Shown here: positions 1-64,000 of the stretch, piece by piece | How the letters are laid out: each line of letters opens with the position of its first letter | Numbering within the stretch: the first letter of the stretch is position 1 | Source: a virus | Lineage: Duplodnaviria > Heunggongvirae > Uroviricota > Caudoviricetes | Length of the DNA: 64,000 nt | IMG/VR virus record: IMGVR_UViG_3300032007_000008 | Reading direction: 5' to 3' (one strand) | The notes under the pieces: generated by a model | What the model saw: only the letters and a program-made list of their open reading frames with translations | Database searches by the model: none | What the model was told of the DNA's origin: nothing | Program-made: the position numbers and the translations under genes

Positions 1-14
1 GGTTCAATACTGGT

Positions 15-380
15 GTGATGAACCATGACATAGAGTATATGGAGGAAGCCGTCGAGGGAGGTGCCAACATCTACAAACACAGCTATTGGCCTTACAAGTA
101 CGCCGCAAACCACAAGTATGAAGACATAATGGATTGGCTTGAGCAGCATGGAGCTTTGATACCAAAAGAAGACGAAGAGCATTATCTTACAAGCGAAATC
201 ATCAATTATACTCTAAGCGAAGAGGGAGAAAAACTGCTGAAGTCACACGGAATAATGCCAAACGGAAAGGATGGCAAATATACAAAGGAGCAGATAGAAA
301 GCTGCAAATCCATCCTCAATAAATATGAATATTTTAAGTATAAGAAGAAAATAGAGATTTCAGACTTGGCGACCAAATAA
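15..380 (+). CDS. ankyrin-repeat-like protein, probably 5'-truncated by the window edge
   Basis: EEAVEGGANIY...KYAANHKYEDIMDWLEQHGA resembles an ankyrin repeat. Confidence 0.4.
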   Translation: MMNHDIEYMEEAVEGGANIYKHSYWPYKYAANHKYEDIMDWLEQHGALIPKEDEEHYLTSEIINYTLSEEGEKLLKSHGIMPNGKDGKYTKEQIESCKSILNKYEYFKYKKKIEISDLATK

Positions 381-385
381 AATTA

Positions 386-414
386 TTGACACTTTCCGCC
401 TGTTGTGGTATACT
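386..414 (+). promoter_or_regulatory. sigma-70-type promoter with extended -10
   Basis: TTGACA-17 nt-TATACT with TGTG just upstream of the -10, ahead of uvsX. Confidence 0.65.
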
Positions 415-443
415 TATTGCCAAAAGAAAAAATAGGCATTGCC

Positions 444-2213
444 ATGTTTGATATAAAATCTCTGAAGAAAAAAGTTGAGTTGGTATCCCTCGACGAAGCA
501 GACCTAATAAAGCCGAAAGACTACATTTCCACTGGAAACCTTGCGGTAAACAAGATTATCTCAGGTTCCATGTTTCGTGGCATTCCGAATAACAGAATCA
601 CCACGTTCTACGGTGAATCCGGCTGTGTTCTGCCTGGGACAGGAATTTACGTAATAATGCAAATTGACAGTGATGTCAACAGCTATCTGCACGAAATAGA
701 GGATTCGAGAATCTTTGACGATTTTCTAAGCAGAATTCCCATTTCCGACAGGATGTTCCTTCTTCAAGACATAGGGTATTCGATGTCCGCAATCGGAAGA
801 AAGACAAAATTGAGTAGACAGACGCTCTACACCCTATTGAAGTCGTCACAGTGCAGACCCAGAAAAAACAGAAAAGAGCATTCTTCGTACTTCAAGATAA
901 ATGCTCTTATACGCAAGCACATATACAAAACCGAGATATCCAACATACCTAAGTTCTATGAGGTGAACAAGGACTTTCTCATTTTAACTCCTGTTGGTTT
1001 CCGTCGTTGCAGCAACCTTAACGACCGTGGTGAAAAGGACTGCTTGCAGTTCACGATTTCAGACTGCGACACCACGACGGTTTCAAAAGACCACGTAATA
1101 CAGCTTGCAGACGGAAAGTTCGAGTTCGCGGAAAACGTGTGGAACGAGTTCAAAAATGGAAACGAAAACATTGAGATTAGAACAATCTATGGAAATAAGA
1201 GGGTTCTCAACGTAAAAGACGCAGGCGTTCTGCGCGTATACGACATAGAGGTTGACGACGAATGCCACACATACTATGCAGACAACATAGTCGCGCACAA
1301 CTCTGGCAAGTCACTGATAGTCTCCGAGATAATAATCAACTCTTTGAAAGAGAAGAACTATGATGCCGTGTTCTATCTCGACTCCGAAGGCGGAATACTT
1401 TACGATAAGCTCATAAAGTCAGGAATAGACCAGACGAAATTCCTGCACGTGCCTGTTAGCACGGTAGAGGAATGCACGGAGACGTTGCAGAAGATTTACC
1501 ATGATATCAAGGAACAAAGAGATTTGGCCAAGGGAGATGAATCTAAGATGCCTCGTGTGCTTGTCGTCCTCGACTCTCTGTCCGGTCTGGTAACAACAAA
1601 GACCATAACGGATGCAGAAGGCGGAAAGGTCGTTCAGGACATGGGACTTAGCGCAAAGCTCAAGAACACCATGGTCAAATCGATGATGGTGACTGTCATG
1701 AAGACATGCTGCCCGCTCGTGGTAATAGCCCACGCCTATGCAAACATGAATGCAATGGGACCGCAGAAATTCCAGGAGATGGCCGGCGGAAACGGAATAC
1801 GATATGCTTCTCACATAGTCGTGCAGTCTTCAAAGTCTAGGAAGCGTCAGGAAGATGCAAGCCTTGGCTTGAAGGGCGGAGGTTCATACTATTCGGCAAA
1901 TGCGATAAGGTACATAACGTACAAGAACCGTCTTGTCAAAGAAGGTCTTGAGACAACGATGTATGTTGACCTGAACAAAGGTATATCGAAATATGCAGGA
2001 TTGTGGGACGATGCCGTTCGTCTTGGCTACATTCAGCAGCAGGGTGCTTGGTATACAGTTCCATCATGCTCCGAGCCTACAAAGAAGTTTCGTAAAGACG
2101 AAATTGCGGAGAACGACGACATATGGAATACATTCCTTGAGGATATGGACAAGCAGTTCATCAAGGAGACTGCATATGGTGTCGGAGAGATGCAGTCTGA
2201 CGAGGAGGCTTGA
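444..2213 (+). CDS. uvsX: RecA/UvsX-like recombinase containing an intein
   Basis: ISTGNLAVNKIISG; P-loop FYGESG|SGKS split by an intein; YLDSEG, VVLDSL, GGNGIRYAS, QQGAWY; ATG at 444 preferred over GTG 405. Confidence 0.9.
   Translation: MFDIKSLKKKVELVSLDEADLIKPKDYISTGNLAVNKIISGSMFRGIPNNRITTFYGESGCVLPGTGIYVIMQIDSDVNSYLHEIEDSRIFDDFLSRIPISDRMFLLQDIGYSMSAIGRKTKLSRQTLYTLLKSSQCRPRKNRKEHSSYFKINALIRKHIYKTEISNIPKFYEVNKDFLILTPVGFRRCSNLNDRGEKDCLQFTISDCDTTTVSKDHVIQLADGKFEFAENVWNEFKNGNENIEIRTIYGNKRVLNVKDAGVLRVYDIEVDDECHTYYADNIVAHNSGKSLIVSEIIINSLKEKNYDAVFYLDSEGGILYDKLIKSGIDQTKFLHVPVSTVEECTETLQKIYHDIKEQRDLAKGDESKMPRVLVVLDSLSGLVTTKTITDAEGGKVVQDMGLSAKLKNTMVKSMMVTVMKTCCPLVVIAHAYANMNAMGPQKFQEMAGGNGIRYASHIVVQSSKSRKRQEDASLGLKGGGSYYSANAIRYITYKNRLVKEGLETTMYVDLNKGISKYAGLWDDAVRLGYIQQQGAWYTVPSCSEPTKKFRKDEIAENDDIWNTFLEDMDKQFIKETAYGVGEMQSDEEA
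624..1301 (+). mobile_element. 226-aa intein in the UvsX Walker A motif
   Basis: Starts CVLPGT, block B TVSKDH, ends VYDIEVDDECHTYYADNIVAHN followed by Ser; removal restores GESGSGKS. Confidence 0.92.
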
Positions 2214-2614
2214 TGAAGAGAGTTGTCAGAAGAAAATATGCTTCCGTCTCGTTTGACGGAAGCAATCCCTCTAATTCCGAAAACGCCACAAAATCGGAGC
2301 AAGAACTTCTCATGAAGAAGGTTGAACGACAGTCCGCCTCTGCGAGGGGTCAGTCAAAGCCTACATCGGCAAAGGGTAGGAAGACGGTTGTCGTTGACAA
2401 GTCTCTCGAAGATTCGCTGAACGTCATAAGGGAATTTCTAAAGGTTCCAAAAGATGCAGATTTCGGGTTTCCGACTATCATAAACAAATTTCTTGAGCTT
2501 ATAACAAACTACATGAATCTTTACAGGGAACACGAAACTCTAAAAATCAAGTTCAAGAAAATGGTAGAGCAGCAGTCGAGGTCTTTACAGGATTTCGCGC
2601 CATCATGGAACTGA
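2213..2614 (+). CDS. hypothetical protein
   Basis: ORF coupled to the uvsX stop (TGATG). Confidence 0.6.
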   Translation: MKRVVRRKYASVSFDGSNPSNSENATKSEQELLMKKVERQSASARGQSKPTSAKGRKTVVVDKSLEDSLNVIREFLKVPKDADFGFPTIINKFLELITNYMNLYREHETLKIKFKKMVEQQSRSLQDFAPSWN

Positions 2615-2674
2615 CAAAAACCGTTTACAGGATTTCCACAATATGTTATAATGGTTGCGCGAGAGGACATATAG

Positions 2675-4189
2675 ATGCACACCAGCATAGAAAACGAAAC
2701 GGAATTTTCTGACTCGTTGGTTTCCGAGTGGATTTTACATGAGATTTTCAACAATTCGACTTATCTTGAAACACTATCTCGTGTAAACAACGAAAAGTGG
2801 TACAGCGATTATGAGGTTGGACTTCTGATTAGCCTCGTAATTGCGTATTACAACCGTCACCACGAGATTCCGACTACTGCGGCAATAGAGGGAAACATAA
2901 GCTATCTTGCCGAAAAGGGGCGTCTGAAGACTGAACCGTCTGAGCTTATCAGAAAGTTCAACGACATAACGACCACACACATAGACATAGACCAAGATAC
3001 CGTTAGGGAGTCTATAGAGCTGTTTGTGAAGAAAAGCGGTCTTTTCCAGTGCATAACAGACTATATTTCGGCCAAGACCGACATAGGAAACAGCAAAAAG
3101 AAGAACGTAACGTTTGAAAGTACATATGGAGAGATGTCCAAGTTCTATGAATTTAGATTGGACAATGACCTCGGTCTTCGTTATTTCGAGCAATTCGACA
3201 AGCAACTTGAGTATCTAATGAACCCCGACGTTCGCCTAAAGACCGGCGTCGATGCGATAGACACATGGACGAATGGAGGGATACCAAGCGAGGGAAACTG
3301 CCTATGTGCGTTTCAAGCTGGAACGAACGTCGGAAAAACTCTGTTTTTGGCAAATCTTGCATATAACATGCTAAAGCAGAACAAGTGCGTTGTGGTAATA
3401 ACCATGGAGATTTCCGCTTTGGGATACGGAAGAAGGCTTTCCGCACTGATAAGCGGATGCAATGTTGACTGTCTTGCCGCATATCACGATGAGCTTGAGA
3501 AAAATGTCAAGGCGTTTAAGGAGGAACACGACAAGGCCGTACTAATATTCAAGGAATATCCTATGCATGGGACTACTACAGGCGAGATAGACACCTACAT
3601 AGAGAGCTTAAAGCACGATGGGGTTAATCCAGACCTTGTTATTATAGACTATCTTAACCTTCTGACACCTTCGTTCTGCAACAAGAACGAACAGCAGTGG
3701 ATAAAGGTTGCAATAGTCTCCGAGCAGCTTAGGGCGATATCAAAAAAGTGGAAGATACCGTTTTTTACGGCAACGCAGAGTTCCAGGTCGTCATTGATGG
3801 ACCAAGAGACAAAACTTGCAGATATGTCGCAAAGTCTCGGTTTGGCGGTTGCCGCAGATTTGGTTCTCGGTCTTTACTGTTTTACAGAAGAAGAGGATGT
3901 CGTTCACATGAACTGCATAAAGAACAGGTTTGGCTCTAAGAACTATGTGTCTAGGATGTATAGGGTTGACAAAAATACACTTGAGCCTATGGACATAGGG
4001 GACTCAAAATCGGACGACGCTTCAGAGATAGTGAATCCGATAATGACCATACAGAAATCCGCAAAGGTTGTCGAAGCGGAGAAAAAGACTGAATCCGATA
4101 AAATCGTCGCTGAGCAGAAGATTTCAGTTCCATCTCCTAAAAGCAGTCCACTTTCATCAATAGGAAACGACGAATTCGAGCTGTTCTGA
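2675..4189 (+). CDS. DnaB-family replicative helicase (T4 gp41-like)
   Basis: Walker A AGTNVGKT, ITMEIS, VIIDYLNL, TATQSSR, KNRFG; follows uvsX as in T4-like phages. Confidence 0.9.
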   Translation: MHTSIENETEFSDSLVSEWILHEIFNNSTYLETLSRVNNEKWYSDYEVGLLISLVIAYYNRHHEIPTTAAIEGNISYLAEKGRLKTEPSELIRKFNDITTTHIDIDQDTVRESIELFVKKSGLFQCITDYISAKTDIGNSKKKNVTFESTYGEMSKFYEFRLDNDLGLRYFEQFDKQLEYLMNPDVRLKTGVDAIDTWTNGGIPSEGNCLCAFQAGTNVGKTLFLANLAYNMLKQNKCVVVITMEISALGYGRRLSALISGCNVDCLAAYHDELEKNVKAFKEEHDKAVLIFKEYPMHGTTTGEIDTYIESLKHDGVNPDLVIIDYLNLLTPSFCNKNEQQWIKVAIVSEQLRAISKKWKIPFFTATQSSRSSLMDQETKLADMSQSLGLAVAADLVLGLYCFTEEEDVVHMNCIKNRFGSKNYVSRMYRVDKNTLEPMDIGDSKSDDASEIVNPIMTIQKSAKVVEAEKKTESDKIVAEQKISVPSPKSSPLSSIGNDEFELF

Positions 4190-4229
4190 TTATGGTATAA
4201 TTTAATCATAGTATTAAATTTGCCGTAAA

Positions 4230-4745
4230 ATGAGCTTTAAGACAAAAAATGACATATGCATAATAGCGAATAAGAAGATAATCGTATCAAAAGCACCTCT
4301 TGAAAGATTGAAAAAGAGTGCGGAAACGAGAAAAAGACTTCGCGAAGAGCAGAACGTAAGGAACGAAAAACAGCAATCAAAGCACAAAGACCCTCTTGAT
4401 GCTCTTGGAAATTTCGTATCTGAGCTTGATTTGGACAAAATAGACGCAGACCTAGATTTCGAAAATGCACAAAGGGCTATAAAAGACATCATAGGTGAAG
4501 ACGGTGCGAACGCAGAATCGATTATAAACGAGGAAGTTGTATATAGACTATGTAAATCCTTCGACTATAACATGAGGCAGCTTCTCGAAATGCTCATGGA
4601 AAAGTTTCCATCAACGTTTACACTAGGGTTTGTTAAATCTAAAATAAAACCATTTATACTGAATTTGCAGAAGGAAAAGCTTGAGTACCAATCTACAGAC
4701 AGTTCAAACAGATGCGGATATAGAGCAATCTTCTCCGTCCTTTGA
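4230..4745 (+). CDS. hypothetical protein
   Basis: 171-aa ORF, co-oriented with neighbours. Confidence 0.55.
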   Translation: MSFKTKNDICIIANKKIIVSKAPLERLKKSAETRKRLREEQNVRNEKQQSKHKDPLDALGNFVSELDLDKIDADLDFENAQRAIKDIIGEDGANAESIINEEVVYRLCKSFDYNMRQLLEMLMEKFPSTFTLGFVKSKIKPFILNLQKEKLEYQSTDSSNRCGYRAIFSVL

Positions 4746-5415
4746 CAATATTTCTGCATCAGATGACGAAATAAACTATGCGTACAATCTGTTTCATGCG
4801 GAATCGATGAATCATTTTCGCCATGTCAGAATAAAGCTCAACAAAAATTTCAAGCCGAGAAAGAAACTCAACCCATATGAATGGAGTAATTTTCAGCATG
4901 TGATAGAACTGTGCAAGAGAAACGGCTTTAATGTAAAGAGCTACATAAAGTACTGTTTTCTCAACAGGCTTGTTCCGCATGGCAAGGGGAGGACGATATC
5001 CGATGTTTCTTATTTGATGAACTTTCCGCAGATTTCGGACTATTCGCAGAACAAGGAGAAAATAGAGAAACTGTATGCGATTTACATAAGCATACTGAAA
5101 AGTGTGTTGAAAATACGCGGAATGTGCAAAGAAACTGGATTTACTGTTCAGAAGACGATAAAAAACATACTGTCGTCTGGATTCATTTGCAGCTATGTCT
5201 CAACAGGAACAATATCGAGATACTTTCTTTCCATAATACCAAACATAGACACGATATTGTACGAAGCGACGAAGAACGATAGAAACGAAGAGCGTCATCT
5301 GATAGACGGTCTTTGCTCGACGATAAAGCAGTTCACCCCAAAGGCGAGGGAAGCCCTCGAAATGTTTTGGCCGGAATCTGCGAAAATGACAATCGCGGAA
5401 CTGTGCTCAAATTGA
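4681..5415 (+). CDS. hypothetical protein (start uncertain)
   Basis: 244-aa ORF just upstream of the SSB gene. Confidence 0.55.
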   Translation: MSTNLQTVQTDADIEQSSPSFDNISASDDEINYAYNLFHAESMNHFRHVRIKLNKNFKPRKKLNPYEWSNFQHVIELCKRNGFNVKSYIKYCFLNRLVPHGKGRTISDVSYLMNFPQISDYSQNKEKIEKLYAIYISILKSVLKIRGMCKETGFTVQKTIKNILSSGFICSYVSTGTISRYFLSIIPNIDTILYEATKNDRNEERHLIDGLCSTIKQFTPKAREALEMFWPESAKMTIAELCSN

Positions 5416-5488
5416 ACAAGAAAACTATTGCGAAAAATCGGTTTATGTGGTATACTATGACTCGTTGAAAGGATAATTAGGAACAATC

Positions 5489-6766
5489 ATGAAACTAATC
5501 AAGACAATCAATGCAAGCACCTCGGCATATGCCGGAAACAAGAGGCTGTACACGGACTTTTCGTTCAAGCCGTCTCCAAAGACGGATGAGAACGGTGTGG
5601 AGCTTCCCCCAAACAAGAGGTATTACGTACTTCGAATGCTGAATTTCGAAGGCCCTGACAGGACGGATTACCCGTTCATTCAGCGAAACGAGCACATCTG
5701 CTTCCATCGCGATTCTGACAACAAGGTTGTTGGCGTTGACAGGATTGTCTGTCCGTCCACCCCTTGGGCGAAAAACAAGCTTTATCAGAGTGGGGAGAAG
5801 ATTGCAAAGGGCTATTGCCCAATCTGCGAATACTCTTTCGAAAAGAATAAGGAGGCATGGAAGGTGCCCGGACAGGTTGACCGCACGTCTGCTCGCCTGG
5901 CGTCTGACACCAAGTCCGTATGGACTGTGTATCTTCCAGTCTATGTTGTTTCAGACCCCCACTATTCGGCAAACAACCAGCACCTTCGCGTTTTGAGGCT
6001 TACTGGAGATGCAGGAAAAGACGCTCTTGAGCGTTTGACAACGATTCTGAACGATTACACCAATCGCGGAATCAACTGCTATAACGGAGAAATGGGGATA
6101 AATATCGGCTTTCTTTGTGAATCGGTTCAGAAGACCCGCACGAACAAGAACGGCGAGGTATCAATCAACAAGAAAACAGGACAGCCGTATGTTTATACGG
6201 AAAATGTCATTACGGACATTCGCCCGATGGTGAAGAAGCAGTATGCTTATCCTGAAATCAATGACGCTGCTATCGAAGAGCTTGATTTTGATGGAACGTA
6301 TGGAGTTCCTGCGACAAAGGCGGAACTTGCCGAGTTCCTTAATCGCAACTGGCTCGACATCGGAGGCGGCGAAGACGATTTCGATGACGGTGCTGTGAGC
6401 AATTCCGATTTTGAAGCACCAGCAGCTTCCAATACGTCGGAGGCCGCTGCCGAGCCTACGGCTTCTACAGATACTTCTTCTACAGAGGATGATTTTGAGG
6501 ATTCTCCGTCAGATGGAGCATCGAAAGATACAGCGGATGACACAGCCGATGAATTCGATACTACCGATTCGGCAGAGCCACAGTCAACAGATGATATGAT
6601 TGGCAGCATCATTGGAAAATCCGCTGTAAAGGCATCAGTGGCAAAGGCACGTACAGCAACTTCTACGCCAAAGAAGTCTGCGACAAAGGTTATTCCGCCG
6701 AGCAACGAGGCAATTCGAAACGAGGCGGCGAACGGTTCGGTAGACCTTGACGACCTTCCGTTCTAA
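5489..6766 (+). CDS. single-stranded DNA-binding protein (gp32-like)
   Basis: His/Cys ligands (CPST...CPICE), VYVVSDP...NN, long acidic tail ending DLDDLPF. Confidence 0.7.
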   Translation: MKLIKTINASTSAYAGNKRLYTDFSFKPSPKTDENGVELPPNKRYYVLRMLNFEGPDRTDYPFIQRNEHICFHRDSDNKVVGVDRIVCPSTPWAKNKLYQSGEKIAKGYCPICEYSFEKNKEAWKVPGQVDRTSARLASDTKSVWTVYLPVYVVSDPHYSANNQHLRVLRLTGDAGKDALERLTTILNDYTNRGINCYNGEMGINIGFLCESVQKTRTNKNGEVSINKKTGQPYVYTENVITDIRPMVKKQYAYPEINDAAIEELDFDGTYGVPATKAELAEFLNRNWLDIGGGEDDFDDGAVSNSDFEAPAASNTSEAAAEPTASTDTSSTEDDFEDSPSDGASKDTADDTADEFDTTDSAEPQSTDDMIGSIIGKSAVKASVAKARTATSTPKKSATKVIPPSNEAIRNEAANGSVDLDDLPF

Positions 6767-6801
6767 AGTTTAAACGAGGTTCTCGTCCTTTCACCCTCGT
6801 T

Positions 6802-6830
6802 AGGCACTCCAAAAGAGTGCCTTTTTCTTT
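6802..6830 (+). terminator. intrinsic terminator
   Basis: AGGCACTC-caaaa-GAGTGCCT followed by a T-run. Confidence 0.8.
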
Positions 6831-6836
6831 ATCATC

Positions 6837-6844
6837 CTAAATAG
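6837..6844 (+). promoter_or_regulatory. putative late promoter CTAAATAG
   Basis: One of 9 exact copies found just upstream of genes; resembles the T4 late box TATAAATA. Confidence 0.7.
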
Positions 6845-6858
6845 TTTCACATTTCGAA

Positions 6859-8727
6859 ATGAACAATACTATGGAACTAAAAACCCCAACGGATGGTCTC
6901 ATTAAGAATGGAGAGCTGTATGGAATTCGCAATGCATATTCGAAGATGCTTGTCGAAAGCGCGGAGAAGAAGCAGAAAGACCAGCTTTTCAAGACAATTT
7001 ATGAGGCGGTAAAAGAGGCAGATTTTGATAAACTTACCAAATTTGCCAAAAAGAATACGAAACTTGCAACTATGGCAACCAAAAATGCTATTGCCAACGC
7101 AAGAAAGCGCGTAAAGTGCTGCTGTGACGAAGCCACAGTAGACGAGGTATGCAAGAAAGTTGAGACAATAATCACCTCCGAGCTTCCAAAGCCAAAGAAG
7201 CTTTCCGGAAAGCAGACCGCAAAGGGTGTTGGAAAGATGAAGGCTCGTAAGGTCATGTCGATAAACGAAGCTGGCGACTACGATGATGACGACAATTCCG
7301 ATGATTCGGAACCTGATGTTTCCGGGTTTTCCGTAGACCGTGCAGAAAAAGCAGGGTTCGGTCAGGGCGAAAAGCTTTCTCCAGATATTTTGAAGGAGAT
7401 TGACCGTCTTACGAAAGACGTTAAATATGACAAAGAGCTTACGCCAGAGATGAAGCGTGACCTAGCAAAACAGGGAATAGACACGGATGAGCTTGACGAT
7501 ACTCAGGATAATGTAGGACAGGGCGATTCTGACGGAAGCGATGCGACATCGAAAGAGCGTTCACGGCAGGCAAGTTCGGCAAGGCTGACAAGCCTCGACA
7601 ACCGTCCTGGAATGTCTAGGATGTCCGACGAGTTCGATAATCCAAATTCCGTTGGCGGAGAGGAATCAGACCCACGTAAGTATTTCGACTATTGCGTACA
7701 GGCAATCCGCATGTGCGTGACTGTTGGAAACCAGCAGCTTGGAAAGCCAGTCACAATCCACTTCGTAACTCCAACAGATTTTAATTATAAGGTTCAAAAT
7801 CTTTCTGATATGGAGCAGGTTGTAGATTTCATCAACAATATGACCGGCTTCTATTTCGACATAAACGACTATTCGTTTGACTTCTCGACAGCGGAAAAAA
7901 CAGGAAAGCGTCCTATGCTCATGGCCAAAAAGGTTCTTACTAGCGATGCTGTGCAGGGTAGCAAGGCGTTCAACAAATACTTTGGACCTGAAGGACAGTT
8001 CGCGGATTACCTTTACAATGCGGATGGAACGCCAAAGTTCTCTCCAGACTCAGAGGATGCACAGTCCCTTGAAGGAGCTGAGAAGGACGTTTCAGTAGTG
8101 TCTAAGTATCCTGTCATTTGGGTTGGCGCAAGAGTATATTCGAGAAACCACAAGACAGGAAAAGAACGCGAAATCAAACCACTTGATTTTCGCGGAACTG
8201 AAATTGTTGTAAAGGAATGCAGCGAAGTAAGCGAAGGAGCACTTGGAGCTGGAATTGGAAATGTCCTTGGAGGCATTATAGGAGGAACAGCTGGCTCTGC
8301 TTTCGGTCCTGTTGGTACTGTTGTCGGAACTATAGGCGGAAGAGCACTTGGTGCGGCACTTGGAGCTGGAAGTGGACGTAGACTTAAGGCTGCGGCAGGT
8401 TCTGCGGCAGGTGGTCTTGTCGGTGGCGGACTCGGTTCTGCCGCAGGAGCCGCTCTTGGTGGTTCAGACCTAGTAAACGAAGAGTCGAATTCCGAAAGGG
8501 AAGCACTAGCGAACGCTGTAACTGAATTCAGAAATGTTGCAGCTCAGCTGTTCAATGCTTCACAGACGACATTGCAGTCTGCACAGCAGATGGCAAGCGT
8601 ATGCAAAGACGAATCACTTTCTGCCGACGTAAGCAATGTTGTTGCTCAGGCTTCTTCGGTTCTCAACTCCGTGAAGAGACTGACGGTAGCATTCCAGAAT
8701 GGAGTATACGCAAAGCTCACAAAATAA
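6859..8727 (+). CDS. hypothetical protein with a glycine-zipper segment, possible internal virion protein
   Basis: GAGIGNVLGGIIGGTAGSAFGPVGTVVGTIGG... repeats; late promoter upstream. Confidence 0.6.
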   Translation: MNNTMELKTPTDGLIKNGELYGIRNAYSKMLVESAEKKQKDQLFKTIYEAVKEADFDKLTKFAKKNTKLATMATKNAIANARKRVKCCCDEATVDEVCKKVETIITSELPKPKKLSGKQTAKGVGKMKARKVMSINEAGDYDDDDNSDDSEPDVSGFSVDRAEKAGFGQGEKLSPDILKEIDRLTKDVKYDKELTPEMKRDLAKQGIDTDELDDTQDNVGQGDSDGSDATSKERSRQASSARLTSLDNRPGMSRMSDEFDNPNSVGGEESDPRKYFDYCVQAIRMCVTVGNQQLGKPVTIHFVTPTDFNYKVQNLSDMEQVVDFINNMTGFYFDINDYSFDFSTAEKTGKRPMLMAKKVLTSDAVQGSKAFNKYFGPEGQFADYLYNADGTPKFSPDSEDAQSLEGAEKDVSVVSKYPVIWVGARVYSRNHKTGKEREIKPLDFRGTEIVVKECSEVSEGALGAGIGNVLGGIIGGTAGSAFGPVGTVVGTIGGRALGAALGAGSGRRLKAAAGSAAGGLVGGGLGSAAGAALGGSDLVNEESNSEREALANAVTEFRNVAAQLFNASQTTLQSAQQMASVCKDESLSADVSNVVAQASSVLNSVKRLTVAFQNGVYAKLTK

Positions 8728-8747
8728 AAAACATCTAATAGAGCTAC

Positions 8748-8778
8748 AAGAGCGCGGCGAAAGTCGCGCTCTTTTGTT
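8748..8778 (+). terminator. intrinsic terminator
   Basis: AAGAGCGCGGC-gaaa-GTCGCGCTCTT then TTGTT. Confidence 0.8.
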
Positions 8779-8815
8779 ATTCCCAAGATTGTCAACTTAT
8801 GATATACTATATCGC

Positions 8816-10771
8816 ATGAGCACCACCATAGACATTACAGACAAGATTTGCCAAATAAAAGAAGCTAATAAGGCGTACAGATGCGGCGTACCAATCATGA
8901 GCGACACGGATTACGATAATCTCGTGGACGAGGTTGCGTCTGCCATGGGCAAGGATTTCGAGTCAATCAGAAATACTCTTACTGAAGAAAAAGGCAGTGT
9001 TCATCATCCATATGCGATGGGGTCTTTGGGGAAAATAAAGGCATATGACGACGAATCTCCTATAAAAAAGTGGATTTACAACCATATACCAGACAACGGT
9101 GATGGAACAGAGGGAATGTTTGTGTCTTCCAAAATAGATGGATGTTCGGCAAGGCTTACATATAAAAACGGCATATTGGTGGGTGCTTCTACACGTGGCG
9201 ATGGTTCTGATGGCGTTGACATACTGCATAAGGTTTCGATGTTCGTAGATACGAAGATAGCAAAAACGTTCAGCGGTGACATACGTGGAGAAATCACTCT
9301 TACAAGAGAGACTCTTGAGCAACTGTCCTCATTTAACGGCAAAACATACAAAAACTTGAGAAATGCCACAGTCGGTTTGATAAATTCAACAGACGCTTCT
9401 GATGAGGAATATTCGTTTTTGCGGTTTTTCCCATATGAGATAATGGGACATACCGGCATGACGAAGGGCGAGCAGTTCAAGAAACTTAAAGCGTTGGGAT
9501 TTACTACTGCGCTTTATCGCGAGTTTACAGATATCTACAATTCGGCATTCAATGCGAAGGATGCATATGACGATGCTTTGATGGCGATATATAATTCGTT
9601 TTCAGAGGAAGCTCCATTCGACATAGATGGATTGGTAATTTCGGATTTAAGGGATAATGAGGTGTTTGAAGACCAATTCATTCCTGAAAAAACCGTTGCC
9701 GTAAAGTTCAATCAGATGACTGCCGAATCGACTCTTATTGACATACAGTGGAGGCAGTCGAAATCTGGGAAGCTGCATCCTGTTGGAATAATCGAACCAG
9801 TGGTTCTTGGGGGTGCAGAAGTTGTCGCGGTCACGTTGAACAATCTAAGATATATCAAAGAGCTTGGCGTAAAGTATGGTTGCCGTGTGAATGTCCTTAA
9901 GTCAGGCGACATAATCCCAAAGATAGTTGGAGTTTCGCATCCAAATCCAGAAATAGAGACGGATATCATATATCCAGAATATTGTCCTTCGTGTGGAAGT
10001 GAGCTTTCATACGATGTAGACCCTCTGTTTCCGATGTGCGAGAATGAAAAATGCGTTGGTGTTCTTGCAAGTAGGATTCTCCATTTTCTCAGAAAGCTGA
10101 ATATCAAGCACCTTAGCCTGAAAACTATCAAAAAATTCAGATTGTTTTCGATATCTGACATTTTGAACATACAACCAGATGGAAGTGCGGTAAAGGCAAC
10201 TTTCATAAAAGATTTGGATTCGAGGATGTTTGGAGTCGATAAAGAGACTCTTCTTACGGCATTTGACTATGATGGAGTTTCCGAAAAGATAATAGAGAAA
10301 ATGCTCGGCCATTACGGATACGACTCTCTTTTGAATTCTACAGCCGAAGAGCTTAAAAAATCCCTCCCATACGGAGTAGGCGACAAGTTCATAGACAAGT
10401 TCAAAAATGGCTGGGAGCGATGCAAGGACGACTATAACCGTATAATTTCAGACAGCAGATATCATGGACAGAATGTCGTCAAGAGCAAAGTTACTGCTAT
10501 AAGCGGCATTTTGGGCGGAAAAGGATTTGTGGTTACTGGCGATTTGAAAACTATGGGAAGAGAGGAATTCAAGAAAACCGTCATAGAGAATGGCGGAGTT
10601 TACCAGTCTGGAATATCGAAGAAGACTGCGTTCCTTGTCACCAACGACGCATCCACAGGCACTACAAAAATAAAGAAGGCCAAAGACCTTGGCGTTCAAA
10701 TCATAAACGAGGAAAAGTTCCTGAACATGATTCAGCACGGAAACGGAAATTCAGATTTTTCTATTTTTTGA
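8816..10771 (+). CDS. ligA: NAD-dependent DNA ligase
   Basis: MSDTDYD, KIDG, STRGDG, RGE, NLRNA, DGLV, AVKF, SGDIIP, Zn finger CPSC...C, C-terminal BRCT (FVVTG...KKAKDLGV). Confidence 0.95.
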   Translation: MSTTIDITDKICQIKEANKAYRCGVPIMSDTDYDNLVDEVASAMGKDFESIRNTLTEEKGSVHHPYAMGSLGKIKAYDDESPIKKWIYNHIPDNGDGTEGMFVSSKIDGCSARLTYKNGILVGASTRGDGSDGVDILHKVSMFVDTKIAKTFSGDIRGEITLTRETLEQLSSFNGKTYKNLRNATVGLINSTDASDEEYSFLRFFPYEIMGHTGMTKGEQFKKLKALGFTTALYREFTDIYNSAFNAKDAYDDALMAIYNSFSEEAPFDIDGLVISDLRDNEVFEDQFIPEKTVAVKFNQMTAESTLIDIQWRQSKSGKLHPVGIIEPVVLGGAEVVAVTLNNLRYIKELGVKYGCRVNVLKSGDIIPKIVGVSHPNPEIETDIIYPEYCPSCGSELSYDVDPLFPMCENEKCVGVLASRILHFLRKLNIKHLSLKTIKKFRLFSISDILNIQPDGSAVKATFIKDLDSRMFGVDKETLLTAFDYDGVSEKIIEKMLGHYGYDSLLNSTAEELKKSLPYGVGDKFIDKFKNGWERCKDDYNRIISDSRYHGQNVVKSKVTAISGILGGKGFVVTGDLKTMGREEFKKTVIENGGVYQSGISKKTAFLVTNDASTGTTKIKKAKDLGVQIINEEKFLNMIQHGNGNSDFSIF

Positions 10772-11067
10772 TGGACAATAACAGCGATATACCGGGTTTC
10801 GACCCAAAGTTTGACGAACTTCTCGTAGTAAACAAGCTCTTTTATGGAAAGATAGAGCGTGTTACGAGAGATTTCTATAAGGTATACGTTCGCAAATGCA
10901 ACGAATACAACTGCTATATGAACTTCTTTGAGGTTTTGTACGCATATCTAATAGGGTGTGGGTTCAAGCATAAGAAGATAGAAAAATACGTTGACATGGT
11001 TAGCGAAAAGATACACGAAAGACTTTCTGAATCTGGTGGCGGAAATTCAACAGAGGAATCTGAATGA
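10771..11067 (+). CDS. hypothetical protein
   Basis: ORF coupled to the ligA stop. Confidence 0.5.
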   Translation: MDNNSDIPGFDPKFDELLVVNKLFYGKIERVTRDFYKVYVRKCNEYNCYMNFFEVLYAYLIGCGFKHKKIEKYVDMVSEKIHERLSESGGGNSTEESE

Positions 11068-11663
11068 AAATTAAAGCCATAGATGCGTCTCTCATAGCTG
11101 ACAAGGCGTTGGATATATATTCCTCTAGGGTTATGAAATTCCACGTAACCGCAACAGCTATCAAAAACCGTTCATCTAGCACAAAATCTTCAGTATTGAA
11201 GATATTCGACGAAGTGATGGATGCGGTTGTAGACGAATGTCGAGGAGTATATGACAAGGTTATCGTATGCGTAGGCTGCTTTCCATTGATGCGAATGAAG
11301 TCGTCTCCATCGCTGATGACTCGGCTCATATGTAAAAACAGCATATTTTTAAGAGAGCATGGGGTAAGTTCAAACCAGTTTCTCGATTATTTCGAGAAAT
11401 ACATACAGATGAAATGCCAATCTGAAAAAACAGAGCATTATGATGGTTATGTTGTGTTTTTGAAAGACAAATACACTTTTTGCTCGGAATGGATGCAGTT
11501 ACTAACAGAGCATTTTGGAAACAGCATTATCGATTTTGCAGAATGCAACCTATTTTCAAATAATCCACGGTTTATTGTGACTATGGAGTCTCAAACTGAA
11601 ATGTTTACCGAGTTTCCAAAAGATATCGAGTATAAAGATAGAAAAATAATAGAATCTATCTAA
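11064..11663 (+). CDS. hypothetical protein
   Basis: 199-aa ORF overlapping the previous stop. Confidence 0.55.
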   Translation: MKIKAIDASLIADKALDIYSSRVMKFHVTATAIKNRSSSTKSSVLKIFDEVMDAVVDECRGVYDKVIVCVGCFPLMRMKSSPSLMTRLICKNSIFLREHGVSSNQFLDYFEKYIQMKCQSEKTEHYDGYVVFLKDKYTFCSEWMQLLTEHFGNSIIDFAECNLFSNNPRFIVTMESQTEMFTEFPKDIEYKDRKIIESI

Positions 11664-11766
11664 AATTGACATAAAAATGCTTTTTGTTTACAGTTTGGAA
11701 AAATAAAAATATGTTCCAAACTTGTAATTTATGCTATACTTGTGCCATTGAGTACGGATATAGTAG

Positions 11767-12600
11767 ATGCAGCATGGAAATTTGAAAGACAAAAAACGAA
11801 AGCGGTCAACAAAGAAAATAGGACTTAGGGAAAGAGACAGCGAAACATACAAAGCTTGGGCTGTGTGTGTAGATAAATTCTTTAGCGGATACAAGAACGT
11901 TAAAGACGAGATGTTTAAGTCTCTCACAAAAGAAGAAGAGCTTGAACTCATAGAAACATACAAAAACGACAGACCTACGCTCGAAGAACGTCTCATACAG
12001 CACAATATATTTTTGGCTGTAAATCTCGCGAGCAAATATTCTTCATACGGTACCGACTATGACGACATCTTGTCCTCCGCAATGTATGGCCTAAATGTTG
12101 CGGCGAGAAAATTCGACATAAAGAGAGGAACCAAGTTTTCAACACATGCCGTGTGGTGGATTAGAAAATACATTCTGATGGCGACTACAGGCAATCGATA
12201 CAACAAGAACATAGGCTCAAAGGTATCAATATATCTCGATTCTCCGGAATTCAACAGCGAAAGAGATGAAGAAAATTACAACTATTCTACATTCTCCGAG
12301 TTAATAGAACCTTCATTTTCACACACTTTCACCGATGCCAAGACCCCATATGAAAAAATAGCCGAACAGGAAATATTGTTCGACAATAGCAAATTGATAG
12401 ACAAAATAACAAAATCGGTAAGCGCAAGCTCTCTTACAGACAGGGACAAAGACGTATACCAAAAAATGTTTATCGACGGGATGGATTCATCAGACATATC
12501 CGAGCAGCTTGGAATATCAAAACACGCTGTAGCAAAAAGCAGAAGCCGCATAGCTTCATTTATATCTGAAAATTTTTCGAATATTAGGAAGTCCGTATAA
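11767..12600 (+). CDS. sigma-70-family RNA polymerase sigma factor
   Basis: Region 2 LIQHNIFLAVNLASKY...DDILSSAMYGL..AARKFD..RGTKFSTHAVWWIR; region 4 HTH SDISEQLGISKHAV. Confidence 0.9.
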   Translation: MQHGNLKDKKRKRSTKKIGLRERDSETYKAWAVCVDKFFSGYKNVKDEMFKSLTKEEELELIETYKNDRPTLEERLIQHNIFLAVNLASKYSSYGTDYDDILSSAMYGLNVAARKFDIKRGTKFSTHAVWWIRKYILMATTGNRYNKNIGSKVSIYLDSPEFNSERDEENYNYSTFSELIEPSFSHTFTDAKTPYEKIAEQEILFDNSKLIDKITKSVSASSLTDRDKDVYQKMFIDGMDSSDISEQLGISKHAVAKSRSRIASFISENFSNIRKSV

Positions 12601-12626
12601 TTTCATCATAACGGACACTAATATTC

Positions 12627-13856
12627 ATGGACGAACAGAAAAAAGACAAAGAAGACGAGATTCAGTCTTCCCCATTTTGTGTAAATATCTTCCCGGCAGA
12701 CGCCACAGGATGTGACTTCTACAGGAATTTCGCACCAAGAGAAACGGTAGAGCACTGCATAGGCGACGTTACGTTTAACACGTGCCGAAAGTTCACTATA
12801 GACATGAACTTCTTCAAAGGTGTAAATGTAAACGTTCTACAGCGACAGGTATCGGACGCGCAGTGTGAATACTATCTAAAGTTCATAATACCCATGAGCA
12901 GACGCTGCGGCTCTTGGATTGTCTACAACATAGACGATTGCATACACAAGGACGATATCCCTGAATACAACAAAGCTTGGGAGGCTTATCAGTCAGATGG
13001 CTACATGGAAAACATCAAGCGAATGGTAAACGCCTCCGACTTTCTTCTTGTTACTACCGATGAGCTTGGAAAATACTATACTGAAAGGTTTGGAGTCAGT
13101 GACGAGAATATCATCGTTATACCCAACTACGTTCCATATTGGTGGATTGGACATTTCTACGACCTTGAAAAGCGGATTAAATCCTTTAATGAAAATGTAA
13201 TCAAGAACCATAAGCCAAGGATAGCACTTATAGGGGCGCCAGCCCACTATGATACGAACAAGAAGGGTCTTCCGAACGACATAACTCCAATATTGGATTA
13301 CGTCAAGAAGACTTCGAAAGACTATCAATGGGTTATATTCGGTTCGACCATCCCTGAATTGCAGGAGTATGTTGACCGCAAGGAGATGGAATACTATCGT
13401 GGAATAGACATTCTGCATTATCCTGACGCTTTGAGCAAGTTGAACCTACAGTACATAGTTGCGCCTCTCGCAGATAACGTTTTTAATCGCTGTAAGTCAA
13501 ACATAAAGCTGACAGAATCATGGGCATTGGGCGTAGGCTGTGCGGGACAGAATATATGTACGTACAACAAATATACAAAGGATGTGTTCGACAATGGAGA
13601 TTCTCTCGATGCCATTCTCAAGAGAGACCTTGCGTCCGAAGATGCATTTGCCAAAAAGCTTGAGGAAAACCACAATCAGATGCAGAATTGGTGGCTTGAG
13701 AATCACTTGGGGGATTGGGTTAACCTATATCACCTTAGACAAAAGCCATTGGTGTTCAACTATGACCAGGCACGTGCATCCGAGGAGGCCAAGAAGAGGC
13801 TTGACAGTGCAAATTCGACAAATGGCGTTGTCGCTCCAAACATATCTGTAAAGTGA
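12627..13856 (+). CDS. GT-B-fold glycosyltransferase
   Basis: GCDFYR, VLQRQ, YNIDD, VIPNYVP, APLADNVFNRCKSNIKLTE. Confidence 0.7.
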   Translation: MDEQKKDKEDEIQSSPFCVNIFPADATGCDFYRNFAPRETVEHCIGDVTFNTCRKFTIDMNFFKGVNVNVLQRQVSDAQCEYYLKFIIPMSRRCGSWIVYNIDDCIHKDDIPEYNKAWEAYQSDGYMENIKRMVNASDFLLVTTDELGKYYTERFGVSDENIIVIPNYVPYWWIGHFYDLEKRIKSFNENVIKNHKPRIALIGAPAHYDTNKKGLPNDITPILDYVKKTSKDYQWVIFGSTIPELQEYVDRKEMEYYRGIDILHYPDALSKLNLQYIVAPLADNVFNRCKSNIKLTESWALGVGCAGQNICTYNKYTKDVFDNGDSLDAILKRDLASEDAFAKKLEENHNQMQNWWLENHLGDWVNLYHLRQKPLVFNYDQARASEEAKKRLDSANSTNGVVAPNISVK

Positions 13857-13864
13857 GGTTAAAA

Positions 13865-14803
13865 ATGGAAAACAGAGTATATGTAATCTTAAACGGAAAG
13901 CGCGACCTTTCAAAGGTAGCAGAAAACCTTAAGCAGCTTTTCAATGATGGAAATACAGTTCTTCTATATACAAAAAGCGAACTGTCCGAGGTTAAATCCG
14001 TATTTGAAGAGAAACTTGAAATATCTCAGGAATCATTCGATGCCGTGGCCACATATGTCAAGTTCAACGAATACAACGCAGATGATTTTAAAGATGGAAA
14101 GTCTAAGAAGATTGTTGTTGTAAAAATGCCTCAGTCATTGTTCAAGTCCATACCACATGCATTGAACAGCATCATAAAGTTTGCAACATCTACTGGCATA
14201 GGGAGATTTGTCCATTTCTTCTATGACGACCTCAAGATTCCGACGGGAAAGACGTATGACCCATCCGCATACGAATGGTATATGGACATGTTCAACGAAC
14301 CATTCGTTCTCGACGCGAAGTTGAATAGGGCGAATTTTTCATTCAAGAAACTGTCGCCAAGATTCATATTCGTATCGAAAGAGTTGAAGTCGCCAGTCTC
14401 ATTCTACCAGTTTGAGGGAAAAGACCATTTCATAATTGATGTGGAGCATTTCAGCTCAAATTTCGATGAAAAGCTCAAGCGTCTGTACATGATTGAATAC
14501 ATTATTCGAGCGCATAGTGAAGGTTTTGTAAAGCACATGACGTTTTACCCAGACCCAGTTCTCGAAGAAACTGTAGTTCGCGATACAGAAATTCCATCAG
14601 CAGTAGCAACCGAAGACATCATGAAAGAGTATCAGTCTGATGATGTATACATACGTGAAACTCTTAAGCTTTCTATAAAGGCCGAATCATCTGTTGACCC
14701 AATCATAAATTACATGACCGGCATAATAAGGAAGAATGAGAAGCCTTTCGAGAAAACTGAAATGGATTCAAAAGCAGAAGTAGTCGTGCCTGAGGTCGTA
14801 TAA
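13865..14803 (+). CDS. hypothetical protein
   Basis: Long ORF in the same operon; HFFYDD faintly GT-A-like. Confidence 0.55.
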   Translation: MENRVYVILNGKRDLSKVAENLKQLFNDGNTVLLYTKSELSEVKSVFEEKLEISQESFDAVATYVKFNEYNADDFKDGKSKKIVVVKMPQSLFKSIPHALNSIIKFATSTGIGRFVHFFYDDLKIPTGKTYDPSAYEWYMDMFNEPFVLDAKLNRANFSFKKLSPRFIFVSKELKSPVSFYQFEGKDHFIIDVEHFSSNFDEKLKRLYMIEYIIRAHSEGFVKHMTFYPDPVLEETVVRDTEIPSAVATEDIMKEYQSDDVYIRETLKLSIKAESSVDPIINYMTGIIRKNEKPFEKTEMDSKAEVVVPEVV

Positions 14804-15624
14804 TGCGGAAGAAGAAAAACAGATTCGATGATATCGACAGTGAGGAACTTTACGAAACGGAATCCTCGCCGTCCGAAGATGATTGCTTGAAACTGGATGA
14901 TTGTGTGGATGGAGATGACGACGATTCTGCTGAATCGTCAACATCCTTCTCATTCGACAGATATGGGAGCAGAATATCAGAGATGGAATCTACCGACGAC
15001 ATGGATTCCGAAGACGACGACGAAAAGCCGAAAGAAGATACAGACATAGACCCAACCAGATTTGGTCTAAAACCATGTAAGCCGAAAAATATATACTGCG
15101 ATAACAAGGAACTTATAGAGGAAATCAGGAAATACCAGAACGACGGCGTTGCCACGGAAAAACTTGGAGAGCTTATCATAAAGATAGCTTTGCATATGAC
15201 TACAATGGTTAGGTTCTGGAGGTATTCCCACGGAATCAAAGAGGAACTTGCCCAAAACGCGATATACAGGATGCTTTTATCGGTACCGAAGTTTAATCTG
15301 AAAAACGACAAGTCGAATGCGTTTGGGTATCTGTCCATGATTTCCTATAGGGAAATGCTGCATACACTGAAGAAGCATTTTAAGCAAAACAAGGTAAGAG
15401 ATGTTTTGGCCGATGCGTATTTGACAAAACTGTCGGAGAATCCGAATGACGAGAGAATCGGAATGCTTAGGCAGACTCTGCAAAGGTCCGAAGAGTACAA
15501 TGCGTTCATGAAAAACAAAAATTCCTCGGAAAAGGAAGTTGACATGTTTGCATTGTCAAGGCCGGAGCAAGAACGCAGGTACAAGGAATCCATAAAGAAA
15601 AAACGGACAAAAATCACTAAATAA
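14803..15624 (+). CDS. late-transcription sigma factor (T4 gp55-like) with acidic N-terminal extension
   Basis: YCDNKELIEEI...LGELIIKIA...F..YS...KEELAQNAI...KFN...SNAFGYLSMI. Confidence 0.8.
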   Translation: MRKKKNRFDDIDSEELYETESSPSEDDCLKLDDCVDGDDDDSAESSTSFSFDRYGSRISEMESTDDMDSEDDDEKPKEDTDIDPTRFGLKPCKPKNIYCDNKELIEEIRKYQNDGVATEKLGELIIKIALHMTTMVRFWRYSHGIKEELAQNAIYRMLLSVPKFNLKNDKSNAFGYLSMISYREMLHTLKKHFKQNKVRDVLADAYLTKLSENPNDERIGMLRQTLQRSEEYNAFMKNKNSSEKEVDMFALSRPEQERRYKESIKKKRTKITK

Positions 15625-15628
15625 TGAT

Positions 15629-16108
15629 GTGAGCTATCGCAATTACAAGCATGTCGTGGAATGCGCAGGCGTCGCGCTGGTTAATGATGGGCGGATATTT
15701 CTAATCCGTCCATTTTACAACTATCGCCCGCAAAGCTATGCCATTCCAAAAGGACATCTTGAAGATGGCGAAAGCTCTCAAGAATGTGCAAAGAGGGAGT
15801 TTTTTGAAGAAACCGGAATAAGTCTTGAGGGCAAAAAACTCGAATTTCTAACATACGTATACACAAAAATAAGCGTAAACAGCGTAAAACGAGTGGTCGT
15901 ATACAAGGCCGAAGGAAATGGAAACGAGAAATTCCGTGGGGCAAATCTTACAAAAAGCGGTGCTCCTGAAAACATATACGGCGAATACATAGCATATGAG
16001 GCAGCAAAAGACGTTATAGCTGGATATCAAATACCAATAATAACGAAACTTATGGAAAACGAAGTATCGTCGTTTGACAAATTTTATACAAGAAAGCTGG
16101 GATTCTGA
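15629..16108 (+). CDS. Nudix hydrolase
   Basis: Nudix box PKGHLEDGESSQECAKREFFEETG. Confidence 0.9.
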   Translation: MSYRNYKHVVECAGVALVNDGRIFLIRPFYNYRPQSYAIPKGHLEDGESSQECAKREFFEETGISLEGKKLEFLTYVYTKISVNSVKRVVVYKAEGNGNEKFRGANLTKSGAPENIYGEYIAYEAAKDVIAGYQIPIITKLMENEVSSFDKFYTRKLGF

Positions 16109-16109
16109 C

Positions 16110-16265
16110 ATGAAAAAGACTATAATAATTGCAATACTATCGATTGCATTCTGCTTTTGCGGATGCAAAGCCAACAAGACTGAGCCTGTAACGCCAGAAC
16201 CTCAGCCAACAGTGGAAGCCAACGAACCACAGCTTCCGCAGCAGAAGCCTTGGTGGGTTCTTTAA
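16110..16265 (+). CDS. small Pro-rich lipoprotein
   Basis: MKKTIIIAILSIAFCFCGC signal/lipobox. Confidence 0.6.
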   Translation: MKKTIIIAILSIAFCFCGCKANKTEPVTPEPQPTVEANEPQLPQQKPWWVL

Positions 16266-16277
16266 GGAGACAAAACA

Positions 16278-17054
16278 ATGAACATCATAAAATTTCTATT
16301 ACCGTTCCTGTCAAACGATGATTCCTCTGATTCTTCGAAATCAGCATCCACAGACGAGGAGTTTGCAAAACTTCACAAAGTGGGTTTCTGCAAGATTCCC
16401 ACAGACATAGACGAGCTTCCTGCGCTAAAGGCTTCATCGTCGCGATTCATAGCACCTGCCACAATAGACCTTCGCGACTACTGCACTAAGACTGAAGACC
16501 AGGGTTCGAAACCTTGGTGTGCGGCATATACTGCCGCGCAGTGGTGCGAAAACATCAAGTGGAGGATAAACGACTATCCAGAAAACGTAGACCCTACGTG
16601 GATTTACTCGTATGCCAAAAGCATTGACGGAGACCCAAAAGGGGACGGGACGACACTTGTTGCTGTTCTCAAAGCACTTTTGTACAAAAAGCTTTTTGAC
16701 GAAAAGCTGTGCAAGATTAAGGTAATATCTAAAGGCTCGTCTGCACGTAGCAATGTAAAATATGCGATACATAAGTTTGGCTGCATACTTGGAGCATTTA
16801 ACATAACGCAGGAATGGTATACTGTTAGAAACGGAAACATGTCTGTAAAAGGCATTAACGGATACGAATCCGTTGGAGGACATGCCGTTCTATTTTGCGG
16901 ATACAATAGAGATGGTGTGATAATACAGAATTCCTGGGGAGAGGGATGGGGTTCTTACGGTTTTGGACTCATCTCATGGAACGCATTCGACCAGCAGTTC
17001 TTGTATGCGGCTGTTTTGAGCAATGCGTTGGACGGTCTTACCTTAAACACTTAA
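16278..17054 (+). CDS. papain-family (C1) cysteine peptidase
   Basis: DLR...DQGSKPWCAAY, GGHAV, IQNSWG. Confidence 0.9.
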   Translation: MNIIKFLLPFLSNDDSSDSSKSASTDEEFAKLHKVGFCKIPTDIDELPALKASSSRFIAPATIDLRDYCTKTEDQGSKPWCAAYTAAQWCENIKWRINDYPENVDPTWIYSYAKSIDGDPKGDGTTLVAVLKALLYKKLFDEKLCKIKVISKGSSARSNVKYAIHKFGCILGAFNITQEWYTVRNGNMSVKGINGYESVGGHAVLFCGYNRDGVIIQNSWGEGWGSYGFGLISWNAFDQQFLYAAVLSNALDGLTLNT

Positions 17055-17075
17055 TCGAAGTTGCATTTCAAAAGT

Positions 17076-17083
17076 CTAAATAG
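17076..17083 (+). promoter_or_regulatory. putative late promoter CTAAATAG
   Basis: Upstream of terminase, within GTCTA-AA-TAGAC. Confidence 0.7.
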
Positions 17084-17107
17084 ACCTATTTTTGAAATTG
17101 TGACATT

Positions 17108-19054
17108 ATGGAAAAAAAGCAGAAAAAGCTGCATCTTGGAGACCAGGAAGGTTTAAAGATTGCAGAATCGGACGAGCGTCTCACAAAAGAAGAGATGCAA
17201 TACAGGGTTCGGGAGCTTGAACGCTGTAGAACCGACATTGACTATTTTGCAAACAACTATTTCCACGTTCTCGACCCGTCTGGTGAAAAGATTCACATAA
17301 AGGTATATCCGAAGCAGAGTGAACTCATACACAAGATACTAGACAACAATCGAGTTATAACATGTTGCGCAAGACAGAACGGAAAAACGACTGCATATGT
17401 CATAATCTGCGTTCACCAGATTCTGTTCCAAAAGAACTTTAATATACTGATAGCTGGAAATAAGGGCGAGACGGCCAGAGACAACCTTGCAAAAATTAAG
17501 GATGGATTTGAGGCACTGCCTAATTGGATGAAACCTCCCATAACAATATGGAATGAGTCCAAAATAAAGTTCAAGAACGGTGTCGTGATAAAAGCCGTCA
17601 CCACGACGGCGAGTACAGGACGTTCCGGTTCCATAGACATGCTCATTCTTGACGAATTTGCATTCGTTCCGAAAAACGTGCAAGAGGAATTCTGGAAAGC
17701 GTCTCTTCCTACAGTTTCCGCAAGACCAAAAGCAAAAATCGTCATAGTTTCGACACCTAACGGAATTGGAGACAAGTTTCACGAGGTTTGGCAGATGGCG
17801 ACATCTGGCAGAAAAACTGGTGACGGTTCAGTATGGATAGCGCATAAAATCGATTGGTGGGAAAGACCAGACAGAGATGAGGCTTGGTACAAGAGGGAGC
17901 TGTCATCGCTTGGCTCGAAAGAGGCGTTTGAACAGGAATACGGAAATTCATTCACCGTTACGGCAGGCAACAAGCTTGTTCCAGACGAACGGCAGCTAGA
18001 ATTAAAGAGTGTATATCAAAACATTGAATATACCGAAACTATAAGAAGAGTTGAACCTAAAAACCCGAACAACGAAAAAACCTACATCGAATATTTTCCG
18101 TATAAGCAAGGAAGAACGTATATAGGAACAGCTGACACTGCTGAGGGTACTGGACAGGATGCATCCGTATTCTATATCATGGACATAACGGAAGGGAATA
18201 GGATATACCTTTGCGCCAAATTCGAATCGGCAAAGATAATACCGTCAGAATACGGAAAGGTGATTTTTCATATATCGGCAAGATATGGAAACCCCCTTCT
18301 GTTTATAGAATCGAACTCCGTAGGCATTGCCGTAATAGACGCTTTGACGAAAACAGGTGTCGTTGATTACATAACAAAAAAGAGGGATTTTTACACAAAC
18401 ATAGCAAGGTACAACAGAAAGAACATGCTTCCAGGTCTTCTGTCGCATCTTCACACAAAGGCAAAGGCATGTCTGAATGCGCAGAGGATAATACAGAACA
18501 AGAACTATCAGCTTATCCTTCCAGACCCTGAGCTGTTCAAGGAACTTGCATTTTTTGAAAAACAGGAAACGTCATATCAGCTCACAGTATACCGCGCTCC
18601 AAGAGGAAAACACGATGACCATGTTCTTGCTTTGATATGGGGTCTTTTCGCATATACGGACGAAATGCTCGACCGATATTTCAATGTTGAAATAACAGAA
18701 GACGAAGAGACCGGAGAACGTTTTCCGTCTCTTATAGTGTATAACAGCGACGACCTAGACGAAGTTAAGTCCAAACTATCGTCTGAAAATTCGCCCATGA
18801 GCAAAGAAGAACGTTTTCAGCTTGCCGCCAAATGGTTCGAAATGGGCGATTCTGCACGTGCAAACTTCATATTGCAGACCATTTTCGACCAAGACGCAGA
18901 AGAGGGGACTGGAATGTGGTGCAACAATCCGTTTCAGGTAGACCCAAGCCGTTTTTCAGATGGTTTGTTCGGAAGACGATACGAGGGAATGGGGCGAAAT
19001 TCAATACAGCGCGAAGTTGTTGACGAAGGAATAGGATTTGGATTTTTATGCTGA
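17108..19054 (+). CDS. terminase large subunit (T4 gp17-like)
   Basis: YFANNY, ARQNGKTT, LILDEFAFV, VSTPNG, FEQEY, ADTAEG.GQD.S, IESN, HDDHV. Confidence 0.95.
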   Translation: MEKKQKKLHLGDQEGLKIAESDERLTKEEMQYRVRELERCRTDIDYFANNYFHVLDPSGEKIHIKVYPKQSELIHKILDNNRVITCCARQNGKTTAYVIICVHQILFQKNFNILIAGNKGETARDNLAKIKDGFEALPNWMKPPITIWNESKIKFKNGVVIKAVTTTASTGRSGSIDMLILDEFAFVPKNVQEEFWKASLPTVSARPKAKIVIVSTPNGIGDKFHEVWQMATSGRKTGDGSVWIAHKIDWWERPDRDEAWYKRELSSLGSKEAFEQEYGNSFTVTAGNKLVPDERQLELKSVYQNIEYTETIRRVEPKNPNNEKTYIEYFPYKQGRTYIGTADTAEGTGQDASVFYIMDITEGNRIYLCAKFESAKIIPSEYGKVIFHISARYGNPLLFIESNSVGIAVIDALTKTGVVDYITKKRDFYTNIARYNRKNMLPGLLSHLHTKAKACLNAQRIIQNKNYQLILPDPELFKELAFFEKQETSYQLTVYRAPRGKHDDHVLALIWGLFAYTDEMLDRYFNVEITEDEETGERFPSLIVYNSDDLDEVKSKLSSENSPMSKEERFQLAAKWFEMGDSARANFILQTIFDQDAEEGTGMWCNNPFQVDPSRFSDGLFGRRYEGMGRNSIQREVVDEGIGFGFLC

Positions 19055-19061
19055 ATTAACA

Positions 19062-19069
19062 CTAAATAG
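19062..19069 (+). promoter_or_regulatory. putative late promoter CTAAATAG
   Basis: CACTA-AA-TAGTG upstream of the neck gene. Confidence 0.7.
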
Positions 19070-19094
19070 TGATTAACGGAATTTTAGTGTTCAA

Positions 19095-19907
19095 ATGGCA
19101 ACAAAACGCAGTGCTTTAACCTACATCGACCAGAGGATTAGGACACGGGAGGATTTGAAAGACTATATATGTCGAACTCTCGGTTGGCCTTTGCAAACGG
19201 TTGAACTTTCTGACGAGCAGCTTGAGGATTGCATAGATGATGCTACCCATCTATGGACGAAATGGGCTACTCTTCCTGAACGCTTTATAACGATGCCTCT
19301 TTCTGCATATGAGAATGGCAACGATGACGAGGGCATAGAAGAAGGATTAGACCTTTCGGACTATCGTGTCGCCTCTGTACGTGGGGTCAATGGACAGGAT
19401 AGCTTTGGAATGTATGGTGGAGATGCCATATGGGGTCTTTCTAACTGCATGCTCGCTACAGGCACATATCCATTCATAGGGCGTTCATTTGGCGGAACGA
19501 ATTTCGAGGGGTTTACAACTATGCAGACCGCTTATGAATTCGTAAGTATGGCGAAGCGTCTTACAGCGAACTATTTCGACTATAGATTCAATCCGGTAAG
19601 TCAAAAGCTGGTTCTTATACCGAATCCAAACACAGATGAGCAATACAAGGATACCATTGTGGCTTTTCAGGTCGAATGCGTTCCAGAAGACGAAGAGCTA
19701 TACGGAAACGACTACGTGAAAAGGCTTGCCGTTGCATATGCAAAGGTTCGTCTCGGAAACATACGCGGAAAGTTCCAGAACGTCACTTTTGCAGGCGGAA
19801 TAACTGTAAATGCAGATATAGGGCGAGAAGGCTTGGATGAGATAAAAGACCTCGTTGCAAAGATAAAGGGAGAAGAGTCCGCAACCACAGGATTCTTTTA
19901 CGCATAA
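19095..19907 (+). CDS. neck protein (T4 gp13-like)
   Basis: REDLKDYICRTLGWP...VELSDEQLEDCIDDA; C-terminal KFQNVTFAGGITVN. Confidence 0.85.
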   Translation: MATKRSALTYIDQRIRTREDLKDYICRTLGWPLQTVELSDEQLEDCIDDATHLWTKWATLPERFITMPLSAYENGNDDEGIEEGLDLSDYRVASVRGVNGQDSFGMYGGDAIWGLSNCMLATGTYPFIGRSFGGTNFEGFTTMQTAYEFVSMAKRLTANYFDYRFNPVSQKLVLIPNPNTDEQYKDTIVAFQVECVPEDEELYGNDYVKRLAVAYAKVRLGNIRGKFQNVTFAGGITVNADIGREGLDEIKDLVAKIKGEESATTGFFYA

Positions 19908-19918
19908 GGGAATACCAA

Positions 19919-20488
19919 ATGACAGCTGATGAAAAGATGCTTTATCAGGAGTTTCCTGCAACAAAGAACAAATGGTATGCTGACATACCATTGAGTCTGA
20001 TATCGCATGATTTCAAGGATGTCACGTTAAAATTGCAGGATTTCCACATACCCAGAATACAGGTGTCCCAAGATACAATAAAATTCAGAGGTGTTGATGT
20101 ATACGCACCAACCCGTGTATTCAATCCAAACAACAAGTTCATAACCTTCAAATACCTCATAGACGCAAGATGGGAGTCGTATCTCGCGCTATATCAGTGG
20201 GCAAACTGTTATACGTCGATAGACAATCCAACTCCACAGGATTCAGTTAGGCAGAATGATAGGGAAGATGCCTTTTGGACAATACCTATTAGGGTATATC
20301 TTCTTGACGAAATGAAGAAGACGACTATAAACATAGTCTATTACGGCTGCATGTTGAAGGAGTTTGGCGAGTTTAACCTATCGTACATAACCGAACCTGA
20401 TATAGTTCCACACGACTTTCAGGTATCTTATACCAGACTTGAAATAGCTAGGCAGAATCCGCTGGAACGTATTCCAAGCTCAAAATAA
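19919..20488 (+). CDS. tail completion / tube terminator (T4 gp3-like)
   Basis: ITFKYLIDARWESYLALYQW pattern and size match gp3-like tube-fold proteins. Confidence 0.65.
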   Translation: MTADEKMLYQEFPATKNKWYADIPLSLISHDFKDVTLKLQDFHIPRIQVSQDTIKFRGVDVYAPTRVFNPNNKFITFKYLIDARWESYLALYQWANCYTSIDNPTPQDSVRQNDREDAFWTIPIRVYLLDEMKKTTINIVYYGCMLKEFGEFNLSYITEPDIVPHDFQVSYTRLEIARQNPLERIPSSK

Positions 20489-20491
20489 ACA

Positions 20492-20499
20492 CTAAATAG
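20492..20499 (+). promoter_or_regulatory. putative late promoter CTAAATAG
   Basis: ACACTA-AA-TAGTGT. Confidence 0.7.
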
Positions 20500-20525
20500 T
20501 GTCAACATAGATTATTTTTAACTGT

Positions 20526-21983
20526 ATGTTGCAGCCAATCGACATAAAATCAAGCTATCGGGTCTCCGTATATGCCATAAACGAAGGAAAAATGGTAAAC
20601 GAGGATATCGGTGACTGGTTGATAAAGAAAGTCAGGGATGCGAGAACCAACATAGTGACAGACCTTGACGACAGCCAATTTCTCAATGTTCGCAAAAATG
20701 CATTCAAGCAGATAATGCGTGGACAATACCACAAGGCGTTGGGAAAAATGGAAAGGTACAACATAAAGTACAATTCGGCTTCTCCAAACGGAATAAAAAT
20801 ATTCGGGCATCGTTTTGAAAAGCTTCCATTTGTTCTCGGAGCTATAGGGTATACGATTTACAATAGAAACTATAAACGCATACCGGAAATATGTGAAGCC
20901 ATATCGACGATACTTTCAGAAGTCTTCGGAAATTCAATTGACGTGTGCCTTAAGATGAAATCCGCAGAAACTCCAAGATATAATGACCTTCTGTCGTTTT
21001 GTCTAAGTTGGGGCGCAAAGCGTGAGCCAAACTGGAAATCATATCGAGAGGATGACGATACAAGTGTTATGGAACTTGTAAAGTCTTTGGTTGGAATGGG
21101 ATGGAATCCCGGAAACATACTGCAATCGTCGCCTGGATTTCTTCATTACATAATGAAAAGTGATTTTGTTGAAACGGCAAAGTATCTTTCCGAAAACAAG
21201 ATGGTTGGTTTAAGTTCGTTTATGGTAAAGCAGTTTGGGCTAAATCCAAAGTCGAGGATGGCGAAATATCTGAACGACAGCGGAGAACATCCATTTAGAC
21301 TCCACGAGCCTGATGTAGTGCTTGACAGACATGGACGAATAGCAAGCGATACGGATGGTATGTTCGCTGCAAAAATGAGTTCACTCGGTTATATGATTGC
21401 TCAAAGAAACGAGCAGCCAATACTGTACAGCACATTGATGGCACTACAAGATGAACTCGCCATAATAATACAGAGATATACAAAACAGAACCACGAAAAG
21501 ATTTCGAATCCTACGCAGATAAACATATTCAAGGGTTCAAATTTTGATTATGCCAAGACCGAATGCAAGAAGCTCGTGGCTGAATATAATAAAGCAGTTG
21601 GTGATGCGTCATGGGCTTCGAAAGCTGATGCCGAAAAGCAGAAGCAGCTTTCTGCAATAGCCCAAAAACTAACGCAAATATTGATAACACTACAGAAATC
21701 GGTAAATCCTGTTTTGAAGGTTATTGGTCTTCCTCCGATATCAATCAAATTCAACACGGATATATCGAGAGGCATAGACTCTTCAAATATAATCGAAGTT
21801 ATGAAAGAACTTGGAGGCAGGGACCCAGCTGCGGCAACTGCACCGGCCTCGGCAGCAGCACCTTCTGGAGCAACAACGGCATCTCCAGCTCCATCGGCAG
21901 CTCCTGCGTCACCGGCGCCTGCGGCACCTGCTCCAACCCCAACAGCCACGACTGCGACGCCAGCACCGTCAGCAACAACATAA
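20526..21983 (+). CDS. hypothetical protein with Ala/Pro/Thr-rich tail, possible virion protein
   Basis: 485-aa ORF behind a late promoter. Confidence 0.6.
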   Translation: MLQPIDIKSSYRVSVYAINEGKMVNEDIGDWLIKKVRDARTNIVTDLDDSQFLNVRKNAFKQIMRGQYHKALGKMERYNIKYNSASPNGIKIFGHRFEKLPFVLGAIGYTIYNRNYKRIPEICEAISTILSEVFGNSIDVCLKMKSAETPRYNDLLSFCLSWGAKREPNWKSYREDDDTSVMELVKSLVGMGWNPGNILQSSPGFLHYIMKSDFVETAKYLSENKMVGLSSFMVKQFGLNPKSRMAKYLNDSGEHPFRLHEPDVVLDRHGRIASDTDGMFAAKMSSLGYMIAQRNEQPILYSTLMALQDELAIIIQRYTKQNHEKISNPTQINIFKGSNFDYAKTECKKLVAEYNKAVGDASWASKADAEKQKQLSAIAQKLTQILITLQKSVNPVLKVIGLPPISIKFNTDISRGIDSSNIIEVMKELGGRDPAAATAPASAAAPSGATTASPAPSAAPASPAPAAPAPTPTATTATPAPSATT

Positions 21984-22052
21984 CAATATTTTCATATTGC
22001 GAATTTTTTGATAATGTGATATTATATACGCAAACAAAGGTATATAATAGAC

Positions 22053-22949
22053 ATGTTTGAAACAGTAGCTTGTGTTGACACATCGTATGTGACATATCAT
22101 ATTTTGTTTTCCGCAGTAAACAAGTGGAAATCGGAATCGCCGAATTCGGATGTTTTGGATGTTGACAAAGACGCAGATGATTTTGAGCAGGTTGACATAA
22201 CAGTATATCCAGATTTCATGGATGTTCTAAAAAATAAAATTTTTGATACATTGTGCAACATAAAGACAATGGTGTCGGATTTCAATTCAACCTATGGAAA
22301 CAAGCTTAAAGGACCGATACTGTTCGTCATGGACCCGCCTCAGGACGCGAAGTTGAAGTCGTGGAGATATTTGATATACAAAGATTACAAAGGACAGCGT
22401 TCTGCGTCAAGGGCTGCGCATCCGTTCCATGTCAGGAAGGTGTTCAACGAGGTTATTAGGATTTTATTGGAGACTGAACGATATCGTTCACAATTTGATA
22501 TTGATTTCGTGTATGCCGACGGTTGTGAGGCCGATGACATAATAGCAGTATATCTAAGCGACGATTCTGTTGCAGATTGTAAAAAACTGCTTATAGCCAA
22601 TGACAAGGACTATCTACAGCTTGAAAACGTGACGCAGCTTACTCTTGAGAGAAAAGAGGTCGAGATAGAGCAGCCATATCCAAACCTCATTACGGTAACT
22701 CCGCAAACATATCTTTTGGCGAAGATAATAACTGGAGACAAGTCAGACAACATACCACAGGTGTTTCCTATGGTAGCATACAAAAAGGCCGTAAAAAACT
22801 ACGTTGCAAACCTGAAGAATCTTACAGAAAGCCTTGATTCTGATGCTGTTGCAAAAGACAAGTTTATGAAAAACACTCAGTTGATAGACTTTAAGAGGAT
22901 TCCGAAGTCCATAAGGAAAATAGCTCGTGAAGTACTTGGACTGCAATAA
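22053..22949 (+). CDS. RNase H / 5'-3' exonuclease (T4 rnh-like)
   Basis: VDTSY, SWR...DYKGQR, EADDII, NDKDYLQL, GDKSDNIP, LIDF. Confidence 0.9.
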   Translation: MFETVACVDTSYVTYHILFSAVNKWKSESPNSDVLDVDKDADDFEQVDITVYPDFMDVLKNKIFDTLCNIKTMVSDFNSTYGNKLKGPILFVMDPPQDAKLKSWRYLIYKDYKGQRSASRAAHPFHVRKVFNEVIRILLETERYRSQFDIDFVYADGCEADDIIAVYLSDDSVADCKKLLIANDKDYLQLENVTQLTLERKEVEIEQPYPNLITVTPQTYLLAKIITGDKSDNIPQVFPMVAYKKAVKNYVANLKNLTESLDSDAVAKDKFMKNTQLIDFKRIPKSIRKIAREVLGLQ

Positions 22950-22953
22950 ACTT

Positions 22954-22980
22954 AAAGACCGAGGAAATCCTCGGTCTTTT
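22954..22980. terminator. bidirectional terminator
   Basis: AAAGACCGAGG-aaat-CCTCGGTCTTTT between convergent genes. Confidence 0.8.
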
Positions 22981-22984
22981 GTCG

Positions 22985-23407
22985 TTATTTTTTGGAAGTG
23001 TTTTTCTTTCTAGTTTTTTCGAGCGATGCAGCTTCTTTCTTTCTCGCTTTGTCTTCCTTATCATAGCGTATTGTGCTGTTTTTGTTCTTTGCGCGAATTG
23101 CTCGATTTTTCTCAATCAGAAGTTCAAGAGCCTTGTCATAGGTCTTTTTTATCGAAATCGTCTTGGAGTCGTTTCTTTTTGCCGCATCCTTTGCAGCCTC
23201 TATGAATTCTTTTATCGCGCCTACAGAATCCTTTGGAACTCTTATACTCTTCTTTTCCCCAAGAATAGATGACTGCCACAAATAGTAGAATTTTGACTTC
23301 TTTCCGTTTGCAGTCGTATATCTCTGCTTGCTAAGTGTGCCAGGATGGGCAGGGTCCAGCATGATATACTTTTTTATTCTTGGAATTTTGGATAGTTCTT
23401 TTTCCAT
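22985..23407 (-). CDS. small basic protein, possibly nucleic-acid binding
   Basis: 140 aa, Lys-rich; CTAAATAG at 23432-23439 on the minus strand. Confidence 0.6.
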   Translation of the reverse strand: MEKELSKIPRIKKYIMLDPAHPGTLSKQRYTTANGKKSKFYYLWQSSILGEKKSIRVPKDSVGAIKEFIEAAKDAAKRNDSKTISIKKTYDKALELLIEKNRAIRAKNKNSTIRYDKEDKARKKEAASLEKTRKKNTSKK

Positions 23408-23512
23408 TATATGCCATCAAAATGTTTGATACTATTTAGTCTAAGAAAAAACTATTTACAAAAACTCAAAAGTGTAGTATACTATTGGTCGTTTGAAGAG
23501 GAATAACATACA

Positions 23513-25054
23513 ATGACAACCAACTGGAGCGATTTTTCAGTCAAATTATTGAAATTCGTTGGCGATTATGAAAATTACAAACGTTTCAACGGAAACCTTG
23601 AGCCTATTCTAAAAGAACTTGAGAAAAAATATGATTTGAACATTCTGGACATAAAGAATGGACGCGAGAATGCTCAGAGACTGTTCAAGATTCTGATGCT
23701 TATGCTTGGGGTCAAAATCTCCTTTTCACAGAATGGAAGTGTTTGCAAGACATTTTTAACCAATAACGAGCATTCGAGGTGCGTCTCTTCTGTAAAATCT
23801 ATACTGGAGTACATAAGCAAGAGATACCTGAGAAGAGCGGCAATAAGCCTAAACGCATCCGATAGTGAAAACAGCATCAAGTCTCTGCTAAAAAACGGAA
23901 CATATACGGACTATCTCATGGAGTTTATCTCTGAAAAACAGCTGGATTCACATTCGACGGAGAATCCTATTGGAAAATTTATGAAAAAGACAGTAAAAAA
24001 CAGCGCAAAGAAATCAGAATCATCCGATGCAAAGAAAAACGGTTCGGAAAACCTAGACATGATTTCCGCACTAAAAGTCGAAAACCAGAAGCTTCGCAAA
24101 CAGCTCGAAAAGACTCGTGTTTCCGGTGGAGACGAGCAGCTTCTGTTCGAACGAATAGAGGAGTCGATAAAAGACGTTCTGCCTGAGCTTAAGTTCGTAA
24201 ACGAGAAATGGACTGGAAATTCTTCGTTCAAGAAGAACGAACACGGAACCGCAGTTCTGCATATTTCCGATTGGCATATCGGTTCGAAGGAGAACGTGAA
24301 CGGATTCAATAACTTCAACTACGAAATAGCTTGCGAGAGAGTAAAGACCCTTGCGAACAAGTACATAGGGTGGACAAAGATGCACCGAGCCATGTACGAT
24401 ATCGATGAACTCGTAATCATAGCTACAGGCGACATGATTTCCGGCGACATCCATGAAGAGCTTCTTCGCACGAATGAGTTTTCGGTGCCTGAACAGTGCG
24501 TAAAAGCGGCAACACTCATAGCGAAGCTGACAAATAGCCTTTCTCCTCTATTCAAGAAGGTTCGAGTTGAATATATCGTTGCCGATAATCACTCACGGAC
24601 GACCAAGAAGATACAGTTCGGAGATGGAAAGAACTCTTACAACTATCTAGTTGGGTACATGTCCAAGATTCTTCTCAGCAATGTCAAGAACGTCGAATTC
24701 AACCTGTATCCTGAGATTCAGAAGGTTATTCAGGTAGAAAAGCTCCGCTATCTCATTACCCATGGAAACTGCGTTCGCGGAGGATTTGCGGGCATTCCGT
24801 TCTATTCAATGCAGAGAAAGGTCGGAGCCGAAGCCGCAGTCAGAATGAACATGGGCGATAGCTATCATTTTGACAAGATTGTAATGGGACACTACCACGT
24901 TCCGCTTCGTTCGTTGCAATATGAAATGACAGGATGCCTCTCATCAACTACCGCTTTTGACCAGTCGGCAGGCCGCCACTGCCGAGCCTGTCAGACAGGA
25001 TGGATTGTGTCGAAGGATAACGAAATAGACTACTACGAACTCTGGCTGTCCTGA
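23513..25054 (+). CDS. calcineurin-like metallophosphoesterase
   Basis: ISDWHIG, TGDMISG, DNH, THG, MGHYH. Confidence 0.85.
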   Translation: MTTNWSDFSVKLLKFVGDYENYKRFNGNLEPILKELEKKYDLNILDIKNGRENAQRLFKILMLMLGVKISFSQNGSVCKTFLTNNEHSRCVSSVKSILEYISKRYLRRAAISLNASDSENSIKSLLKNGTYTDYLMEFISEKQLDSHSTENPIGKFMKKTVKNSAKKSESSDAKKNGSENLDMISALKVENQKLRKQLEKTRVSGGDEQLLFERIEESIKDVLPELKFVNEKWTGNSSFKKNEHGTAVLHISDWHIGSKENVNGFNNFNYEIACERVKTLANKYIGWTKMHRAMYDIDELVIIATGDMISGDIHEELLRTNEFSVPEQCVKAATLIAKLTNSLSPLFKKVRVEYIVADNHSRTTKKIQFGDGKNSYNYLVGYMSKILLSNVKNVEFNLYPEIQKVIQVEKLRYLITHGNCVRGGFAGIPFYSMQRKVGAEAAVRMNMGDSYHFDKIVMGHYHVPLRSLQYEMTGCLSSTTAFDQSAGRHCRACQTGWIVSKDNEIDYYELWLS

Positions 25055-26991
25055 TGAACGTCTACGACTCGAATCCAGTACGTCACTACGACCTAAGCAA
25101 CGTAGGCCACGGATATCGCAACGCATGTTGGATTCCTCCGTCAAACTTCGGCGGGAAGACAGGCGTTGGAAAGATTAAGCTTTTTGGCTACGACAAGGAG
25201 GGAAACGAAGCGGAATTCGTCTTTCCCTTCTATCCATCCGTGAAATACGAGGTCAAGCAGCACACGTCTGAAAAAGACCTTTATGGAAAAAACATTGCGA
25301 CGAAATGGTTCGACGACACACAGGCAAGACGCGCATGGTGCGAAGCCATGGAGGGGAAAGCCAAGATAATTTCATGCTATCCCCCAGAGCAGGAATTTCT
25401 TTTGGGTCTGTTTAGGAAATACGTATTTGACGACACTTTCAATCATCAGAAGATAAGAACCCATTATATAGATATCGAAGTTGCCATAGAGAACGAGTTT
25501 CCAGAGCCTGAGGTTGCGAAATATCCAATTAACCTCATAACAGTATGCGATTCAAGAGACAGGAAATTCTATTCTTGGGCATTGGGAGACGTAAAGAACA
25601 CGATAACCGATTTCGAGGTCGAGCTTAGGGCCTTTGATTCGGAAAGTGAGCTTCTTACAGACTATTTGAAATGGCATACCGAGAACTATCCGTCGATATT
25701 CGCTGGATGGAATACGAAGTTTTTCGATATAACCTATATCGTAAAGCGCATGGAAAACGTTCTTGGAAAGGAAAATTCCAGGAGATTTTCCCCTATAGGA
25801 AAATATTCCATGCGCGAGGACAAGAAGCAGTACGGAAAAAAGTTTATTTCTGTTAAGGGCATATCGAATCTCGACATGCTGTTTCTGTATCGTGACAAGT
25901 TTAACATAAAGGCGTCTCTTGACGGTGGATACAATCTTGACAATGTTGCCAACGAGGAGATTGACGATGCTAAGATTCACTATGACGGCTCGATGCTCGA
26001 TTTCTACAAGCAGGATTTCCAGAGGTTCTGGGAGTATAACGTTCAAGACGTTAACCTTGTGGTGAAGCTTGACGAAAAGCTTAAACTAACATCAATTGCG
26101 AGAAAGATAACATCCTTCGGTTGTTCTCAGCTAGAATCCATATATACGACAATTTCGTATATCATAGCGTCGCTAGACATATATTCGAGAAACAACAGAA
26201 ATAAGGTTTTTCTGTCATATGCTTCCTCAGACAGTAGAGGAAAGGACGTGGAACAGTACGAAGGCGCGTTCGTATTTCCAACGTATGCGGGACTTTATAC
26301 TCAGGGCGTAATGTGCGCTGATGTGAACTCGCTTTATCCGAACACCGCCAGAAGCCTGAACCTATCGCCTGAGACAATGCTTGGAACCGTTGAAAAAGTT
26401 GTTCACGTTTCAGAAGGCACTAACGATGAATACTATACGTATGCGATAAATTTCGTAAACGGGCAGTTCAAGGAACTTTCGCAGGAAGAATTCGACAATC
26501 TTCTCGCCACCACGTGCATACTGTCGAGAAACAACGTTCTTTTCGTAAAACATGAAATAAAGCGCGGAATTTTTTCGGATTGGTGCGGAAACTTCTTCGC
26601 CATGAGAAAAGGATACAAGAAGAGAAAGGCCGAGGCCGAGGAGAAGCTTGATAAGCTAAAGCGTGAAAACTGCCAGGACGCAGAGCTTATACGGAAGCTT
26701 GAGATGGAAGTAGAACTTAACGAGACGACCCAATACGCACTTAAAATCATGATTAACTCTGCGTATGGAACGCTTGGCACGACTTTCAGCCCGATATACG
26801 ACACACGTCTTGCAGAGGCAATAACCCTTGGCGGACAGTTCTGCAACCGTTCAACCTCTATGTTCTTAAACAAGTATTTTCATGAGCATTACGGAACAGA
26901 CGAAAAGTTCAACATAACCATATCTGGAGATACAGACAGCGTTACGGAAGACATGGAACTACAGCTTAGAGTGTCGGACGACATCGTATAA
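25054..26991 (+). CDS. family B DNA polymerase, N-terminal fragment (exonuclease, palm motifs A/B, up to GDTD)
   Basis: DIEV, GWNTKFFDITY, YNVQDV, DVNSLYP, KIMINSAYG, ITLGGQ, SGDTDS, then stop; thumb/KKRY region absent. Confidence 0.92.
   Translation: MNVYDSNPVRHYDLSNVGHGYRNACWIPPSNFGGKTGVGKIKLFGYDKEGNEAEFVFPFYPSVKYEVKQHTSEKDLYGKNIATKWFDDTQARRAWCEAMEGKAKIISCYPPEQEFLLGLFRKYVFDDTFNHQKIRTHYIDIEVAIENEFPEPEVAKYPINLITVCDSRDRKFYSWALGDVKNTITDFEVELRAFDSESELLTDYLKWHTENYPSIFAGWNTKFFDITYIVKRMENVLGKENSRRFSPIGKYSMREDKKQYGKKFISVKGISNLDMLFLYRDKFNIKASLDGGYNLDNVANEEIDDAKIHYDGSMLDFYKQDFQRFWEYNVQDVNLVVKLDEKLKLTSIARKITSFGCSQLESIYTTISYIIASLDIYSRNNRNKVFLSYASSDSRGKDVEQYEGAFVFPTYAGLYTQGVMCADVNSLYPNTARSLNLSPETMLGTVEKVVHVSEGTNDEYYTYAINFVNGQFKELSQEEFDNLLATTCILSRNNVLFVKHEIKRGIFSDWCGNFFAMRKGYKKRKAEAEEKLDKLKRENCQDAELIRKLEMEVELNETTQYALKIMINSAYGTLGTTFSPIYDTRLAEAITLGGQFCNRSTSMFLNKYFHEHYGTDEKFNITISGDTDSVTEDMELQLRVSDDIV
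26938..26988 (+). mobile_element. putative 17-aa split-intein N fragment (SVTEDMELQLRVSDDIV)
   Basis: Follows GDTD at the known pol-c intein site; resembles intein block A (S/C-h-x-x-D-x-x-h). Confidence 0.65.
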
Positions 26992-27012
26992 TTTACCAAA
27001 GGATAAAAATCC

Positions 27013-27849
27013 ATGAAAAAGACAAACAAGAACACCAAGACTGCGGTGAAGAAGTCAGTCAAGAAATCTGCTGCGAAGGCAAAGACCTCCGTAACGGCAA
27101 CGAAGAAGTCAACAGCCAAGAAAACTACGGCCAAGACTACCGCTAAGAAGCCTGTTCGCAAGCCAACTGCGAAGAAGGCCGATGCCGCTAAATCTCCTGC
27201 ATATGTTGCGGAGATGGTAGAGGCTCCAAAGTCGGAGAGCATAGGAAACGTAATGGCTCGCGGAATGCGCAGATATGCGTCCAAGTTCGCGTCAATCGCC
27301 ATAATCGCAATTATGGCTGCGTCAATTCTCATGACCGGATGCAAGAGCATTCCAACGGTGGAGAAGATGACGACCACGGCAAAGTCTGTGGGTGTTGCGG
27401 CTGCTGCCGTCTGCAACGTTAGCGGACTTGACTCCGCGTCAAAGTCCGCAATCATCAACATCATGGATTGTGTTGACGACATAGTTCCGACGAATTCGCA
27501 GAAGTTCGTGGATGCGTGGATGCCGATAGTGAAGGTCGAGGTCAAAAAGCTTGTTGATGCAGGCAAGATTGACGATGGAAAGGGAACTATCATAATTGCC
27601 GCCGTTAATGTGGCATGCAAGGGCGTTGACTACATATTCGACGTGAAGTATCCAAAGGCGAGGGAGTATGAAGAGCTTGTCTCTGCGGCGGTACACGGGT
27701 TCAATGATGGATTCCTTGCGACGATAAATCCGAATATGAAGCTTTCGGCACCTGCCTCTGTTGAGATGGATGAGGATGCATACAAGTACCTGAAGTCTGT
27801 ACAGTATCCAAAGCCAGTCGAGCAGAAGTACCTGAAGGCCGTCAAGTAA
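27013..27849 (+). CDS. Lys/Ala-rich histone-H1-like N-terminus joined to a lipoprotein-like domain
   Basis: KKSAAKAKT..KKSTAKKTTAKTTAKKP repeats; hydrophobic FASIAIIAIMAASILMTGC. Confidence 0.6.
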   Translation: MKKTNKNTKTAVKKSVKKSAAKAKTSVTATKKSTAKKTTAKTTAKKPVRKPTAKKADAAKSPAYVAEMVEAPKSESIGNVMARGMRRYASKFASIAIIAIMAASILMTGCKSIPTVEKMTTTAKSVGVAAAAVCNVSGLDSASKSAIINIMDCVDDIVPTNSQKFVDAWMPIVKVEVKKLVDAGKIDDGKGTIIIAAVNVACKGVDYIFDVKYPKAREYEELVSAAVHGFNDGFLATINPNMKLSAPASVEMDEDAYKYLKSVQYPKPVEQKYLKAVK

Positions 27850-27928
27850 AGATATGGCGATATAACCGGTGTTGAATTACACCGCAAGACGGACAGCCGC
27901 AAAAAGCGGCTGTCCGTATAATTTATGT

Positions 27929-28273
27929 ATGAGCATTGTTCCACTTACAGGCTACTGCATAGGAAAGCCTACGACTAAATTGACAAGCATAGAGGCCGAA
28001 TCTGCAAATGCAATGGGTTTGCATGGGTTCACCGTCGTGGATTCGAAGGCCGGTAGAAACGACTCTCTTTCTGGAAAAACCCGTGTAAGGAAATTCGAGA
28101 TTCTGTCGATGTACGATGATGCAGATGAATCTTTGAAATCGTATGTCGGAAAGAACGTCTATTGCGTATGTTTCGAAAATGAAAACGAGAACAACATAAT
28201 AGTTGACAGAACCAATGGGGACAAGCTATGGATTCTGCCGGTCGTGAACATGCTAGGATATGACAAGGAATAA
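27929..28273 (+). CDS. hypothetical protein, possibly a divergent GroES-like co-chaperonin
   Basis: About 114 aa, begins IVPLTGYCIGK, ends V.NMLG, directly upstream of groEL. Confidence 0.35.
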   Translation: MSIVPLTGYCIGKPTTKLTSIEAESANAMGLHGFTVVDSKAGRNDSLSGKTRVRKFEILSMYDDADESLKSYVGKNVYCVCFENENENNIIVDRTNGDKLWILPVVNMLGYDKE

Positions 28274-28276
28274 CTT

Positions 28277-29977
28277 ATGATTACTAATACGATAATGGCG
28301 CAGAAAGAAGCGCGTAGGAAGATATTGTCTGGCGTTAAGACAGTTGCAGATGCAGTAACGTCAACGCTTGGGCCTGGCGGAAGAAACGTTATTATAGAGA
28401 ATTTGAACGGAATGCCTCCGACAGTCACGAAAGACGGTGTGTCTGTTGCACGTTCCATAGTCCTAAAAGACAATTTCGAAAACATGGGAGCGCAGATGGT
28501 TATTGAGGTTGCTTCCAAGACTAACAGCATGTGCGGTGACGGAACTACTACTGCAACTCTGTTGGCGTATGAGATATACAAAAGAGCCGTCGAGTGCGTG
28601 GAGAACGGAGAAGAGCCTATGAATGTCAAAAGAAGCATGCTTCACGCCCTTGAGTTCGCGAAGGACGAGATTAGGAAGCAGGTTGTTCAGGTATCTTCCA
28701 AGGACGATTTGAAGAACATAGCCACAATATCAGCCAACGGTGATACTGCAATCGGAGAGATGGTTGCCGACATAATATCGCAGACCGGAAAGGACGGAAT
28801 AGTCGTTGTTCAGGAAGGAAGCAGCCTTGAGACAACTTGGTCGGTGACAAAGGGTGTTCGTCTCGACAGCGGTTTCATAAGCCCCTATTTCTCCAACGAC
28901 CCAAGCGGAAAGTGCGCATGCTCATTTGCAGATGCAAGAATTCTGTTTTTCGCCAAGAAGATTTCAAACGTGAACGAACTGTTTCCTGTTATGAACATAG
29001 CAGCTCGCGAAAAGTTTCCTCTTGTGATAATAGCGTTGGACTACGACCCAGACGTTATATCTACTCTCGTTGTGAACAGGCTTCGCGGAAACATACAGTG
29101 CTGTGCCATAAAAGCACCTGGTGTGATGGAAAGCATGAAGCTTGAATTCATGACGGATGCGGCAATAGCCACCGGCGGCACCGTTATCAATGACGATTTG
29201 GGAATAAAGCTTACGGATGTTACGGAAGAGCATCTCGGAAAGGCCAAGAGGGTTGACGTTACACTGCAATCTACAACGTTCATAGATGGAGCTGCGGACA
29301 AGGAGAAGTTTGACATGCGCGTGAACGAGCTTCGCAGCATGATGGAATCGGACAACATATCCGAATACTATCGCCATTCCTACAAAGAGAGATTAGCAAA
29401 GCTTGTTGCAGGAATAGCCGTTGTGAAGGTTGGCGGAGAAACACAGTCCATAATTCACGAAAAGCGGGACAGAATCGATGACGCGATATGCTCTACAAGG
29501 GAGGCAAGCACAGGCGGAATAGTCGCAGGCGCTGGCAGCACATTGCTGAAGATTGGAATAAAGATGGCATATCGCATATCAGAAGATTTGGCAAAGGATG
29601 TCGGAATCGAATCTCCGATGGTCGATACAGATAAGAGGTGCGAGCTTGGAAGCTTCATAGTCGGGCAGTCCATGCAGTCGTCATTCAAGAAGATTATAGA
29701 GAATGCCGGATACAGCGGAGACGAAACCGTTAGAAAGTATATAGAGAAATGTCGCGATAATGCAGAAAGCGATGAAATCGACAGGTCTGGATTCGATGTA
29801 CGGAATTTAAGTTATATGGACGACCTTGTTAAGGGTGGGGTCATAGACCCTGCAAATGTCGATATCTCTGCTCTTACGAATGCCGTGTCCGTGGCCGCTC
29901 TATTGATATCAACAGACTGTATGGTTGGAATAAACCAGGATTCCATACCAGTTGTTCAGACTGTTCAAGATGCGTAA
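28277..29977 (+). CDS. groEL: chaperonin GroEL
   Basis: TLGPGGRNV, TKDGVSVA, GDGTTTAT, ISANGD, ERLAKL, GIVAGAG, GVIDP. Confidence 0.97.
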   Translation: MITNTIMAQKEARRKILSGVKTVADAVTSTLGPGGRNVIIENLNGMPPTVTKDGVSVARSIVLKDNFENMGAQMVIEVASKTNSMCGDGTTTATLLAYEIYKRAVECVENGEEPMNVKRSMLHALEFAKDEIRKQVVQVSSKDDLKNIATISANGDTAIGEMVADIISQTGKDGIVVVQEGSSLETTWSVTKGVRLDSGFISPYFSNDPSGKCACSFADARILFFAKKISNVNELFPVMNIAAREKFPLVIIALDYDPDVISTLVVNRLRGNIQCCAIKAPGVMESMKLEFMTDAAIATGGTVINDDLGIKLTDVTEEHLGKAKRVDVTLQSTTFIDGAADKEKFDMRVNELRSMMESDNISEYYRHSYKERLAKLVAGIAVVKVGGETQSIIHEKRDRIDDAICSTREASTGGIVAGAGSTLLKIGIKMAYRISEDLAKDVGIESPMVDTDKRCELGSFIVGQSMQSSFKKIIENAGYSGDETVRKYIEKCRDNAESDEIDRSGFDVRNLSYMDDLVKGGVIDPANVDISALTNAVSVAALLISTDCMVGINQDSIPVVQTVQDA

Positions 29978-30497
29978 GTCGTCTAAAATATCCAACGAAA
30001 TCGAATTTACGACTTCGGCAGACAGCCGCAAAATCTCACAGAGGTATCCGTTTAATACGGATGGAGTCAAGGACGAGGTTTTGCGGCTGTATGATTTGGC
30101 ATATGACGCACTCAAGATAATAACCGTTGCTCTAAGCATGGAGAACAGCGATTTTTTTGCGGATTTTCATAACCTTGAGCAGTTCTATAGGATTTTTGAA
30201 ATATTTGGAATAAACACTGGAGATTTCAAACCATCCGAAGAAAATTTTTCTTCCAATCCAATTAAAGAATGGATTGAAATCATATCTCTTTTATTCGTTA
30301 CTATAGAGTCAATGCCAAACGAAGGTGGTATATGCAATGAGCGTATAGTCTATGGAGGAAAATCATGCAACTATCTTACGTTATGCGTTGATACAGAAAC
30401 AATGGACTTTAAATCCCATGTGTTGGGATTGATGATTGACGAAAATTCATCGATATTGATGATTGACAACAATGCGATTATTACAACGCTATCCTGA
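29970..30497 (+). CDS. hypothetical protein
   Basis: ORF overlapping the groEL stop. Confidence 0.5.
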   Translation: MRKSSKISNEIEFTTSADSRKISQRYPFNTDGVKDEVLRLYDLAYDALKIITVALSMENSDFFADFHNLEQFYRIFEIFGINTGDFKPSEENFSSNPIKEWIEIISLLFVTIESMPNEGGICNERIVYGGKSCNYLTLCVDTETMDFKSHVLGLMIDENSSILMIDNNAIITTLS

Positions 30498-32724
30498 TTG
30501 ATGAAATTGCTTTTGTCCCAGTTACTCCATAGTAAACATTGCAATTGTTGGTTTCGTCATATTCCGGGTCAGGATTTCCAATAAATAGAACATTGGTATT
30601 GGCTCCAAACGGAAAATTCGCATCATTTATTATATTCTGGAACATATCCTCATCAAATGAATTGTTGATGGTGCAATTTATGTATATAATTCCTGAAACT
30701 CCATAAAAATCTGTGTCATATGGCAGTATTGTTGATGACGGTGGAGGAGTTTTTAAAGTTGTTATTCCGGCAAAGGCAGCTTTATCAAAGATAACCGGAG
30801 GCTCATGCCCAACACTGCTGTCTCTTGTTATGTCTCTGTTGAAGTTTATTCTTATGAGAGGTGTGCTTCCGAATGCGCTTGCTCCAACTGAACTAACATA
30901 CGTTAAATTTGCAAATCCATCCGAACTTGTGCAGCTGAAAAAGCATTTCTCCGGAATCGATGTATAGTATTTTTCTCCAGGGTTATTTCTGAAACACTCG
31001 ATATGATTTATTCCTGAATATGCAAATGCCGATGGTCCTATTGAAGCATGTGTATTGAGCAAATTTGAAATTATATCCAGTTTTGAACACCCATAAAATG
31101 CAGCATCGCCTATATAAGTCGCGCTGCTTATACCTCTGCCAAATGAATTCAGATTAGAACATCCACGAAATGCATTGTCGTGTATCTCACTTATTTGAGT
31201 AGAACCAGTGCTAAAAATTTCTAATTTTGTACATCCTGAAAAAGCCTTACTGTAAACGTAGATATATGTTTCTGGTTCTCGCCCTACGGAATCAGATGCG
31301 CCATACGTATAAAAATCGACTAAATTAGTACATCCTACGAATGCGCTTTCACCTATTTCTGTGCAATTGGAAACGTCAACAGAAGTCAAATATGACGAGT
31401 TATAGAAGCATTTACCATCGAAAACTATGTTTCCTTTATCATAACCTCTGCTAGTACTGCGTGTAATCGAAACAATATTATTGTATCTGCTGTCTCCACT
31501 GCATGTGAAATTTACCTCCCAGCTTCCTACATAGCCGACATCTATCATGTACCACTTGTTCACGTCGTCACCTGTCCATACTAATGAGTCTCCTTCGTAT
31601 ATTAAATCTTCATGAACGTTTTTTCTATCAAGTAACAGGTCTTTTACGAGTTCCCCTTCTGTATCCATGTGTGCTGAATATTTGACGGCAGTAAATTTTG
31701 CATCATACGCAGGTGAACAGGTGTCATAACTGATTTTTCCAACTCCAAGATAATTTCTGTTGGTTCCTGATGAGATGTTTATAGTATAGAAACCCATTTT
31801 TGAATTTATCTGGAACCTTGGATATCTTTTGTCAATTTCGCCATTGACATAACTATACTCAGTCATTTCCGTCGTTGTTGGAACTATAAAACAGTTTTCT
31901 TTGAAAATGACAGGCTCGGTGTTAAATGGGATACCATAGCTCATCGGTGTGTCAGTTACAATATCCGCTTCAACGAATTTTCTTTTGTCTATAAACGATA
32001 TTGACGGAAATTCTTTAAATACAAAAAAAGAATTTAAAAAATCAATACGAACAGGATTATGTGATAGACTTCTAACTGTACCGATAATGTTTTCGCCATG
32101 TGTCCACACCCAACCAAAGGTTTGACTAAATTCCGCTACATTAGAACTATATGTTGTTGCTTCACCGCCTGACATTTCTACTACCAATTTAAAATATACT
32201 GTAATCGCTTGCCAGCTTTCATAAAAAGTCGTAAGATATTTACGCCTAATCCACACAAATATCTTGTATGGCTGTATCAAATTTGATAAATCTGTTAGTT
32301 CTGCCCATCCGTTTAAATTTCCGCCATTTGTAGGAGGATTCGTATGAATGCATGATTGTGATTTTGGCAGTTCGGCAGTAAAATCCTGAAAGCTTCTAGT
32401 ACCTGAACCGTCTCTAACCCTTACGTTTCCTCTCATTTCAATTAAGCCCACAATGTCATCTGTCATTACTCCGCATATTTCGCGTTTGTCCGACGGAAAT
32501 ACTATCGTCATAGGATTACCGTTCAAATCGTTAAAACTGCTGGGTGCGAGGTATGCGCCATATGGCGAATCGACTGTTTGATATTCATCAAAATAAATAG
32601 ATGTCAATGCAGGAAATCCGGCAAATGCCGAACGTCCAGCCGTAAGTGTCAACGAGCCGAAATCAAGACTTCCGGTCGTGGCGCGTGTCATGTATGCATT
32701 GTATAGTTCTTGTGAAGTAGCCAT
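30481..32724 (-). CDS. BspA-type (LRR_5) repeat protein, candidate receptor-binding protein
   Basis: Repeats IGESAFVGCTNL, KAFSGCTKL, NAFRGCSNL, IGDAAFYGCSKL. Confidence 0.7.
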   Translation of the reverse strand: MATSQELYNAYMTRATTGSLDFGSLTLTAGRSAFAGFPALTSIYFDEYQTVDSPYGAYLAPSSFNDLNGNPMTIVFPSDKREICGVMTDDIVGLIEMRGNVRVRDGSGTRSFQDFTAELPKSQSCIHTNPPTNGGNLNGWAELTDLSNLIQPYKIFVWIRRKYLTTFYESWQAITVYFKLVVEMSGGEATTYSSNVAEFSQTFGWVWTHGENIIGTVRSLSHNPVRIDFLNSFFVFKEFPSISFIDKRKFVEADIVTDTPMSYGIPFNTEPVIFKENCFIVPTTTEMTEYSYVNGEIDKRYPRFQINSKMGFYTINISSGTNRNYLGVGKISYDTCSPAYDAKFTAVKYSAHMDTEGELVKDLLLDRKNVHEDLIYEGDSLVWTGDDVNKWYMIDVGYVGSWEVNFTCSGDSRYNNIVSITRSTSRGYDKGNIVFDGKCFYNSSYLTSVDVSNCTEIGESAFVGCTNLVDFYTYGASDSVGREPETYIYVYSKAFSGCTKLEIFSTGSTQISEIHDNAFRGCSNLNSFGRGISSATYIGDAAFYGCSKLDIISNLLNTHASIGPSAFAYSGINHIECFRNNPGEKYYTSIPEKCFFSCTSSDGFANLTYVSSVGASAFGSTPLIRINFNRDITRDSSVGHEPPVIFDKAAFAGITTLKTPPPSSTILPYDTDFYGVSGIIYINCTINNSFDEDMFQNIINDANFPFGANTNVLFIGNPDPEYDETNNCNVYYGVTGTKAISSIRIAL

Positions 32725-32733
32725 GTTCTAATC

Positions 32734-35700
32734 CTATATTCTTGTTGGTATGTTTGGAACGTACCATACCGGTGCGAATGTTCCAAGTTCGAGATAAAGT
32801 CCCCCTACACCATAGAAATGCGCACCGTATGCAGCACCCCATGGGAATCCTGCCATTGACGAAATCGAACCTACAGTCTTGTTCGGAATGTAAATGTCCC
32901 CAGTGACGCCGGAAAACGCATTTTCCCCTATGGCAGTAACGCTTGGGATGTACACCGACGACAAATGGGCATTCATAAATGCGCTTGCGCCTATAGTCTT
33001 GCATTTTTCGAAATACAGATTTCCCAATCCGCTTACGTTGGCAAAGGAGCATGTTCCTATAGATTCAGCCATGTTCGCACGAACTGAACGTATGGACGAG
33101 CAATGTGCAAATGCGGCATCGCCTACTGAAATAGCATTGTTCACGCATACGCTTTCAAGGTCGTTGCAATACGCAAACGTGTAGTTTCCGACATTTCCAA
33201 GATTGTCGTCATCGAATCTGGTCACTGTCCTCGCCATTACATTTCCAAGAGCTGATTCGTAGTCTGGGTGGAGCTTGTATATGCGTTTTCTCTCCGCATT
33301 AATGCTGCCATCCCACATCTCTCTGAAACGGTAGAGATAATATTGATATTCATCGGATTTTTCGATATGGGACGCAAAGTTATACGCATTTCCGCTTCCA
33401 TCGTTGTTGTATGTGCCATGAAGGAAATCCATGTTTCCCCTCAGCATGGCATATCCAATATCATTTCCTCCAAAATCAAATGCGGTCGAAATCATGACCT
33501 CTTCATCATTGGCGGCTATTGCAACAGGCATGCAAGGAAATCTCTCAGAATCCTGTCCGTCTACATGGAAAAGGTATTTCTCTCTGGAATAGTCTTCTTC
33601 GGTCTTGTCTATATCTCCACAGAATCTGTGGATTACTTTCCAAGATGTTACCCTAATTTCCGTAAAGCCAAATTGCTCCAGTTTTTCCACGTCATCTATG
33701 CCGCTTTCCACGTCAACTGTTATCTTATGTCCATTTTCAAACAGTTTTGTTATTGTTCCATTATCGAGAACATAGATGTCTTTCCACAATACCCTTCCAA
33801 CCGAATTGGCTACTTCTACTGTTTCATCCTCTTCGCTTCTTATTATTTCGACATAGTATTTTGCCTTGCCGCCATCTACGATGTTTGATGTCTGTACATA
33901 GGTGAGAATGACATAGAATCTTCCGTTGAAGAAACACACATCGCTGTTTTTGAACTCATAGTCTTCTTGACCGTCAAAGGTGCATTCGTATTCCTCGAAC
34001 CAGTGCGCGTATTTTGTTTGGTCCCTGAATGGACGACATCCGTATATCTTTCCGCTTTCGCCCAATGCAATATAGTTTCCGTTGCCTCCGCATATCTTGT
34101 GTATGATTCCGGATGATATGTCGGTTTGCTGCATCTGGTAACTGGTTATTGGGATGTTTGCCGTTGATTTTGCGAAATAATATATTCCTCCTCCTTCTTT
34201 CGAGGCAAACAGGCATTCGTTGTCGGAATATACGCTGTTCCATGCTTCCGTGCCAGTTCCGCCCAAGGAATTTCTCGTCGAGATGTTGTTCGTATACTTC
34301 AATCCGTTTGACATTGCAATAATGAAATTTTTGGAAGATTCATCGAAGCAGATGTCGTTGGATGATACATTTGCAAGTGAAACAGATGTCCACGAAGCCG
34401 TTGCTGGATTTGAAATGAGGTCGCTTGTGGTGTGAATAATGGATGAAGCCGGCCTGGAAGTCGCGACGACAAAGTATTCCGTACCGTTAGCGACTTTTCC
34501 GTATGCTATCCCATTTATCGGACGAAGAACTGTTGTGCTTGAAAGTTTTGTGTCCAGCCACTTCGATTGAGCACTTGAGTATACTTTAAGACCTATGTTT
34601 CCATCCGCTGTGAAAAATGCGCCTTTTTCAGATTTCAAGAAACTCCATTGTCCGTTGGGGGGAGTCGCCATTGTCGGGTCTGATTGGACAAAAGAGTAGT
34701 CAGATTCAGAATCTTCGAAAAACCAGTCACGCTTTGCCGTATTCATCGATGTCGGTTCGATTGTTCTGAAAACCGAAAAGTTTCTCGATACTCCAGAAGA
34801 AGGAGACGGTATCTTCAAAACCAGCGATTCGCGGTTGTTTCTTCCGCCGAATATCGAATGGCGTGAAAGAGGAACGAACACGGAACACGGATACATCGGC
34901 GGAACATCGGAATAGAATCCATCCTCATAATACTGCGTGTAGTAGTATTTCGCATTATTGAACGCAGCATATATTCCACGGCCTTGCGCTTGCTGAGTGC
35001 TTGGTAATGATGGTCCTAAATCTACCCGTACCGATATTGAAGATGCAGCATATCGTCCGTTATCGCCGTTATATGTGTATGGAGTGACAATGAATTGTCT
35101 ACGGTCAAACTCAAGCTTGTCTTGGTAATCCAGTAGTTTGCTATATATGGAACTTCCCGTCACGAGCCATCCGTTGTCGAACGATATGCTTCCATACACA
35201 GGACGAATATTTTGCGGCGACGAACTTCCTAGTATTTCAAGCTCTCGGCTGTCGTAATCCCATAGAGAATATGGGGTTTTCGTGGCGTTATATATCTCCT
35301 TCGACCTAAGAACATAATTCGAAGAGCTTACAACGTTCACTCCGTCACTGCTCTGTTTTACGCATCCGCGCTTCAAGCTTGTCGCATGGGTCGGAGTATA
35401 GACTACTCCGGTCGAGCTTATTACGGTTGCATCATGTCCATCTACAGATGAAGGAAATATTGTAAATGTGTTCGCTGGCGCTGTCAGAATATTGTTGCTT
35501 TTTTTCGAAATTTCTTCCACGAACGCAAATGCCGAAACTGGATGCTCCGAATTCGATGCAAGAGTTCCATAGTTCAACGATATGTTGGTTGATGGCGGAG
35601 TTGTGCCAGTGACAGTTCTGATGAAATGTTCGGGTTTTGGATTCAGAACATTCTGCTTATCTTCGAGAGCCTCATGAAGAACTGATGCTTCGACAACCGA

Positions 35701-38274
35701 TGACGAACCCGCCGATATCGTGTTTCCAGCAAGCTTTACACCTCCAAATGTAGAGATTGTCGCATGCTTAAGTTCGTATGTCGTATCGGTTTTCGATATA
35801 TTTCCGTTTTCGTCTATTGAAACATTGTACATGTGTTCGAACTTGTCCTGTTTGTGGCTAAGTTCGGTGAACATGTGTCCCCCCATTACAAATTTGTCAG
35901 ATTGCTTCGATATACCGCCTCTTTCCAGAAATACATGAGTTGATTTGTCAAGAGACACAACATCAAAGTTTCCAGACCATAATATTCGAGGAGATTTTTC
36001 GAGAAGAGAGTCATAAAGCCAACCGCCTGAAATTGGAAGAGAGTCATCTGTGTGCAAGTTGTCGAATTTTACGAGTTTACACACGCCATCTGAGGTTGTT
36101 ATGGCGGAATCGCCGAATATTATCGGTTTTTGAAGATTCGATTCGAAGTATTCGTAGATTGACCCTCCTGAAATCGGATAGTTTATTCCACTCCCAAGAT
36201 ATGTATGATTAATTCCAATGTTCTCACCATCAACGGAAAATCCAGATTCCGAGTCAAAATAAAGTTTTTTCTGTTTGGATGTCAGTGCCATATATATCGA
36301 TTTTCCGTTTATGACACTGTTTGGAAAATTCTCGTAGTTCTCGAAAGTGTTATTGAATGAGCATAGGTGCGGAGATGTCGTCAATTCGTCAATAAAATCC
36401 GAATGGTTGAAATGAATGTTGTCTTCCTTTGATGTAAGAGAAGAGGAAATTGTTGACACCAGAGGAACGTATAGACTATACTGTTCATCATAATCTTCGC
36501 CATGTAAAGGTGTATTCGTTATTAGATATAGTCCAGCGTTTCCATCGATTTCCGCAGTTGGCGGCGTAGCCTGCCAGTCGTTCGTTATTTCGTTTTCGTT
36601 TGATATGTGAACATGGCTACCCGCTATAGATGATGGTTGAGTAAGTGCAAACCTATGCCCAACTGTGGCAGAATCGACAGGTTTCGTTTCTCCCTGAGAT
36701 ATCGAATTCGCTATTCTCAGTGAAATTACGTCAGGCGTTTCTTCATTCCTCTGTAGATTTAGCTGAGACCGCACAACCGATATGCAATCCTGTTTTTCAG
36801 ACAGATATTCGCAGAATGACGAGTTTGCCAACGTATCTGTGCTTTCGAGTGAAGAAGTGATTTCTGTTTTTGCTATTCCATATTTTGAGCTTGTCGCTTT
36901 TGATACGGTAAGCGTTTCATCATATATGTCGAGATAGTCCGAAGTCGTCAACATCCTGTAGAGCGAGCTTGTTCTCATGGATGCCGTGGCATTTGGATTC
37001 AATATGAAATCCTCTATGGAAGAGATGGCGGCAGAAACGAAATAACCGTTTGATGTGATAAGACCAGAATTTTTTGTGTCTATATTGACAGAATCCTGAA
37101 ATTTTTCTATTTCTTCGAATATGGCGTTACCATCGCATGGGATAGCAGAATTTTCGGCAACAGATGCTGCAATCTTGAGAGAGACATCTGTTTTCTTGTT
37201 ATCGTAATCTGTTTCAATATCGAAAAACGAATTGTTGGCACTGAGCTTTTCGGCCTTGGAATATAGTCCCCTTGCAAGAGTTTCCGACAGTCGGAAAACC
37301 TCTCCAGAGGAAATTGGAGGTGCATCTCCATCAAACGATATTGTTATGATTTTGCCGAATTTAGCTATAGGACTGCAAAATGACAACCTATCTTCTTTTT
37401 GGCGTATAGCTTCCCACAGAAAGCCACCCATTACAGGCAATCTTCCGTTGAGCGATGCGGATTCCGCTATAAGAAGTTCAACGTTGTTTGAATCTACGGA
37501 AAGAGGTTCAACGAATGTGATTGAGTTCTGCTTTTTGGAGAAGGCTTCCGAAACCTCATTGCATGAGACAACCGTATCACCCTCCGAAGATGAAAGAGGC
37601 ATGCGTCTAAGATAAATGCCGCCATCCGAAGAGAGAACTGAATTTCCATCGACCGATACGATATCCTGTTTTCTTGAGAGAGCATCATATATGGCAGATG
37701 ATTTCACGGCATTCGAATCGTTTTTCTTTACCGCGTCTGACGGCAAAAACAATCCGCCGCTTACGGAATCGCTGGCATGTGAAAGAACGAATTCAGTGTC
37801 CTTCTTGTCAAGGGACGGAACGGTTTTCGACATGTCGAAGCTTAGATTTTGCCCAATTGTCAATTTTTCTTCTTTTCCGTCCGTTTCGCGTGACAGTTCG
37901 TCGAGAATGCCGTATATGGATGAGGCGTATCTCTCAAAATCGTGAAATGGCTCTTTCGACACTACTGCATATGAAGTCAATCTTCCGAACGACTGTAAAA
38001 TACGACCGTCTGCAAAAATGAAGTTCTTTCTGTCGTCGGATATCGCGGGTATGCTTCCGTATCCGCTGGTGTCGAATATTGTACGCACACCGTAATCAAA
38101 TATGGAGAATCTTTCGAAATGCGAATCAAGGGAAGACAGGTGCGAGAGCATGTGCCAAATAACGAACGACTTCGGCGACAAGTTCCATGTATTGGAGCAA
38201 TTTGTGGTCAAGCTCATGCTTTCAAGAAAGCAATCGCTGACCTCTTTTGTGGTGTCTGTCTGTATGATGTCCAT
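32734..38274 (-). CDS. long tail-fibre-like protein with KQD repeats and C-terminal BspA-type LRRs
   Basis: Many V-S/G-G-x-I-Y-x-x-L-x-x-KQD repeats, ATISTFGGVKL; VGNYTFAYCNDL, VGDAAFAHC. Confidence 0.7.
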   Translation of the reverse strand: MDIIQTDTTKEVSDCFLESMSLTTNCSNTWNLSPKSFVIWHMLSHLSSLDSHFERFSIFDYGVRTIFDTSGYGSIPAISDDRKNFIFADGRILQSFGRLTSYAVVSKEPFHDFERYASSIYGILDELSRETDGKEEKLTIGQNLSFDMSKTVPSLDKKDTEFVLSHASDSVSGGLFLPSDAVKKNDSNAVKSSAIYDALSRKQDIVSVDGNSVLSSDGGIYLRRMPLSSSEGDTVVSCNEVSEAFSKKQNSITFVEPLSVDSNNVELLIAESASLNGRLPVMGGFLWEAIRQKEDRLSFCSPIAKFGKIITISFDGDAPPISSGEVFRLSETLARGLYSKAEKLSANNSFFDIETDYDNKKTDVSLKIAASVAENSAIPCDGNAIFEEIEKFQDSVNIDTKNSGLITSNGYFVSAAISSIEDFILNPNATASMRTSSLYRMLTTSDYLDIYDETLTVSKATSSKYGIAKTEITSSLESTDTLANSSFCEYLSEKQDCISVVRSQLNLQRNEETPDVISLRIANSISQGETKPVDSATVGHRFALTQPSSIAGSHVHISNENEITNDWQATPPTAEIDGNAGLYLITNTPLHGEDYDEQYSLYVPLVSTISSSLTSKEDNIHFNHSDFIDELTTSPHLCSFNNTFENYENFPNSVINGKSIYMALTSKQKKLYFDSESGFSVDGENIGINHTYLGSGINYPISGGSIYEYFESNLQKPIIFGDSAITTSDGVCKLVKFDNLHTDDSLPISGGWLYDSLLEKSPRILWSGNFDVVSLDKSTHVFLERGGISKQSDKFVMGGHMFTELSHKQDKFEHMYNVSIDENGNISKTDTTYELKHATISTFGGVKLAGNTISAGSSSVVEASVLHEALEDKQNVLNPKPEHFIRTVTGTTPPSTNISLNYGTLASNSEHPVSAFAFVEEISKKSNNILTAPANTFTIFPSSVDGHDATVISSTGVVYTPTHATSLKRGCVKQSSDGVNVVSSSNYVLRSKEIYNATKTPYSLWDYDSRELEILGSSSPQNIRPVYGSISFDNGWLVTGSSIYSKLLDYQDKLEFDRRQFIVTPYTYNGDNGRYAASSISVRVDLGPSLPSTQQAQGRGIYAAFNNAKYYYTQYYEDGFYSDVPPMYPCSVFVPLSRHSIFGGRNNRESLVLKIPSPSSGVSRNFSVFRTIEPTSMNTAKRDWFFEDSESDYSFVQSDPTMATPPNGQWSFLKSEKGAFFTADGNIGLKVYSSAQSKWLDTKLSSTTVLRPINGIAYGKVANGTEYFVVATSRPASSIIHTTSDLISNPATASWTSVSLANVSSNDICFDESSKNFIIAMSNGLKYTNNISTRNSLGGTGTEAWNSVYSDNECLFASKEGGGIYYFAKSTANIPITSYQMQQTDISSGIIHKICGGNGNYIALGESGKIYGCRPFRDQTKYAHWFEEYECTFDGQEDYEFKNSDVCFFNGRFYVILTYVQTSNIVDGGKAKYYVEIIRSEEDETVEVANSVGRVLWKDIYVLDNGTITKLFENGHKITVDVESGIDDVEKLEQFGFTEIRVTSWKVIHRFCGDIDKTEEDYSREKYLFHVDGQDSERFPCMPVAIAANDEEVMISTAFDFGGNDIGYAMLRGNMDFLHGTYNNDGSGNAYNFASHIEKSDEYQYYLYRFREMWDGSINAERKRIYKLHPDYESALGNVMARTVTRFDDDNLGNVGNYTFAYCNDLESVCVNNAISVGDAAFAHCSSIRSVRANMAESIGTCSFANVSGLGNLYFEKCKTIGASAFMNAHLSSVYIPSVTAIGENAFSGVTGDIYIPNKTVGSISSMAGFPWGAAYGAHFYGVGGLYLELGTFAPVWYVPNIPTRI

Positions 38275-38297
38275 CGTATGCCTGATTGTAATTACCC

Positions 38298-41200
38298 CTA
38301 TAGTGGTGGCGTGTATTGTATTAGGGTTCTCTTTGAAATCAATATCTCATTCGCTGCAATTTCCTCAAAATCAAAAACGAATATCGATTCTCCGCTTGAG
38401 TTTGTCTCCATTGGAATGAACGGAGAGGTTGAATCTTCCGAATACCATGTGATATCTGGGTCAAAACTTACACGCACAGATGTAACTGAACCAGTCGTTG
38501 TCTGTGGAAGAATGATTACCGATGAAAATTTTCTTGACTTATCCTGTACATATGATGGTCGTGTCATTGTAAGTGTAAAACTTGTACCGTAGCTACGAGT
38601 CGTATTGGTGAAATCTCCAACATTTATTGTGTAATTATAATTTGGAAATTCATAGTTTTGAACTCCCATATTATTTGGATTGTCAACATCCATCGTGCGA
38701 ATCTGCATCTGTCGCTCTGTGAGTATGAATCTCGATATCGCGCCGCCGCTGACTGGGAGGGTGGTGCTGCTTGTTATTTCAGATGCCAAGTTAAGGCTGA
38801 CCAAACCACTATTTTCTTTGATAAAATCGCCTGTAAATGTCAGTATTCCATTCTTTCCCTCAAGCGCGGAAGCTATGTCGGCACCGCGAACGGGCTTGTC
38901 CGTATTCGATGTAGATATCTCTCCATAGTCTATCTCTATTTTCTTCTTCAGCGGCTGGAAATAGGAAAGCTCCGTGGAACGTTCCGTGCTGTCGGTTATT
39001 GATATTCCGCTTGCACCGACCCATGCGTTTCTCATGGCGACTATTGAGTTAAACACAGTACTCGCCGGAACGGTATATGTTCCATTAGACTCAAGAGCGT
39101 CATTCTTATAGTACACTCCGCCAATCGTAGTCGGTGTAGCCGCAGGCAGATTGTACGCAACCGTGTTTATTCTTATGTAATTGCCTTCTGGCGTTAACGT
39201 AACGTTGTCGCCTGGAGTCAAGATGGGTTGTTTTTTGTCAAGAGCGGATTTTGCATCCCCAGCCCTTACCGGCTTTTGAGACATCGTTAAGCTGTCGTAA
39301 TTAGAGAGGTCTGCATAATCAAGCATTATGCTGAACTGACTGCTCGATGTTATGCCAGTTCCAAATGTAAGAACATTTTCCTTCTTTGCAAGTTCTATCG
39401 CTATCGAAGACGCAGGAACAACATGGCTGAAATTTCCGATTGCACTTCCGTAGAGAACCCCTCCAAGGGTATCCGTGGTAGCAGCAGGAAGTTCATATAC
39501 CGTGTCCTTTGCGCTTATTGTTTTGGTAGCTTGATTTATAGTGATATTAGTTCCAGGTGTCAGCTTGTCTTGTTTGCCAGTTAAGGCGGCATATGCAGAA
39601 CCGCCGCTTATCGCCCTAGTTTCTCTTTCTGAAATTTCACCATAATTTATGTCTACCGAGATATATCCATTTGCATCCGTGGAAGTTGCAAAATCAGTAG
39701 TGCTGAAAACCGTTATAGGCTGTTTTCCGTCAAGTGCGGTTTTTGCGTCAGAGGCATATACTACATTACGGTCGTTAAGCGCAATCGAACCATACTTCAA
39801 ACCTATTTCAATTGGCGAATCCGTATCGTCAACAACAAAATCAGCGTCCGAAAAGCTAAGTTTAGGCATATAATTCTCAATAGCATCGAGAATTGCGGTA
39901 TGCGACGGAACAGTTCTTTGACCGCGTTCGAGCGTAGAAGCGTAGTTTAAAGAAACGACATTGGCGTTTGAACAGGTTATTTCGGATGAAAATGTAATGT
40001 TGTTTTGTTTTTGGTCGAGCGCCTGCTTTATCGTGCTGCCGCGTACAGGAAGCGTATCGTTTGACAGCTCTATATTTCCATATACGATGCTTACGGTATT
40101 TCCAATTTTCGACAGGTCTGAAGAAAACGAGAGTATATCTTGCTTAAGTTCAAGCGCAGATTTAACGCATCCAGCCGTAGGAACTCTGTTAGTCTCGTCA
40201 TTTATGTTCGTAGTCACTCTGATTAGACCAGCAACAGGTCCATTTGGCTGCGCTTCTGGTATTGCCGATGTCACGGAAATCGTTACGGTTCCATCTGGAT
40301 TTCCGGTCAGATTGATTCCTGCGCCTTCTCTTAAAAGAGGCTGGTATTTTGAAAATTCCTCATACAGCTCTCCGGAAGAGACTACTTTCGAGGAACTTTC
40401 GCCAATATGACCGAAATCCACGGATATCACGTTGTTGTCTATGGATATTCCGTCTCCCTGAGAAAGTACGTGCTGTTTTTTGTTCAGCTCGGTCGTTATT
40501 ACGGAGTTTGACACTGCATTGCCGCTTCTGTCGTTAAGCGCAGCGTCAACCTTAACGAGACCCGCTTTCTGGCTAGTTGCGGTTCGTATTTTTAAAATAC
40601 CGCCGTCGAAATAGAAAGGCTCATTGTTGAGGACTGAGTATATTACGCCGCCCTTAACAGTATGGATTCCATTTTCGCTTATCGAACCATCGAACAAAAC
40701 AGAGATTCCATTTTCGTCTATTTTTATCGAATCTCCCTCGGAAAGCTTTTGCTGCTTTGTTGATAGTTTTGAATATATTTCTCCACCGCTTACCGTCCTG
40801 GTCTCGTCTCTCTGTATATGGCCAAAGTCTATAGCTATTTTTGTCTTGCCATCTTCGACATGTCCACTCAACCCATTTCCAAAATCTATTGGATATGCCC
40901 TTTCGTCTATTAGGCCGCTTATTGCGGAAAATGCCGAATGAACAGAGCCTGCCGTGACAAGCTTGTTGGACTCAGGCGATATTTCTCCAAACACAAGTGA
41001 AACGTTATTTTCGGAGTCTAGCGAAAAATATAGTCTTGAGAATGAGAGCGAATCTTGCTTGCCTGACAGTGCGGCGAATATCTCTCCTCCACTCACAACT
41101 CCTGTAGCACCCTCTTCTATGTGTGAGAATTTTATTGATACTTTATCATCTGAAGATGTGAAATTGGATTCACTGAATGACAGTTTATCCTGTTTTTTCT

Positions 41201-41990
41201 CCAATGCAGACCGTATTTCGCTGCCACGGACTGGCTTTGTGGGCGAACCATCCTCAAGTCTGCCAAAATCAACGGCTATCTTTCCGTCTTCATCCAGACG
41301 TATTCCATTCGAAGGGATTATCTTGTTCTGCTTCTTGGATAGTTCTTCGTATATAGCACTCCCCTTTACGGGGTTCTGCCCATTCTCGGTAATGGCATTG
41401 TCAAGATACACGCCGCCTATGGAAGTTTCTGTGGCCACCGGCAGCACATATATTGTATCTTTCGCGCTTATCACCCTCGTAACTGGGTCTATGGATATGT
41501 TGTCACCGGCTATAAATGCAAACTGTTTCGAGGCCAACGCTCTTCTTATGTCGGATATTTTAGTTTCGGTATTGGAACTCAGTTCATCGAACGACGTGTT
41601 TTCGCTGGCATTGGAGGTTACTATGTAACCGCTCTTTTGTCCATTGTCATACGCCACTTTTCCATTAGCGTAAATGGCATTTCCGCTAAGGTCTCGTATT
41701 GCCGAAAACTTGAACTCTTTTCCATATATCAACGCATCGGAATATCTTGCAAGTATGTCGTTGAATATGGCTTGATGGGCGTTTATGTCACTGTCGTGGC
41801 CATGTATTGCCGAAAGGACGTAGAATTTTGTGGCAAGACCCCACGTCTTATCCGCGTTGTCCGAGAAATCGTATGAAGACAGCTGCTCAAGAGTTCCGAC
41901 GTTCTCCTCGCCATGCTCGTCGATTGGAGATGTCGTCAAGCCGATTACTCCATACTCGTCGGTATCGAAATATGCTGTTTCAAATGACAT
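38298..41990 (-). CDS. tail-fibre-like repeat protein
   Basis: Repeats SGGEIFAALSGKQDSLSF, LPAATTDTLGGV; ATG 41990 lies downstream of CTAAATAG at 42017-42024. Confidence 0.7.
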   Translation of the reverse strand: MSFETAYFDTDEYGVIGLTTSPIDEHGEENVGTLEQLSSYDFSDNADKTWGLATKFYVLSAIHGHDSDINAHQAIFNDILARYSDALIYGKEFKFSAIRDLSGNAIYANGKVAYDNGQKSGYIVTSNASENTSFDELSSNTETKISDIRRALASKQFAFIAGDNISIDPVTRVISAKDTIYVLPVATETSIGGVYLDNAITENGQNPVKGSAIYEELSKKQNKIIPSNGIRLDEDGKIAVDFGRLEDGSPTKPVRGSEIRSALEKKQDKLSFSESNFTSSDDKVSIKFSHIEEGATGVVSGGEIFAALSGKQDSLSFSRLYFSLDSENNVSLVFGEISPESNKLVTAGSVHSAFSAISGLIDERAYPIDFGNGLSGHVEDGKTKIAIDFGHIQRDETRTVSGGEIYSKLSTKQQKLSEGDSIKIDENGISVLFDGSISENGIHTVKGGVIYSVLNNEPFYFDGGILKIRTATSQKAGLVKVDAALNDRSGNAVSNSVITTELNKKQHVLSQGDGISIDNNVISVDFGHIGESSSKVVSSGELYEEFSKYQPLLREGAGINLTGNPDGTVTISVTSAIPEAQPNGPVAGLIRVTTNINDETNRVPTAGCVKSALELKQDILSFSSDLSKIGNTVSIVYGNIELSNDTLPVRGSTIKQALDQKQNNITFSSEITCSNANVVSLNYASTLERGQRTVPSHTAILDAIENYMPKLSFSDADFVVDDTDSPIEIGLKYGSIALNDRNVVYASDAKTALDGKQPITVFSTTDFATSTDANGYISVDINYGEISERETRAISGGSAYAALTGKQDKLTPGTNITINQATKTISAKDTVYELPAATTDTLGGVLYGSAIGNFSHVVPASSIAIELAKKENVLTFGTGITSSSQFSIMLDYADLSNYDSLTMSQKPVRAGDAKSALDKKQPILTPGDNVTLTPEGNYIRINTVAYNLPAATPTTIGGVYYKNDALESNGTYTVPASTVFNSIVAMRNAWVGASGISITDSTERSTELSYFQPLKKKIEIDYGEISTSNTDKPVRGADIASALEGKNGILTFTGDFIKENSGLVSLNLASEITSSTTLPVSGGAISRFILTERQMQIRTMDVDNPNNMGVQNYEFPNYNYTINVGDFTNTTRSYGTSFTLTMTRPSYVQDKSRKFSSVIILPQTTTGSVTSVRVSFDPDITWYSEDSTSPFIPMETNSSGESIFVFDFEEIAANEILISKRTLIQYTPPL

Positions 41991-42053
41991 CTTGGTGCTA
42001 TTTTTAGTTAATAACACTATTTAGTGATGTCAAGTCTTTGAATTGAAGCTGTA

Positions 42054-42386
42054 TTATCCTATTGGATTTGCATATGATTGTAAACTAGATAGCCTAGCTT
42101 TCAATTCCGCTATTTCAGATTCAAGCGTCGATATTCTCTTCTCAAGCCTGTCTAAAGATTCTTTGTGCGCGTTTGGGTCTTCATCGTGCTCACCAAGAGA
42201 GTCCAATACGAAAAACTTTGTTGCAAGTCCAAAAGTTGACGACGAATCTATTCCTACGCCGACGGTTCTGACCTTCTTGAGATTTTCGGATTTTCCGCTG
42301 CCCTTTGTTCCGCTAGAATCGGATGGGTTTGGACATACGTTTATATTTCCGAACTTACGTGTTGGTATGTTCGAGGATATAATCAT
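42054..42386 (-). CDS. small fibre-associated coiled-coil protein
   Basis: GLATKFFVL...HDEDPNAH shared with the downstream fibre gene; C-terminal heptad repeat. Confidence 0.55.
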   Translation of the reverse strand: MIISSNIPTRKFGNINVCPNPSDSSGTKGSGKSENLKKVRTVGVGIDSSSTFGLATKFFVLDSLGEHDEDPNAHKESLDRLEKRISTLESEIAELKARLSSLQSYANPIG

Positions 42387-42814
42387 TAGATAAAGCTTCC
42401 GGTGTTGTCTATGTCAAAATCGGGAACAGAACCGTAGTATAGTCTGAATTTGGGAAAATTTGCATTATCAGCTGGAATTACCGTATCCGCAAGATAGCCA
42501 CGATTCGTCTCGACCTTCAGCATCCAATAATAATCTTGATAGCTGAACTTTTCCTTCGTAGGCTCAACTTCCATCTCTTCCGTATCTTCTGGCTTTATGA
42601 AGAAATATGCCTCGTATGGAGAAACAGTCGGGTCTGCGCCGCATTTGTAGGATTTCGCTATAACCGCATCTTCATCTGGGTCTTCGCGATTGCGTTTTAC
42701 GGCAAAAGTCACATACACATTTGTCATGTCATGGTCGAAAAGGAACCTAAGCACACCAGAGTCCTTTTTTCTCATGTAAATCATGTTTGAATCTGTTTTA
42801 AGGAAAAGCGACAT
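42386..42814 (-). CDS. BppU-N-like baseplate/fibre attachment protein
   Basis: IYMRKKDSGVLRF...VTFAVK...IKPEDTEEM...YYW pattern. Confidence 0.5.
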   Translation of the reverse strand: MSLFLKTDSNMIYMRKKDSGVLRFLFDHDMTNVYVTFAVKRNREDPDEDAVIAKSYKCGADPTVSPYEAYFFIKPEDTEEMEVEPTKEKFSYQDYYWMLKVETNRGYLADTVIPADNANFPKFRLYYGSVPDFDIDNTGSFI

Positions 42815-42835
42815 CGTTAATAGAAAAGTTTTACA

Positions 42836-42871
42836 CTATTTAGGCTTGCTCGGCATGGAAGGTCTAAATAG
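42836..42871. promoter_or_regulatory. divergent pair of CTAAATAG late promoters
   Basis: Minus copy 42836-42843 and plus copy 42864-42871. Confidence 0.7.
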
Positions 42872-42878
42872 TGTGGAG

Positions 42879-43484
42879 ATGAGCAAAACAACTTCACCAT
42901 ATCCGCGAGTGCATGCAGCGTTCAAAAAGGAATTCAAGAAACTTAGGGATTTCATAAGGTCTACAAACAGGTACGACCTAAAGAAGATTAGGGGAAAATT
43001 GAATATTTTTGAAGACACAGAACATTTCGTAGACAGCGACAACGAGGAAAACATGAAGGAGATAGAATATGACAATCCTCATTATTCCGTAAGAGAAATA
43101 GAGGGATGCAACCTCACGCGAGTAAAAGAGGATAAGTCTTCGTTTGCAATAGGCGATGAAAATGGAATACCGATAACGCCATTCGACTACATATGGGTTT
43201 CGAAAGAGGCCACTGGCGATAAGGAGCTTCTGATAGAGGTGATAACAAAGGGGGGCGATGCACGGTATTTCAGCGTTGACAGGAGAAAGCTCGACGAATG
43301 CATGGGAGTTGGAAGCGTTGGCATCGGAAACGTTGGGTCGCAGTCAAACGCAAGCGGAGCCGAGATACAGTATTCCGACGTTGGAAAAGAGATTCTCATA
43401 CCCGTAAGGGGGCGCGTTCCGCTGCTGTATGGTGCTGCGCGTGGAGGAAAACGAAAACGTCGATATTCGGGTAGAATTTACTAA
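42879..43484 (+). CDS. hypothetical protein
   Basis: ATG 7 nt after the late promoter. Confidence 0.55.
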   Translation: MSKTTSPYPRVHAAFKKEFKKLRDFIRSTNRYDLKKIRGKLNIFEDTEHFVDSDNEENMKEIEYDNPHYSVREIEGCNLTRVKEDKSSFAIGDENGIPITPFDYIWVSKEATGDKELLIEVITKGGDARYFSVDRRKLDECMGVGSVGIGNVGSQSNASGAEIQYSDVGKEILIPVRGRVPLLYGAARGGKRKRRYSGRIY

Positions 43485-43492
43485 TAGAAGAG

Positions 43493-44281
43493 ATGGACAG
43501 CGCAATAGCAGAAGCCACGGGTTCCATGGTGAACTCGATTCACGTGCCGAACAACAAGTATTTCGGCATGATGCGCGGCATTGTCATAAAAAACGATGAT
43601 ACGGAGTTTCAGAGGGGGAGATGCAAGGTATACGTCCCTGGCGTTTATCCAGAGAAGTTCAAGGAAAACGACGGAGAGCTTCTCCCATGGTGCGAACCCT
43701 GTCAACCTCTGTTTTGCGGTGGCGGAGGCGACCTACATAAAAACGGAACGTTCCAATATCCTGACGTGGGGAGTACGGTATGGCTGTTCTTTGAAAATAA
43801 CGACATAACGAGACCTGTCATGTTCGGACAGACCACCGACAGTGAAGGAAAGTTTGACAACAACATATGCAAGGTATACTGGGAGGGCATGTACATAGAG
43901 ATGGACAAGACTACCCATACCATAACGGCAAGCGCGACGAACATAACGGCAATCGCAGAAAAGGAACTCAACGGATATGCAGAGACCATAAATCTCACGG
44001 CAGTTACAGCCAATCTGACATCTACGACCACGAACATGATAGCGGATACTACAAATGTAACGTCTAACAACGTGACAAACGTAACGTCTCCCAACATAAA
44101 CATGTATGGAGATACTCTTATAAAGGGGACAGTTCACATAACAGGGGCAACGACAATAGATTCAAATCTAACAGTAAACGCTTCGGAGGTTGTTGCTGTC
44201 GATTCCGTCATCGGAGGGAAATCGTTTATAGGGCATATGCACACCGGAAATGTGGGAGCACCTACATCTCCGCCTTTGTAA
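43493..44281 (+). CDS. baseplate central spike (gp5/gpV-like, no lysozyme domain)
   Basis: OB fold RGIVIKNDD...GRCKVYVPG...LPWC...PDVGSTVWLFFEN; beta-helix repeats; tip GHMH. Confidence 0.85.
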   Translation: MDSAIAEATGSMVNSIHVPNNKYFGMMRGIVIKNDDTEFQRGRCKVYVPGVYPEKFKENDGELLPWCEPCQPLFCGGGGDLHKNGTFQYPDVGSTVWLFFENNDITRPVMFGQTTDSEGKFDNNICKVYWEGMYIEMDKTTHTITASATNITAIAEKELNGYAETINLTAVTANLTSTTTNMIADTTNVTSNNVTNVTSPNINMYGDTLIKGTVHITGATTIDSNLTVNASEVVAVDSVIGGKSFIGHMHTGNVGAPTSPPL

Positions 44282-44293
44282 GGATAAATCACT

Positions 44294-45163
44294 ATGGCAG
44301 CACCGAATAACATCGAAATAGTTACATGGGGAGTAGGATATTACCTAACTCTGCCATACAGTTATACAAATTATTGGCAAGATAAATACGATGAGTTTGA
44401 TGAAAAACCATATAATAATAGCTTTTTTTATTCATCTAGCGGAGGTCGTGGAGAATTTCTATTTTTTACCAATGATAGCGCAAGTGCTGGTAGAATAAAA
44501 TTTATTACAGATAACTATCTTTGGAATAGCAAATGGGTTCCCACAAGTGCAGAATACAACATTTTAACGAATCACACTGATGTTCGCATTCCAATGAATA
44601 ATTTATGGGGGAAAACGTCCTGGCTTACAAAAAATACTGGTGGAAGGGTTAGTAATTTATATACTTCAGCCTCTGCATATTTGACGAATTCAAAATATTA
44701 TCCAATATATTCAGCAGTAAGTTCTTTGAAAGCTGATTATGGAATATATTCAACCGAATCATTGCCGATATTTGATTATCTTGATATTGATAAAAATGTT
44801 TTATCGGTATCAAAAGCTACAACTGGGAATTTTTCAAATTCCATTACCATATCTTCGGAAATTTATAGAGATTCCAAATCAGCAACAGTCAGTTCAGTAT
44901 CTACAAATCCAATAAGAGTAGATTTTGCATGGTCAAATTCTGATGGATATTTACCAAGTGGGAATACGTATTCATTTAATGGGAATAGCATAGTTTATAT
45001 TGACGACAATTATATCGGGAGCTATATATACTCAAGATTAAACATAGAAAAATTCATTTCGGTTAAAAATACAGATGTTTCAAATTTTATATTGAGATTA
45101 CGCAATACGCCAGCTCTTTCATCGGCATATTTCCAAGCACCGACATCAATTGCAACATCATAA
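44294..45163 (+). CDS. hypothetical protein (AT-rich, Ser/Asn/Tyr-rich)
   Basis: 289-aa ORF after the spike gene. Confidence 0.55.
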   Translation: MAAPNNIEIVTWGVGYYLTLPYSYTNYWQDKYDEFDEKPYNNSFFYSSSGGRGEFLFFTNDSASAGRIKFITDNYLWNSKWVPTSAEYNILTNHTDVRIPMNNLWGKTSWLTKNTGGRVSNLYTSASAYLTNSKYYPIYSAVSSLKADYGIYSTESLPIFDYLDIDKNVLSVSKATTGNFSNSITISSEIYRDSKSATVSSVSTNPIRVDFAWSNSDGYLPSGNTYSFNGNSIVYIDDNYIGSYIYSRLNIEKFISVKNTDVSNFILRLRNTPALSSAYFQAPTSIATS

Positions 45164-45174
45164 TTGGGTTTTGT

Positions 45175-46560
45175 ATGACCAAAAAAGACAGAATATATGA
45201 AGTATTAGAAACGCTTAGTGGTCCTTATTCAGAGGACAACAAAAAACTTTTTAATTTCATAATGGCCATTCCAACAGGAGATTCATCCATTTTGTGGAAT
45301 GATGTCATGGATTTCTTGAACATATATGTCAAGATGACTATAGACGAATTGAAAACTGGAGACTATGTTGATATATCGCAACTAACTGTTAAAAATTTTA
45401 GAAAAAAATATTATGATAATGAAACATATCTAGTTGTAGTAAAAAACATAGACGAACTGAATAAGATAAAATCTCCAAAATATTTTCCCAACCATTATAG
45501 CACAGGCGATAAAGAATATGTTTATGAAAATGGAGAATTTGTAGACATAACAGACAAACATGATTTGTATCTTAAGCAATATTTAAATTTTTTCTTATTG
45601 AACAAGTGTTTTACGTACAGCAAAAAAGACGGAATCAAAAAGGGTTTCAACAGGAGAAACAGGATAATAAAAATAGACGATGACTCTATTACGTTCATCA
45701 ACAATGAAGACTGGTCGTGGTATTTGGTGAATGAATTGCTTAATTTCAGAAATTTTGTAGATTTTCTCGAAAGAAAAAACAAAATAAACAGCCTATTTTT
45801 GACGTTATTTTCATCTGTGGAAAAGGACAAGCAAACTTCCGTTGTTGAAAATAACAATAATTACGATGAAATAAAATCGAAAATAGATAAACTTAGAGTA
45901 AAGTTCTCTTCAGGATATAAAACTAAAGCAATGTCCGATTCCATCTACAAGTATCTATCGTCATGGTTTGATATAGGATACAATTCGTCCATAGTTCTTT
46001 TACCTATTAGAGATAGACTTAAAACTGTATCAAGATACATAGAGAGATATTATCCAACGGAACTGCCGCCAGCAGATGCATACAACTACTTTAATGGAAA
46101 AAATTTTAATATAGCTAATCAATCATATGGAATAAAGGATGATAAACTTAGTTTAAATATAACCTATGAAAACAGTGAGGTGACTTCTAGGTATGTTTCC
46201 AATTGGAATTATCAATATTGGGCAATAGCGTCAACAAGCGAAAATTATAACGCATTTGGAGCGACTTCAGGAGATGTAGCCGCATATTATGGATACTATA
46301 AACCGTCAAATCCATTTAAGGAGAAAGAAGACGGTGTAAATCCTGGCGTATATGGACGTGAATTTTTTATAACAGACAGTGCTGAGTCAATAAAAACATT
46401 TTGTTTTTATGCCATGTCTTCTGAAAGCGGAAAGCAATATGACAAGTTTCTCGAATTTCTGTCAAGTTCCTATTATAATTCCTCTCCGCTGTCCACAATG
46501 GAGGGACATCCTGTTTCAGGCTATATAAATGATGTATACGACATTCTTTTTTCACAGTAA
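45175..46560 (+). CDS. hypothetical protein (AT-rich)
   Basis: 461-aa ORF. Confidence 0.6.
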   Translation: MTKKDRIYEVLETLSGPYSEDNKKLFNFIMAIPTGDSSILWNDVMDFLNIYVKMTIDELKTGDYVDISQLTVKNFRKKYYDNETYLVVVKNIDELNKIKSPKYFPNHYSTGDKEYVYENGEFVDITDKHDLYLKQYLNFFLLNKCFTYSKKDGIKKGFNRRNRIIKIDDDSITFINNEDWSWYLVNELLNFRNFVDFLERKNKINSLFLTLFSSVEKDKQTSVVENNNNYDEIKSKIDKLRVKFSSGYKTKAMSDSIYKYLSSWFDIGYNSSIVLLPIRDRLKTVSRYIERYYPTELPPADAYNYFNGKNFNIANQSYGIKDDKLSLNITYENSEVTSRYVSNWNYQYWAIASTSENYNAFGATSGDVAAYYGYYKPSNPFKEKEDGVNPGVYGREFFITDSAESIKTFCFYAMSSESGKQYDKFLEFLSSSYYNSSPLSTMEGHPVSGYINDVYDILFSQ

Positions 46561-46602
46561 TTTTGTTGCATAATGTCCGGTTGTATGCTATAATTGCTGT
46601 CG

Positions 46603-47613
46603 ATGAGTAAAATATTGACATGCACCGGCGAAAAAGATGACGACGGAAACGATTATTTGCTGAACGGAAAGAACAGCTCAAACGATTCATCTTCGACGAT
46701 AAACGAAAAGTCTCAATCTATAGGAAACGACGGAATAGATGAGGTTGTCGTTGATGTTTCCGTGAACAATACGAAAAATAATCTTTTGGTATATTTCAAA
46801 TGCGTTCAGCTAGGAGCTGATGGCGGAAAATTTCTTACAAGAACATACAGTCTAAGCACAAAAACAGGAACTCTCGGTATTTTTGATTTGCTTGATGACT
46901 ATTTTCTGAGACGCTACAAGTTTTTCCATTCTTCAAAAACCGTACAGGCGTTCATGTATGCTCTTGCGGAAGCTGAAAAGATTTTCAAGGAAAAGAGCGG
47001 ATTTTCTCTCTTTGAATATTGTGCAAAAGTTAGCGATACGGCAGTCAATGACACAATGGAATATCATAAAAGCAACAACGGTCTGAACTGCAAGCTATGG
47101 AGCGGGTACAATATAAGGGGGGAACTTGCGTTCTTCATAGAAAAAAAGCGGTCATTTATAAATATGGAATATTTCGAAGAACTTGGGATAAACACCGTAA
47201 AGTATTTCATAAAGAACATGAAGTACATAACGAACAAGCATTTCGTCGGGGTATGCGTTAACATAACTGCGGACATACCGCCATCCCTTTTCATAGACCC
47301 GTTCATAAACCTTCCGATGGTGGTATACATGCCACAGTTCACGGAGATTCTTGTAACGAAGATTGCGCATTCGTTCATGAAGACGGAAGCGTTCAAGAAG
47401 GCCGGAATCGACAGAATAAAGTTCGAGATTTATCTTCTGATGCCAGAGACAACGCTTTCCGATTTGAAGGGTTCGATGAAAAGTGACGGAGAACTCGTGG
47501 ACTACGATTCTTTTGAAGAAGAGGATTTTATTATTGCGAAGTTCAAGGAATATGATATAATAGAGCGCAAGATAAACGAATCCGAGTTCGATAGCATAAT
47601 ATGCTACAGTTGA
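46603..47613 (+). CDS. hypothetical protein
   Basis: ATG 8 nt after TGcTATAAT. Confidence 0.55.
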   Translation: MSKILTCTGEKDDDGNDYLLNGKNSSNDSSSTINEKSQSIGNDGIDEVVVDVSVNNTKNNLLVYFKCVQLGADGGKFLTRTYSLSTKTGTLGIFDLLDDYFLRRYKFFHSSKTVQAFMYALAEAEKIFKEKSGFSLFEYCAKVSDTAVNDTMEYHKSNNGLNCKLWSGYNIRGELAFFIEKKRSFINMEYFEELGINTVKYFIKNMKYITNKHFVGVCVNITADIPPSLFIDPFINLPMVVYMPQFTEILVTKIAHSFMKTEAFKKAGIDRIKFEIYLLMPETTLSDLKGSMKSDGELVDYDSFEEEDFIIAKFKEYDIIERKINESEFDSIICYS

Positions 47614-47617
47614 CGCC

Positions 47618-47989
47618 ATGACATCAGAGCAATTTAAAAGATATATACGGGAACTGGAAGACTGCTGCAAAAAGTCTTCAGACGATTCCGTTCTTCACTC
47701 CAAGAGAAAGATAAGCGCAAGAACAGCATCTCTGATAGCGTCGGACATACGCACTAAGATAGATTCCAACGGCCTTGACTTTGAAGATGCAATTTGCGTA
47801 AGTAGATATTCATCAGACAGGAAGGACAAGCTGCACAAAGAGCTTGTTAGGAGGTGTAAGGAGCTTTTAAATACACTTGCCGTAGTATACGCAAGGTTTC
47901 CAAACCACTTCAACGATTTCAATTTGCAGTATGCCATAACAGAGCTGAAGAATCAGCTGGAACTGGAGAAGGACGACAATGCCTGTTAA
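47618..47989 (+). CDS. hypothetical protein
   Basis: 123-aa ORF in operon. Confidence 0.5.
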   Translation: MTSEQFKRYIRELEDCCKKSSDDSVLHSKRKISARTASLIASDIRTKIDSNGLDFEDAICVSRYSSDRKDKLHKELVRRCKELLNTLAVVYARFPNHFNDFNLQYAITELKNQLELEKDDNAC

Positions 47990-48299
47990 GAAAAAGAGCT
48001 ACCAGGCTCGAAAGAACGAAGGGAACAACCTGTTCTTTTTAATTCTCCACAATATACTTACAGACAAGTCGGACGCTCTGTTCGAAGAGCATCTCGACAA
48101 TCCAACCTTCGACGATGTTTATACAAACGTAGGTGTCGAAAAGGCGTTGAGCAAATGCTACGATATTTCTGTAGTTAGAAAAATGGCGTCGATACAGAGT
48201 ACATACCGACGGATAGAGGAAAAGAGGCTTCACTATTGGTATCTCATGAAGGCACTTCCGAAGACTTACAAAACGATAGATTGGAGAATAGACGGATAA
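47979..48299 (+). CDS. clamp-loader small subunit (T4 gp62-like), short form
   Basis: YTNVGVEKALS...KRLHYWYLMKALPK...W resembles the gp62 core. Confidence 0.5.
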   Translation: MPVKKKSYQARKNEGNNLFFLILHNILTDKSDALFEEHLDNPTFDDVYTNVGVEKALSKCYDISVVRKMASIQSTYRRIEEKRLHYWYLMKALPKTYKTIDWRIDG

Positions 48300-48300
48300 T

Positions 48301-49008
48301 ATGGAAAACGAGAAAAATAACGCGAATTCGCCGATAAAGCAGTGTCCGACGGATTATGGAAACGCAATGAATTTCGAGACACTGGACGGTTCTCAGATAC
48401 TTCGTGAAGTATTGACTGACACATACGTCACACAATCAGGAAACGAAGACACCATGCTCAAGCAACTTGACAAGATGGTGGAATACACATACGCAAAGAG
48501 GGCAGGATTTGCAGGATACTTGAGTTGGTGCTACGCTCAGCTAACGTTGCTCTTTCTTCTCGAAAGGTATGAACAGTCGAAAAAGATGCTTGAATCGATG
48601 GAGTTTTGCGTAGGATGCTTCAGAAAGTACCTTATGACTGGAAACTATCTCGATTCTGGCGGAAAACCTACAGGATTCAGGAATTATTCGTTTGGAGAAC
48701 CTGAATCAGAAATGCGTAATACTTTACAATATGCTAATGACTGCTACCAGACAGCAAGATTGGTTCACAAGAAGTCTGGGTCTTTCGAATCGGGTTATTC
48801 CTTTCTTGTCGCAAGCATGTTATACCATACGGCAGTAGCCGAAACGTCGGCAGCTCTTGAAGATTGCTCTAAAATGGAAAAGCTCATAGACCACATCCGA
48901 AAATATATTGATTCGGTAATAGCTAACCCGCCAGAAACGAATATCGGAAACGACGGAAAGGACTATACGAATTTTTCTGAAATCTTAAAACAAGGAACAA
49001 AGAAATGA
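48301..49008 (+). CDS. hypothetical protein
   Basis: 235-aa ORF. Confidence 0.55.
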   Translation: MENEKNNANSPIKQCPTDYGNAMNFETLDGSQILREVLTDTYVTQSGNEDTMLKQLDKMVEYTYAKRAGFAGYLSWCYAQLTLLFLLERYEQSKKMLESMEFCVGCFRKYLMTGNYLDSGGKPTGFRNYSFGEPESEMRNTLQYANDCYQTARLVHKKSGSFESGYSFLVASMLYHTAVAETSAALEDCSKMEKLIDHIRKYIDSVIANPPETNIGNDGKDYTNFSEILKQGTKK

Positions 49009-49700
49009 TTGACATGATACATCAAAGCGTCGAGTTTCTCGACACGAAAGAAGACTGGGACCGGGGTTTAAAGAGGATAGCACGATGCACACGTGTCGCA
49101 TACCGCTCCGAAAATCTAGGAAAGACGGACGAGGAGACGAGAATGCGTGACGAGGAGCTTATGAAGCGGCTTCTTTTCAGAAATGGAGAAAATGCAGGCC
49201 CAAGACATACGTCTACCACAGAACACGCAGTGTGGGGTGTCATTCTGCACTGCTCAAGAGCGATAGCCAACGAGTTTGTCCGTCACAGACATACCGCGTA
49301 CACGCAAGAATCAACCAGATACGTGAACTTCAACAAGAAGAACGCGGAGTTTGTGGTTTCGACGGAATTTCCCCAGGAGGGGCTTGATTCTCTCCAAAAC
49401 ACATACGATGCCGCTTATAGCGGTTATCTGAAGCTCATCGAAAAGAACGTTCTCCCTCAAATGGCGCGTGATGCATTACCTCTTGGGCTTGCAACGAGCA
49501 TGGCCATGTCAACGAACATAGCCGAATGGAGAAGGATTTTCGAACTTAGATGCGATAAGGGTGCGCACCCTGACGCACGTTCAATAGCTTGGACGATACT
49601 TACGGTGTTCAACAAAAATGCGCCGTGGGCGTTCTCGGACCTTTATGATAAGTTCAAGGACTGTGGAATACCGTTGTGTAACTATACGGTTAGCGACTGA
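49005..49700 (+). CDS. thyX: flavin-dependent thymidylate synthase
   Basis: HTSTTEH, SRAIANEFVRHR...QESTRY, ARDALP, LR...AHP. Confidence 0.93.
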   Translation: MIDMIHQSVEFLDTKEDWDRGLKRIARCTRVAYRSENLGKTDEETRMRDEELMKRLLFRNGENAGPRHTSTTEHAVWGVILHCSRAIANEFVRHRHTAYTQESTRYVNFNKKNAEFVVSTEFPQEGLDSLQNTYDAAYSGYLKLIEKNVLPQMARDALPLGLATSMAMSTNIAEWRRIFELRCDKGAHPDARSIAWTILTVFNKNAPWAFSDLYDKFKDCGIPLCNYTVSD

Positions 49701-49733
49701 TTTGAATAGAGAAGATAACCATCAAACATCGAT

Positions 49734-49762
49734 AAAAGAGCTGACTAATGTCAGCTCTTTTT
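49734..49762. terminator. bidirectional terminator
   Basis: AAAAGAGCTGAC-taat-GTCAGCTCTTTT. Confidence 0.75.
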
Positions 49763-50665
49763 CTCTATAGGCTCATCTCCAACAAGCTGCTCTATCGAGT
49801 GCTCAGACTCTGTAGTCTCCTGTTCCGCGTTTGTGTAGGCAGTTTGGGCTGACGCAGAGTTTGTCGGAGAATTTGGACTGGCGTCGGCAGGTGTTTCGGC
49901 GGAAGATGCCGTTTGCGCATTCGTTGGCATATTCGCAGTTTGAGATTGAGGCTGTACCGTTTGCGTCTGTTGCTGTGGCGTAGGTGGCGGTTCTGTGGCT
50001 TGCGCCGTATTTGCGGATGCCGTCTGCTCTCCTCCCTGAACAGCTCCATTTTGCGCAACTTGCTGCTCTGTGTTTTGTGACTGTTGAGATTGCTGGCCGT
50101 TTTGTGGTGTTTCGGCAGATGGCGAATTCTGTACAGCCTGTGTAGCCTGTGTGGTTTGGTCAGACTGTCCACTCTGCGCGGCCTGCTGCTGAGCGGACTG
50201 CTGTTGCTGTTGCTGCTGTAGCTTCTGCTGCTCGGCCTGTGCAAGCTCAAGCTCTCTCTTTTCCTGTTCCGAAGGCGACGTTTCAACACCGTCGTTAGGA
50301 TTCACTCGAATTAAGTCGCAAGGCCGTCTCATGCGCCTTGTCATGTTAAGGTAGTTTCTGCATCCCTTTGACAGTCCGTCCCAAAAGACGAATGACCTCT
50401 CGGAGTTGTGGTTCATGTGGTAGCTTACTATTGAACCTGCCGACCTTTTCCACTTATTCCACTCCGTTTCGTATACCTTGCAGCGTATGTGGTTTTCGTC
50501 GGCATACCTCTTTACGAGATTGTTTCCGTGGTCCGGCTTGGTAGAGGGGGAAAGTGCTGTAAGTATTACCGGCGATGTCGTGTACTTCCGTATGTAGGTT
50601 GTCAGCATCTTTGACAGCCTATCATAGTTGGCATAGTTGGAAGTGACATAAACGCCAATGTTCAT
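49751..50665 (-). CDS. SLOG-superfamily (YspA-like) domain with Gln/Thr-rich disordered tail
   Basis: EWNKWKRSAG, VFWDGLSKG; poly-Q tail. Confidence 0.5.
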   Translation of the reverse strand: MNIGVYVTSNYANYDRLSKMLTTYIRKYTTSPVILTALSPSTKPDHGNNLVKRYADENHIRCKVYETEWNKWKRSAGSIVSYHMNHNSERSFVFWDGLSKGCRNYLNMTRRMRRPCDLIRVNPNDGVETSPSEQEKRELELAQAEQQKLQQQQQQQSAQQQAAQSGQSDQTTQATQAVQNSPSAETPQNGQQSQQSQNTEQQVAQNGAVQGGEQTASANTAQATEPPPTPQQQTQTVQPQSQTANMPTNAQTASSAETPADASPNSPTNSASAQTAYTNAEQETTESEHSIEQLVGDEPIEKKS

Positions 50666-50668
50666 TTA

Positions 50669-51292
50669 CTATTCCTTGATGTAGTCTATGTTGTACTTTG
50701 GATTGTATTCAAAGACTATCTTCAGGTCTTTGGAATTGAAGAAGCTGTCTGAAAGATACACCGGCTCCTTTTTCTTTATCAGCCCAAATAAAATTGATGC
50801 AGTGAGCTTTTCTATCTGTAGCTTCGGATAGCAGCATGCGGCAAGTTCAAAACAGTACAGACTTTCCGAACCATGTGTAAATCCAAAATCGTATGGAGTA
50901 TCGTCTTTTAGGTATTTTTCGGCTTTTGCAACGGCAGAAGCAGTATGTTTGCAAGGACGAAGAACTACAATCCTGTCGCACTGCATGAAATCTATCAAAT
51001 CCGTTTTAGTAACTTTTGGGGAGATGGAGTGGATTATTTTTCCGTTATCAACAACAACGCCCGCATGAGAATAGCTCCTTGAAGACGCTATGAAGAACGA
51101 ATCGAGGTATGAATCATATCCTCTAAGAACGATATCTCCAGGTTTGCATACGGAAATGGCCTGCCGTATGTGCTCGCCTGTCATTTTATACGATATGTCA
51201 TCGTAAAAAAGAAATGGCGGATATTTCGATATACGTATATCTCCGAATATCGTGAGAAACTTAGCCTTTATCTTGTACAGAAATTTTTTCAT
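50669..51292 (-). CDS. permuted papain-like amidase (YiiX/YebB-like NlpC/P60)
   Basis: PGDIVLR, YSHAGV, PYDFGF, LYCFEL. Confidence 0.8.
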   Translation of the reverse strand: MKKFLYKIKAKFLTIFGDIRISKYPPFLFYDDISYKMTGEHIRQAISVCKPGDIVLRGYDSYLDSFFIASSRSYSHAGVVVDNGKIIHSISPKVTKTDLIDFMQCDRIVVLRPCKHTASAVAKAEKYLKDDTPYDFGFTHGSESLYCFELAACCYPKLQIEKLTASILFGLIKKKEPVYLSDSFFNSKDLKIVFEYNPKYNIDYIKE

Positions 51293-52244
51293 CGGTTGTG
51301 TCCTTTTTGCTAAAGAGTCTTTTTTCGCAAATTTCGGAAAGGTTCGAACAAAACTCATCCAATTGGGAATTCTGGTCGAGTTTTGATATTTTCTTGAGAA
51401 CTGAAATATAGCCGAACTTTCCGAGAAGCTTGAATGTCGCATCCGCTATTTTCCATTCTTCTCGGTCTTTTGTGGCAAATGCTTCCTCTTTTGATTTAGG
51501 TTCTGTCAGCGAGCCTCGCATGTCTCGTGATTCCTTCAAAAGAGCCTTAGCGTTTTCTACTATTTCAGAAGACAAGTCTCCAAAAAGCTCTTTGAACGAT
51601 TCGTTTGATTTTTCCAAGGAAATTCCGGCTGTATAAACATATTCGAGAACGGACATAATATAGTCGCGTATCTCTCCTATGAGTTCTCCATGTGTTGAAT
51701 ATATCTTTTCATAGTATTCGCCGAATGGGTCGTAATCGTTTGGATAAAACGTTGGGCCTGATTCCCATTCGTCGTTTTCGAGGTTGTAACAGCCAACGGA
51801 GAGAAGGTCTCGAAACTCGTTTTCCTGCACGTACAATTCGAATGGGTGGCTTAGGAACTTATCTTGGTCGTTCTCTTCAAACGTGGATTTAAATTCGTTT
51901 CCGAGATTGTCGTTTATTTTTTCCCTATCTTCAAGGGTCAAAGACGTGTCTGTTATGTGTATGTCAAGGTCTGAATCGTCAGTAAAGGCATTCGAACATA
52001 TCGAACCTATCAATCGCACTGTAGGATTTTTTAATCCATATTTGTCAATAGCCCATTTAGCCAGTTCAAGAGCTTTTTCCTTGACTTCAGGTTTTAGGAC
52101 ATACCCGGAGTCAGTCTTATCCCATATTTCTTCGCAGAGCGACGAACCATTTGCATAGTCCATTATGGATTCAGAAAATCTAGCTTCCTGAACGTCATTT
52201 TGACAGCTAAACGCTTCTGCAAATATCTTTGATGCTATCCCCAT
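51261..52244 (-). CDS. Pol-beta-superfamily nucleotidyltransferase
   Basis: LIGS...DDSDLDIHI, FELYVQ. Confidence 0.75.
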   Translation of the reverse strand: MGIASKIFAEAFSCQNDVQEARFSESIMDYANGSSLCEEIWDKTDSGYVLKPEVKEKALELAKWAIDKYGLKNPTVRLIGSICSNAFTDDSDLDIHITDTSLTLEDREKINDNLGNEFKSTFEENDQDKFLSHPFELYVQENEFRDLLSVGCYNLENDEWESGPTFYPNDYDPFGEYYEKIYSTHGELIGEIRDYIMSVLEYVYTAGISLEKSNESFKELFGDLSSEIVENAKALLKESRDMRGSLTEPKSKEEAFATKDREEWKIADATFKLLGKFGYISVLKKISKLDQNSQLDEFCSNLSEICEKRLFSKKDTTDEKISVQDKG

Positions 52245-53038
52245 TATCCAACAACCGATTCAAATGCGTTTTTATAGAGTCCAACCATTGAAACCCTATG
52301 CTGGGTCTCAAACGATTCCGTGATTGCCGATTCATCATATTCATCAAAATCGTCTTCGTCATCTTCATCTTCATTTTCGTCGTCGTCTTCGTCATCCGAA
52401 TCATCTTCTGGCGTTTTTTCGTCCGAGTCATCGTTTTCAATAGATTTGTCGTCAACTTCCGTCGAAGCATCTTCAGACGAAAACTCATCAGAAGCATTCT
52501 TCTCTTCCGAGTTTTCAGAATCATCAGAATTGTGTTCGTCATCAGAATCCATCTTAGACAAACGCTCCCCTTCAGGAACTATATTGCTATAACAGTCCTC
52601 AAGTTCTGTGAGGTGAGCATGTTCGTCATTGCAGATTTCACCGAAAAACTGACACAATTCAGGTTTTTCCTTTACCGCTTCGCTCTTCAATGCTGTTTCA
52701 TATCCGGCTATGGCCTTCTTTTCAGCGTCTATGAACATTTCAACCAATCTTCCTGTATCCTCGTCTGGGTTGAGTGGGCCATATGGAGTTGTGCAGTTAT
52801 TCTGCATATCGGAAAGGTCGAATGATACTACGATTCCTAGAGACTTTGCCATATCGACAAGTTCTTCCATGTGTTCAAACTCTTCATCGCTGTTATCATT
52901 GAAGATTCCGTTTGAATATTTCAAAGCTTTGCCTTTTGAGACGAATGCGGCATTCTTATAGCTTAGCGCAGCCCACATTTCATCCGAGATGAACGCATTG
53001 AACATCTCTTCAAGCGACGAGTTTTCCGTAATTTCCAT
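52244..53038 (-). CDS. ferritin-like di-iron protein with acidic tail
   Basis: DEMWAALSY, EEFEH, AEKKAIAGY, DEHAH; CTAAATAG at 53064-53071 on the minus strand. Confidence 0.75.
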   Translation of the reverse strand: MEITENSSLEEMFNAFISDEMWAALSYKNAAFVSKGKALKYSNGIFNDNSDEEFEHMEELVDMAKSLGIVVSFDLSDMQNNCTTPYGPLNPDEDTGRLVEMFIDAEKKAIAGYETALKSEAVKEKPELCQFFGEICNDEHAHLTELEDCYSNIVPEGERLSKMDSDDEHNSDDSENSEEKNASDEFSSEDASTEVDDKSIENDDSDEKTPEDDSDDEDDDENEDEDDEDDFDEYDESAITESFETQHRVSMVGLYKNAFESVVG

Positions 53039-53074
53039 TTGTCACAATTTCGGTAATGTGATACTATTTAGGAT

Positions 53075-53674
53075 TTACAGTATGAAATTATGATTATCAA
53101 ACGTCTTGAATGCGGAATACTTTTTACTTTGCTTTTTTGTCTTTTTGGTGAAAATGCACTCTTTTGGAAGCCATGTTTTCGAAAAAAGGTCTTTTGGTTC
53201 TATTTTCCACACGTATATTCCGAATTTTGCCAAAACCCATTTACTGTTTACCCCAAAATTTCTATCTCCGCCAAATCTATTGAATGAACCTTTTACGTCT
53301 ATGTACACAACTCCGTCGTCTGGCACAAGCCTGTGGAAAATCTTGATTTTGTTGTTTTTCTGAAATTCTCTCCACTTATCAGTAAGGACGAACTTAAAGT
53401 CTGCCGTATATACATGCGGCCTCACGACAAGTTTCCCCTTTTCGTTTCTAAGACCTTCAAATAACTCAAACGAAGACGGTTGATATTCTACATCTTTCAA
53501 AAATTCAAGTTTTTCGCCCTCAAGAATCCATTCATACACGTCAGCTTCTTCATTAGAATCGAAGTTTATCCCATGGGAGACAATCGTGGATTTTGAATTT
53601 TTACCAGATTTTGCTTCCGCTTTTTCAGCGAGCGATATTATTTCTTCAGAAAAGGAATCAAAATTGTCTGTCAT
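53075..53674 (-). CDS. PD-(D/E)XK nuclease (DUF1064-like)
   Basis: GINFDSNEE, YQP..FEL, YTADF, IDVKG. Confidence 0.7.
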   Translation of the reverse strand: MTDNFDSFSEEIISLAEKAEAKSGKNSKSTIVSHGINFDSNEEADVYEWILEGEKLEFLKDVEYQPSSFELFEGLRNEKGKLVVRPHVYTADFKFVLTDKWREFQKNNKIKIFHRLVPDDGVVYIDVKGSFNRFGGDRNFGVNSKWVLAKFGIYVWKIEPKDLFSKTWLPKECIFTKKTKKQSKKYSAFKTFDNHNFIL

Positions 53675-53743
53675 AATTAAATTTTACCTATTCCCATTTA
53701 TTGTGGTTTATGGTATACTTTATATAGATTAAGGAATACAATC

Positions 53744-54469
53744 ATGTCAATGCAGACAAATTTTGCGATTATCCGTAAGGATGACAGACTCTCCCTCAAT
53801 GAAAAGGATAAGAAAGTAATACAGGAAGCCCTCGATTCATATCAGAGAGACTTTGAATATGCAGTAGAAAGGGCAAAGACACTATCTACGGATTATAAGG
53901 GACTAGGAAATGTAGTTCCGCCAACAGAGCCTGACATTCCTGAATTTATCTATCTCGACGATGCTCATTGGTATAACACAATTGACAAAAGCATATGGAT
54001 AAACGTGTTTGACGAGTATTTCTCGTCGTCGTTCGACGAACTCTCCGGATATTGGAATCTTCCATACGACGGAAAGATGAGTCAATATTTCATTTCAAAG
54101 GATGAAGCAAAAGAAATCAACGTTGCTGCAAAGTATCTAGCAAATGGAAAATATGACAAGGACTTCGAGTCGCTTCTTGACAACAGGTTTATAGAGATAC
54201 TGTCCGACCTCATGCCAAATTACGGAAAACGCGGAGCGAACAAGGATGGACTATGCCTGTTCGTTGACAAGGAAGACGACGGAAGCTACAAGATTACCGA
54301 CCATAGATGGGAATGGGGGGAATGTGAAGATGAGACAGAAAGCGAAGGAAAGTATATCCTAGAGAATCTTAGCTATGTCATGGGACTTTACCTGAAGGAA
54401 CTGTCGGAATCTGTTGATTATGATGGAAAGATTCTTCGAGAAGTTAGGTTGATGTATCGCAGAACCTAA
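53744..54469 (+). CDS. hypothetical protein
   Basis: 241-aa ORF with SD (AAGGA) and TGgTATACT upstream. Confidence 0.6.
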   Translation: MSMQTNFAIIRKDDRLSLNEKDKKVIQEALDSYQRDFEYAVERAKTLSTDYKGLGNVVPPTEPDIPEFIYLDDAHWYNTIDKSIWINVFDEYFSSSFDELSGYWNLPYDGKMSQYFISKDEAKEINVAAKYLANGKYDKDFESLLDNRFIEILSDLMPNYGKRGANKDGLCLFVDKEDDGSYKITDHRWEWGECEDETESEGKYILENLSYVMGLYLKELSESVDYDGKILREVRLMYRRT

Positions 54470-54516
54470 AAATACATCATTGACAAAACGGCAATATTGT
54501 GGTATTATATACCGCG

Positions 54517-55572
54517 ATGAACAGAAAAGACTATTTGCTAAAGGCGCGTGAAACCGCCTTCAAAACGTGCCGCATGCTATATTGCGGCACAAAAAAGCCT
54601 CTTACCGAAAGCCTTATGTCGTTCGGATGGGAGTGTAGAGAAGGCTGGTACGATGTTCTTAGCGAACTGTCGTATAATCTTGAAGCACTGAACCAGACAT
54701 ATTTCGAAAAGTATGGACTGTGGATTGAGGCCGTTCAGGTAAAGGAGAAGTTCGGTACTCTTTGTTTTTACTACGACATACACGAGCGTCAGAATTTTGT
54801 GACGAAGGTTTGCACGTTTCCATTTGATGCCGTGATTCGTGCAATCCGCAAGAATGTCAGGTTCGTGAGAAAGAATGTTCTCGTCAAGCCTGGATATTCG
54901 GAAGTCGTGACGGAAAAGGTAACTGCAAAGTTCGTAAAGGACGTAAAAGACGGAAAGCGAATCCTTTCAGCGAATTCAAGAATCGAGAAGAAGGGGCGCG
55001 GCTGGATAAAGATTACGAACCTAGAACATCCGGGAACGTATAAATCTGTTCTTACGAACCATAGGATTCTCGATTGGATTTCCAAGAAATGCTCCGAGAT
55101 TTCTCTTTGGCTTTCTGAAAAACTATATGTCGAGAGTCTTGAGAGAAATGTCATACGAAAGTACATGCAGAGCATGGCAGACGAGTACATCGAAAAGGCA
55201 GAGGAAAAGTGCTTCAACACATGTGAAGTCTGTGGAACCGAAATAGGTACCGAATACTCGAAGCGAGTAAAGACGGAAGGCTGGATTTCGTACATATGCG
55301 AGAACTGTGACAAGGACCGCAAAATGGAAATTGACATGCGGACATTCTCGCTTCCGATGCCGCGTGAAATTGGCGCAAATGCGAAAAAGGAATACGATTC
55401 GCTTTGCAAAAAGGCGTATGATGCGAGGAATAAGGTGAAAACGCTGAAGGAATCTGGAAAATATGTGGAGCGAAAGGTCTACGACAGTTTACAGAAGACG
55501 ATACACGAATGTTCGGAAAAGGCGGCTTCAATCATAAAGAACGCGGAGAAGAAAAATGCGAATAGGCACTAA
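54517..55572 (+). CDS. conserved phage hypothetical protein
   Basis: GWY...QVKEKFGTL.FY and CEVCG...GWISYIC..C motifs. Confidence 0.6.
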   Translation: MNRKDYLLKARETAFKTCRMLYCGTKKPLTESLMSFGWECREGWYDVLSELSYNLEALNQTYFEKYGLWIEAVQVKEKFGTLCFYYDIHERQNFVTKVCTFPFDAVIRAIRKNVRFVRKNVLVKPGYSEVVTEKVTAKFVKDVKDGKRILSANSRIEKKGRGWIKITNLEHPGTYKSVLTNHRILDWISKKCSEISLWLSEKLYVESLERNVIRKYMQSMADEYIEKAEEKCFNTCEVCGTEIGTEYSKRVKTEGWISYICENCDKDRKMEIDMRTFSLPMPREIGANAKKEYDSLCKKAYDARNKVKTLKESGKYVERKVYDSLQKTIHECSEKAASIIKNAEKKNANRH

Positions 55573-56257
55573 TCCAGTAAAGCTTGTATATGGCGTAGTT
55601 GGAACTCAGAACACAGGAAAATCCACTTTCATTTCCGATGTAATAGCCGATTCCGAGACACGGACGGATAAGATGCTTCGATTCAAAAGCAGCGTCGTTG
55701 ACTATCGCGCCAAGATTCAGTCCCTTGGACTTGAGATAAACAGAAACGGAAACGAAGAGTGCCAAAAGATAATATTCGACACACTGTACGACAACGTTAT
55801 CTCATGTTCGAAAAAGACCGAAACCATGAGAACCATACTCGACAGAACGCCTCTGGATGCATTTGTGTATACGCTATGGCACAATGTGTATGGAACGAAT
55901 TGCATAAGTGACGAATGTATCGATGACATGTGGGACAAAACGGTATATTCGATGAGGATGCTGGACAGGATTATATGGATTCCTTTGAGAATGTGCGATG
56001 ATGTGGAGGTTGTCGATGACAAGTTTCGCGACACGAACCTTGATTACAGAAGACAGATTGATGAACTCTTCAACATGTGTTTGAGGATATTGCATTTCAA
56101 CTGCAAGATGGGGCAGATTTCATCGGTGTACGGTAGCCGTGAGACGCGAGTGCATGTATTGAACGTTTTTGAGGAAAACGACGCTTTGCAGAAAAATTCG
56201 TCAATTATCTCGTATGATGCCATACGGGAAATGATAAAGAACAGTGAGAAAAGGTAA
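55556..56257 (+). CDS. P-loop nucleotide kinase / AAA_28-like ATPase
   Basis: VGTQNTGKST, LDRTPLDAFVY. Confidence 0.7.
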   Translation: MRIGTNPVKLVYGVVGTQNTGKSTFISDVIADSETRTDKMLRFKSSVVDYRAKIQSLGLEINRNGNEECQKIIFDTLYDNVISCSKKTETMRTILDRTPLDAFVYTLWHNVYGTNCISDECIDDMWDKTVYSMRMLDRIIWIPLRMCDDVEVVDDKFRDTNLDYRRQIDELFNMCLRILHFNCKMGQISSVYGSRETRVHVLNVFEENDALQKNSSIISYDAIREMIKNSEKR

Positions 56258-56264
56258 AATAAAA

Positions 56265-57122
56265 ATGGCTGAAATCGACAATTTCAAGATTATTCGAAAC
56301 CTTCTGGAGTTTAGGCTGAATACCGATAGGTATGTTCTTCATATTTTGCGTCGTCCGAAGGATTGCAAGAGCGAAGGTTTCGAAAACACACTTGGGAGTA
56401 ATGAAAAGCAGAGACTGCTCCGAACATACTATATCAATTCGGTAGACTACTTCGACAGTAAAGAGACTGCCGTGAAGGAACTTTGCCGTATAAACAATGC
56501 ACGTGCATACATCATACCACAGGTACGAAACAACAAGACGTGCATGACGAATCTTCTGAGGATTACAATCGACAATCTCGAAAATCCGACAATAAAGCCT
56601 GAGCATCTCATAAGGGCTGCATATTGTGGAAAGGGTTCCACGACAGGTATCGACAAAGACCGCAAACGTTGGGTAGTTGACATAGATAGCGACAATATGC
56701 AGGGATTTAGCGTAAGTTCCATTCGAATGGCAATCTATGATAGCTTGGCAAAATCGAAAAGAGGAGATGCGGCAGTTTACGAACTTCCGACCAAAAACGG
56801 AATGCATTTCATAACACAGCCGTTTGACGTTAAATACGCAAGCAGCAAGTGTTTTATGCTGTTCAGCGATACAAAAAGCGGAATTGACCGTGAATTGGCT
56901 GCTGATTTTCTGAAAGAACACAAATGGAATGACGATATCATCAGTTCAATTCCTGAAAATCCATTCGAAATAGAAGGATTTTTCATAAATTTGCTTAAGA
57001 AGAATTCGATACCTGTAAATACCTTGCTTGGACAATTCAGAGAACGATGCAAAAAGACTTTTACAGGATGGCTTCATAAAACAGGAATGACTCTTTTATA
57101 CACGACAAAGGAAAATACATGA
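56265..57122 (+). CDS. hypothetical protein, possible primase-polymerase fold
   Basis: WVVDID and PTKNGMH motifs. Confidence 0.45.
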   Translation: MAEIDNFKIIRNLLEFRLNTDRYVLHILRRPKDCKSEGFENTLGSNEKQRLLRTYYINSVDYFDSKETAVKELCRINNARAYIIPQVRNNKTCMTNLLRITIDNLENPTIKPEHLIRAAYCGKGSTTGIDKDRKRWVVDIDSDNMQGFSVSSIRMAIYDSLAKSKRGDAAVYELPTKNGMHFITQPFDVKYASSKCFMLFSDTKSGIDRELAADFLKEHKWNDDIISSIPENPFEIEGFFINLLKKNSIPVNTLLGQFRERCKKTFTGWLHKTGMTLLYTTKENT

Positions 57123-57856
57123 ACGAAAACACACAAAACGGAATGATGGCGAATCCCGCACAACCGCCTCCTCAGCAGGAAAAGCCTGTAGGATGGGAAG
57201 ACTCGACGATAAAGAAATTCGTAGAAAACGAATATGCTTTAATGGACAAGAAGTGGCAGGAGCAGTACGATAAGGAGACGGACGAGAAAAGGCGCGAATC
57301 GCTGAAGGCAAACAAGGAGTATGGAAAAGTTGTCCACGATTGCGTCACACAGCTTCTAAAGCTGATGTTCGAGCAGGGGCATTCAGAGCTTTCCGCAGGA
57401 TTCACTCTCGCCGAGTTTTCCCGTTTGTCCAAGTTCAAGCCGCTTTCTCCGCTAACAGGAGAAGACGACGAGTGGCAGGATGTATATGAAAATAATGGGA
57501 AGACCATTCAGCAGAACAAGAGATGTTTCAGCATTTTCCGTGAAAAGGGGGACAACTCCACCGCAGAAAATTCAGAGGGTGTCGCATTCTCCGATGATGA
57601 AGGAAAGACGTGGTACACGAACTCCCATTCGAGAGTGAAGGTTTCTTTCCCATATTCCGTGCCTGATGAAATAGCAAGGAAAATCATAACAAAGGAAGAG
57701 AAAGAGGCAATGGACAAAGCTGATGAAGAAGCATGGAATGCATTCATCAAGGAGCATCCTGAATATGTCGAAAAGCTTCGTGCGATGAGACAGGAGCGTC
57801 CAAATGTTGATAATGGCGAAATGCCAAAGGCGAGCGAGGGGGCTAATGCCAACTGA
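57119..57856 (+). CDS. conserved phage hypothetical protein
   Basis: QGHS...PLSPLTGEDDEW...QNKR. Confidence 0.55.
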   Translation: MNENTQNGMMANPAQPPPQQEKPVGWEDSTIKKFVENEYALMDKKWQEQYDKETDEKRRESLKANKEYGKVVHDCVTQLLKLMFEQGHSELSAGFTLAEFSRLSKFKPLSPLTGEDDEWQDVYENNGKTIQQNKRCFSIFREKGDNSTAENSEGVAFSDDEGKTWYTNSHSRVKVSFPYSVPDEIARKIITKEEKEAMDKADEEAWNAFIKEHPEYVEKLRAMRQERPNVDNGEMPKASEGANAN

Positions 57857-58136
57857 CATGTCGATAGGTCTTCGACCGTCGAAAAATCATCTTTTGGTAA
57901 AAAGAGTTTCTGTAGAGGAAACAGTGGGGGGAACGAATTTCGTTCTCCCCAAGGATTTCCATCAGAAACCGATGAAGTGCGTTGTCGTTGACATTGGCGA
58001 TGAGCATCTCGATACTGGGATGGAGTTAAAGGTTGGAGATACCATTCTGCTGCCGAAATATGGGAGCACGAAAGTTATAAAAGATAATGAAGAGTATCAT
58101 CTTTGCCATATAGATGATATAATTGGAATTTTATGA
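57846..58136 (+). CDS. groES: co-chaperonin GroES
   Basis: LRPSKNHLLVKR...GG..VLP...VVDIG...LKVGDTILLPKYG...DDIIGI. Confidence 0.88.
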   Translation: MPTDMSIGLRPSKNHLLVKRVSVEETVGGTNFVLPKDFHQKPMKCVVVDIGDEHLDTGMELKVGDTILLPKYGSTKVIKDNEEYHLCHIDDIIGIL

Positions 58137-58744
58137 AAAACGACGAAAAGAACAAGCCATCCAATACAGTCTCCAACGAGCAGGCGGCAGAGCCAATAGA
58201 AAAGAACTGCACAAACTATGTAGACGGGAATAGCGTTTTTATTCTTGGAGCATTTGACGATACTATATCTAAGAACATCGTGCCAAACCTTGTAAAGATT
58301 ATAAATCAGCAAAAATCCCTAAAAAATGGAAAAATTGATTTTTATATCAATTCATATGGCGGGTATTGCTCTGAGCTGTACAGCATATTGTCTTTGGTCT
58401 CGCTTGCCAAATCAAACGGAATAAAGATAAACACGTTTAACATGGGTATTGCATATAGCTGTGCAAGCATACTTTCAGTAGTCGGAGATGAGAGAAAGAT
58501 GTTTAAATGCGCAAAGAATCTCATGCATTTGGGAGAAACCTTTTCTTCAAGCTCGACCTTTATGCAATTGGACAGAAATCACAAGAGGCAGAAAGACCAT
58601 TTCAACAACATAGTCTCAATGTATGCCGCGCACACTAAGCTTACTGAAAAGAAAATACGTGAGCTTATGTCTGATAATTGCTGCTATCTAAACTCAAACG
58701 AATGCTTGAAATTTGGACTTGTTGATGAAGTTTGCGATTGTTAA
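58133..58744 (+). CDS. clpP: ClpP-like protease
   Basis: FYINSYGG, GIAYSCAS, LMH, ECLKFGLVD. Confidence 0.8.
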   Translation: MKNDEKNKPSNTVSNEQAAEPIEKNCTNYVDGNSVFILGAFDDTISKNIVPNLVKIINQQKSLKNGKIDFYINSYGGYCSELYSILSLVSLAKSNGIKINTFNMGIAYSCASILSVVGDERKMFKCAKNLMHLGETFSSSSTFMQLDRNHKRQKDHFNNIVSMYAAHTKLTEKKIRELMSDNCCYLNSNECLKFGLVDEVCDC

Positions 58745-58853
58745 AAAAATACCATTGCATTATTCTTACTGTTGTGATATAATAGTCGGCGTTTTCGGAA
58801 ATTCTTTAGTCGTTAGACGAAAAAAAAGTTCGAAGACTAAATAGGAACTGCAA

Positions 58854-58997
58854 ATGAAGAAAGTACAACATAGTTTTATGACAGCATGCGGCGTCAGAGA
58901 GTCCACGAAAGCGGATTCGTTCGGACGCTTTGTGCAGGGACTGCTTTCTTCAGATATTGCATCCAAGGCATATGCAATAGGCGAAAGGGGCTTCTGA
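58854..58997 (+). CDS. 47-aa leader ORF (MKKVQHSF...ERGF)
   Basis: Follows a sigma-70 promoter (58755-58783) and CTAAATAG (58837-58844); its stop lies in an 11-bp stem. Confidence 0.4.
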   Translation: MKKVQHSFMTACGVRESTKADSFGRFVQGLLSSDIASKAYAIGERGF

Positions 58998-59078
58998 TTA
59001 GGAATGGGATAAAGGTATAAAATAGTTCCACCAAAATCAGAAGCCGAATCCGAAAGGGTTCGGCTTAACTGTTGAAGA

Positions 59079-59154
59079 GGAGGTGTCGTATAGCCGGTCT
59101 GTACAGTGGACTGAAAATCCATCGGTGTTGGTTCGACCCCAACCGCCTCCACCA
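59079..59154 (+). tRNA. tRNA-Phe(GAA)
   Basis: Cloverleaf, loop CT-GAA-AA, encoded CCA. Confidence 0.9.
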
Positions 59155-59181
59155 AAAGAGAAAGAAACTCTATAAAACTTG

Positions 59182-59273
59182 TTGCGGCAAAATGCCAAGT
59201 GTGGTATAATGGTCGCCGTAGCTGAAAAAAAAAGGCGAAAGCCTTTAGCTCTTTGACAATTGAATGTAGATGA
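59182..59273 (+). promoter_or_regulatory. rrn-like promoter with GNRA hairpin and boxA leader (copy 1)
   Basis: TTGCGG-17-TATAAT, GC-rich discriminator, AAAGGC-gaaa-GCCTTT, TCTTTGACAATTGAATGTAGATGA. Confidence 0.75.
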
Positions 59274-59383
59274 CTAGGGTTTAACGACCCTATGGAGAAG
59301 AAACATGGGTTTCTTCCGTCCGAAGTCCACAATGATTCGGAACATTCTTTGTCGTTCGGTTGCGGTAACGCAACCGACGAAAT

Positions 59384-59470
59384 GGAGGGTTGTTCGAATG
59401 GTAAGGAGCCGGTCTTGAAAACCGGTGGATGTAAAAAGTCTTGGGGGTTCGAGTCCCTCACCCTCCGCCA
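59384..59470 (+). tRNA. tRNA-Ser(TGA)
   Basis: Long variable arm, CT-TGA-AA, GCCA. Confidence 0.9.
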
Positions 59471-59855
59471 TTGCATGTACGCCGATGAGGAGTAAAACTC
59501 AGTGCGCTTAATGTCAAACGATAGCTCAGTGACGAGAGTAGAGGTAACTCGTTCGGTCATTCACCATGATGGAAGGTTGGTTGGTGATGCGTCTTAGGAC
59601 GTAAGCCCATTCCCTTGCAGAGTTCAAGTCCTGCCAATGAGTGCGCACCCGAAATATTTTAGGGGATACATAGAACAGACGCGGAAAGGTCCGCGAAGCC
59701 TGTGCGAAATAAATAAGATATGCAGCAGGTCCCATTCGGAGGTCGGCATGCCAGACTCGTCAACTGCAATCCATAACCGCACTAGTGTGCTCCATACGTG
59801 AATCTGTCGGTAAACACATAAAATATAGACCGTCAAGCGAGTCTAGTTTCTTTTA

Positions 59856-59922
59856 AAGGCGCATACAGCAACAATATTTTATGCAATTGTTAGGGAACAG
59901 TCAAGCACAAAAACGCGCCTTG
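59856..59922 (+). ncRNA. ACAGCAA cassette A
   Basis: AAGGCGC-ATACAGCAA...GCGCCTT-G. Confidence 0.6.
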
Positions 59923-59927
59923 GTAAT

Positions 59928-60010
59928 GGGATTATGGCGGAATTGGCATACGCAGCAGTTTGAGGGACTGTCCCTTTTGGGTGAGAGTTCGAATCTCTCT
60001 AATCCCACCA
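59928..60010 (+). tRNA. tRNA-Leu(GAG)
   Basis: TT-GAG-GG loop, variable arm, ACCA. Confidence 0.88.
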
Positions 60011-60014
60011 CAGA

Positions 60015-60099
60015 GCGGAATTGATGGAATTGGTAGACTTGGCGTCTTCAGACGGCGTTGCCAAATGGCGTATTGGTTCGAATCCAATATTCCGCACCA
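60015..60099 (+). tRNA. tRNA-Leu(CAG)
   Basis: TT-CAG-AC loop, variable arm, ACCA. Confidence 0.85.
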
Positions 60100-60106
60100 C
60101 AAAGAT

Positions 60107-60183
60107 GCATCAATAGCTCAATCGGCCAGAGTACCTCCTTGCCATGGAGGATGTTACGGGTTCGAGTCCCGTTTGGTGCTCCA
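60107..60183 (+). tRNA. tRNA-Gly(GCC)
   Basis: TT-GCC-AT loop, TCCA. Confidence 0.9.
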
Positions 60184-60195
60184 CAATTTACGATT

Positions 60196-60308
60196 TAGAT
60201 GCGCACAGCGACTTTCATATCACGGTTTGTTTAGGTTCGACTCCTAAAGGCGATTCGGAGAAATCCGAGCGTGGAAGCGGTTCGATTGAGAACCGGCTCC
60301 GCATCTAG
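60196..60308 (+). ncRNA. ACAGC cassette B containing a T-arm
   Basis: TAGATGCG-CACAGCGA...TTTAGG-TTCGACT-CCTAAA...CGCATCTA-G. Confidence 0.6.
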
Positions 60309-60312
60309 CTTT

Positions 60313-60388
60313 GGGGACTTGGTAGAGCGGCTTCATATGCCTCACTGTCTATGAGGCGAGACGGGTTCAACCCCCGTAGTCCCCGCCA
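60313..60388 (+). tRNA. tRNA-Asp(GTC)
   Basis: CT-GTC-TA loop, GCCA. Confidence 0.9.
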
Positions 60389-60541
60389 TTCTAAACCGCA
60401 TTTGGCCAATGCGGAGCAAACGGCACCCCTGAGAGGTGGGCATCCGTGGAGAAATGCGGCTGGCGGTCTCATGAACCGCTTGTCTTCTCCTTGCCGGGGT
60501 AAGAGTCCTCACAATCTTCTCTGTTTCTTGTGATACTGAAT

Positions 60542-60618
60542 ACGGACTTGGTATATGTGGATTTGTGCCTCGGTCTCCAAAACCGAAGGAGCTTGTTCGA
60601 CTCAAGCAGTCCGTGCCA
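60542..60618 (+). tRNA. tRNA-Trp(CCA)
   Basis: CT-CCA-AA loop, GCCA. Confidence 0.88.
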
Positions 60619-60626
60619 ATTCAAAT

Positions 60627-60700
60627 GGGCCGGTGATGTAATGGTAGCATGCGACCTTTGCAAGGTTGATGTCGGGGTTCGAATCCCCACGTGTCCACCA
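60627..60700 (+). tRNA. tRNA-Ala(TGC)
   Basis: G3:U70, TT-TGC-AA, irregular acceptor stem. Confidence 0.85.
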
Positions 60701-60908
60701 ACTTAGGCTAAAGCCTTGCTGTCATGTGCTTCTGCATGACAGCTCAATAGTAAATCAGGAGCTGGTGGAGGACTCCATGCTCAACCTCGCAATCGCGAGG
60801 AACCCGCGTTTCGCTCTTCCTTCGGGTTTAAATGAGGCAAAGAGCTGGTAGCAAACGTTGTCCTAAAGTTCGGAGGCCGTTGTAAGATTCGGCGAGAAAG
60901 GACGATAT

Positions 60909-61003
60909 TTTAGCCGTTGTCGGGGTTCGAATCCCATCGATGCCGAAAGCGAAAGCAGGCTCGTAATCATGCAGTGCGCATGAAGGAGGTATCAACGGCT
61001 AAA
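60909..61003 (+). ncRNA. T-arm-containing structured RNA closed by an 11-bp stem
   Basis: TTTAGCCGTTG/CAACGGCTAAA enclosing GGG-TTCGAAT-CCC and TCATGC/GCATGA. Confidence 0.5.
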
Positions 61004-61130
61004 GATTTTTTCTGCGGTCGAGTTCTGATATTCAAATATCATTCAAAAACACTCGCCAAAAAACGTCGGAAGCGAGACTAGGAGTTAGCGTCGAAATACG
61101 TGCGTCGGACGACAAGCTTCACTTTGAAAT

Positions 61131-61204
61131 GGGCCGCTAGTTCAGTGGTAGAACATCCCGTTCGCAACGGGAAAACCTGAGTTCGATTCTCAGCGTGTCC
61201 ACCA
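61131..61204 (+). tRNA. tRNA-Ala(CGC)
   Basis: G3:U70, TT-CGC-AA. Confidence 0.87.
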
Positions 61205-61212
61205 TTCTCATT

Positions 61213-61295
61213 GCTTCGGTAATTCCATAACGGGGAATGTCAATCCCACCCAGTAATGGAGGATTGAATCAGTTCGTAACTGTATCGGGGCTCCA
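61213..61295 (+). ncRNA. atypical tRNA-like RNA with extended anticodon arm
   Basis: GCTTCGG/TCGGGGC-TCCA acceptor, D stem ATTC/GAAT, 7-bp TCAATCC/GGATTGA with a 14-nt loop. Confidence 0.6.
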
Positions 61296-61302
61296 ATTTA
61301 AT

Positions 61303-61376
61303 GGGCCGATAGTTCAGTGGTAGAATGCTTCAATGGCATTGAAGAGATGGCGGTTCGATTCCGCCCGTGTCCACCA
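61303..61376 (+). tRNA. tRNA-Ala(GGC)
   Basis: G3:U70, AT-GGC-AT. Confidence 0.87.
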
Positions 61377-61431
61377 TTCGGAGATGGCTGTGTTCTCAAC
61401 AGTCAACTGCGGCATCTCCGAAAAATTTTTC
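61377..61431 (+). terminator. hairpin ending the first RNA operon
   Basis: TTCGGAGATG...CATCTCCGAA then an A/T run. Confidence 0.55.
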
Positions 61432-61441
61432 AAAAAACTGG

Positions 61442-61521
61442 TTGCGAAAAACGCAGTCATGTGCTATAATAGGCGGCGTTTCCGAAAGGAAGCTGGTTCT
61501 TTGACAATTGAATGTAGATGA
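61442..61521 (+). promoter_or_regulatory. rrn-like promoter with GNRA hairpin and boxA leader (copy 2)
   Basis: TTGCGA-17-TATAAT, AGGCGGCG, TTCC-gaaa-GGAA, same 24-nt TCTTTGACAATTGAATGTAGATGA. Confidence 0.75.
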
Positions 61522-61525
61522 AGAC

Positions 61526-61591
61526 GGGTGTGTAGCTCAAGAAGAGCGTTCGTCTGAAAGATGTGGGTGTGAAATCCCACTACACTCACCA
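61526..61591 (+). ncRNA. 66-nt mini tRNA with collapsed anticodon arm
   Basis: GGGTGTG/TACACTC-ACCA, D stem GCTC/GAGC, TTC-gtct-GAA, T stem GTGGG/CCCAC. Confidence 0.65.
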
Positions 61592-61666
61592 TGCGGAGTA
61601 TAGCAACGGTAGCTAATCAGCCTCATAAGCTGAAGGTCGGTGGTTCGACTCCACCCTCCGCTACCA
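61592..61666 (+). tRNA. tRNA-Met(CAT), initiator-like 1:72 mismatch
   Basis: CT-CAT-AA; U1:U72; lacks the three consecutive G-C anticodon-stem pairs. Confidence 0.85.
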
Positions 61667-61741
61667 AGGAGGCCACAGCGCGGCATTAAGTTGCCGTTTC
61701 ATTAGTTTGCGTTATCATGCTCGCCGTAAGCTCTGTTAGAT

Positions 61742-61819
61742 AGGAGCGTAGCTCAGCCCGGTGAGAGCAGCATCCTTATAAGTTGTTGGTCGGTGGTTCA
61801 AATCCACTCGCTCCTACCA
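61742..61819 (+). tRNA. tRNA-Ile(TAT)
   Basis: CT-TAT-AA loop, ACCA. Confidence 0.85.
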
Positions 61820-61822
61820 AAT

Positions 61823-61898
61823 AGTCCTGTAAGCTAATTGGATAAACTTCAAGGCTACGAACCTTGTATTCCGGGTTCAAGTCCCGGTGGGACTGCCA
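61823..61898 (+). tRNA. tRNA-Arg(ACG)
   Basis: CT-ACG-AA loop, GCCA. Confidence 0.9.
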
Positions 61899-61905
61899 TT
61901 GCCGA

Positions 61906-62027
61906 AAGACGCACACAGCAATTCAACTTCTAAAATTCACTGTTAATGAAAAGGCGTGGGTTCGAATCCCGCAACCGCACGGCAAAGCGGTTTAGCTTAG
62001 TGGTAGAGCTTTAAAGAAGGCGTCTAG
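61906..62027 (+). ncRNA. ACAGCAA cassette C with circularly permuted tRNA(GTT)
   Basis: AGACGC/GCGTCT enclosing anticodon arm, T arm, loop-closed acceptor stem and D arm in that order. Confidence 0.7.
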
Positions 62028-62263
62028 TTATTTAATTTCATGCAACGGCTGCTGTATCGATGATTTGCAGAATTCAAAGTTCTGTCAACAGACAATGACG
62101 CAATAATCGATATGGTTTTAACAGCGAAAGCCTTTGCAGACTTGCAACCGCCGAGGCAGATGGAGGCGGCGGACGATGGAGGGGTGTCGCTCACCCCGTT
62201 ATCCGTATGAACCATTGGGAGTGCTGCGTCCCGCTCAGCCCGTCGAAGACGGACAACGCAGAT

Positions 62264-62379
62264 AAGTCACATGCAGCAATTAAAATTCTCCACCATTTGG
62301 GGAAATAGCATAATTGGTTAGTGCGTCCGTCGAAAGGCGGAAGGTTCTGGTTCGAATCCAGATTTAAATTGGTGACTTG
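62264..62379 (+). ncRNA. GCAGCAA cassette D with permuted, anticodon-less tRNA
   Basis: AAGTCAC/GTGACTT enclosing TTCTCC-ACCA-ttt-GGGGAA, D arm, GAAA-capped stem, T arm. Confidence 0.7.
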
Positions 62380-62391
62380 TTTTCAATCTTT

Positions 62392-62457
62392 AAGACTCAT
62401 ACAGCAACAAGCTATAAGCAATTGACAGTTAATCAATCACGCTAATACCGAGTCTTG
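62392..62457 (+). ncRNA. ACAGCAA cassette E with isolated anticodon-like hairpin
   Basis: AAGACTC/GAGTCTT enclosing ATTGA-CAGTTAA-TCAAT. Confidence 0.65.
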
Positions 62458-62461
62458 CCTT

Positions 62462-62537
62462 GCCTTGATAACACAGTGGTTTAGTGTGTCAGCCTTCCAA
62501 GCTGAAGACACCGGTTCGAATCCGGTTCAGGGCTCCA
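62462..62537 (+). tRNA. tRNA-Gly(TCC)
   Basis: CT-TCC-AA, TCCA. Confidence 0.9.
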
Positions 62538-62543
62538 TGATGA

Positions 62544-62631
62544 TGCTAGGTAGACCTGTAGGGAGCAGGGGCAGACTGTAAATCTGTTGTGTTAACGCAC
62601 CCTGTAAGTTCGACTCTTACCCTAGCAACCA
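62544..62631 (+). tRNA. tRNA-Tyr(GTA)
   Basis: CT-GTA-AA, variable arm, ACCA. Confidence 0.88.
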
Positions 62632-62805
62632 GAGAGGTGGCAGAAAAGCAGATGCAGTGTCTTTCGAGGACTGGCCATTGTCGATAATAGACGGTTTGTA
62701 AAAACGTTCCTTAAGGTTTCCGTCTGTGGTCAAGGAGTTAGCTACTCATGGAATTACCACTAATCGCATATGGCATTGGAGGTTCAAACCCTCCCCTCTC
62801 AACCA
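62632..62805 (+). ncRNA. tRNA shell with about 100-nt structured insert in the anticodon arm
   Basis: GAGAGG/CCTCTC-A-ACCA, D arm, AGTG/CACT, T arm GGAGG-TTCAAAC-CCTCC. Confidence 0.65.
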
Positions 62806-62806
62806 T

Positions 62807-62890
62807 TGGCATGTAGCGCGTATACGGTGATAGCTGCTCTTAAGTACATAGAGCCAACAAATGCGGGTTCGACTCCTGCCATGCCTACCA
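62807..62890 (+). ncRNA. atypical tRNA with 9-nt anticodon loop
   Basis: GGCATG/CATGCC, GCTCT-TAAGTACAT-AGAGC, canonical T arm, ACCA. Confidence 0.6.
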
Positions 62891-63101
62891 TCCTCGGTGA
62901 TAACCACCTTGGCAAAAACCCATACGAACGTGGTATGGTCGAGCTGTGAGAACAACGACACAGAGAGCAGTGGAACTTATATCCATGTAGCGACAGTTCT
63001 TCGTGACTGCCAGACGCGATATGAAATCCCTTGAATGGGTCTGGTTTCAGTGTGAGTGAGGCAGGCTACGCTGTGTAAAAGTCACTGCCAAGATTTTCAA
63101 T

Positions 63102-63357
63102 GGTGGATAGTTCAAATGTAACAGAATAAAGGGCATGTTCCGAGGGAACGAGGAGCAAGTAGTGTCACAAAAGGTGTGTGCAGTTCTTGACAATCTTCAC
63201 GCAGCGAGCCAGGTGACCCTGGGGTTGGCGAGTTTGGATTGGGATTGGAATGCAAGTTCTGTCCCAGTTGACCATAGGCTCTCGCCTTGAATTCGTTCGT
63301 ACTAAAAAATCCCCAAAGCCCCGCAAGACGGAGGGTGAAAATCCCTCGCCACCGCCA
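63102..63357 (+). ncRNA. tRNA shell with about 180-nt insert in the anticodon arm
   Basis: GGTGG/CCACC-GCCA, D stem GTTC/GAAT, GGGC/GCCC, T arm GAGGG-TGAAAAT-CCCTC. Confidence 0.6.
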
Positions 63358-63364
63358 ATTTCAT

Positions 63365-63452
63365 CACGCCGTGCGCCGAATGGATAAGGCATCGGCCTTC
63401 TAAGCCGACGGGAGTTTTCCCATTGCAGGTTCGAGTCCTGTCGGCGTGGCCA
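63365..63452 (+). tRNA. tRNA-Arg(TCT) with long variable arm
   Basis: CT-TCT-AA; GGGA-gttt-TCCC variable stem; GCCA. Confidence 0.85.
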
Positions 63453-63505
63453 TGGAACTCTGATAAATCGTAACGGTAATAATGACTCTTTCGGAATATG
63501 AAATT

Positions 63506-63591
63506 GGAGAAGTGCGATAATGGTATTCGAGCGGCTTGCTAAGCCGTGGGGTTAAGAGCCTCTCCCGGTTCGAGTCCGGGCTTCTCCGCCA
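63506..63591 (+). tRNA. tRNA-Ser(GCT)
   Basis: TT-GCT-AA, variable arm, GCCA. Confidence 0.9.
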
Positions 63592-63595
63592 CGAA

Positions 63596-63683
63596 GCTCC
63601 TGTGGCGAAACTGGCAGTACGCATGGGGCTTAAACCCCCAGCCCGGTATCGGGGTAGGGGTTCGAATCCCCTCTGGAGCACCA
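63596..63683 (+). tRNA. tRNA-Leu(TAA)
   Basis: CT-TAA-AC, variable arm, ACCA. Confidence 0.9.
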
Positions 63684-63687
63684 AGAT

Positions 63688-63763
63688 GTTCCGATAAGCT
63701 AACAGGACAAACTTCTGCACTCCTAATGCGGGTTTGACGGTTCGAGTCCGTCTCGGAATACCA
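63688..63763 (+). tRNA. tRNA-Arg(CCT)
   Basis: CT-CCT-AA, ACCA. Confidence 0.9.
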
Positions 63764-63768
63764 ACTAT

Positions 63769-63850
63769 GCTAGAGTGGTGGAACGGCATACACAGTGGCT
63801 TCAAATACCACGGCTTCGGCATATGGGTTCAAATCCCATCTCTAGTACCA
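63769..63850 (+). tRNA. tRNA-Leu(CAA)
   Basis: TT-CAA-AT, variable arm, ACCA. Confidence 0.88.
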
Positions 63851-63854
63851 AACT

Positions 63855-64000
63855 AAGGCAGATACAGCAAACATTGTTTTGTAAATAAAAAATGCTAAAC
63901 AATACCCAGACTGCGGGTTAAAGCCGTCAAACGCATCAATCAAGCATGGCGTTGTTATGCTGACAGTTTCGATTGCTACGTACTTCTGTAAAAAGCGAAA
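63855..64000 (+). ncRNA. ACAGCAA cassette F, truncated by the window end
   Basis: AAGGCAG-ATACAGCAA; closing strand not within the window. Confidence 0.45.

What the first reader, a model, noticed from the sequence alone, without database searches (positions are those of the whole stretch)
59856..64000. Repeated ACAGCAA RNA cassettes that carry tRNA-derived cargo: candidate new ncRNA system
Seen: six elements interspersed with tRNAs share one grammar: a 6-8 bp closing stem starting (A/T)AG, immediately followed by unpaired A(T/C)ACAGCAA or a close variant, variable cargo, then the complementary strand ending CT(A/T)G. Stems differ in sequence yet stay paired: AAGGCGC/GCGCCTT (59856), TAGATGCG/CGCATCTA (60196), AGACGC/GCGTCT (61907), AAGTCAC/GTGACTT (62264), AAGACTC/GAGTCTT (62392), AAGGCAG/beyond window (63855). 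Cargo is tRNA parts: whole permuted tRNAs, a T arm, or a lone anticodon hairpin. Known: bacterial Y RNAs (YrlA) join a Ro60-binding stem to a permuted tRNA-like domain, but I do not recognise ACAGCAA as their motif. Inference: a constant protein-binding handle plus variable tRNA-mimic baits, i.e. a modular RNP that decoys or recruits tRNA-targeting enzymes such as anticodon nucleases.
Basis: partly seen in the sequence, partly recalled or inferred. Interest (0 to 1): 0.9.

Follow-up and report, generated by a model that had tools for sequence, protein, structure and literature searches.

The report
Phage tRNA-mimic RNAs with Ro60-like partner
A giant phage hides a dozen small RNA genes among its tRNA genes, all closed by the same stem-plus-CAGCAA "handle" and often shaped like pieces of tRNA. 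The same handle follows a Ro60-shaped protein (DUF2828) through hundreds of unrelated phages, so these look like an undescribed kind of Y RNA, probably used in the fight over tRNAs between phage and host.

Summary
The array of this 291-kb phage holds 12 copies in all, all on the + strand.

- **Stem and handle.** A 7-bp stem (W-A-G-N4 / N4'-C-U-W, then G) is followed by 3 nt and unpaired CAGCAA. The stem covaries: 7 of 7 pairs, 0 of 500 shuffles.
- **Cargo.** It varies: permuted tRNA-like domains (partial YrlA or tRNA matches), single tRNA arms, or small hairpins.
- **Known families.** Rfam 15 has no family for the handle. It lacks the GNCGAA motif of YrlA, and the Dictyostelium Class I model finds nothing.
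- **Protein partner.** The phage has no TROVE Ro60 and no RtcB. It does encode a DUF2828 protein whose predicted fold matches only Ro60 structures over its full length.
- **Association, both directions.** 74 of 80 DUF2828 loci in other phages carry such cassettes on the gene's strand, mostly within 3 kb. 26 of 31 cassette-bearing viral records encode DUF2828, against 2 of 20 controls.
- **Published link.** Bas63 gp130, a published anti-defence protein, is a DUF2828 member with four cassettes beside it.

Most likely these are Y-RNA-like partners of DUF2828. A decoy or repair role is inferred, not shown.

This scan met the same handle earlier on at least eight other genomes.

The parts
59856..59921 (+). 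Cassette el1 (66 nt): stem AAGGCGC/GCGCCUU, linker AUA, CAGCAA, and short hairpin cargo with no tRNA arms. It ends 6 nt before tRNA-Leu.
   Evidence: scored by model R1 at 69.7 bits, but it is a training sequence; spacing
60196..60307 (+). Cassette el2 (112 nt): stem UAGAUGC(G), variant motif CAGCGA. The cargo is a T-arm-like hairpin (UAGG-UUCGACU-CCUA), a GAAA-capped hairpin and a third hairpin. It lies 12 nt after tRNA-Gly and 5 nt before tRNA-Asp.
61906..62025 (+). Cassette el3 (about 119 nt): stem (A)AGACGC/GCGUCU(A), linker ACA, CAGCAA. The cargo is a circularly permuted full tRNA-like domain: an anticodon arm with loop CUGUUAA, a T arm, an acceptor stem closed by a loop, and a D arm.
   Evidence: YrlA RF02553 partial match at 61949-62012, 30.9 bits, model positions 24-84
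62264..62378 (+). Cassette el4 (115 nt): stem AAGUCAC/GUGACUU, linker AUG, CAGCAA. The cargo is a tRNA-like domain whose acceptor stem is closed by an ACCA-containing loop, followed by a D arm, a GAAA-capped 'anticodon' stem and a T arm.
   Evidence: Rfam tRNA match at 62303-62365, 37.7 bits, model positions 5-66
62392..62456 (+). Cassette el5 (65 nt): stem AAGACUC/GAGUCUU, linker AUA, CAGCAA. The cargo is a 5-bp hairpin with the 7-nt loop CAGUUAA. It ends 5 nt before tRNA-Gly.
   Evidence: no Rfam match at all at E<=10
63855..64000 (+). Cassette el6 (154 nt, cut by the window end): stem AAGGCAG, linker AUA, CAGCAA. Its 3' strand CUGCCUU lies at 64002-64008 in the parent genome. The cargo shares a 3' module (GUUUCGAUUGC...GUAAAAAGC) with cassette el11. 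It starts 4 nt after tRNA-Leu.
59202..59215 (+). Extended -10 promoter-like site (TGGTATAATGGTCG) that heads the first part of the array. It belongs to the same promoter class that flanks the DUF2828 operon.
   Evidence: 35 genome copies of TG[CG]TATAAT[AG]G[GT]CG, including genome positions 70991 and 68979 on the minus strand beside the DUF2828 gene
61462..61475 (+). Second promoter-like site of the same class (TGCTATAATAGGCG), inside the array and upstream of el3 to el6.
59079..64000 (+). The tRNA gene array that hosts the cassettes. ARAGORN finds 19 tRNAs in the window; the array continues to window-equivalent about 71830 and holds 38 tRNAs and a tmRNA in the genome.

Best explanation
The elements are genes for small non-coding RNAs of a widespread family that Rfam does not hold.

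**Anatomy.** Each RNA is clamped by a 7-bp helix that joins its 5' and 3' ends (5' W-A-G-R-C-R-C, 3' G-Y-G-Y-C-U-W, then a conserved G). The helix is followed on the 5' side by N-W-A and an invariant, apparently single-stranded CAGCAA. This 'handle' is constant. Between its two halves sits interchangeable cargo:
- permuted or capped tRNA-like domains;
- single tRNA arms;
- anticodon-stem-loop look-alikes;
- other hairpins.

**Expression (inferred).** In this phage the RNAs are made from the tRNA-array transcripts, which carry their own promoters. They lie 0-13 nt from neighbouring tRNAs in 9 of 12 cases, so the tRNA-processing enzymes probably release them.

**Partner (inferred).** The most likely partner is the phage's DUF2828 protein at genome 69065-70645, outside the window. 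It has the HEAT-repeat ring plus vWA fold of Ro60. By analogy with Ro60 and Y RNA, the protein would bind the handle, and the cargo would present tRNA shapes to tRNA-directed proteins.

**Function (inferred).** The likely role is in the phage-host conflict over tRNAs. The cargo may decoy or occupy host tRNA-cleaving defences. Alternatively the RNP may organise repair together with the RNA ligase and phosphoesterase encoded beside the DUF2828 gene.

**Shown here:** the family, its covarying stem, the fold of the protein, and the two-way genomic association.

**Not shown:** direct binding, discrete RNA ends, and the decoy or repair role.
For: **RNA family**
- There are 12 copies here, all on the + strand.
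- A covariance model built from only four local copies finds 69 matches at E<=0.01 in 53 loci of other phages, all 69 on the DUF2828 gene's strand.
- On those matches all 7 stem pairs show compensatory changes and 100% of cells are paired. There are 95 double changes against 22 in shuffles (0 of 500 shuffles reach the observed value). Slid controls pair at only 32-55%.
- Positions my grammar did not force are also conserved. The outer pair is Watson-Crick in 154 of 166 copies (A-U 108, G-C 27, U-A 16). The base after the stem is G in 94-97%. Linker position 3 is A in 91%.
- Among closures with a single mismatch, G-U outnumbers A-C by 20 to 3.5. This shows selection on an RNA of the + strand.

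**Protein**
- The gene carries PF11443 and PF25043 and gives only weak vWA_Ro60 hits.
- The AF2 model has pLDDT 80 and pTM 0.78.
- The 12 best distinct Foldseek PDB matches (ranks 1-13) are all Ro60 aligned over full length (phiLo, Xenopus, human, Deinococcus; E 1e-7 to 2e-5, TM 0.38-0.55). Below them are only vWA domains at E>0.02.
- The MIDAS residues D310, S312, S314, T383 and D415 are invariant in 32 homologues.

**Association**
- 74 of 80 IMG/VR DUF2828 loci have grammar hits: 247 against 26 in shuffles, with 230 on the gene's strand.
- Of 214 distinct 5' half-motifs on the gene's strand, 175 lie within 3 kb upstream of the gene and 11 just after it. Only 6 lie on the other strand.
- In the reverse direction, 26 of 31 stem-closed matches to AAGACNCNTACAGCAA sit in records that encode DUF2828. 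The 5 exceptions are contigs estimated 14-80% complete. Among non-closed matches 2 of 20 do. Fisher p = 2e-7.

**Cultivated phages**
- Cassettes lie beside the gene in MiniLon, HY02, Bas63, LP-124 and NCTC12673, all tested except Bas63 being TROVE-negative.
- The tRNA arrays of DUF2828-negative PM135 and Serratia 4S, and of TROVE-type Atuin, have none.

**Function hints**
- bas63_0130 is a DUF2828 gene. It is the g130 that counters the Ppl defence system (bioRxiv 10.1101/2024.10.10.617714).
- In this phage the gene's neighbours are a metallophosphoesterase, an AAA ATPase and an RNA ligase.
- 25 of 124 hairpins in short cassettes have a Y-U-NNN-R-N loop, against 1 in shuffled cargo. CUUUUAA occurs 13 times.
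- The array and the DUF2828 operon share one promoter class.
Against: - No binding or expression data exist for any member of the family.
- In this phage the protein gene lies about 185 kb from the cassettes, so local synteny gives no support here. The link rests on other phages.
- The association could be indirect, with both features belonging to a larger tRNA or RNA-repair module.
- Five cassette-bearing contigs lack DUF2828, although all five are incomplete.
- Munch shows no cassette within 5 kb of its gene.
- In the window itself only el3 has a canonical anticodon loop. el5's loop lacks U33, and el1 and el6 have no recognisable tRNA part.
- Ppl, the defence that Bas63 gp130 counters, is proposed by those authors to degrade DNA, not tRNA.
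- The 80 IMG/VR loci are partly redundant, since many come from one sample. I counted distinct sequences where I could.
Confidence: 0.62

Rival explanations
1. The handle is real but is recognised by something other than DUF2828. Candidates are a host protein, the neighbouring RNA ligase or AAA ATPase, or an RNase. On this reading DUF2828 merely travels in the same tRNA/RNA-repair gene module.
For: - The gene and the cassettes are 185 kb apart in this phage.
- tRNAs occur in 69 of the 80 DUF2828 loci.
- RNA ligase or RtcB genes lie near the gene in this phage, in Munch and in LP-124.
- No binding test was possible with these tools.
Against: - The cassettes sit directly against the DUF2828 gene, on its strand, in very different phages: hosts include mycobacteria, Listeria, Campylobacter and enterobacteria.
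- No other neighbour is constant. RtcB is found in 0 of 80 loci and an Rnl-type ligase in 8 of 80.
- The protein's fold is that of the one protein family known to bind stem-closed small RNAs with tRNA-like modules.
Confidence: 0.18
2. The cassettes are punctuation of the tRNA operon. They would be processing or stabilising hairpins that guide RNases or insulate neighbouring tRNAs, with no life of their own as RNPs.
For: - Nine of the 12 cassettes lie 0-13 nt from a tRNA, the same spacing as between tRNAs.
- They share promoters with the tRNAs.
Against: - In other phages 24 of 70 cassette clusters have no tRNA within 1.5 kb.
- Only 29 of 230 cassettes abut a tRNA.
- tRNA arrays of DUF2828-negative phages lack them.
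- An invariant single-stranded CAGCAA and elaborate tRNA-like cargo are not needed for punctuation.
Confidence: 0.08
3. The tRNA-like members (el3, el4 and the YrlA-like copies past the window) are permuted tRNA genes that mature into working tRNAs. The handle would be their processing signal.
For: - el3 contains every arm of a tRNA with a GUU anticodon loop.
- M. smegmatis YrlA is cut by RNase P and receives CCA (PMC4201824).
Against: - The acceptor ends are closed by loops.
- el4 has GAAA where the anticodon should be.
- The same handle carries cargo with no tRNA parts (el1, el5, el10, el12).
- The phage already encodes a standard tRNA-Asn(GUU).
- No cargo is a close copy of any of the phage's own tRNAs.
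Confidence: 0.05
4. They are DNA-level repeats: miniature inverted-repeat elements or recombination sites that spread within tRNA arrays.
For: They have short terminal inverted repeats and occur in many copies in one region.
Against: - The strand bias is strict: 214 against 6.
- G-U is tolerated but A-C is not.
- The stems differ between copies through compensatory changes.
- No two cargos here are alike enough to be recent copies.
Confidence: 0.02

Closest known systems
YrlA/YrlB Y RNAs with Rsr (Ro60, TROVE) in bacteria and some mycobacteriophages (Rfam RF02553; Chen et al. 2014, PMC4201824)
   Same: - Both are small RNAs whose ends pair in a stem next to a short conserved single-stranded motif.
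- Both carry a module that mimics tRNA in permuted order: T arm, closed acceptor stem, D arm.
- Both are encoded beside, and on the strand of, a ring-shaped HEAT-plus-vWA protein, often with RNA-repair genes nearby.
- The cargo of three local cassettes matches the tRNA-like core of the YrlA model (31-36 bits).
   Different: - The motif is CAGCAA, not GNCGAAN0-1G.
- All matches are far below the gathering score of 69, and mostly cover only model positions 24-84.
- The partner is DUF2828, which does not match Pfam TROVE.
- The cargo is much more varied: normal-order and permuted tRNA-like domains, lone arms, anticodon-loop hairpins.
- The copies number 2-12 per phage.
- Atuin, a phage with a true TROVE protein, has a YrlA-like RNA but no CAGCAA cassettes.
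Thermus phage phiLo Ro60 with Yrl1/Yrl2 (PMC12135203; PDB 9KOP, 9L5Y)
   Same: - It is a phage-encoded Ro60-fold protein with small stem-closed RNAs encoded just upstream.
- 9KOP is the best structural match of the DUF2828 model (E 1e-7).
   Different: - The phiLo protein is a TROVE member and its RNAs use a CGAA motif in an internal bulge.
- Sequence identity to the DUF2828 protein is only about 14%.
Bas63 gp130, a Ro60-like counter of the Ppl defence system (PhageMaP preprint, 10.1101/2024.10.10.617714)
   Same: - bas63_0130 is a DUF2828 gene: 95.5% nucleotide identity to the HY02 gene, which matches this phage's protein over 95% of its length.
- It lies directly upstream of a tRNA array that holds four stem-plus-CAGCAA cassettes.
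- The authors guessed that some 'tRNA genes' might be Y RNAs.
   Different: - The preprint neither identifies the RNAs nor describes the handle.
- In the present phage the gene and the cassettes are 185 kb apart.
Class I RNAs of dictyostelid amoebae (Rfam RF01414; Kjellin et al. 2021, PMC7919456)
   Same: As that paper describes them, Class I RNAs:
- start with AAG;
- have a 6-bp terminal stem whose sequence varies by compensatory changes;
- have an 11-nt unpaired motif right after the 5' strand, with invariant C6, C9, A10 and A11. This fits N-N-N-W-A-C-A-G-C-A-A;
- have a variable remainder of about 60 nt in all, and conserved 3' end letters.
   Different: - RF01414 finds nothing in this genome at E<=10, nor in el5.
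- The 3' end is CUGU there and CUUG here.
- The known protein partner there is an RRM protein.
- Those are eukaryotic nuclear genes with their own promoter element.
- The likeness is a lead from earlier notes of this scan, checked here only against the paper's wording.
Phage tRNA arrays and tRNA variants that evade or neutralise host anticodon nucleases (T4 Pnkp/Rnl1 against PrrC; T5 tRNAs against PARIS). This entry rests on my own knowledge and was not checked here.
   Same: - The genomic setting is the same.
- tRNA-shaped RNAs are used in the conflict with tRNA-cleaving defences.
- RNA ligase and end-healing genes lie nearby.
   Different: - Those are working tRNAs or repair enzymes.
- These are clamped, non-chargeable mimics with a shared handle.

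Membership tests
YrlA (Rfam RF02553) | A match to the covariance model at or above the gathering score of 69 bits | tested here: not met
   The best matches are 30.9 bits (el3), 36.2 and 35.4 bits (copies past the window end). Two of the three cover only model positions 24-84.
YrlA (Rfam RF02553) | GNCGAAN0-1G motif near the 5' end, the presumed Ro60 contact | tested here: not met
   None of the 12 cassettes has it at the 5' end. The only two occurrences lie at positions 66-68, inside cargo hairpins. The motif definition comes from PMC4201824.
YrlA (Rfam RF02553) | A tRNA-like domain: T arm, loop-closed acceptor stem, D arm | tested here: met
   Met for el3 and for the copies at window-equivalent 64063 and 65073 (alignment). 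By eye it is also met for the copy at 65896. It is not met for el1, el5, el10 and el12.
YrlA (Rfam RF02553) | Encoded within about 4 kb of a TROVE-domain Ro60 gene, on the same strand | tested here: not met
   No PF05731 match anywhere in the 291-kb genome.
Stem-plus-CAGCAA handle RNAs that accompany DUF2828 (not in Rfam; defined in this scan) | A 6-7-bp terminal helix (W)AG-N4 / N4'-CU(W), followed by G | tested here: met
   Present in all 12 copies. The same signature is seen in 149 distinct cassettes from other phages. Covariation was tested.
Stem-plus-CAGCAA handle RNAs that accompany DUF2828 (not in Rfam; defined in this scan) | A 3-nt linker, then CAGCAA, directly after the 5' strand | tested here: met
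   Nine of the 12 copies are exact. The variants are CAGCGA (el2), CAGCAU (64063) and CUGCAA with a 4-nt linker (65073).
Stem-plus-CAGCAA handle RNAs that accompany DUF2828 (not in Rfam; defined in this scan) | A DUF2828 gene in the same genome | tested here: met
   One gene at genome 69065-70645 on the minus strand: PF11443 at 129 bits and PF25043 at 141 bits.
Stem-plus-CAGCAA handle RNAs that accompany DUF2828 (not in Rfam; defined in this scan) | Cassettes adjacent to the DUF2828 gene and on its strand | tested here: not met
   Here all the cassettes lie in the tRNA array, about 185 kb from the gene. No cassette lies beside the gene. A KVP40-like Vibrio phage likewise has plausible cassettes in its array, a few kb from the gene.
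Dictyostelium Class I RNA (Rfam RF01414) | A match to the covariance model (gathering score 41.5 bits) | tested here: not met
   No match at E<=10 in the whole genome (88 candidates scored), nor in el5 alone.
Dictyostelium Class I RNA (Rfam RF01414) | AAG start, a short covarying terminal stem, and an 11-nt unpaired motif with C6, C9, A10 and A11 | tested here: inconclusive
   The features as worded in PMC7919456 fit the handle. T3 and the CUGU end do not fit.
Ro60 / TROVE protein family (for the proposed partner) | A Pfam TROVE (PF05731) match | tested here: not met
   There are only weak vWA_Ro60 (E 0.03) and VWA_2 hits, and no PDB sequence match.
Ro60 / TROVE protein family (for the proposed partner) | HEAT-repeat ring plus C-terminal vWA domain with a MIDAS motif | tested here: met
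   The Foldseek hits at ranks 1-13 (12 distinct entries) are all Ro60, aligned over full length. D-x-S-x-S, T and D are invariant in 32 homologues.

The most novel reading that the evidence does not exclude
The handle is a universal docking tag for a Ro60-shaped phage protein, and the cargo slot is a freely exchangeable display site for tRNA parts. On this reading each phage carries a small library of RNP-mounted tRNA mimics: whole permuted tRNAs, and anticodon arms of Lys, Asn, Ser, Tyr and others. The mimics would be tuned to bait, block or sense the particular tRNA-cleaving or tRNA-sensing defences of its hosts, and to hand damaged tRNAs to the adjacent ligase and phosphoesterase. The likeness to Dictyostelium Class I RNAs would then mean that the same RNA-protein pairing exists in eukaryotes.
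Probability: 0.25. Interest if true: 0.9.

Novelty: new variant of a known kind. Interest (0 to 1): 0.78.

Why it matters
- **Scale of the gap.** DUF2828 genes occur in 694 of 50,697 cultivated phage records (Felix O1-like, KVP40-like, Listeria, Staphylococcus, Campylobacter, Enterococcus, mycobacterial and jumbo phages) and in thousands of metagenomic proteins. Yet neither the protein nor its RNAs have a described function, and Rfam has no model for the RNAs.
- **What the family adds.** If the pairing holds, it is a second, much larger branch of Ro60-Y RNA biology.
- **Annotation.** It explains many unannotated gaps, and some spurious small ORFs, in phage tRNA arrays.
- **A testable system.** It gives concrete RNA partners to test for a protein already shown genetically to counter a bacterial defence system (Bas63 gp130).
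- **An open question.** It makes testable why phages carry tRNA look-alikes beside their tRNAs.

Tried and rejected
- **TROVE and RtcB in this genome:** both absent.
- **Rfam at relaxed thresholds** on the region and on single elements: only tRNA and partial YrlA matches on the cargo, nothing on the handle.
- **RF01414 on the whole genome:** nothing.
- **blastn of the array against cultivated phages:** only single tRNA matches.
- **Relatives through the adjacent ClpP-like gene:** none found in IMG/VR.
- **Exact-pattern scan for the 3' module shared by el6 and el11:** no match.
- **Covariance model R1:** it was built with cargo columns and recognises only short-cargo copies. It misses the long local ones such as el2, el3, el4 and el6, so copy counts rest on my own grammar.
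- **A misclassification, corrected.** My first closure rule for the reverse test (7 bp) wrongly classed six true cassettes with an unpaired outer A as 'open'. I went back to the 6-bp rule fixed earlier and applied it to all 80 loci.
- **Literature:** the full-text search for 'acagcaa' returned only primers. The supplement tables of Chen et al. 2014 are not held. So I cannot say whether any DUF2828-type mycobacteriophage RNA was among their 22 phage YrlA candidates.
- **tblastn for RtcB in the 80 loci:** 0 hits with a single Listeria-phage query, which has low sensitivity.
- **The grammar hit at window 6644:** rejected as chance, because it lies inside an ORF and lacks the trailing G.

Full report
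**Setting.** The window is positions 195039-259038 of a 291,479-bp viral record judged complete. From window 59079 onward it holds a large tRNA gene array. ARAGORN finds 19 tRNAs in the window, and 38 tRNAs plus a tmRNA in the genome, reaching window-equivalent about 71830. Upstream lie genes for a Tad3-like protein, GroES and a ClpP-like protease.

**The observation.** The predicted 3' strand of the sixth, CTGCCTT followed by GG, lies at 64002-64008 of the parent genome. Six further copies lie beyond the window, giving 12 in all, every one on the + strand.

The heptamer alone is not significant: 15 occurrences against 9.1 expected. The full grammar is. AG-N4, 3 nt, CAGC[AG][AT], then the complement of N4 plus CT within 15-230 nt, gives 17 hits in the genome, 11 of them inside the 12.4-kb array. 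The hit at window 6644 lies inside an open reading frame and lacks the trailing G, so I take it as chance. A scan for further clamps of this type without the motif found none that convinced me.

Nine of the 12 cassettes lie 0-13 nt from a tRNA, which is tRNA-like spacing. Two promoter-like sites of one class, TG[CG]TATAAT[AG]G[GT]CG, head the in-window parts of the array.

**Cargo.**
- el3 is a complete tRNA-like domain in permuted order. It matches the tRNA-like core of the YrlA model (30.9 bits, model positions 24-84).
- Two copies past the window end match the same model (36.2 and 35.4 bits).
- el4 matches the tRNA model (37.7 bits). Its acceptor end is closed by a loop and a GAAA tetraloop replaces the anticodon loop.
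- el2 has a T-arm-like hairpin.
- el1, el5 and two later copies are about 65 nt long with simple hairpins.
- el6 shares a 3' module with the copy at 71268.
- No cargo is a recent copy of one of the phage's own tRNAs, and no two cargos are alike.

So 'tRNA-derived cargo' holds for about half of the copies.

**What it is not.**
- Rfam 15 has nothing for the handle.
- None of the 12 copies has the GNCGAAN0-1G motif that defines the Ro60-binding end of YrlA.
- The phage has no TROVE protein and no RtcB.
- The Dictyostelium Class I model finds nothing at E<=10.

**The lead and my tests of it.** Earlier notes of this scan report the same handle in at least eight other genomes and tie it to DUF2828. 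I tested this here.

*The protein.* The phage encodes one DUF2828 protein at genome 69065-70645 on the minus strand (526 aa). The family is very large: more than 5,800 proteins at E<=1e-10 among the candidates scored. An AlphaFold2 model built on 32 homologues (pLDDT 80, pTM 0.78) has as its 12 best distinct PDB matches (ranks 1-13) only Ro60 structures aligned over full length (E 1e-7 to 2e-5). Below them come isolated vWA domains at E>0.02. The MIDAS residues are invariant.

*From protein to RNA.* In 80 IMG/VR loci fetched through DUF2828 alone, my grammar gives 247 hits against 26 in shuffles, in 74 of 80 loci, with 230 on the gene's strand. I then used only the 5' half of the grammar, so that the stem was not presupposed. 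It gives 214 distinct sites on the gene's strand against 6 on the other. Of these, 175 lie within 3 kb upstream and 11 just downstream, and 166 are closed by a complementary 3' strand.

Positions the grammar does not force are also conserved:
- the outer pair is Watson-Crick in 154 of 166, in three pair types;
- the next base is G in 94-97%;
- the third linker base is A in 91%.

Single G-U mismatches outnumber A-C by 20 to 3.5, which marks an RNA of that strand.

A covariance model built from four local copies finds 69 matches at E<=0.01 in 53 such loci, all on the gene's strand. All seven pairs covary, 100% of cells are paired, and no shuffle of 500 reaches the observed counts. That alignment was fitted to the model.

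*From RNA to protein.* A scan of IMG/VR for AAGACNCNTACAGCAA returned 80 loci. By the grammar fixed beforehand, 31 are stem-closed. Of these, 26 lie in records that encode DUF2828, and the five that do not are contigs estimated 14-80% complete. Of 20 non-closed matches tested over the whole record, 2 encode it (Fisher p = 2e-7).

*Cultivated phages.* DUF2828 is found in 694 records.
- Cassettes lie directly beside the gene in MiniLon (three, with a GGAC-type stem; one has YrlA-like cargo at 37.7 bits), HY02, Bas63, Listeria phage LP-124 and Campylobacter phage NCTC12673.
- Those tested among them are TROVE-negative.
- The tRNA arrays of DUF2828-negative PM135 and Serratia 4S have none.
- Atuin, which has a true TROVE protein in its array, has a YrlA-like RNA but no CAGCAA cassette.
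- Cassettes do not need tRNAs. 24 of 70 clusters have no tRNA within 1.5 kb, and only 29 of 230 cassettes abut one.

**Function.** Three indirect lines point to the conflict over tRNAs.
1. bas63_0130 is a DUF2828 gene. It is the g130 that a preprint shows to counter the Ppl defence. The authors noted its Ro60-like fold and guessed at Y RNAs among the tRNAs, but did not identify them.
2. In this phage the gene sits between a metallophosphoesterase-like gene and an AAA ATPase followed by an RNA ligase. Ligase genes also lie near it in Munch and LP-124.
3. Among 109 short cassettes of other phages, 25 of 124 predicted hairpins have the canonical anticodon-loop shape, against 1 in shuffled cargo. 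The loop of tRNA-Lys(UUU) is the commonest.

The DUF2828 operon and the array also share one promoter class.

By analogy with Ro60 and Y RNA (PMC4201824; PMC12135203), I infer that the protein binds the handle and the cargo presents tRNA shapes to tRNA-directed proteins. Whether the RNP decoys nucleases or organises repair remains open.

**Novelty.** The kind is known: a Ro60-fold protein with stem-closed small RNAs that mimic tRNA. The variant is not described in Rfam 15 or in the papers I could search. It has a different protein family, a different handle, a modular cargo slot, and multi-copy arrays inside tRNA clusters.

Two cautions apply. I could not read the supplement of Chen et al. 2014. 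And the scan itself has met this family before on other DNA.

Noticed in passing
L002:494-832 (window-equivalent 64456-64794): The phage encodes a tmRNA inside the tRNA array (Rfam tmRNA 106 bits; ARAGORN tag peptide GNDYRMAA).
   Followed up: no
window 59202, 61462; genome-wide: A promoter-like motif, TG[CG]TATAAT[AG]G[GT]CG, occurs 35 times in the genome. 23 sites sit in a dense minus-strand cluster at genome 3-29 kb and 6 on the plus strand at 29-40 kb. Two flank the DUF2828 operon and four lie in or just after the tRNA array. A conserved leader, CTTTGACA(A/T)TT, follows the array copies.
   Followed up: partly
window 57119-58744: Directly upstream of the array lie a Tad3-like gene (type I Thoeris inhibitor family, 82 bits), a GroES homologue and a ClpP-like protease.
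   Followed up: no
window 62632-63364, 60701-61131, 59471-59855, 62026-62263: Long stretches inside the array have no tRNA, no cassette and no convincing + strand ORF. They may hold further structured RNAs.
   Followed up: no
window 61303-61373, 61526-61588, 62807-62887: Rfam finds tRNA-like sequences that ARAGORN does not call (47.5, 35.8 and 22.9 bits).
   Followed up: no
L211:585-7739 (genome 65084-72238, minus strand): The DUF2828 neighbourhood in this phage, in order: a metallophosphoesterase-like gene, a promoter, an 80-aa Lys/Cys-rich ORF, DUF2828, a promoter, an AAA ATPase, an RNA ligase (PF09414 plus PHA02142 OB fold), and a 423-aa unknown. The AAA ATPase beside a vWA protein recalls MoxR-vWA pairs.
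   Followed up: partly
L089:3462-4013 (Listeria phage LP-124): A near-threshold ROOL RNA match (87.4 bits against a gathering score of 99.1) lies between the tRNA array and the three DUF2828 cassettes.
   Followed up: no
L206:4876-5088 (Bas63) and L087:7713-8396 (HY02): Cassettes in Felix O1-like phages lie in unannotated gaps between tRNAs. In Bas63 they overlap two small 'hypothetical protein' CDSs annotated on the opposite strand (bas63_0137 and 0138), which are probably mis-calls.
   Followed up: partly
L210:7141-9300 (Arthrobacter phage Atuin): A TROVE-type Ro protein is encoded inside a tRNA array. It has a YrlA-like partial match downstream (31.7 bits) and no CAGCAA cassette. This looks like a parallel system to the DUF2828 one.
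   Followed up: partly
window 63855-64000 and L002:7306-7474: Cassettes el6 and el11 share a 3' cargo module, GTTTCGATTGC...CTTC-N-GTAAAAAGC, just before the clamp. No exact match was found in IMG/VR.
   Followed up: partly

What the first reader, a model, noticed from the sequence alone, without database searches (positions are those of the whole stretch)
61906..62027. Circularly permuted tRNA(GTT) inside cassette C
Seen, 5' to 3': anticodon arm TTCA-CT-GTT-AA-TGAA (61936-61950), T arm GTGGG-TTCGAAT-CCCGC (61956-61972), acceptor strands joined by a loop AACCGC-acggcaaa-GCGGTT (61973-61992), TA, D arm GCTT-AGTGGTA-GAGC (61995-62009). This is a full cloverleaf opened between the D and anticodon arms. 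Known: permuted tRNA genes occur in some algae and archaea and mature via circular intermediates; I know no bacterial or phage pathway for this. Inference: an unchargeable Asn-tRNA mimic, or a precursor needing ligation.
Basis: partly seen in the sequence, partly recalled or inferred. Interest (0 to 1): 0.8.

Follow-up and report, generated by a model that had tools for sequence, protein, structure and literature searches.

The report
Phage Y-RNA-like tRNA mimic
The "circularly permuted tRNA" is real, but it is most likely not a tRNA gene: it is the tRNA-shaped part of a small RNA built like bacterial Y RNA (YrlA), from a widespread phage RNA family that travels with a phage protein folded like the RNA-surveillance protein Ro60.

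Summary
The whole element is 61907-62025: a 6-bp closing stem, unpaired ACACAGCAA, an anticodon-like hairpin (CUGUUAA), a T arm, a sealed acceptor hairpin and a D arm.

A covariance model built only from other phages hits it at 73.8 bits, E=1.7e-11. Three more copies lie in the same tRNA array.

The order T arm, closed acceptor, D arm is the known build of YrlA, the bacterial and phage Y RNA that mimics tRNA. Rfam's YrlA model matches only that module, at 30.9 bits against a cut-off of 69.

No canonical Ro60 (TROVE) gene is present. The phage does encode a DUF2828/DUF7788 protein whose predicted fold matches Ro60 structures over its full length. That protein was found in 16 of 17 near-complete phage records carrying such RNAs, and in 1 of 8 without them.

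The acceptor has no CCA and is sealed. A normal tRNA-Asn(GUU) exists elsewhere in the genome. So a chargeable or ligation-dependent tRNA is unlikely.

Best reading: an unchargeable tRNA mimic that partners the Ro60-like protein. The binding is inferred, not shown.

This scan noted the same protein-RNA pairing earlier in at least 49 other genomes. I found it neither in Rfam nor described in the papers I searched.

The parts
61907..61912 (+). P1 closing stem, 5' strand (AGACGC)
   Evidence: Pairs with 62020-62025 in the MFE and centroid folds. In relatives the stem is always paired while its sequence differs.
61913..61921 (+). Unpaired handle motif ACACAGCAA (family consensus N-U-A-CAGCAA)
   Evidence: CAGCA is invariant in the alignment of 31 elements. 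Position weights from 252 stem-plus-CAGCAA candidates, some of them chance matches, are. Presumed protein-binding site (inferred).
61927..61934 (+). P2, 5' strand (CTTCTAAA): weak A/U-rich helix with 62010-62019
   Evidence: Part of the MFE fold. Relatives have a spacer here and an A-rich 3' spacer. Its pairing is not established.
61936..61950 (+). Anticodon-arm-like hairpin TTCA-CTGTTAA-TGAA, loop identical to a tRNA-Asn anticodon loop. It sits where YrlA has its 'V' stem-loop.
   Evidence: In 18 relatives parsed the same way: U33 in 17, A37 in 16, A38 in 16, 7-nt loop, 4-5 nt variable loop.
61951..61955 (+). Variable-loop equivalent AAGGC (C61955 is placed to pair with G15 of the D loop)
   Evidence: Sequence inspection. 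Matches the tRNA and YrlA Levitt pair logic (PMC4201824).
61956..61972 (+). T arm GTGGG-TTCGAAT-CCCGC
   Evidence: Rfam YrlA and R1 alignments. Covariation in RNAalifold.
61973..61992 (+). Sealed acceptor-like hairpin AACCGC-ACGGCAAA-GCGGTT, no CCA
   Evidence: The 7-bp stem shows heavy compensatory change in 31 sequences.
61993..62009 (+). U8-A9 and D arm GCTT-AGTGGTA-GAGC
62010..62019 (+). 3' spacer / P2 3' strand TTTAAAGAAG
   Evidence: Relatives are A-rich at this place.
62020..62025 (+). P1 closing stem, 3' strand (GCGTCT)
61442..61470 (+). Promoter-like site (TTGCGA-17-TATAAT with TG) heading the run of tRNA genes that ends just before the element
   Evidence: Consensus match only. Co-transcription with the tRNAs is inferred.

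Best explanation
The 119-nt element at 61907-62025 is a small non-coding RNA transcribed within the phage's tRNA array. It has two modules. The first is a 'handle': a 6-bp stem joining its 5' and 3' ends, followed by unpaired ACACAGCAA. The second is a tRNA-shaped body with the arm order anticodon-like hairpin, T arm, sealed acceptor hairpin, D arm. This arm order is that of YrlA-type Y RNAs. I infer that the handle docks the RNA on the phage's Ro60-like protein (DUF2828/DUF7788, genome 69066-70646, minus strand). The tRNA-shaped body would then be presented as an unchargeable mimic of tRNA-Asn to some factor that recognises tRNA, such as a processing, modification, repair or cleavage enzyme. 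By analogy with Ro60/Y-RNA particles, the complex would act in RNA surveillance or repair during infection. Shown here: the structure, family membership, covariation, the protein's fold, and co-occurrence of RNA and protein. Inferred: expression as a discrete RNA, physical binding, and the biological role.
For: Architecture: Rfam YrlA aligns to the T arm, closed acceptor and D arm module, closed by a stem. YrlA is described with exactly this order, including a fourth hairpin upstream of the T arm (PMC4201824).

Family: a pattern scan and parsing found about 45 elements with the same grammar in unrelated phages. A second scan found 27 more of 31 hits with a GUU loop. The leave-own-out model R1 gives 73.8 bits, E=1.7e-11, and finds three more copies in this phage and one in a cultured Felix O1-like phage. 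T, acceptor and D stems covary.

Partner protein: TROVE is absent, but a DUF2828+DUF7788 gene is present. The vWA MIDAS residues are invariant in its alignment. The model has pLDDT 80. The top 13 Foldseek PDB hits are all Ro60 proteins over their full length, E 1e-8 to 1e-5. A profile search of PDB sequences also ranks Ro60 first.

Co-occurrence: DUF7788 is in 14 of 14 near-complete records carrying permuted-tRNA handle RNAs. In a second set it marks the loci with genuine handle RNAs. Fisher p is about 1e-4. The gene lies within 14 kb of the RNA in 10 of 37 loci.

Cultured phages: in Listeria phage P100 three tandem handle RNAs lie directly upstream of the Ro-like gene, beside RtcB and RNA ligase genes. 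A P100-like phage has three very abundant unannotated transcripts upstream of that gene, which its authors suggested may be Y RNAs (PMC12282133).

Own phage: the Ro-like gene sits between a phosphoesterase gene and AAA ATPase plus RNA ligase genes.
Against: No experiment shows that the handle binds the protein. In this phage the RNA and the protein gene are about 185 kb apart.

The Rfam YrlA score is far below the gathering cut-off, and only the tRNA-like module aligns. The handle motif CAGCAA is not the GNCGAA(N)G motif of YrlA.

One near-complete record with a good element has no Ro-like gene of either type (L050).

The co-occurrence sample comes from one DNA-pattern scan and is not corrected for phage relatedness.

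About a fifth of parsed relatives (9 of 44) encode N-CCA after the acceptor 3' strand. This leaves room for a different fate for some family members.

The folding energy of this copy is not better than shuffles.
Confidence: 0.65

Rival explanations
1. A tRNA decoy that works without the Ro60-like protein. The tRNA-shaped body soaks up a host factor that attacks or modifies tRNA-Asn-like anticodon loops. The handle is only a clamp that sets processing sites and protects the ends.
For: The loop is identical to a tRNA-Asn anticodon loop, and U33, A37 and A38 are kept across relatives. Among close orthologues the three 'anticodon' bases change freely (GAA, ACG, ATG, TAG, GTA) while the stem and the rest of the loop stay fixed. 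This is what an arms race or a specificity module would give. One carrier record lacks any Ro-like gene.
Against: It does not explain the invariant unpaired CAGCAA, the conserved outer bases of P1, or the tight co-occurrence and frequent adjacency with the DUF2828 gene.
Confidence: 0.15
2. A true circularly permuted tRNA gene. The transcript would be cut at the acceptor loop (RNase P plus 3' trimming) or circularised and reopened, giving a chargeable tRNA-Asn, as in permuted tRNA genes of the red alga Cyanidioschyzon merolae.
For: All cloverleaf parts and tertiary-contact bases are present. 9 of 44 relatives carry N-CCA after the acceptor 3' strand followed by a short linker. [quoted passage not shown]
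Against: This copy has no CCA and an 8-nt sealing loop. Two of the four copies in this phage are capped by GAAA-type loops. In an orthologue group the sealing loop UUGGUC is conserved while the stem covaries. A·A stands at 27:43. A stands at the discriminator position, where the phage's own tRNA-Asn has G-CCA. A full set of 38 tRNAs for all 20 amino acids, including Asn(GUU) and Thr(GGU), is already encoded. No bulge-helix-bulge motif and no RtcB were found. The anticodon triplet is not conserved among orthologues.
Confidence: 0.05
3. An ordinary YrlA that uses a canonical Ro60 (Rsr, TROVE) of the host bacterium rather than a phage protein.
For: Sub-threshold YrlA match. GCCGAAAG, which fits the YrlA motif GNCGAAN0-1G, lies at 61901-61908 just 5' of the stem.
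Against: The motif is not seen at that place in the family consensus, where positions -14 to -10 are A/T-rich. So it is probably chance in this copy. The stem part of the YrlA model does not align. YrlA genes lie within 4 kb of Rsr, and no TROVE gene is in this phage or in 35 other carriers. The host is unknown.
Confidence: 0.05
4. A decayed junction of two tandem tRNA genes (3' half of one, 5' half of the next), with no function.
For: Chen et al. mention dimeric tRNAs as possible scorers with their model (text cut off). The Rfam YrlA model gives sub-threshold hits in 6 control genomes.
Against: No remains of the missing halves flank it. The same permuted order with handle recurs in dozens of unrelated phages with compensatory changes.
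Confidence: 0.02

Closest known systems
YrlA, the tRNA-like Y RNA of bacteria and phages bound by Ro60/Rsr (Rfam RF02553; Chen et al. 2014, PMC4201824)
   Same: The 5' and 3' ends are joined in a stem with a conserved unpaired motif on the 5' side. Then come an optional hairpin, a T arm, a closed acceptor-like hairpin and a D arm, with the tRNA tertiary-contact bases kept. The genome encodes a Ro60-fold protein in an RNA-repair-type gene neighbourhood.
   Different: It scores 30.9 bits against a cut-off of 69, and only the tRNA module aligns. The motif is CAGCAA, not GNCGAA(N)G. The protein is DUF2828/DUF7788, which the TROVE profile does not detect. The RNA lies in a tRNA array 185 kb from the protein gene. 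The upstream hairpin is a faithful anticodon arm (7-nt loop, U33, A37, A38). There are several copies per phage with different cargo.
Thermus phage phiLo Ro60 with Yrl1/Yrl2 (PMC12135203)
   Same: A phage-encoded Ro60-fold protein with phage-encoded partner RNAs of stem, bulge-with-motif, stem design. Its structures 9kop and 9l5y are among the best structural matches to this phage's protein.
   Different: phiLo has a canonical TROVE protein and a CGAA motif, and its RNAs lie next to the gene. The text I read mentions no tRNA-shaped cargo.
Circularly permuted tRNA genes of Cyanidioschyzon merolae and other algae and archaea
   Same: The 3' half of the cloverleaf is encoded upstream of the 5' half.
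   Different: Those genes mature through a circular intermediate into chargeable tRNAs that the cell needs. Here the acceptor is sealed, CCA is absent, no splice motif is seen and a normal isoacceptor exists.
Class I RNAs of dictyostelid social amoebae (Rfam RF01414; PMC7919456)
   Same: A short stem joins the 5' and 3' ends. An unpaired conserved 11-nt motif follows the 5' strand, and the rest is variable. The near-invariant positions reported (T3, C6, C9, A10, A11) fit xxUxxCAGCAA.
   Different: The RF01414 model finds nothing in this genome at E up to 10. Class I RNAs are 42-65 nt with no tRNA-like cargo. The paper I read names an RRM protein as binder. The lead came from earlier notes of this scan and is only partly checked.
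Phage T4 stable RNAs C and D (species 1 and 2)
   Same: Unexplained stable RNAs encoded in a phage tRNA cluster, partly tRNA-like.
   Different: No closing stem plus CAGCAA handle and no permuted order in the T4 sequences.

Membership tests
YrlA (Rfam RF02553) | T arm, closed acceptor-like hairpin and D arm in that order, enclosed by a stem joining the RNA's ends | tested here: met
   cmscan alignment to model positions 24-84; MFE fold.
YrlA (Rfam RF02553) | Score at or above Rfam's gathering cut-off (69 bits) over the whole model | tested here: not met
   30.9 bits, partial match. The best copy in the genome reaches 36.2 bits. In the full-length match the stem part is largely deleted.
YrlA (Rfam RF02553) | GNCGAAN0-1G motif near the 5' end (presumed Ro60 contact) | tested here: inconclusive
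   GCCGAAAG at 61901-61908 overlaps the start of P1 in this copy. The family consensus there is A/T-rich, and the conserved motif is CAGCAA.
YrlA (Rfam RF02553) | Encoded within about 4 kb of, and on the same strand as, a TROVE-domain Ro60 gene | tested here: not met
   No TROVE match in this genome or in 35 other carriers. The Ro60-like DUF2828 gene is about 185 kb away on the other strand.
CAGCAA-handle RNAs of phages (not catalogued) | Closing stem of 6-10 bp immediately followed by unpaired NNN-CAGCAA; variable cargo; 3' strand of the stem at the end | tested here: met
   AGACGC / ACACAGCAA / GCGTCT. Same grammar in relatives.
CAGCAA-handle RNAs of phages (not catalogued) | Significant match to a covariance model built without this genome | tested here: met
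   R1 from 24 elements of other phages: 73.8 bits, E=1.7e-11, full length 61907-62029.
CAGCAA-handle RNAs of phages (not catalogued) | Genome encodes a DUF2828/DUF7788 (Ro60-fold) protein | tested here: met
Circularly permuted tRNA genes (algal/archaeal type) | 3' half upstream of 5' half | tested here: met
Circularly permuted tRNA genes (algal/archaeal type) | Processable acceptor ends (discriminator and CCA or trailer, then leader) yielding a chargeable tRNA | tested here: not met
   The 8-nt sealing loop ACGGCAAA has no CCA. In relatives the loop is conserved and the stem covaries. Processing itself cannot be tested with these tools.
Circularly permuted tRNA genes (algal/archaeal type) | Ends form a bulge-helix-bulge motif for a splicing endonuclease and ligase | tested here: not met
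   The flanks form a 6-bp stem, a 14-nt one-sided loop and a weak A/U helix. No RtcB. An Rnl-type RNA ligase gene exists. The endonuclease was not searched for.
Circularly permuted tRNA genes (algal/archaeal type) | Supplies an isoacceptor the genome otherwise lacks | tested here: not met
   Canonical tRNA-Asn(GUU) and 37 other tRNAs are present.
Ro60 / TROVE proteins (for the presumed partner protein) | TROVE (PF05731) sequence match | tested here: not met
   Only weak vWA_Ro60 (E=0.031).
Ro60 / TROVE proteins (for the presumed partner protein) | Helical-repeat ring plus vWA domain with MIDAS; fold match to solved Ro60 | tested here: met
   Invariant D310-x-S312-x-S314, T383 and D415. Foldseek top 13 hits are all Ro60, TM about 0.5, E down to 1.4e-8. 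This is a predicted model, not a solved structure.
Dictyostelid Class I RNA (RF01414) | Match to the Rfam model | tested here: not met
   No hit at E up to 10 in the whole genome.

The most novel reading that the evidence does not exclude
The handle RNAs are a modular display system. One Ro60-like protein carries a set of interchangeable tRNA parts whose 'anticodon' triplets evolve fast. Here these are mimics of tRNA-Asn (GUU) and tRNA-Thr (GGU). The particle would either bait host anticodon nucleases and other tRNA-targeting defences, or select matching damaged tRNAs for repair by the neighbouring RNA ligase and phosphoesterase. That would make this a tRNA-specific counter-defence particle of a kind not yet described, shared by well-studied phages such as Felix O1-like, P100-like and KVP40.
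Probability: 0.2. Interest if true: 0.85.

Novelty: new variant of a known kind. Interest (0 to 1): 0.6.

Why it matters
Ro60/Y-RNA particles are known from animals, some bacteria and a few phages, and the purpose of the tRNA-like module in YrlA is still unknown. This element belongs to a second, much larger branch that is uncharacterised in the sources I searched. Its protein occurs in 710 sequenced phages, including laboratory ones: Felix O1-like, KVP40, P100/A511, and staphylococcal, campylobacter and mycobacterial phages. In that branch the tRNA mimicry goes further, with a faithful anticodon arm whose triplet varies. This gives tractable systems for asking what tRNA mimicry by Y RNAs is for. 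It may also explain the very abundant unannotated transcripts reported in a Listeria phage. For annotation, such elements should not be called permuted tRNA genes or pseudogenes.

Tried and rejected
- **Folding energy as evidence.** z=0.08, uninformative, as is usual for tRNA-like RNAs.
- **ARAGORN and Rfam at gathering thresholds.** Neither reports the element.
- **Near-identical phage DNA.** megablast found only a tRNA-Ser match to Bacillus phage G, so no close named relative was available.
- **Phage T4 RNAs C and D as relatives.** No handle.
- **Canonical Ro60.** TROVE is absent in this phage and in 35 + 3 carrier records.
- **RtcB and T4 Rnl1-type ligase in this phage.** RtcB is absent. 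The Rnl1 search also failed in every control genome, so it is uninformative.
- **Single-sequence structure prediction.** pLDDT 39, unusable, so I repeated it with an alignment.
- **Direct sequence search of the protein against PDB.** Nothing. The profile search gave marginal Ro60 hits.
- **MAFFT alignments.** They could not keep the P1 3' strand in register. The covariance model therefore carries no P1 pairs. P1 and anticodon-stem pairing statistics from my own parse are biased, because pairing was a selection criterion. Only the variety of pair types there is informative.
- **Dictyostelid Class I RNA model.** No hit.
- **Literature.** Searches for permuted tRNA in phages and for DUF2828 gave no relevant description. 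The supplements of Chen et al. 2014 and the 2020 Ro60 review were not available.
Relatives have complete 5-bp hairpins, so the opening is between positions 26 and 27.

Full report
**Context.** The window is part of a 291,479-bp IMG/VR phage record that CheckV rates as complete. From about window position 59000 onward it carries a large tRNA array. ARAGORN finds 38 tRNAs for all 20 amino acids plus a tmRNA in the genome. The finding lies 8 nt after tRNA-Arg(ACG), which spans 61823-61898. A promoter-like site at 61442-61470 lies upstream.

**The observation.** Two things were missed:
- The element is closed by a 6-bp stem: AGACGC 61907-61912 pairs with GCGTCT 62020-62025.
- That stem is followed directly by unpaired ACACAGCAA (61913-61921).

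The opening of the cloverleaf is between tRNA positions 26 and 27. The folding energy is not better than shuffles (z=0.08), so significance must come from comparison with other sequences.

**What it resembles.** An E-value scan against Rfam gives one informative hit: YrlA (RF02553) at 61949-62012, 30.9 bits, E=6.9e-5 locally.
- The aligned model positions 24-84 are exactly a short enclosing stem, T arm, closed acceptor-like hairpin and D arm.
- Chen et al. 2014 (PMC4201824) describe YrlA as a Y RNA bound by the bacterial Ro60 protein. Its central domain mimics tRNA in this order, often with a fourth hairpin upstream of the T arm. It keeps the tRNA tertiary-contact bases. [quoted passage not shown]
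- So a cloverleaf opened at the anticodon side, with a sealed acceptor, is a known design in bacteria and phages.
- The match is far below Rfam's cut-off, and the stem region of the model does not align. The element is therefore not a YrlA by Rfam's criteria.

**A family.** The motif A(C/U)ACAGCAA preceded by a stem recurs between the tRNAs of this phage.
- A pattern scan of viral contigs (CAGCAA, 20-50 nt, T loop), parsed in Python, gave about 45 elements from unrelated phages. They share one grammar: closing stem, NNN-CAGCAA, spacer, anticodon-like hairpin, 4-5 nt variable loop, T arm, 7-bp acceptor closed by a short loop, U8-N9, D arm, an often A-rich spacer, closing stem.
- A second scan that required a YUGUUAA loop gave 31 hits, 27 with the full architecture.
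- RNAalifold on an unbiased MAFFT alignment of 31 elements supports the T, acceptor and D stems. Compensatory changes occur at 14 of 16 pairs.
- A covariance model built from 24 elements of other phages only hits 61907-62029 at 73.8 bits, E=1.7e-11. The next hit in the window scores 29 bits.
- The same model finds three further copies just beyond the window, at window-equivalent 64064-64186, 65075-65200 and 65897-66013. It also finds one in the cultured Felix O1-like Salmonella phage BPS17W1.
- The full grammar occurs three times in the genome under my strict parse and never in five shuffled genomes.

**Is it a tRNA gene?** Most likely not, for this copy.
- The acceptor is sealed by an 8-nt loop without CCA.
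- Position 27:43 is an A·A mismatch.
- The base after the acceptor 3' strand is A. The phage's own tRNA-Asn(GUU) has G followed by CCA and differs in every stem.
- Nothing in the repertoire is missing.
- In one group of close orthologues the sealing loop UUGGUC is conserved while the acceptor stem covaries. The anticodon stem and the loop bases 32, 33, 37 and 38 are fixed, yet the triplet itself reads GAA, GAA, ACG, TAG, GTA and ATG. A decoding tRNA would not behave like that.

Across 18 relatives the hairpin nevertheless keeps anticodon-loop hallmarks: U33 in 17, A37 in 16 and A38 in 16. It is therefore a real anticodon-arm mimic and not merely a variable arm.

Two further observations:
- A second permutation class exists, in which the anticodon arm follows the D arm, so the opening is at 43/44.
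- 9 of 44 parsed relatives encode N-CCA after the acceptor 3' strand. Some members may be recently derived from tRNA genes, or may be processed differently.

**The likely partner.** No TROVE (canonical Ro60) gene is in this phage or in 35 other carrier records. Clustering the ORFs around the RNAs showed one protein in 10 of 37 loci. It carries DUF2828 and DUF7788.

This phage encodes such a protein too, 526 aa, at genome 69066-70646 on the minus strand. The evidence that it is Ro60-like:
- It gives weak Pfam hits to vWA_2 and to the Ro60 vWA domain.
- A 34-sequence alignment has the MIDAS residues invariant.
- A profile search of PDB sequences ranks Ro60 proteins first, at marginal E-values.
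- The AlphaFold model made with that alignment has pLDDT 80.3 and pTM 0.75.
- The model matches only Ro60 structures at the top of a Foldseek PDB search. These are 13 full-length hits: Xenopus and human Ro60, Deinococcus Rsr and Thermus phage phiLo Ro60, E from 1.4e-8 to 1.2e-5. Isolated vWA domains start only at E about 0.03.

Co-occurrence with the RNAs:
- DUF7788 is present in 14 of 14 near-complete records with permuted-tRNA handle RNAs, and in 24 of 35 overall (the rest are fragments).
- In a second set of 48 records reached by the same DNA pattern, 17 are positive. One of those 17 repeats a record from the first set. Twelve of the other 16 are loci where I can see genuine, often tandem, handle RNAs. 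Seven near-complete negatives show only chance matches.
- The table of 16 of 17 against 1 of 8 gives Fisher p of about 1e-4.
- One real exception exists: L050, a 332-kb record with a good element and no Ro-like gene.

**Named phages.** The protein is found in 710 sequenced phage records, often annotated as 'RNA-binding protein' or 'Ro-like RNA binding protein'.
- In Listeria phage P100 three tandem handle RNAs (58, 60 and 110 nt) sit directly upstream of the Ro-like gene gp165. They lie between the tRNA array and genes annotated as tRNA splicing ligase, RNA ligase and phosphohydrolase.
- A 2025 multi-omics study of a P100-like phage reported three very highly transcribed unannotated regions within 2 kb upstream of that gene. 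It detected the protein in virions and speculated that the RNAs might be Y RNAs (PMC12282133). I could not compare coordinates.
- In the Felix O1-like phage the Ro-like gene is followed by the tRNA array with embedded handle RNAs.
- In the present phage the Ro-like gene is flanked by a calcineurin-like phosphoesterase gene, an AAA ATPase gene and an RNA ligase gene.

**Mechanism.**
- *Shown:* a conserved, covarying RNA with a handle and a tRNA-shaped body; a Ro60-fold protein in the same genomes.
- *Inferred:* the handle (P1 plus CAGCAA) is the docking site, by analogy with the stem-plus-motif site of Y RNAs. The body presents an unchargeable tRNA-Asn look-alike. The particle acts in RNA surveillance, repair or counter-defence.
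- For comparison, the phiLo phage Ro60 with its Y-like RNAs binds host PNPase and dampens it (PMC12135203).
- I put about 0.65 on the Ro-like-partner model. I put about 0.9 on the narrower claim that this is a YrlA-style mimic and not a decoding tRNA gene.

**Novelty.** The permuted arm order is known from YrlA. In Rfam and in the papers I could search I found no description of three things: the CAGCAA handle family, its link to DUF2828/DUF7788 proteins, and the faithful, variable anticodon arm.

Earlier notes of this scan report the same protein-RNA pairing in at least 49 other genomes, so it is not new to the scan. They also suggested a likeness to dictyostelid Class I RNAs. The published description (stem joining the ends, then an 11-nt motif with T3, C6, C9, A10, A11; PMC7919456) is compatible. 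However, the Rfam model RF01414 finds nothing here.

Noticed in passing
genome 259494-259832 (window-equivalent 64456-64794, just beyond the window): ARAGORN calls a phage-encoded tmRNA with tag peptide GNDYRMAA* inside the tRNA array.
   Followed up: no
window 61303-61373, 61526-61588, 62303-62365: Rfam tRNA hits above the gathering score that ARAGORN does not call. The last two have shortened anticodon regions (model gaps), so they are tRNA-like RNAs rather than decoders.
   Followed up: no
window 62026-62263: About 236 nt between this element and the next handle element match nothing in Rfam. The stretch is GC-richer and hairpin-rich (for example CCGTCGAAGACGG).
   Followed up: no
L127 6622-6888 (Listeria phage P100, NC_007610 reverse strand): Three tandem CAGCAA-handle RNAs immediately upstream of the Ro-like gene gp165. 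They probably correspond to the three abundant unannotated transcripts reported for the P100-like phage CKA15 (PMC12282133). In the P100 record the tRNA features are annotated on the strand opposite to the neighbouring genes.
   Followed up: partly
L128 (genome 61000-77000): Gene neighbourhood of the Ro-like protein, all on the minus strand: Metallophos phosphoesterase, Ro-like protein, AAA ATPase, RNA ligase (PF09414 with an OB domain). This looks like an RNA-repair module.
   Followed up: partly
L010's record (86-kb complete phage, 73029-74357): Its DUF2828/DUF7788 gene is interrupted by in-frame TGA codons. This could be stop-codon recoding or a broken gene.
   Followed up: no
L033, L081, L062, L096, L111, L077 (orthologous elements): The anticodon triplet is hypervariable (GAA, GAA, ACG, TAG, GTA, ATG). 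The flanking stem TCTTT/AAAGA (ACTTT in L081), loop bases CT..AA and the acceptor-sealing loop UUGGUC stay fixed.
   Followed up: partly
L004, L009, L105, L096:2836-2955, L077:5096-5210, L111:10530-10643: A second permutation class: handle, short hairpin, T arm, acceptor, D arm, then the anticodon arm (opening at 43/44). One loop reads CU-UCA-UG, an opal-reading triplet.
   Followed up: no
window 61901-61908: GCCGAAAG fits the YrlA Ro-binding motif GNCGAAN0-1G and abuts the closing stem. Similar motifs lie 17 and 30 nt upstream of two other elements, but not family-wide, so this is probably chance or GNRA-type hairpins.
   Followed up: partly
genome 266785-266868: The phage's canonical tRNA-Asn(GUU) is 84 nt with a long variable arm, which is unusual for tRNA-Asn.
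   Followed up: no

What the first reader, a model, noticed from the sequence alone, without database searches (positions are those of the whole stretch)
62264..62379. Second permuted tRNA, opened at a different point and lacking an anticodon
Seen: 3' acceptor strand plus ACCA comes first (TTCTCC-ACCA, 62286-62295), looped by TTT to GGGGAA, then D arm GCAT/GTGC, a stem capped by GAAA in place of the anticodon loop (TCCGTC-gaaa-GGCGGA), then T arm TCTGG-TTCGAAT-CCAGA. The permutation point differs from cassette C and the CCA is locked in a loop. Inference: independent captures presenting different tRNA faces from the same handle.
Basis: partly seen in the sequence, partly recalled or inferred. 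Interest (0 to 1): 0.75.

Follow-up and report, generated by a model that had tools for sequence, protein, structure and literature searches.

The report
Inside-out tRNA mimic in phage
This 116-base stretch of a giant cattle-gut phage is a real, conserved gene for a small RNA built as an isoleucine tRNA written in rotated order, unable to decode, and clamped by a "handle" that travels with a phage Ro60-shaped protein, so it is best read as a new architectural class of Y-RNA-like tRNA mimic, not a broken tRNA.

Summary
Positions 62264-62379 (+) fold as a 7-bp closing stem, an AUGCAGCAA motif, a short AU helix, a capped acceptor hairpin (UUCUCC-ACCAUUU-GGGGAA), a D arm, a 6-bp stem capped by GAAA, and a T arm.

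It is not a chance junction. A model built from it finds the same five-helix RNA in nine other phage records, including the cultured Bacillus phage vB_BcoS-136. Across the ten, 94.5% of pair cells are paired and 28 of 33 pairs show compensatory changes.

Rotated back to normal order, all ten are called tRNAs by ARAGORN, five as tRNA-Ile(GAU). This class is therefore an old tRNA-Ile derivative opened between nt 65 and 66. The NCCA in the loop is intact in only 5 of 10, G3:U70 occurs only here, and the anticodon loop is decayed furthest here.

The handle is shared with 12 sister cassettes in this genome and is enriched about six-fold, strand-specifically, beside DUF2828/DUF7788 genes. That protein models as a Ro60 fold. 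All ten records encode it.

Best reading: the RNA half of an undescribed Ro60-like/Y-RNA-like particle. Binding and function are inferred, not shown.

This scan had already noted the handle family on other DNA. The 65/66-opened class is the new part. One tool, the look-up of encoding contigs, was closed.

The parts
62264..62270 (+). Handle stem P1, 5' strand (AAGUCAC)
   Evidence: Pairs with 62372-62378. In 10 homologs the helix is 100% paired and 6 of 7 pairs show changes on both sides. The same grammar occurs in 12 sister cassettes.
62271..62279 (+). Conserved handle motif AUGCAGCAA (variant of N-ACAGCAA)
   Evidence: CAGCAA is invariant in all 10 class members. It is shared by the genome's sister cassettes and by 134 same-strand cassettes beside DUF2828 genes.
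62277..62281 (+). Inner AU-rich helix P1b, 5' strand (CAAUU)
   Evidence: Pairs with 62367-62371. All 5 pairs change on both sides somewhere in the family, and 82.6% of cells are paired. Register near the junction is uncertain.
62286..62291 (+). Acceptor 3' strand (tRNA nt 67-72, UUCUCC)
   Evidence: Pairs with 62299-62304. All 6 pairs are compensatory across 10 homologs. The rotation test gives a tRNA.
62292..62298 (+). Loop ACCAUUU: discriminator A73 + CCA + UUU linker
   Evidence: Read directly. NCCA is intact in 5 of 10 homologs, one base off in 4, and absent in 1. A strain variant inserts a U here.
62299..62304 (+). Acceptor 5' strand (tRNA nt 1-6, GGGGAA), with G3:U70
   Evidence: G3:U70 occurs in this phage only. 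G2>A in one strain variant.
62308..62324 (+). D arm (GCAU / AAUUGGUUA / GUGC)
   Evidence: Rfam tRNA alignment. 100% paired, 2 compensatory pairs, and the GG of the D loop is conserved.
62326..62341 (+). Anticodon-arm equivalent: 6-bp stem capped by GAAA (16 nt instead of 17)
   Evidence: The stem covaries at all 6 pairs. Homologs carry UUGAUAA, CUGAUAA, CAGAUAA, CGGAUAA or CGUGAAAA.
62342..62345 (+). Variable loop (AGGU)
   Evidence: Rfam tRNA alignment.
62346..62362 (+). T arm (UCUGG / UUCGAAU / CCAGA)
   Evidence: GGUUCGA..CC is invariant in all 10 members.
62363..62366 (+). Junction linker UUUA (family consensus CUUUAA)
   Evidence: Conserved in sequence across homologs. Pairing partner is ambiguous: AAA 62283-85 or AAA 62303-05. 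A>G at 62366 in strain variants.
62367..62371 (+). P1b 3' strand (AAUUG)
62372..62379 (+). Handle stem P1, 3' strand (GUGACUU) plus conserved terminal G

Best explanation
The stretch is a gene for a non-decoding small RNA of about 116 nt, transcribed inside the phage's tRNA operon.

Its body is a circularly permuted derivative of a tRNA-Ile(GAU)-type gene. The order is 3' acceptor strand, ACCA, UUU, 5' acceptor strand, D arm, anticodon arm, T arm, so the opening lies between tRNA nt 65 and 66. It keeps the D-loop/T-loop elbow nucleotides but has lost the anticodon loop (GAAA on a 6-bp stem).

Its two ends are clamped by the stem + N-ACAGCAA handle, which marks a large, undescribed family of phage small RNAs.

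Inferred steps:
- The RNA is released from the polycistronic tRNA precursor by the ordinary tRNA-processing nucleases.
- The handle protects the ends and is the docking site for the phage's Ro60-fold protein (DUF2828 + DUF7788).
- The L-shaped body acts as a tRNA look-alike that brings a tRNA-recognising factor to that particle, or soaks one up, as Y RNAs do for Ro60.
- The likely biological role is RNA surveillance or counter-defence.
For: SHOWN
- Structure: the five helices are conserved with covariation in 10 phage records, and an alignment not fitted to the model agrees.
- Permuted tRNA: ARAGORN calls all 10 rotated sequences tRNAs, 5 of them tRNA-Ile(gat). The L220 homolog's body also gives blastn matches to phage tRNA-Ile genes.
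- Non-decoding: loop lengths are 4/6, 7 and 8 nt, and position 33 is U, A or G.
- Handle family: 13 cassettes in this genome share it. In 80 DUF2828 loci there are 134 cassettes on the gene's strand and 23 on the other strand, against 17/22 and 14/13 in two control sets.
- Co-occurrence: this genome encodes DUF2828 + DUF7788. So do all 4 records found through the RNA pattern alone and Bacillus phage vB_BcoS-136, where the gene lies 1.9 kb downstream.
- Protein fold: the AlphaFold model's 13 best full-length PDB matches are all Ro60/TROVE chains (E 1e-8 to 4e-5, TM about 0.5).
- Selection within the species: a variant strain shows 0 changes in 87 nt of handle + D/AC/T core, against 14 events in the 236-nt spacer upstream.
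- RNA libraries: contigs from two cattle-gut metatranscriptome studies cover the element.
- No ORF longer than 43 aa overlaps it.

LITERATURE
- Y RNAs are tRNA mimics bound by Ro60 (PMC4201824).
- In E. coli phage Bas63 the Ro60-like gp130 counters the Ppl defence system, and the authors guessed that neighbouring 'tRNAs' are Y RNAs (10.1101/2024.10.10.617714).
- I verified that bas63_0130 is a DUF2828 protein with three ACAGCAA cassettes just downstream.
Against: - No binding, end-mapping or phenotype data exist for this RNA. RNA-library contigs do not prove transcription.
- In this genome the DUF2828 gene is about 185 kb from the array.
- The handle lacks the known Ro60-binding motif, the YrlA model does not hit the element even at E <= 10, and no TROVE domain is present. 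The Ro60 analogy therefore rests on fold and gene co-occurrence only.
- The RNA-ligase, AAA and phosphoesterase neighbours of DUF2828 here are not conserved in 81 other loci. An RNA-repair role is not supported as a rule.
- The acceptor hairpin varies between strains: one indel in the stem, one in the loop, and G2>A.
Confidence: 0.55

Rival explanations
1. Free-standing tRNA decoy. The handle is only an end-clamp or processing signal that stabilises the RNA against exonucleases. The RNA acts without the DUF2828 protein, as bait for host tRNA-directed nucleases, modification enzymes or toxins.
For: - The DUF2828 gene is 185 kb away in this genome.
- The element sits among about 30 tRNAs in one operon.
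- The tRNA core is under purifying selection.
- Phage tRNA arrays are thought to counter tRNA nucleases (stated in 10.1101/2024.10.10.617714).
Against: - The handle motif is conserved in sequence (CAGCAA invariant), which a mere clamp does not need.
- Cassettes cluster strand-specifically next to DUF2828 genes.
- All 10 records with this class encode DUF2828.
- Many sister cassettes carry no tRNA parts at all.
Confidence: 0.17
2. RNase P-opened two-piece RNA. The capped acceptor arm is a pre-tRNA-like substrate. RNase P cuts between U62298 and G62299 and exonucleases trim back to the encoded ACCA. The result is a nicked tRNA-shaped RNA held together by the handle, with a free CCA end that could be charged (alanine identity in this phage) or targeted.
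For: - Precedent: the capped acceptor stem of M. smegmatis YrlA is cut by RNase P and receives CCA in vivo (PMC4201824).
- NCCA lies directly after the 3' strand in 5 of 10 members and is one base off in 4.
- This phage has G1-C72, G2-C71, G3:U70, G4-C69 and A73. From my own knowledge these are the E. coli tRNA-Ala identity elements.
Against: - CCA is lost in half the family, and L293 has a 5-nt loop with no trace of it.
- G3:U70 occurs only here, and G2 is mutated in one strain.
- The hairpin has 6 bp, and Chen et al. attribute RNase P cleavage to a 7-bp stem.
- The strand linking T stem and acceptor is interrupted by the handle, so the 12-bp coaxial stack that RNase P and AlaRS read is not guaranteed.
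Confidence: 0.1
3. Precursor of a genuine tRNA. As for the permuted tRNA genes of the red alga Cyanidioschyzon, the termini are cut and ligated (the phage has an RNA ligase) into a circle, which RNase P and 3' trimming open at the acceptor end to give a working tRNA.
For: - The rotation test gives tRNA-Ile(gat) with a perfect 7-nt loop in several relatives.
- An RNA ligase gene lies two genes from DUF2828 in this genome.
Against: - This element has no anticodon (GAAA), so it cannot decode.
- In the family U33 is replaced by A or G, loops are 6 or 8 nt long, and CCA is lost in half the members.
- No bulge-helix-bulge motif is present at the termini.
- The ligase is not linked to DUF2828 elsewhere (0 of 81 loci).
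Confidence: 0.04
4. Decaying junk: a junction of two tandem tRNA genes, or a tRNA pseudogene with no function of its own.
For: - A tandem tRNA duplication followed by loss of the outer parts is the simplest origin of the order seen.
- The acceptor hairpin, its loop and the anticodon loop drift.
Against: - The same architecture occurs in 10 phage records, with 28 of 33 pairs compensatory.
- The closing stem is conserved.
- Between strains there are zero changes in 87 nt of handle + core, against about 5 expected from the spacer rate.
- The genome holds a single copy.
Confidence: 0.03

Closest known systems
YrlA (Y RNA-like A, Rfam RF02553), bound by bacterial and mycobacteriophage Ro60/Rsr (Chen et al. 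2014, PMC4201824)
   Same: - A small RNA whose 5' and 3' ends form a protein-binding stem that encloses a tRNA-like module with T arm, D arm and a capped acceptor stem.
- Encoded with a Ro60-fold protein, often in or beside phage tRNA clusters.
- Non-decoding.
   Different: - Circular order: YrlA is opened in the anticodon arm, whereas this RNA is opened between T stem and acceptor 3' strand and keeps a complete anticodon arm.
- The handle motif is N-ACAGCAA, not GNCGAAN0-1G.
- The partner candidate is DUF2828/DUF7788, not a Pfam TROVE protein.
- The RF02553 model gives no hit here.
Deinococcus radiodurans Yrn1 (as modelled in Chen et al. 2014)
   Same: - The order relative to the RNA ends is D-like, then anticodon-like arm, then T arm, with the protein-binding stem where the acceptor stem would be.
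- The 'anticodon loop' is shortened (6 nt).
   Different: - Yrn1 has no extra capped acceptor hairpin and no full D arm.
- It binds a TROVE Ro60 through the GGUCCGA-type helix.
- No sequence relationship was found.
Circularly permuted tRNA genes of Cyanidioschyzon merolae and some green algae and archaea (Soma et al. 2007; from my own knowledge)
   Same: The 3' part of the tRNA is encoded upstream of the 5' part, joined by a short linker after CCA or the acceptor end. A likely origin is tandem duplication.
   Different: - Those genes mature through a bulge-helix-bulge cut and ligation into working tRNAs.
- Here there is no such motif and no anticodon, and family members have defective loops.
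Phage ACAGCAA-handle RNAs beside DUF2828 genes
   Same: Identical handle grammar, location in tRNA operons, and co-occurrence with the same protein family. This element is a member.
   Different: The members noted before carry YrlA-type permuted tRNAs or simple hairpins. This class is opened at nt 65/66. It was not found in Bas63.
Dictyostelium Class I RNAs (PMC7919456)
   Same: A short terminal stem, followed directly by an unpaired conserved 11-nt motif and then variable cargo. The paper gives C6, C9, A10 and A11 as near-invariant, which fits ...ACAGCAA. The full motif CCUUACAGCAA is from my memory.
   Different: - They are eukaryotic, 42-65 nt long, and carry no tRNA-like cargo.
- No link to DUF2828 was tested here.
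- The resemblance is a lead only.
Two-piece (permuted) tmRNA
   Same: A permuted gene order with the CCA-bearing acceptor strand first. In this phage only, an alanine-type G3:U70 acceptor and no anticodon.
   Different: There is no tag reading frame and no pseudoknots. ARAGORN finds no tmRNA. G3:U70 is not conserved in the family.

Membership tests
Canonical tRNA (Rfam RF00005) | D arm, anticodon stem, variable loop and T arm with conserved elbow nucleotides | tested here: met
   37.7 bits against a cut-off of 29, model positions 5-66. GG in the D loop and GGUUCGA..CC are conserved in 10 homologs.
Canonical tRNA (Rfam RF00005) | Acceptor strands at the two ends of the gene, in the order 5' strand ... 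3' strand-CCA | tested here: not met
   ARAGORN gives no call in the native order and calls a tRNA only after rotation. The Rfam match lacks positions 1-4 and 67-71.
Canonical tRNA (Rfam RF00005) | 7-nt anticodon loop with U33 and a 3-nt anticodon | tested here: not met
   A GAAA tetraloop on a 6-bp stem. ARAGORN reports a 2-nt 'anticodon'.
Permuted tRNA genes (Cyanidioschyzon type) | 3' portion encoded upstream of 5' portion, joined by a short linker | tested here: met
   Direct reading. The rotation test was positive in 10 of 10 members.
Permuted tRNA genes (Cyanidioschyzon type) | Bulge-helix-bulge motif formed by leader and trailer, for splicing-endonuclease cleavage and circularisation | tested here: not met
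   The termini form a 7-bp stem, then a one-sided bulge of 6-9 nt, then an AU helix. There are no opposed 3-nt bulges.
Permuted tRNA genes (Cyanidioschyzon type) | Matures into a decoding tRNA | tested here: not met
   No anticodon here. Loops in relatives are defective. Maturation itself cannot be tested with these tools.
YrlA / bacterial Y RNA (RF02553) | Match to the family covariance model | tested here: not met
   No hit on 62264-62379 even at E <= 10, while sister cassettes score 31-36 bits against a cut-off of 69.
YrlA / bacterial Y RNA (RF02553) | Terminal stem made by the 5' and 3' ends, enclosing a tRNA-like module with capped acceptor, D and T arms | tested here: met
   The circular order of the module differs from YrlA.
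YrlA / bacterial Y RNA (RF02553) | Ro60-binding motif GNCGAAN0-1G (GGUCCGA-like) near the 5' end | tested here: not met
   The handle carries AUGCAGCAA instead. GUCGAAAG at 62329-62336 fits the pattern but lies in the anticodon hairpin and is absent from all 9 homologs.
YrlA / bacterial Y RNA (RF02553) | Encoded within a few kb of a TROVE-domain Ro60 gene, on the same strand | tested here: not met
   No TROVE match in the genome. A Ro60-fold DUF2828 protein exists but lies 185 kb away. In 5 relatives it lies 0.2-2 kb away.
YrlA / bacterial Y RNA (RF02553) | Physically bound by Ro60 | not testable with these tools
   Needs immunoprecipitation or a gel-shift assay.
Phage ACAGCAA-handle RNAs (undescribed; noted by this scan) | Terminal stem of 6-9 bp beginning (A/U)AG and ending CU(U/A)G | tested here: met
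   AAGUCAC / GUGACUU-G. 12 sister cassettes share the grammar, and the stem covaries in 10 homologs.
Phage ACAGCAA-handle RNAs (undescribed; noted by this scan) | Conserved N-ACAGCAA directly 3' of the 5' strand | tested here: met
   AUGCAGCAA, with one G-for-A difference. CAGCAA is invariant in the class.
Phage ACAGCAA-handle RNAs (undescribed; noted by this scan) | Co-occurrence with a DUF2828/DUF7788 gene | tested here: met
   Met for this genome, for 4 of 4 records found by RNA pattern alone, and for vB_BcoS-136. Strand-specific enrichment is 134 against 23.
tmRNA | Tag-peptide reading frame and tmRNA fold | tested here: not met
   ARAGORN and Rfam report no tmRNA. The longest overlapping ORF is 34 aa and is not conserved.

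The most novel reading that the evidence does not exclude
In the cell the capped acceptor arm is opened by RNase P between U62298 and G62299 and trimmed back to the encoded ACCA. This gives a nicked, two-piece, tRNA-shaped RNA held together by the protein-bound handle.

Its free CCA end is then either charged (this phage has the full alanine identity set G3:U70/A73) or offered as bait to host toxins and defence enzymes that attack tRNA acceptor ends.

Under this reading, the different permutation classes on one handle would be a panel of decoys, each exposing a different vulnerable part of a tRNA.
Probability: 0.07. Interest if true: 0.85.

Novelty: new variant of a known kind. Interest (0 to 1): 0.6.

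Why it matters
Y RNAs that mimic tRNA are known only with TROVE-type Ro60 and only in one circular order. This finding adds three things.

First, a second conserved way of mounting a whole tRNA body on a protein-binding handle, opened at nt 65/66, with the anticodon arm and the acceptor tip both free.

Second, it places that design in a large phage RNA family tied to a different Ro60-fold protein family. That family is DUF2828/DUF7788 (PHROG 850, 'RNA-binding protein'), found in 710 GenBank phage records.

Third, one member of that protein family, Bas63 gp130, has been reported to counter a bacterial defence system.

Because the class exists in a cultured Bacillus phage, and sister cassettes exist in E. 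coli phage Bas63, the open question of what tRNA mimicry does for Ro60-type particles becomes directly testable. It also flags unannotated RNA genes, and probably spurious small CDS calls, in many phage tRNA clusters.

Tried and rejected
- **Exact and semi-exact DNA patterns in IMG/VR.** An exact 23-mer found nothing. CTCCACCA..GGGG..TAGC returned 119+ stretches that were tandem tRNAs or coding DNA, with no relative among them.
- **Synteny through the neighbouring ClpP-like gene.** The single protein found nothing. With an alignment, the two nearest loci (L132, L133; 49-51% identity) have no tRNA array beside ClpP.
- **Large terminase.** Only one distant locus was found.
The closest relatives of this phage (DUF2828 73-86% identical, ClpP 81% identical, on ENA/Logan contigs) could therefore not be read.
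- **blastn of the array against GenBank phages.** It gave only ordinary tRNA matches. blastn with the L263 homolog also gave only a tRNA match.
- **Pattern scan of 185,579 bacterial and archaeal genomes.** The first 100 scored at most 56 bits with the class model; the eight best I read were ordinary tRNA-Ile or tRNA-Asn genes with a chance ACAGCAA upstream. No cellular member was found. The sample was truncated, so this is not proof of absence.
- **RNA-repair context.** The phosphoesterase, AAA and RNA ligase genes flanking DUF2828 here have no homologs within 10 kb of DUF2828 in 81 other loci. I rejected this as a general linkage.
- **YrlA Ro60-binding motif in the anticodon hairpin.** GUCGAAAG is not conserved in homologs and is treated as chance.
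- **Alanine identity.** It is not conserved in the family.
- **RNA-library contigs**. They are assembled contigs, so they give no ends, strand or expression level. The places where they stop (62369, 62467) are not evidence of processing.
- **Literature.** Searches for DUF2828 and for permuted tRNAs in phages found no description of this RNA.

Full report
**Setting.** The window is bases 195039-259038 of a 291,479-bp IMG/VR phage record. The phage encodes GroEL, a ClpP-like protease, NAD-ligase, DnaB and a large terminase. It comes from cattle gut. From 58.7 kb to the window's end and beyond lies a plus-strand tRNA operon with 19 ARAGORN tRNAs in the window and a promoter-like site at 61442-61470. 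The finding (62264-62379) lies in this operon. No ORF longer than 43 aa overlaps it.

All listed elements are at the stated coordinates.
- The Rfam tRNA model matches 62303-62365 at 37.7 bits (cut-off 29), but only over model positions 5-66, which is the D, anticodon, variable and T parts.
- ARAGORN makes no call in the native order.
- The minimum-free-energy fold (z = -3.1) gives the closing stem AAGUCAC/GUGACUU, the hairpin UUCUCC-ACCAUUU-GGGGAA, the GAAA-capped hairpin and the T arm.
- I rotated the sequence by script to 5' acceptor strand ... T arm + 3' acceptor strand + ACCA. ARAGORN then calls a tRNA with a 2-nt 'anticodon'.

The element is therefore formally a circularly permuted tRNA opened between nt 65 and 66, with the anticodon loop replaced. 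Cassette C (61906-62027) has the order T arm, capped acceptor, D arm, and gives a partial YrlA-model match. Its opening is in the anticodon arm, so the two cassettes do differ in their opening point.

**It is not a chance junction.** A covariance model made from this one sequence (R1) found full-length matches in four IMG/VR loci that had been fetched only because they encode a DUF2828 protein. A second model (R2) plus a DNA pattern scan added four more records. blastn with one homolog led to the cultured Bacillus phage vB_BcoS-136. There the RNA lies unannotated between tRNA-His and tRNA-Glu and scores 89.6 bits, although it was not used to build the model.

In the 10-sequence alignment (A6):
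- 94.5% of pair cells are standard pairs, against 27-45% when partners are slid.
- 28 of 33 pairs show changes on both sides, against 5-14 when slid.
- Every helix is supported, including the closing stem (6 of 7 pairs), the acceptor hairpin (6 of 6) and the anticodon stem (6 of 6).

That alignment was fitted to the model, so I also ran MAFFT + RNAalifold. It independently returned the handle, acceptor hairpin, D and T helices, with 16 of 21 pairs compensatory. The genome holds one copy of this class.

**What the family says about the odd features.** After rotation, all ten are called tRNAs. Five are tRNA-Ile(gat), with loops UUGAUAA, CUGAUAA, CAGAUAA and CGGAUAA. Two have 8-nt loops, one is called tRNA-Gln(ttg), and two (this element and L300) have 6-nt loops. 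The L220 homolog's body also gives blastn matches to phage tRNA-Ile genes.
- The class descends from a tRNA-Ile(GAU)-type gene. Its anticodon loop is no longer held to decoding rules, since position 33 is U, A or G. This phage shows the most reduced state.
- The loop that closes the acceptor arm reads NCCA in 5 of 10 members. It is one base off in 4 (GUCA, UUCA, GCAA, ACCU). In L293 it is a 5-nt loop with no trace of CCA.
- The CCA is thus ancestral and at most weakly constrained.
- G3:U70 with A73, the alanine identity, occurs only in this phage.

**Strain-level evidence.** Contigs from other cattle-gut samples, laid on the region, differ from the window at 14 places in the 236-nt spacer upstream. 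Inside the element they differ at only four places: a U lost at the base of the acceptor hairpin, a U gained in its loop, G2>A in one run, and A>G at 62366. Nothing changes in 87 nt of handle, D, anticodon and T parts. From the spacer rate about 5 events would be expected there. Contigs from metatranscriptome libraries of two studies cover the element (61790-62467 and 62067-62369). Contigs cannot show ends, strand or expression, so this is weak support.

It encodes one protein with DUF2828 + DUF7788 (PHROG 850, 'RNA-binding protein'), about 185 kb from the array. No TROVE match exists.
- Its AlphaFold model (pLDDT 77.7) has Ro60/TROVE structures as its 13 best full-length PDB matches, including Thermus phage Ro60, Xenopus and human Ro60, and Deinococcus Rsr (E 1e-8 to 4e-5, TM about 0.5).
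- In 80 DUF2828 loci I counted 134 handle cassettes on the gene's strand against 23 on the other strand, mostly just upstream of the gene. Two control sets gave 17/22 and 14/13.
- All four records found through the RNA pattern alone encode DUF2828. So does vB_BcoS-136, 1.9 kb downstream of the RNA.
- The protein family occurs in 710 GenBank phage records. Some are annotated 'Ro-like RNA binding protein'.

**Function.** Nothing here shows function, and what follows is analogy.
- Ro60 uses Y RNAs as tethers and gates. YrlA-type Y RNAs mimic tRNA. The capped acceptor stem of M. smegmatis YrlA is cut by RNase P and receives CCA in vivo (PMC4201824).
- A Thermus phage Ro60 binds phage Y-like RNAs and host PNPase (PMC12135203).
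- A preprint reports that Bas63 gp130, Ro60-like by structure and lying just upstream of the tRNA genes, counters the Ppl defence system. Its authors guessed that some neighbouring 'tRNAs' are Y RNAs.
- I confirmed that bas63_0130 is a DUF2828 protein and that three ACAGCAA cassettes lie just downstream. Two of them sit under annotated minus-strand mini-CDS. Bas63 lacks the 65/66 class.
- In this genome DUF2828 sits between a metallophosphoesterase, an AAA ATPase and an RNA ligase. That neighbourhood is not conserved elsewhere (0 of 81 loci), so I do not build on it.

**Unresolved anatomy.** The junction is a five-way one. The UUU after the T stem could pair with AAA 62303-62305, as the Rfam alignment does, or with AAA 62283-62285, which would extend the handle-side helix right up to the T stem. 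The linker after the T stem is conserved in sequence (CUUUAA), so covariation cannot decide. Which helix stacks on the T arm, and hence which face of the mimic is displayed, remains open.

**Verdict.** The reading as a permuted, anticodon-less tRNA on the common handle is right. The 'independent capture' reading and the emphasis on a locked CCA are not supported. The element is a member of an undescribed phage RNA family that this scan has met before on other DNA. Within that family it defines a distinct, conserved class. I rate it a new variant of a known kind (Y-RNA-like tRNA mimics), with interest 0.6.

Noticed in passing
window 62028-62263: The 236-nt spacer between cassette C and this element has a GC-rich, hairpin-prone stretch (about 62140-62260). 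A 303-nt RNA-library contig (62067-62369) covers most of it, from 62067 on. It diverges about 6% between strains and matches no Rfam family.
   Followed up: no
window 62329-62336: GUCGAAAG in the GAAA hairpin fits GNCGAAN0-1G, the proposed Rsr-binding motif of YrlA. It is absent from all nine homologs, so it is probably chance.
   Followed up: partly
genome 66608-72238 (- strand) = L308:4609-10239: A gene row of metallophosphoesterase, DUF2828/DUF7788, AAA ATPase and RNA ligase (PF09414). It looks like an RNA-repair module but is not conserved beside DUF2828 in 81 other loci. A phrog_3886 ORF (L308:11222-11992) does recur, in 16 of 81.
   Followed up: partly
L434:3695-3762 and 3782-3907 (Escherichia phage Bas63, MZ501086 82694-82906): Two handle cassettes, one a YrlA-type permuted tRNA mimic. 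They lie mostly under the annotated minus-strand hypothetical CDS bas63_0137 and 6 nt short of bas63_0138, so those mini-CDS calls (certainly 0137) are probably spurious.
   Followed up: partly
L292:6001-6130 (Bacillus phage vB_BcoS-136, NC_071049 55322-55451): An unannotated ortholog of this RNA class sits in the tRNA array of a cultured phage. It has an ACCA loop and a CAGAUAA 'anticodon' loop. The DUF2828 gene is annotated only as a hypothetical protein (gp238).
   Followed up: yes
window 61921 -> 62416 (table 5c): One DNA contig of a related sample joins the ACAGCAA motif of cassette C to the cargo of the cassette at 62392, with 5 other letters between. Other contigs carry the same handles with different cargo. 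This hints that cassettes recombine or are swapped at the handle.
   Followed up: no
window 62807-62887: A tRNA-shaped sequence with a 9-nt anticodon loop (gctct-taagtacat-agagc). It scores 22.9 bits, below the Rfam cut-off, and ARAGORN does not call it.
   Followed up: no
window 59182-59285 and 61442-61525: Two promoter-like sites are each followed by a hairpin and the identical leader CTTTGACAATTGAATGTAGATGA (boxA-like). A third promoter-like region lies at about 58750.
   Followed up: no
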